NCBI GenBank assembly: GCA_043228905.1
Contig: JBHGNT010001286.1
Span: forward strand, 1-10,298
Length of the DNA: 10,298 bases
Source of the DNA: Azolla caroliniana
Lineage: Eukaryota; Plantae; Polypodiophyta
Direction of reading: 5' to 3'
Positions 1 to 10,298 of the stretch are shown piece by piece (within the stretch, counting starts at the first letter, position 1; every line of letters begins with the position of its first letter). The notes under the pieces are model-generated. The model was not told the DNA's origin and made no database searches. It was given only the letters and a program-made list of their open reading frames with translations. A program made the translations under genes and the position numbers.

Positions 1-501
1 AGGTGGTCAATTTCTGATTCCCCTAGTTGCACGACCCTTTTCGCTTTTGAGGCGATGGTGGTCTGAGCCTCAATTTCTTCCTTCAAAGCGTCGATGGCGT
101 GGTTTGGTGGCGGAGTTGCGTGTTGCGCCATAGTTGCGTTAGCTTCCAACTCCGCGATGCGTTTGTTGGCATTTTGCAGCTCGGCTTGGGTCATTTTCAC
201 CTTCTTCCAGACATTCTTATTTTTAATGGCCATCTCTTTGGCGCTCGTGCTGACTTTTGCCAGTTCCCGATGGACTTCGACTAGGGCCGTGTTTAATGGG
301 GGTAGCTCCATCCCCACTCGGCGTACCTTGGCGTTCCTTTGTCTGCCGACCCTGGCTAGCCGGTCCTCATCGTCGCTCTCGATCATCTGGCGCTCCGCGT
401 GCTCCTCGGCCATTCGTTGGGAGGCTTTTATCTATTGTGTTGCCAGGAATTCCATGACCTCAAAAGAGGTTCCGAATTGTAAGAGGGCACTGAACTCATG
501 G

Positions 502-956
502 TGTTACGGGCATGACCATATAATATCCCGTGGTAAGAATTTACCGTAGTATTCTATACACGTGGATAAGTGTGAGGGTTAAACGAGAGTGTAAAGAAGG
601 GGAGGATTACTTTTAATCCTCGGGATTGAGACAACCCATTAGGTCAAGTGTGAACTTGCATGGGGGCCTTGGGTATTGCTATAAATAAGAGGCCTAGCTA
701 CCCTCATTGGATCATCTTTTGACTACATCGAGACTCTGCTCTTGTGGTGGGTCAACTCTTGTAGCGAGCATGCCAGCACCAGGTACGACTCGACGCCATT
801 GCGGTGGTATGGGACGCTGATCGAGGCTCGAGTCCGTCTCGATCCCTTCGCTCGGGGGTGGTCGGGTGGATCGGCACCCTTCTTTCTCTTTCTCCTTTCT
901 ATCTATCATTTCTTTATCCTTATCTTAAGCTTACGTTAATATTTAGATCTATAATA
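502..956 (+). mobile_element. Solo LTR (455 bp) of a second family
   Basis: Starts TGTTA and ends TAATA (probably TAACA with C>T). Flanked by the 5-bp direct repeat CATGG (497-501 and 957-961). Has an internal TATAAATA. Its removal restores the host reading frame. Confidence 0.88.
680..687 (+). promoter_or_regulatory. TATA box of the solo LTR
   Basis: CTATAAATAAGAGG is a typical plant LTR promoter context. It orients the LTR plus, which makes the 502 end U3. Confidence 0.65.
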
Positions 957-1267
957 CATGGGCCGTATCCGAGATATCTGGTTATGCCAAAACCTCGCTT
1001 TCCGTCGTCAATACGGCTTTCCCTCGTTGGGACTGGGTCGTAATGATCAGCCGAGGCTCCCGGATGATTTCAAAGGTGGTATTGGGCTCCGTAGCTGCAG
1101 AGCCATCGCCTTCGGTCGTTGTCTCTACCGCCGTGGGGACGTCTTTGACCAATCCCTGCTCATCTTTCCTGTCCAATCTACGTCGTTTCGGTCTGGGGCT
1201 ATCCTGCCATGTTTCGGTGTCTGGCTCTGGGGCTGCTGCCACAGAACGTGCAGACTGTTCCTCATGC

Positions 1268-1327
1268 GTTGTCCTTGTGTCCGGCTGGGCGGGAGGTGTT
1301 GTCCGCGTGTCTGGCTGGGCGAGTTGG
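1268..1327. repeat. Imperfect 30-bp tandem duplication encoding AQPDTRTT twice
   Basis: gttgtccttgtgtccggctgggcg and gttgtccgcgtgtctggctgggcg occur at 30-bp spacing. Confidence 0.75.
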
Positions 1328-1943
1328 GGTTCCTCTTCCCACTCTGGGCCGCTAACTATGCTAACCTGCGCTTCGCGGATCGTAGTGGGGGCGTGGGTCG
1401 GCTGGGCTGTGGTGCCGGTAGGCCTCGGGGTGGGAATAGTACCGTAAGGTACTGTTGTATGATCGGCTTGAGCTTTTTGCCTGCCTGATACGCATGCAGG
1501 CCTTCCCTTAATGCTGGCCCTATGATGACCCCCCAATCGACCGCACGCCCTTCAACGGTATCGATAATAATGCCCGCCTTCTGCTTGGGCATCCCATATG
1601 CGTTGACATGTACGCATCCGACCTCTAACAGGAACTTGGCAACTTCACGAAAGAAGGGATCCAGGATTTGCTTCGTTCTATAGGCCTTGGTGGAGGAGGA
1701 ATATGGCCCGAAATATCGCTGCAGCGCCTCTGCAGGAGGGATTTCGAAATGCCTTTCGCCTAGCGATGACAGGTCCAACTTTTTTCGGATGGAAGAGTTG
1801 GTGACCGTGTCGATGTTAAGCTTCCTGGCGATGTCCATGGCATCCGGGTGTGGGGGTGCCTTTGCGACCCGGATGTACCCATCCAGGTGTTTCTCCACGA
1901 GCCATCGGCGTAAGGCAGTAGAGATGAAGATCGACATCGCTAG

Positions 1944-2090
1944 TGTTACGGGCATGACCATTTAATATCCTGTGGTGAGAATTTACCGTAGCCTTCTTTA
2001 CACTCTCGTTTAACCCTCACACTTATCCACGTGTATAGAATACTACGGTAAATTCTCACCACGGGATATTAAATGGTCATGCCCGTAACA
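1944..2090. mobile_element. 147-bp LTR-end-derived hairpin (MITE-like) insertion with 48-bp terminal inverted repeats
   Basis: 1944-1991 matches the reverse complement of 2043-2090 at 47/48. 1944-1991 matches solo LTR 502-549 at 45/48. The reverse complement of 1992-2090 matches 502-600 at 97/99. TSD GCTAG lies at 1939-1943 and 2091-2095. Ends are TG...CA. Confidence 0.93.
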
Positions 2091-2386
2091 GCTAGAGTAG
2101 GTTCGTGGGAAGGAGATTGGTGGTTGCGGTGGGCTGGAGCTCTGTGATAGGATGGAGGAGAAGGTGAGGGGGACGAGCGATGGGAGCACTGATAGTTAGA
2201 AGGTGGGTTTCTGTTTTGTGTAGAAGATCTTCTATTTCCTTCTTTTTGTGGCTTAGGGTTCATTGGGCGGTGATCCATCGTGGTGCCGCGTAGTCCTTTT
2301 AATAGTCGCTATCTTTTTTCTTTTTTTTTCCTGTAACGGTTATATACAACCTATTTTTACATTATGGTACAAGTGGGGCCGTCCCT

Positions 2387-3530
2387 TTACACCGCGGGTT
2401 CTCCGACACTGTCCTGTTTGGCGGTGAATGGGTTAGGTGGCGTAGGGCCCAGGTAAGGTTTAAGGCGAAACCCATTCACCTTTTGCCGTACTACTTCCCC
2501 GGCCAGCGTACCTAGTTGGAACGTGCCTTGTTCCGCTCCAATTATCCAGTATGGGCCGGTCTAGCGGAATCGTAACTTCCTCGGCATATGGCCCATGCGG
2601 GTTTGGAAAACCAGCACCGCTCGACCGACGACGAACTCCTTTTCCCTTGCGTTTCGATGTCGATCCACAAACGCTTTACGCCGTCGTTGTTCCTGCTCCA
2701 ACACAGCCATGCTGTGTACGAGGTTTCCCCCGAGTTCGAGTAGCTGGTGGAGCCATACCTCCTCCGACTTGGCTTCCGATAGTCGGTCCCGTACCTGAAT
2801 CCGCAAACTGGGTACCTGAAATTCGACCAACATCACAACCACCAACCCAAACGCTAGTTGAAACGGTGTTGACTGTATGCTTGTTTTGTAGCTAGTTCTG
2901 TACGCCCATAACGCACTCTGTAATTTGGTATCCCAGTCCGTTCTATTTTCATTGACAATTTTCTTCAAGATGGTCTGCAATGTCTTGTTGGTGGATTTTG
3001 CTAACCCATTCGCTTGTGGATAATATGGCGTACTCTTCTTATGGACTACGATGTAATGATGTGTTAGTTCCCGAACCACCGTATTGAGAAAGTGACTCCC
3101 CTGGTCACTGATGAGCTCAATCGGACAGCCGAACCGGCACTAGATGTGCTCGTAAAGGAATCTGGCTGTGACGGCTGTCGTATTTTCTCGTAGTGCCTTT
3201 GCTTCTACCCACTTGGTGCAGTAATTTGTAGCTACCAATATGTATTTATTGCTCGTACGGGCTGCCGTCGGTGTGAAGGGGCCACGAAATCCAATCCCCA
3301 CTTTTGGAAGGGGTCTAGCGGTAATACGGGCTGGTGTGGCATCCTTGCGCCCTCCGTGGGCTGGCCCATCCGTTGACACAAATCACACTTTCTACAATAC
3401 TCGGATGCGTCCTTCTGCGTTGTTGGCCACCATAAGCCCGCCTGCCATATCTTCCGGGCTGTAACGTCACCCGCGTAATGGTCGCCTGCCGTGCCACAGT
3501 GCGCCTCCCATAAAACTGCTTCTATCTCAT
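2387..3530 (-). pseudogene. Integrase (HHCC zinc finger, DDE core, GPY motif)
   Basis: H..H..CRKCDLC, WGLDF, ELISDQGSHF, TPYYPQANGLAK (catalytic E mutated to K), *TGPY and VNGFRLKPY. Confidence 0.93.
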
Positions 3531-3859
3531 CCTGACGTACCCCACGTTGCCAAATGCCGTCACTGCCTTTGTGATATAAAACTCCTTCTACGAGGCAGAA
3601 GTTACGGCTTCGGACGGCTAGTTGTTTCTTCTCGTCCGTGCGTAATTGTGGTGGAGGCAGTCCAGTAGTCAAAAGGTATGTCATTTCCATAAGCCACCGG
3701 TCTAGAAAGGTCGATTCCGTTCTTTCTGCTAGTGCTGCTACCCGCAGGATGTCGGCGTCCGGAAAATCGTCATCATCTTTCTGTACTGTTTCTCCATTCT
3801 CGAGTCTGCTCAAAAAATCTGCCACCACGTGTTGCGTCCCTGGTCGGTGTTGGATTACG

Positions 3860-4170
3860 AAATTGAATTCTTGGAGCAACAGCATCCATCGCGCCAATTT
3901 CCCCGTTAGGGCTTGTTTCTCCACCAAATACAGTAGTGCCGAATGATCCACGTGGAACGTGAATTTCCTCCCTAGTAACTAATGCCGAAATTTATTGATG
4001 CTATAGATCTTCCCTAGCGCCTCCCGCTCCGTTGTGGAATAGTTACACTCTGTTGTTAATAATTTGCGACTAGCGTAGTACACTGGCCGGTACCAGTTTG
4101 GTTCAATGAGCTGCATTAGTGCACTTCCTATTGCTATGTCCGAGGCGTCGACGAACACGTGGAATGGCTT
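3860..4170 (-). pseudogene. RNase H domain (Ty3 type)
   Basis: FHVFVDAS, PVYYASRKL, NYSTTEREAL, VDHSAL and LARWMLLLQEF. Boundaries are approximate. Confidence 0.93.
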
Positions 4171-4439
4171 CGCCCAAACTAGTGGTTGTACGATGGGGGC
4201 CTGTGTGAGCATTATCTTAAGTGCCTCATAGGCCTTGTCCTCCGTTGCTGTCCATTGGAAGGGAGTCCAATGTACGACAGCATGTAACGGCGTGGTGAAG
4301 TCCGCCAAATATCGTATCATCCGACTATGCCACCGTATTTGTCCTAAAAACCGGTCGAGTGATTTCGCGTTTGTCAGAGTTTTGGCTTGCGTAATCGCGG
4401 AGATTTTGTTCGGATCGACCGCTTTTCCCTCCTTGTTGA

Positions 4440-5050
4440 CTATATGGCCCAGGAGAGTCTCGCTGGTCACGCCGAAGGCACATTTCGCGGGATTCAGGCT
4501 TAAGCGTGCGGTGCGGCAACGTTCCAGGAACAGTTGCAAGTGCGTAAAATGGTCTATTGTTCTCCCATATACCGTAAAGTCATCTAAAACAACATGCATG
4601 AACGCCAAAATGTATTCCCCAAAGATCTCCGTAATTGTCCATTGAAATGTTGTTGGCGCCGTTTTTAGCCCGAACATCATGACGGCTACCACATAGACTC
4701 CCCAGTCCGTGACAAATGTCGTCTTTTCTTGGTCCTCGGGATGCATGCGTACCTGGTTATACCCACTGAAGCCATCTAAAAAACTGTACATCTCATGTCC
4801 TGCGACGACGTCCAATACGCTATCGGTGAAGGGTAAAGGGAATGCGTCCGTAATGGTTATGACGTTTAATTTTCGGTAATCCACGCATACCCGTATTTTG
4901 CCGTTTTTCTTTGGAACGACCACTATTGGGCTTAACCAGGTGGCTTGTTTAACTGGCCGTATGAACCCCGCCTTCAGGAGTTTGTCAATTTCTTCTTTTA
5001 CGCGGGTCGCATAGTTTGGGTTCATGCGGTAGCAGCGCTGCTGGACAGGT
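4440..5050 (-). pseudogene. Reverse transcriptase domain
   Basis: WLSPIVVVPKKNGKIRVCVDYRKLN, FLDGFSGYNQ, MMFGLKTAPTTFQ, VLDD (DD at 4579-4584), LNPAKC and LLGH. Boundaries are approximate. Confidence 0.95.
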
Positions 5051-5595
5051 TTTGCGTCGGTTGCTAAATTGATCTTATGCTGATAGAACTTGGGATCTAA
5101 CCCCTTCATGTCCTTGTGAGCCCAAGCGAACATATGTTTATATTTCGTGAGTAGTGTGATCATCGTGTTTCTCTAGTCCGGCCTTAATTTCTTTGCGATG
5201 GAGAGGAAACGGGGTTCCGACTCCGTACCCACATTTACTTCTTCCAGGGCGGAGGCGGTGACTCGTCGTGAAATTTCCATTTCCCTTTTGAATGCAGCCC
5301 GTGCTCTGCTGAGTTCCAATATGGAATCTGGGTTTGGTTCGTAAGGCTCGTTGTGGAAAATAGTGGCCGTGGCATATTCTGCCGCGGTTGCGATGATGTC
5401 AATTTCGAACAACGGAATGATCCGTGGGTGCTCATCTAGGTATGCCTCTAATTCTGCATTCTCCACCCTAGCCAACATATTTATATCTTCTACGTATAAT
5501 GGTGTTATACCCTTGGGTTGTGGTGTGCTTCCTTCCGTAGGTACGCGAACCTTGGTGCGTCCGTGTCGGAAACTGATACACTTGTGTTGCCAGCT

Positions 5596-5900
5596 CTACT
5601 TGATATTTGCTGCCCGAAGCCATGGTCTGCCCAGAAGCACTGGGTACGCCCCTAGGGCGTCCAAGGCGAGGACAACCGCCGAGATGTCGAAGCGATGTCC
5701 GCCCATGATAATGCCTATCTTGCGAATTAACCCCAATGGTCGTACTGAACGGGTATCTGCCATTTGGAGCCAGAATGGGCAAGCCTCCCATTCTGAGATG
5801 CCTAATTGCTTGCAAGTTTTCGCGCTAATTACATTGACGCCTGAGCCGCCATCAATTACGCATCCAAGAATTTCTTGTCTGTGTAATATTAATGTAATAG
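5596..5900 (-). pseudogene. Aspartic protease domain
   Basis: CVIDGGSGVNVIS (catalytic D at 5851-5853) and YPVLLGRPWL. Boundaries are approximate. Confidence 0.88.
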
Positions 5901-6192
5901 CCGGGTTGTGGTGATCCACTCCAAGCGGGTCGTCGCTAACGTCTGTAAGGTTTGTAGCGACGCTCACCGCAGGTATGCCTGTCACCCGTTCTTCCATGGT
6001 CTGGCGGAAGCGTTGGACTAGCTGAAACAGCTTCTCCATGGTTAACATTATCTCACAGCCCGCTAATGCTTGCCAAATGGGGTCCGGGACCGGTCCTTCG
6101 TCTTCTACTTGCTCCCTCGCATTCGTGGACTCCTTCCGCATGCGCTCTGTATTGGTCGCGTTTGCTTTTTCCACCCATGCCTAGGCTTGTCG

Positions 6193-7743
6193 TCATATCT
6201 CATCTTGCGTAGCCCAATAAGCCGTTTTTGTTTGTTGGTGCGTCGTGACTTGCTGCACTTCCGCCGTAATCGTGATGACGGTGGGCCCCTTGCCCTTGCG
6301 TGCTGGGCATTGCGTGGCATAATGTCCAGGCTCCTGACAAATAAAACAATGGATACTTGATTCACCCTTCTCGATTCCTGGTGGTGTGTGCCGATCCCCT
6401 AGTGCGACTTGCTCCTCCTGGTCCGGCCTGGTTTGTCGGAACGCACGCGGTGGTTGCCGTTGGTCTCGTCGTGGTTCTTGGTGTCGCTCATCTCCCGAGC
6501 TTTCGTCGTAACGCCGGTGATCTCGATATTGCCGTGGCTTCCCACGATAACCATTGAAGCCGCCACGTTTGTTTGCCGGCTGGTGATTCTCATAGCACCG
6601 GCCCCCTTTAGCATAACTCAGATGTCCACGATAATCCTCATACTCTGGTTCGTCTTCCTCAGAATCATTGTGATTTCGGCGATTCCGGTGGTGCCGGTCG
6701 TCCCGTGGGTTGCGATCCATATACCGTGGTCGGTCTTCTTGCCTCCTTTGTTCAGTATGGCGTGGGGGACACTGTGTGTCCATGCTGCGGACTGTGGGAG
6801 CGGCTCTGTTCAACATATTGTATTCGCATTGTTCGACTGTGTGAGCCTTTGAGTGGCAGATTGGGTAGTGGATTCGCATGTTGCACTCCACTGCAGAATG
6901 CCCCGAGTTCAAGCAAATCGTGCACTGGATTACTTGACGAAACTGGCGTTCCTCGTCCTGGGGTAATGCTTTTCGTAAGGAGGAGATAGAAAACCTTTCC
7001 TCCTCCTCGTCCAACTTGACCTGTAACGCTCGTTGAATGACCATATTTTCCGTTTCCCCTTTCACGCTATTGTTGTTGAGCGTTGCCCGGATGGGTCGGC
7101 GTAATGCTGCCAGAATTGTCTCTCGAGCCTCGTCCTCTGCGGTGCTCCGTTCTAGTTTCCGCCGTAAATTTTGGAAACGTAAGCTAAAGTCTGCGATCGT
7201 CTCGGTTGGCAGTTGCTTAATCGTGTAGAACTGTCCGAGGATTTCGCATTGTGGAACCCTCCGATGGAAGAACCACAAGAAAGCGGACTGCAACTGATCG
7301 AAGGTCGTGATTGCTGGTAAATCCATCTGTGAATGCCAAAACGCCGCTCGCCCATCCAATGTTAACCCGAACTCCGTCATTTTCGATTGGTGCGCTACCG
7401 CCTCCGAAAGGCTCTGTGCCATGTGGTTCGCATTTCAGACATTAAGGAACATACGAATATGGGTTGCGGCGTCGGTTTCGCCGTTAAAGCAGGGATAGGC
7501 AAAGGCCATGCTGGGGGCTACGACGGGTCGGGAAAGACCAAATGATGGTTGTGGTGAGCGTGCTCCTCGCGTATTGTCGAGGTGTTTGGAGAGCGAAGAA
7601 TCACCTTTGTAATCACGGCAGGTAGTACTGAGGTCGCTGAGGCAAGGCTTCTACCGTGCGCGGTCCTCTGCCTGGCGTGTGACGGACCTTGTGATTGGCC
7701 GGTCTTGTCGTGTTGGTTCTCTGGGGCGTCTGCGGCTAAACAT
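6193..7743 (-). pseudogene. gag: Gag region: capsid-like retrotransposon gag domain plus CCHC zinc knuckles
   Basis: Motifs LDGRAAFW, FDQLQSAFLWFF and IKQLPTETIADFSLRF. Knuckles are CTICLNSGHSAVEC (6883-6924), (C>Y)PICHSKAHTVEQC (6826-6867) and CFICQEPGHYATQC (6307-6348). Confidence 0.9.
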
Positions 7744-7779
7744 CCATTCGTCGTTGCTCTTCTGTGAGAAGACACAGAT

Positions 7780-7793
7780 CACCAAGAGTGCCA
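7780..7793 (-). promoter_or_regulatory. Primer binding site (possibly a degenerate tRNA-Arg type)
   Basis: TGGCACTCTTGGTG begins 4 nt after the LTR's terminal CA and 50 nt upstream of the gag ATG. The tRNA identity is not verified. Confidence 0.7.
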
Positions 7794-7797
7794 AAAT

Positions 7798-8235
7798 TGT
7801 TACCGATTAGGAACACGGTCTGCGGTTAGTCCTTCGACCTAGAACTCCAAGTGATTGTGGAACAACGAATGGGGCGTCTATGCGTAATGCGTAGGGGAAT
7901 GTTCCCCATAACCTATCAACGTATAAGGGAGATGGCTACAACCGACTCCTTAGCAATGGTTACACTTACGTTCTTACACGCTCAGGTATTCCAGACACAC
8001 AATAGATTTAGCCGTACCTATACACAGACTTTCAGAGAAGATAGAATTCTATTACGATACGCTTCTTTACATTCCAAAATACACGCTCCCTCTATTAGAG
8101 GTTTTCTGCCCTTTATATACGCAGGGTCTATTTAGCCGTTCACGCTTCCTGCGTGAACCGTTACATGCGTTATGATCTTATATTATTTCTTATTCCTACG
8201 CTCTTATCCATCGATTACTATTCCGGTGGACAACA
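7798..8235 (-). repeat. LTR of the Gypsy element (438 bp, acting as 5' LTR)
   Basis: Termini are TGTT...AACA. On the minus strand it ends ...GGTAACA, 4 nt before a TGG-starting PBS, and it contains TATATAAAGGG. The partner LTR is not in the window, so the 8235 boundary rests on the terminal motif. Confidence 0.8.
8111..8119 (-). promoter_or_regulatory. TATA box of the Gypsy LTR
   Basis: Minus strand reads GTATATAAAGGG, oriented toward gag. Confidence 0.6.
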
Positions 8236-8237
8236 CC

Positions 8238-8254
8238 TGGCACGCCTGTGGGAC
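8238..8254 (+). promoter_or_regulatory. Second PBS-like motif (tRNA-Arg-like), antisense to the Gypsy element
   Basis: TGGCACGCCTGTGGGAC lies 2 nt after ...CAACA. It resembles the plant tRNA-Arg(UCU)-type PBS as I recall it (TGGCACGCCCGGTGGGAC), with a 1-nt indel and a mismatch. Confidence 0.6.
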
Positions 8255-8282
8255 AGTGCCCTAGCACGTCGGACCCATCTCG

Positions 8283-8630
8283 TTAATCTTCTTCCAAAAT
8301 GGCCCGGATGTTTGGCTCTGCTACGGTGTCTACGTCCGGAGGCGACGTAGGGCCCGTAGGTGCATCGTGGTGTGGCTCCCCTGTTTGGTCGGAATGGTTG
8401 CTCCCGGTGTCGCAGTCATCCTGTGTGGGCGGTCCGGGTACGGTGGGCTCTTCTTGAGCTAGTGGGTTGGGCTCCGCCGTCGTCGTGCTTGCGGTCGGCC
8501 GCGGCTCTGTGTCAATCGTTACTTCCTCCGTGGTGTCGACCATCTTTGTACGTTCCGGGGAGTGGGGCTAATTTACATGCTGTTCGGCTAAATTTTGAAT
8601 CGGGGTTGGTTGAGTCGGCTTGGTCACTCC
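8283..8630 (-). pseudogene. P/T/E/D-rich ORF fragment, probably the C-terminal tail of a Gypsy extra ORF from a truncated tandem copy
   Basis: ORF 8283-8543 extends upstream through one TAG. Its composition resembles the low-complexity part of 982-1536. It stops 47 nt before the LTR. The junction with the Copia remnant is not resolved. Confidence 0.4.
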
Positions 8631-8631
8631 T

Positions 8632-9312
8632 CTAGTCCTTCGGCCCTTCGGCTCTTTTAGACCTGGTGCTCGATTCCGGCTCTTCTCTTGCTACCTTTGA
8701 TTCAACTTTCCAGCTCTCCTCAGCTTGTTGTTGTAGTCCCATCTGTCTCCTTAGTGTTCCAAAGTGGTGATCTGGGCGCAGTTTCGTCACGCAATCTACA
8801 ATGTTCTCCTTTGTATCAACCTTCCAGACTTTGATCTTTTTATCAGTGACAAGCTCATGTATATGGTGATACCTCACCTCAATATGTTTCCTCATGGCAT
8901 GATAAACTAGATTCTGAATGAGGTGGATTGCGCTATGTGAGTCACAATATAGAGTTAGAGTGGGATGGTCGAATCATCTCTTGGCCGAAAAATTGACTGA
9001 TAGTTGTTGCATCCAAATTGCTTCTTTTGCTACCTTCAACGCAACGATGTACTCCGCCTCTGTGATGGAGATTGCCATGTACATTCTTGGAGTTTTGACC
9101 TCCGTAGGTGAAGATGTAGCCTGATGTCGATTTCCAATTGTCGGGGTTGTTGCCATAGTCAGAATCAGTGAAACCTCAACTTTGGTCGGATAGTTAGATC
9201 TAAAAGTCAGTTGTAAGTTCTTGGTTCCGCAAAGATACTGGAATATGTGTTTAACAACTTCCCAGTGTTTCTTTCCGGGATTAGAATTGTAGCGCATGGT
9301 GACGCTTACAAC
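8632..9312 (-). pseudogene. Old Ty1/Copia pol remnant (RT C-terminus and RNase H)
   Basis: RYNSNPGKKHWEVVKHIFQYLCGT, TDSDY...KSTSGYIFT (alternate frame), AISITEAEY, LYCDSHSAIHL, KHIEVRYHHI and KVDTKENIVD. Contains frameshifts and a deletion. Confidence 0.9.
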
Positions 9313-9750
9313 CATAGATTGACACATGCGTGATATTCTTGATAATCTCCATGCATGATACTCGCAATATTCGAGAATACGAAATGGCCCTAAGAATATT
9401 ATAAAACCATTCGTTTCGCAAAATAAATATACAAATAAATAAATAAATAATTTTTTTAAAATAGATAGATTTAATTCACTACAAAAAAACAATCATTCAT
9501 TAATAGATTAAAAAAATATGATTCGTATTTACTGTCCTTTATCACTAGTGTCAAATTGTTGAGAGTCGAACTCAACTTCCCATAGTAATAGGTTTCACAC
9601 TAGCTTATGGTCATACCAATCTAGTTTTGTAAATAGTAGAAAGGGCACTTGCCCTAGTTTAGTTGGTATTTAAACCAACCCCTTGTAACTTAGTTACGGT
9701 TGGAAGTATTTTGGTTAATGTAATATACAATCTTTTATCTCTATCTTAAG

Positions 9751-9776
9751 CTCTCTCTCTCTCTCTCTCTCTCTCT
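9751..9776. repeat. (CT)13 microsatellite inside the Copia LTR
   Basis: Read directly from the sequence. Confidence 0.95.
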
Positions 9777-9793
9777 GTGTTTTGCCTTACGTG

Positions 9794-9796
<3 letters not shown>

Positions 9797-9826
<30 letters not shown>
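9797..9826. repeat. (AC)15 microsatellite inside the Copia LTR
   Basis: Read directly from the sequence. Confidence 0.95.
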
Positions 9827-9829
<3 letters not shown>

Positions 9830-9870
9830 TATCTTCCGCTGCATTACACCACCAGCTCCATTTATTTACA

Positions 9871-9882
9871 TGGTATCAGAGC
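9871..9882 (+). promoter_or_regulatory. Primer binding site, initiator tRNA-Met
   Basis: TGGTATCAGAGC is the canonical plant tRNA-iMet PBS. Confidence 0.95.
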
Positions 9883-9974
9883 ATGTGGTTGCTTAATTGA
9901 ATCTATTCAACTGTGTTGTGGTACACGCTGACGATCAACAGAACCGGCTCATCAACAGAGAAGAAATCGACATA

Positions 9975-10298
9975 ATGAACACTCAGATGGGAAGCGCTCT
10001 TCCTACAGAGAAGCTTGACAGAACGAACTTCGCATCTTGAGAATACAAGATGCATCAATACCTTGTCGGACAAGGTTATTGGAGCTACATTGAAGGAGCT
10101 CACGAAACTCAACCCAACCCAACACACGCCGACTATCCTGCTTGGGTGCAGGCCGCAAGCCGTGTGTTGTATTGCCTTGCATCATGCATTCATGATCATA
10201 TGCTTGGCTATATTCGAGATTCGAAAACACTGAAAGAAGCTTGGGGAAACCTCAAGAAGATTTTTGCGGCCAACACGGCTGCACGAAAGCTCCAACTT
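9975..10298 (+). pseudogene. gag: Copia gag N-terminus (DUF4219/UBN2-like), partial, with a premature stop
   Basis: MNTQMGSALPTEKLDRTNFAS*EYKMHQYLVGQGYWSYIEG...KTLKEAWGNLKKIFAANTAARKLQL. TGA at 10038-10040 replaces the conserved Trp. This frame is absent from the supplied ORF track. Confidence 0.9.

Follow-up and report, generated by a model that had tools for sequence, protein, structure and literature searches.

The 10,298-nt stretch of DNA analysed here (the window) contains an insert that is made of two inverted U3 ends of an abundant chromovirus LTR, enclosed in one 5-bp target-site duplication (TSD). The insert was likely generated by a fold-back during reverse transcription and likely integrated by the integrase through a U3 end on both sides, a reading that, taken as a whole, is given a probability of about two in three. 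Together with its counterparts at other loci, it most likely represents a class of real, recurrent and probably dead-on-arrival chromovirus fold-backs, so that LTR integration of an aberrant form, and no novel class of transposon, would be involved.

Structure of the Insert

The two-arm arrangement proposed in the initial annotation was re-checked against a solo LTR of the same family present in the window (Table 1) and proved correct, the 147 bp at 1944-2090 being LTR nt 1-48 joined to inverted nt 99-1. The short arm is identical to the solo LTR at 45/48 positions and the long arm at 97/99, and a comparison of the two arms shows a single difference in 48 nt, a CpG C>T change at nt 28 (short arm versus long arm). 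The 16-mer that starts the LTR occurs three times in the window against 0.07 occurrences expected. The GCTAG duplication is perfect, the absence of R/U5, PBS and PPT inside 1944-2090 was confirmed, and the parts of the host ORF to the left and right of the insert share a single frame register, in agreement with a host frame restored on removal. The TG...CA termini flush with a 5-bp TSD, together with an empty site, are those of an integrase-type insertion.

Both arms carry two variants, 19T and 34G, that are unlike the solo LTR, as had been noticed earlier. Of these, 34G is the majority allele (51/71 related copies) and 19T is rare (2/73). The rarity of an allele that is nevertheless present in both arms indicates that one template likely served for both and that it was not the neighbouring solo LTR; a sibling copy is therefore the likely donor, as first suggested. 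The solo LTR and the insert with their TSDs (497-961 and 1939-2095) belong to one chromovirus family and represent two separate insertion events, at a distance of 1.4 kb, within the 3' part of a single host element.

Table 1. Features of the window (positions in the window) and inserts with an inverted U3 arm in metagenome contigs; registers are sums i+j of LTR positions.
Feature	Position	Strand	Remarks
TSD GCTAG, left copy	1939..1943		sequence; exact empty site in 3/4 runs
Short arm: nt 1-48 (U3) of a chromovirus LTR, likely produced by copying back	1944..1991	+	sequence comparison
Long arm: nt 1-99 (U3) of this LTR in inverted orientation	1992..2090	-	97/99 identical to 502-600
Imperfect LTR stem, 3' side (LTR nt 88-99); putative snap-back primer end	1992..2003	-
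Imperfect LTR stem, 5' side (LTR nt 49-60)	2031..2042	-
TSD GCTAG, right copy	2091..2095		sequence
Solo LTR, same chromovirus family	502..956	+	455 bp; reference for arms, not donor; TSD CATGG at 497-501 and 957-961
Host gag-pol, Ty3/gypsy (gag, zinc knuckle, RT, RNase H, integrase)	2564..7434	-	broken by stops
Host extra ORF 3' of pol, part upstream of insert	2096..2278	-	61 codons from ATG
Host extra ORF, part downstream of insert	1359..1943	-	no Pfam match
Copia RT/RNase H remnant	8632-9360	-
Copia LTR with CT and AC microsatellites, PBS-Met, gag start	9560-10298
L016			119 bp; TSD perfect; register 121
L064			120 bp; TSD perfect; register 121, rank 1/44
L053			93 bp; TSD perfect; register 90
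L071			90 bp; TSD perfect; register 90
L072			130 bp; TSD 4/5; no stem at joint, 2/9 pairs
L021			261 bp; outer TSD 4/5; register-148 extension in another subfamily, rank 1/84
L039			register 148, crossover other than the window's
L033			register 148, crossover other than the window's; runs into PPT
L042			register 89, read by eye

The Parent Family

A scan of metagenome contigs, which may not come from the species of the window, for the start of the LTR yielded 73 loci, among which 65 different left flanks occur. Twelve complete LTRs from these loci are 82-94% identical to the solo LTR. A PPT plus TA precedes the doubled LTR end in 6/73 loci, and a tRNA-Met PBS follows the opposite end in 4 of the 12 complete LTRs, so that the doubled end is U3, in agreement with the original assignment. 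The ORF before the PPT at one locus (L014, a collapsed high-coverage contig) encodes an integrase (rve, SH3_Tf2-1, Chromo E 2e-7), and the combination of integrase, SH3 and chromodomain identifies the parent as a chromovirus. The U5 terminus reads CTCTAACA or CTCTAATA, meaning that the terminal inverted repeat of the LTR itself is at most 5 bp long; an LTR with a decayed 8-bp terminal inverted repeat was considered and rejected on this account. In many copies, high-coverage contigs included, U5 ends in TAATA rather than TAACA (window position 956; L014, L028, L036, L050, L051), and this non-canonical end could favour the use of U3 ends.

Recurrence at Other Loci

An inverted second U3 arm was found at 10 of the 73 loci, a fraction biased upward, since short inserts assemble through where ordinary LTRs break contigs, and one that includes L068, a probable chimera of L064. 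Of the remaining loci, 27 read at least 126 nt without an inverted arm and 36 end too early to tell. The concern that the window's insert might be a one-off event can thus be set aside. All eight closed inserts stop exactly at LTR nt 1, none continuing into the flank; four of them have perfect TSDs and two have TSDs matching at 4/5, and no TSD was found at L033 or L068. The right flank of L068 is identical to that of L064 at 78/79 positions, for which reason it was treated as a probable chimera, though kept in the count.

At least seven different junctions occur among the 11 inserts (window included), most of them at stems of the LTR. The initial annotation had proposed that varied junctions would indicate recurrent aberrant integration and identical ones a mobile family; the outcome is the former. 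The binomial P of 8e-5 for five of seven junctions falling in strong registers is post hoc, the reference LTR having been picked per junction and several junctions sharing register 148, and can serve as a guide only. Two pairs share their junction: L016 and L064, which have different TSDs and are 105/119 identical, and L053 and L071; no shared derived change was found within either pair. In all five inserts tested, the 3' flank is not a mirror of the 5' flank (9-16 of 40 letters matching). Subfamily alleles are shared by the arms of L064 and L072, and in part by those of L016 and L021, and differ between the arms of L033; one subfamily allele was seen at four loci only, all of them fold-backs. 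A search of the metagenome contigs with an inverted pattern for inserts of 132-162 bp gave no exact match, the inserts found otherwise being outside this size or having a decayed second arm.

The largest insert, L021, is composed of three LTR pieces (1-116, 1-33 and inverted 111-1), and the U3 start in its interior follows a TA, as an unprocessed cDNA end would. TA stands between PPT and LTR in 6/6 copies with a PPT and before 7/67 other starts. This TA, whose T may be LTR nt 116, is a weak additional hint of a cDNA origin. L033 shows the end of the integrase and a PPT, then LTR nt 1-103 with slipped repeats covering roughly nt 79-97 behind it, and lastly a register-148 fold-back, and may be an element whose right end is U3 instead of U5, or a chimeric contig. 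Two further loci were excluded from the count: L007, a 34-bp piece with no TSD that may be a tiny fold-back, and L008, in which LTR nt 1-124 are followed by a second LTR start.

The Joints and the Stems of the LTR

The window's joint had been described as having neither microhomology nor filler. There is indeed no exact overlap and no filler, but the joint lies in register with a stem of the LTR. Positions 51-60 of the LTR pair at 9/10 with nt 88-97, exactly in the register of the joint (i+j=148), and this pairing is one of the two best among 3510 position pairs (LTR nt 15-125); with the long arm fixed, the joint has rank 1/72. At all three stem mismatches the insert shows the long-arm letter, as expected if a strand ending at nt 99 folded back and was extended over nt 48 to 1. 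A joint in the register of a stem is the mark of a fold-back. The stem at L016 has six Watson-Crick pairs and one wobble out of ten positions, allowing for a 1-nt deletion.

The first 112 nt of U3 contain several alternative stems. Folding of plus-strand prefixes as ssDNA placed 3' ends at nt 66-68 in register 90, which is the joint of L053 and L071, with P 0.67-0.98, and strands ending at nt 97-99 in register 148 with P ~0.34, the latter in the window's LTR only. The inserts themselves are ready-made hairpins of the family's U3 start, with a 48-bp stem of -95.6 kcal/mol (z -17) according to folding.

Contigs of Independent Sequencing Runs

The window was compared with Logan contigs of four runs (X1, X3, X5 and X6), each of which contains at most 0.49 of the window's words. 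The empty site that had been proposed as a check is present: an exact join of 1938 to 2091 (skip of 152, five letters fitting either side) occurs in three of the four runs, and a variant empty site in all four. The window's exact junction was not seen in the contigs of any of the four runs, contigs being able to show presence and not absence. At position 1993 the ordinary LTR letter is found in all contigs counted (X1 295.5/295.5, X3 129.9/129.9, X5 179.8/179.8, X6 none); these reach 29-31 letters to the nearer end and are read by us as L039-type junctions (register 148). Two further joints were seen: one of 1965 to 2024 with five ambiguous letters, in X3 and X5, is compatible with register 90, and one of 1992 to 2058 on the opposite strand, in X1, X3 and X5, fits the L021 type by its endpoints, the intervening letters not being displayed. 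On this reading, Logan contigs of three studies hold joints fitting the register-148, register-90 and L021 types.

One register-148 contig has a depth of 295 against 35-62 for single-locus joints of the same run, depth being a rough guide. Run X1 has a joint, of a kind not displayed, that connects LTR nt 72 with TA and the LTR start and resembles the internal start of L021. When contigs were set against the whole LTR for a U3/U5 fold-back comparison, all joints among the 15 of 61 listed were deletions and none was inverted. The junction 20-mer had no match in viral contigs, which is uninformative.

Origin of the Inserts

The favoured explanation, one of three options in the initial annotation, is a fold-back cDNA inserted by two U3 ends, and the evidence on its side is the stem-register joint, the rare alleles shared by the arms and the invariable end at nt 1. 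According to the accessible text of two papers, the plus strand begins at the PPT and reads U3 first (PMC6894440, PMC7197481), so that its 5' end is the only template to stop at the LTR start. A snap-back of this strand would therefore give U3 at both termini and an end at nt 1, as in the eight closed cases. In such a pathway, a PPT-primed plus strand would halt at nt 99 and its 3' end would pair with nt 49-60, either within that strand or on a sister plus strand, extension then proceeding to nt 1, where the template ends. Double-stranding, the least supported step and one that we infer, might come about when a further strand primed at the PPT invades the hairpin, or when two short plus strands act as primers for one another. 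Finally, the integrase would use both U3 ends for a normal 5-bp staggered insertion; its taking a two-ended donor of 90-150 bp is a presumed part of the model. As the start of U3 offers several alternative stems, the accident would recur at a few hot spots. The inserts thus likely reflect recurrent de novo formation and not one MITE family, and the products, having no PBS, PPT or TATA region, are predicted to be dead on arrival.

Several observations fit the fold-back less well. The joint of L072 has no stem, those of L053 and L071 fail to rank when the 9-pair score is used (with fractions of 0.58 and 0.24), and register-148 pairing was not predicted by ssDNA folding for the L020 or L048 sequences. 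To these are added the differing subfamily alleles of the L033 arms, the two loci with no TSD and the absence of the window's exact junction from the four runs.

Foremost among the alternatives, and unlikely, is a template switch after integration, in which a solo LTR or element would be present first, a replicating strand would fold at the stem, copy to nt 1 and return at the 5-bp terminal inverted repeat, the rest being deleted and the old TSD kept. No unusual integration is needed here to account for TSD, shared alleles and stem register, but the strand has to return more than 300 bp away at a microhomology no longer than 5 bp, and shorter still where copies end in TAATA; furthermore, none of the closed inserts returns elsewhere or enters the flank, although the same search would catch such cases. 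Concerted integration of U3 ends from two cDNAs, followed by resection and microhomology-mediated joining at the stems, was another of the original options and is quite improbable. Stems can act as homeology and the L033 arms do differ in subfamily alleles, as two donors would allow; the arms of one insert, however, share rare alleles (19T at 2/73), and the window retains two unpaired long-arm letters beyond the stem that flap trimming would presumably have removed. Every joint seen is within 112 nt of the ends, which also speaks against this route, in a sample that favours short products.

The remaining option of the initial annotation, a MITE-like non-autonomous family in which a single hairpin, or a few, had one origin and later moved as whole units through the action of a retro-integrase or related transposase, was not supported as the main source and is distinctly unlikely. 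What it explains readily are the identical junctions at different TSDs (L016/L064, L053/L071), the subfamily allele confined to four fold-back loci and the higher depth of the register-148 contig. Against it stand the variety of junctions and the lack of a shared derived change in either same-junction pair, while hot spots at fixed stems would yield identical junctions anyway; in addition, the inverted pattern at the window's size had no second match in the metagenome contigs. To our knowledge, no excision activity has been described for LTR integrases. Excision is given as unknown even for Ginger in the accessible part of PMC2836005. With the same low probability, some of the U3/U3 hairpins may have been re-mobilised as units, which would amount to an LTR-founded, MITE-like family served by a retro-integrase and to an LTR-to-TIR conversion caught in the act, a missing step towards Ginger-type transposons. 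Least probable of all is an inverted chimera created by assembly or amplification at the window locus. The window's junction letters did not appear in the four runs and L068 exemplifies a chimeric contig, but the perfect TSD, the exact empty site, the CpG difference between the arms and the same register at L039 all oppose it, and a fold-back chimera would mirror the flank, which was not seen.

Relation to Known Systems

TRIMs are small, non-autonomous, LTR-derived elements with a 5-bp TSD that retain direct LTRs together with PBS and PPT and remain capable of being copied. The inserts resemble TRIMs in being small, non-autonomous, LTR-derived and flanked by a 5-bp TSD, and differ from both TRIMs and LARDs in having no direct LTRs, PBS or PPT. 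With plant chromovirus solo LTRs and insertions they share U3 sequence, TG...CA ends and the 5-bp TSD, whereas two inverted U3 ends, the absence of R, U5, PBS and PPT and a length of 90-261 bp set them apart. Like MITEs, they are short and non-coding, with long terminal inverted repeats, a TSD of fixed length, no ORF and a strong hairpin. However, their arms are LTR sequence, length and junction vary from insert to insert, and each was likely made afresh; two junction pairs aside, they do not form a homogeneous family derived from one founder.

Ginger1/Ginger2 and GingerRoot have TGTNR termini, TIRs of 40-270 bp and integrase-type chemistry, and they encode a transposase and have TSDs of 4 or 6 bp, 5 bp being given only for TDD-4/5, according to the accessible text (PMC2836005, PMC6839031). 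The inserts differ from them by a 5-bp TSD, by having no ORF and by inverted ends that arise in one step and enclose no gene. In the portion available, Bao et al. regarded the LTR-to-TIR conversion as unclear and guessed at two LTRs inverted by chance (PMC2836005). Inversion products of autointegration are likewise aberrant, particle-made cDNAs with an inverted segment, described in the accessible text as circles whose joints are sites attacked by the integrase with an LTR end (PMC7197481). In contrast, the window's product is chromosomal and its joint connects internal to internal positions (nt 48 to nt 99) at a stem, with no LTR terminus in it; L021 does have an extra internal U3 start. Head-to-head tandems arising by double insertion are inverted pairs of LTR elements with the target motif in the junction between whole elements, as far as the text seen of PMC5932611 goes, and differ from the window's insert, in which no target DNA is found at the joint.

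No description of short two-U3 inserts was found in the literature searched, a search that left most subscription papers outside its scope, and older work on retroviruses or Ty may cover single cases. The present analysis contributes a group of very short, TSD-flanked inserts whose joints map to the stems of one U3.

Implications

Should the fold-back explanation be true, an LTR integrase would accept in vivo donors that measure only 90-150 bp and carry U3 at both ends, and the stems of U3 would set where plus-strand synthesis derails, the genome keeping a readable record of those points. Direct LTRs would, moreover, be turned into terminal inverted repeats in a single step, a conversion left open in the accessible text of the Ginger paper (PMC2836005). 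Read-through transcripts of the hairpins could yield small RNAs against the whole family, a putative role; for EVADE, LTR hairpins were sought as a silencing trigger and none was found at close range, according to the part of the report available (PMC11624286). MITE finders would misfile U3/U3 inserts, which are look-alikes of DNA transposons predicted not to move again.

The Host Element and the Rest of the Window

The window consists of stacked plant LTR retrotransposons, with a decayed minus-strand Ty3/gypsy element as host of the insert and Copia pieces to its right. The extra ORF of the host (1359-2278, minus) lies in the sense of pol and is deeply covered by contigs of the host family. 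Just 3' of pol, at 2312-2341, a pyrimidine tract is followed by 10 nt that equal the start of the host 5' LTR (near 8165) on the opposite strand, and the coverage by sibling copies falls at this place. The primer site of the host, beside its 5' LTR at 7780-7797, is not of the tRNA-Met type.

Follow-up and report, generated by a model that had tools for sequence, protein, structure and literature searches.

The stretch of Azolla caroliniana DNA analyzed here (10,298 bp, referred to as the window) is occupied by a Ty3/gypsy element lying on the minus strand, in which gag is followed by the protease, RT, RNase H and integrase domains of pol. The gag gene (6193-7778, minus strand) has a zinc knuckle and is broken by stops and frameshifts, and pol (2464-6180, minus strand) is likewise broken. 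Within pol the protease was recognized by its own motif, without a Pfam hit, and the D-E-D residues of the RNase H are present, whereas a Pfam search of the window pieces returned neither an extra archaeal-type RNase H nor a chromodomain. Beyond pol follows an extra 3' ORF in sense orientation (1-1961, minus strand), which leaves the window at its left end and is interrupted by a solo LTR at 502-958. This ORF represents a protein family (window 1-1961 and P0121-P0130) whose members reach about 1075 amino acids; the family is without a convincing Pfam match, and Atlas gave only weak leads (<0.9), to plant mobile domain proteins.

The only LTR of the gag-pol element in the window is 438 bp long (7798-8235, minus strand; TGTT...AACA). 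Its end at 7798 is marked by varied flanks in sequencing run X3 (28 contigs, agreement 0.38), and its end at 8235 was placed by the TG terminus and by the LTR pair of a related complete element, L083, described below. Among the best 24 of 876 and the best 24 of 146 loose-end rows there was no varied-flank row at 8235, which may be explained by changes private to this copy at 8206-8227. On the minus strand the LTR end TAACA is followed by 4 nt, by TGGCACTCTTGGTG (7793-7780) and then by gag, an arrangement that identifies 7780-7793 (minus strand) as an ordinary minus-strand PBS of the tRNA-Arg(UCU) type. By eye, 11 of its 14 letters match the ends of flowering-plant tRNA-Arg(UCU), from which the tRNA of the host may differ. 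Two of the three differences keep G-U pairs, and the third, at 7787, is a letter private to this copy, since another letter makes up about 95% of the aligned depth in run X1.

The tRNA-like site on the other side of the LTR

On the plus strand the opposite end of the LTR reads CAACA, CC, TGGCACGCCTGTGGGAC (8238-8254). This is a mirror (antisense) PBS in the position of the PPT (8238-8254, plus strand), at which the sense strand of the element carries a copy of the 3' end of tRNA-Arg(UCU) including the CCA, separated from the LTR by a spacer of 2 nt (8236-8237, minus strand) that is also 2 nt long in L083. A sequence-only reading of the window had described both motifs, one 4 nt from the LTR and before gag, the other with equally canonical spacing on the plus side, and both were confirmed where it had placed them. 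The 17-mer TGGCACGCCTGTGGGAC occurs once in the window when up to 3 mismatches are allowed, against an expectation of 0.01, and TGGCAC occurs four times on the two strands of the window, twice at the two LTR ends. The same reading had reported that no PPT precedes the LTR; we find that the most purine-rich 12-mer in the 25 nt next to the LTR holds 8 purines, compared with 10-11 in three control elements.

The likeness to a tRNA runs on to 8278, past the motif described earlier. A 14-nt insert with a potential GTGC-loop-GCAC hairpin (8255-8268) separates the motif from a second tRNA-like block corresponding to the 5' half of the T arm and the loop (8269-8278, plus strand), 8 of whose 10 letters agree by eye with tRNA-Arg(UCU). 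In the first block the sense strand of the element has 16 of the last 18 letters of flowering-plant tRNA-Arg(UCU), again by eye and with the proviso that the tRNA of the host may differ; the two differences are one A for G and one missing letter, so that pairing would need one bulged letter. The insert sits at what we take to be the usual end of an 18-nt PBS, next to the methylated A58 (tRNA numbering). The letters would allow the fold proposed in the sequence-only reading, GGCAC with GTGCC, but structure prediction favors GTGC/GCAC (8256-8259 with 8264-8267), and neither fold beats shuffled sequences (z 1.38 as RNA, -0.34 as DNA).

As to which tRNA is copied, every listed row with GGCGTGCCA in the PMC8662596 supplement (14 of 25) is a nuclear tRNA-Arg(TCT) from a flowering plant. 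Five of the six substitutions that separate the sites of the window and L083 from these tRNAs would, by eye, keep G-T/U-G pairs with minus-strand DNA, which is a weak hint given that the tRNAs are foreign and that deamination is biased. Apart from L081 and L082, there was no tRNA gene in the window or in the 50 loci scanned. Two viral stretches were matched as candidates for a tRNA with this type of end, and neither was called a tRNA at the match; a search of 7700-8400 against Rfam gave only three matches, all of them due to chance.

The flank of the LTR and its conservation

DNA contigs from four public runs, each belonging to a different study (X1, X3, X4 and X9), were aligned to the window. 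In X1 the summed contig depth, which is not a copy number, was about 99,000 at 8256-8296, 4,600 at 8543-8583 and 39 at 8625-8665, and the fall past 8568 was the same in the other three runs. The fall marks 8236-8568 as repeated sequence that ends abruptly at 8568/8569, where it meets a Copia remnant whose near part is at single-contig depth. The repetitive flank is continuous with the LTR in all four runs. It encodes the C-terminal tail of an extra 3' ORF (8283-8568, minus strand), which ends in EPNIRAILEED-stop and is cut at 8568/8569 against the Copia remnant. With the N-terminal part of the extra ORF as query we retrieved 10 relatives among 1498 candidates; a tail of the form EP/DP-x-IL-x-I-acidic ends six of eight retrieved relatives and likewise the minus-strand frame at 8283-8567, and tblastn, run without the low-complexity filter, puts the tails of the relatives at 8283-8567, with weak E values for five proteins (7e-5 to 0.045). 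The earlier impression that an ORF tail upstream of the LTR resembles the extra ORF is thus borne out, the tail being the C terminus of that ORF, and of 8236-8630, which had been considered as the 3' internal end of this very family, depth and tblastn bear out the part as far as 8568 and not 8569-8630.

Because the flank is repetitive and encodes the extra-ORF tail, the LTR at 7798-8235 is shared between two units, as the 5' LTR of the gag-pol unit on the left and the 3' LTR of a truncated unit on the right. The accessible part of PMC11899658 describes tandem elements that share an LTR in the same order and in one orientation (internal 3' end, LTR, internal 5' end), although only 333 bp of the upstream unit are left in the window. 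By this analogy, tandem sharing would account for the arrangement but not for the motif.

The numbers of contigs aligned on 8196-8295 were 732, 622, 777 and 127 in the four runs. Across them the motif shows a change of 2% or more at 7 of its 17 positions and none above 9.4%, a conservation that is overstated because contigs without the motif align less readily to this 100-nt stretch. Six of the seven changes are C>T or G>A, and there is no indel among those listed. In the hairpin, loop positions 8261 and 8263 differ in 76-99.6%, and the stem letters are without a listed change. Loose ends fall before 8207-8232 and behind 8260 and 8276-8279, so that families diverge on both sides, which indicates that the tRNA-like block is common to sequences whose LTR interiors and internal ends differ from those of the window; the orientation of these sequences is not distinguishable in a contig alignment. 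The depth shares at 8243/8244 agree with pair-keeping change in all four runs and those at 8246/8248 in two of the four, where the pair-keeping change leads in X1 and X3 and the pair-breaking one in X4 and X9.

A second family and the control elements

Relatives of plant-type retroelements were found at 31 loci in a scan of a prokaryote genome collection, and only one of these, L083, is a full element. Its contig (G001:C10) joins retrotransposon-rich DNA to bacterial genes, the remainder being mostly bacterial and containing no tRNA, and is probably a chimeric or contaminated assembly. The RT of L083 is 62% identical to that of the window, whereas its LTR has no significant similarity to the window LTR. 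A single open frame of 2399 amino acids (8861-16060) covers its pol and extra 3' ORF, the extra part being weakly related to the extra ORF of the window (E 7e-7). The two LTRs (4991-6632 and 17097-18751) are 93% alike, and this pair fixes the start of the 3' LTR. They are flanked by CAATA and ATATA (4981-4990 and 18752-18761), which have 3 bp (ATA) in common, just as the flanks of the solo LTR in the window share 3 bp, but lack a clean target duplication of 4 or 5 bp; this could be due to chance or decay.

Two nucleotides before the 3' LTR, L083 has 15 of the 18 letters of another flowering-plant variant of tRNA-Arg(UCU), so that the CCA lies 2 nt from the TG of the LTR just as in the window. 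Behind the tRNA copy stands an 8-bp hairpin, which differs from that of the window and is longer, at the same place; the second tRNA-like block is weak, with only about 5 letters kept. L083 too is without a PPT before its 3' LTR (8 of 12 purines). At its 5' end, by contrast, the PBS agrees with tRNA-Arg(ACG) in all 18 letters. The difference between Arg(UCU) at the 3' site and Arg(ACG) at the 5' site indicates that the 3' site tracks a tRNA and not the PBS of its own element.

In an RT tree of 43 rows, from which loci with fewer than 200 aligned residues were left out, the window and L083 fall inside one clade of 9 rows (support 100/99). Outside the clade are L019, L027 and L061, which have ordinary PPTs with 10-11 of 12 purines; these are the three in which 3' junctions were scored among 80 metagenome loci, most of which are Athila/Ogre-like or too short. 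Five loci with repeats of unclear LTR start (L070, L072, L026, L079 and L004) were left out of the junction scoring, and the reading at full resolution covers two families, those of the window and L083. A further relative, L040, is 52-71% identical to the window integrase pieces, and at 1680-1904 its integrase end directly meets an LTR that is 89% like window 745-938, with neither a PPT nor a tRNA copy between them. This junction, which speaks against the priming mechanism proposed below, is likely a nested insertion, or alternatively a third kind of 3' junction.

Named relatives of the RT are liverwort, fern and pine proteins (43-50% identity), which point to a probable non-flowering plant as host. 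The window element has gag followed by PR-RT-RH-INT, and both it and L083 have a TG...CA LTR followed by a tRNA PBS, as expected of Ty3/gypsy elements, but lack the PPT before the 3' LTR. Their clade stands apart from rows with an Asp-type PBS and from Ogre-like rows, in a tree whose backbone is open and which contains no reference set. Like Athila, Tat/Ogre/Retand, Phygy and Selgy, as presented in the accessible parts of PMC6317226, the element has related RTs and an extra 3' ORF, and according to the same parts Ogre and TatIII have a tRNA-Arg PBS, as does the window element. Tat, on the other hand, has an extra RNase H, and no archaeal-type RNase H domain was found by Pfam in the window pieces, P0003 or P0158. 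Most Athila elements use tRNA-Asp/Asn (PMC6317226, in part) and keep a conserved PPT junction (ATHILAfinder, 10.64898/2026.03.20.713144, in part), in contrast to the Arg-type PBS and missing PPT found here. Phygy and Selgy are short, with a polyprotein that takes up the internal part, and have a Trp/Ala PBS (PMC6317226, in part), instead of the long extra 3' ORF and Arg PBS found here. A 4-bp target duplication is a further mark of Phygy and Selgy; the flanks of L083 show no clean one, and the far end of the window element lies beyond the window. Elsewhere, exact motif scans found nothing in viral contigs or prokaryote genomes, and a protein scan of the viral contigs gave no relative. Motif searches in five contaminated bacterial assemblies stayed at or near control level, none of the six matches read being an LTR junction. 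The PMC11658184 supplement held no matching sequence, and the accessible part of PMC11963269 no PBS sequences.

Initiation of the plus strand

The position of the site, its conservation, the absence of a PPT, the likeness to a tRNA and a layout shared with a second family are all observed, and the feature is real, family-wide and common to at least two families. At the mirror site the genomic RNA has the same sense as the tRNA, so that a tRNA could pair only with minus-strand DNA. We infer that host tRNA-Arg(UCU) anneals there on the newly made minus strand and primes the plus strand, and from the sequences we put the probability of this reading at roughly 0.6. RNase H would first clear the RNA from the mirror site. 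The tRNA would then pair in two segments, with its last 18 nt and with the 5' half of its T arm, around the looped-out DNA hairpin, and RT would extend from the CCA through the 2-nt spacer into U3. After removal of the tRNA by RNase H, integrase would trim the spacer. Two nucleotides is the length usually trimmed by integrase, and 8236-8237 would be the dinucleotide in question. The site would be copied from the RNA of the element and not from a tRNA, and therefore only selection could keep it tRNA-like. The suggestion made from the sequence alone, that the family may prime both strands with tRNA, thus gains from the demonstration that the flank is the family's own 3' end and from L083, the priming step itself staying conjectural. 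On balance we also favor a broader claim, that a whole clade of plant Ty3/gypsy elements gave up the PPT and has both DNA strands primed by host tRNAs. The two may even differ, as in L083, where Arg-ACG would serve the minus strand and Arg-UCU the plus strand, and the second tRNA would bind single-stranded DNA at a site divided in two by a hairpin.

The strongest competing account, which we nevertheless consider unlikely, is that the plus strand is primed by the element's own RNA. A tRNA-like hairpin stretch would survive RNase H and be cut just after the CCA, the tRNA likeness being either an old capture or a shape recognized by RT/RNase H. Position, spacing and conservation would be the same as under tRNA priming, and no new primer molecule is required; a hairpin kept at one place with different letters in two families also suits this account, as does the cleavage of Ty3, which follows local structure (PMC5371799, in its accessible part). 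Such a primer would have no need to track a host tRNA, yet the two families match two real variants of tRNA-Arg(UCU), and the stretch folds no better as RNA than its shuffles, as given above.

Decidedly improbable is a third account, in which the partner of the 3' motif is the 5' PBS of the same element, with formation of an RNA circle or a dimer or with self-priming of the minus strand, or the motif is instead the PBS of an antisense transcript, the plus strand starting in some other way. The 3' motif and 5' PBS of the window are indeed partly complementary (-16.0 kcal/mol), but the PBS ranks only 71st as a partner among about 820 windows of the element, a rank lowered by its private change. 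The motif of L083 pairs better with the window PBS (-22.7) than with its own (-16.5), its two sites match different tRNAs, and the missing PPT would be left unexplained. Finally, a single LTR in the window and a flank cut at 8568 against a Copia remnant would fit an accident or a relic, with the LTR inserted next to the PBS of an unrelated element on the plus strand, as the sequence-only reading had offered as its alternative, or the motif being a dead capture, but this is very improbable: in every run the flank is repeated sequence that joins the LTR without a break, it carries the tail of the family's extra ORF on the same strand as the element, and the layout recurs before the 3' LTR of L083, a full element from a different family.

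Priming of the plus strand from a PPT is treated in the accessible part of PMC5371799 as common to retroviruses and LTR retrotransposons. The Ty3 element described there resembles the window element in its tRNA-type PBS past the 5' LTR, in a plus-strand start just upstream of U3 and in its order of RT, RNase H and integrase, but the window element has at the start site a copy of a tRNA 3' end with CCA and no purine tract. Tract priming is combined with bipartite PBSs in Ty3 and Ty1 (PMC5371799, in part), and Drosophila Gypsy has a second, tRNA-complementary site near the 3' end of its RNA that is dispensable for cDNA synthesis (PMC1635307, in part). As far as these sources go, a tRNA-related site near the RNA 3' end is a feature in common with the window element, as would be segmented pairing that includes the T arm. 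At the sites of those elements, however, the genomic RNA is the complement of the tRNA, and their role is to help start the minus strand or to bring the ends together, whereas in the window element the RNA reads in the same sense as the tRNA, CCA end included, and the site stands in place of the PPT. Three kinds of minus-strand primer are distinguished in the survey of PMC6317226, which in the parts covered gives no replacement of the PPT. The sequence-only reading knew of no description of a tRNA-primed plus strand, and we found no account of one, or of an LTR element without a PPT, in the literature searched, most subscription papers lying outside the search.

If a successful clade of high copy number does without a PPT, RT must be able to start either on a DNA-bound tRNA or on an RNA that is not purine-rich, and each of these outcomes would change the textbook cycle. 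For annotation, tools that seek a PPT will miss or mis-orient such elements, and the mirror site can pass for a 5' PBS.

Other repeats in the window

The Copia remnant that abuts the cut Gypsy end is RT/RNase H-like and occupies 8569-9340 on the minus strand. A second Copia element begins on the plus strand at 9557-10298, with an LTR, a PBS at 9871 and gag (PF14223). The solo LTR inside the extra ORF (502-958; TGT...ACA) belongs to another family, and its flanks have only TGG (3 bp) in common when the ends are taken as TG...CA. Two head-to-head copies of the end of this solo LTR make up a 147-bp palindrome at 1944-2090, which is bordered on each side by the 5-bp direct repeat GCTAG and looks like a MITE-like derivative of an LTR.
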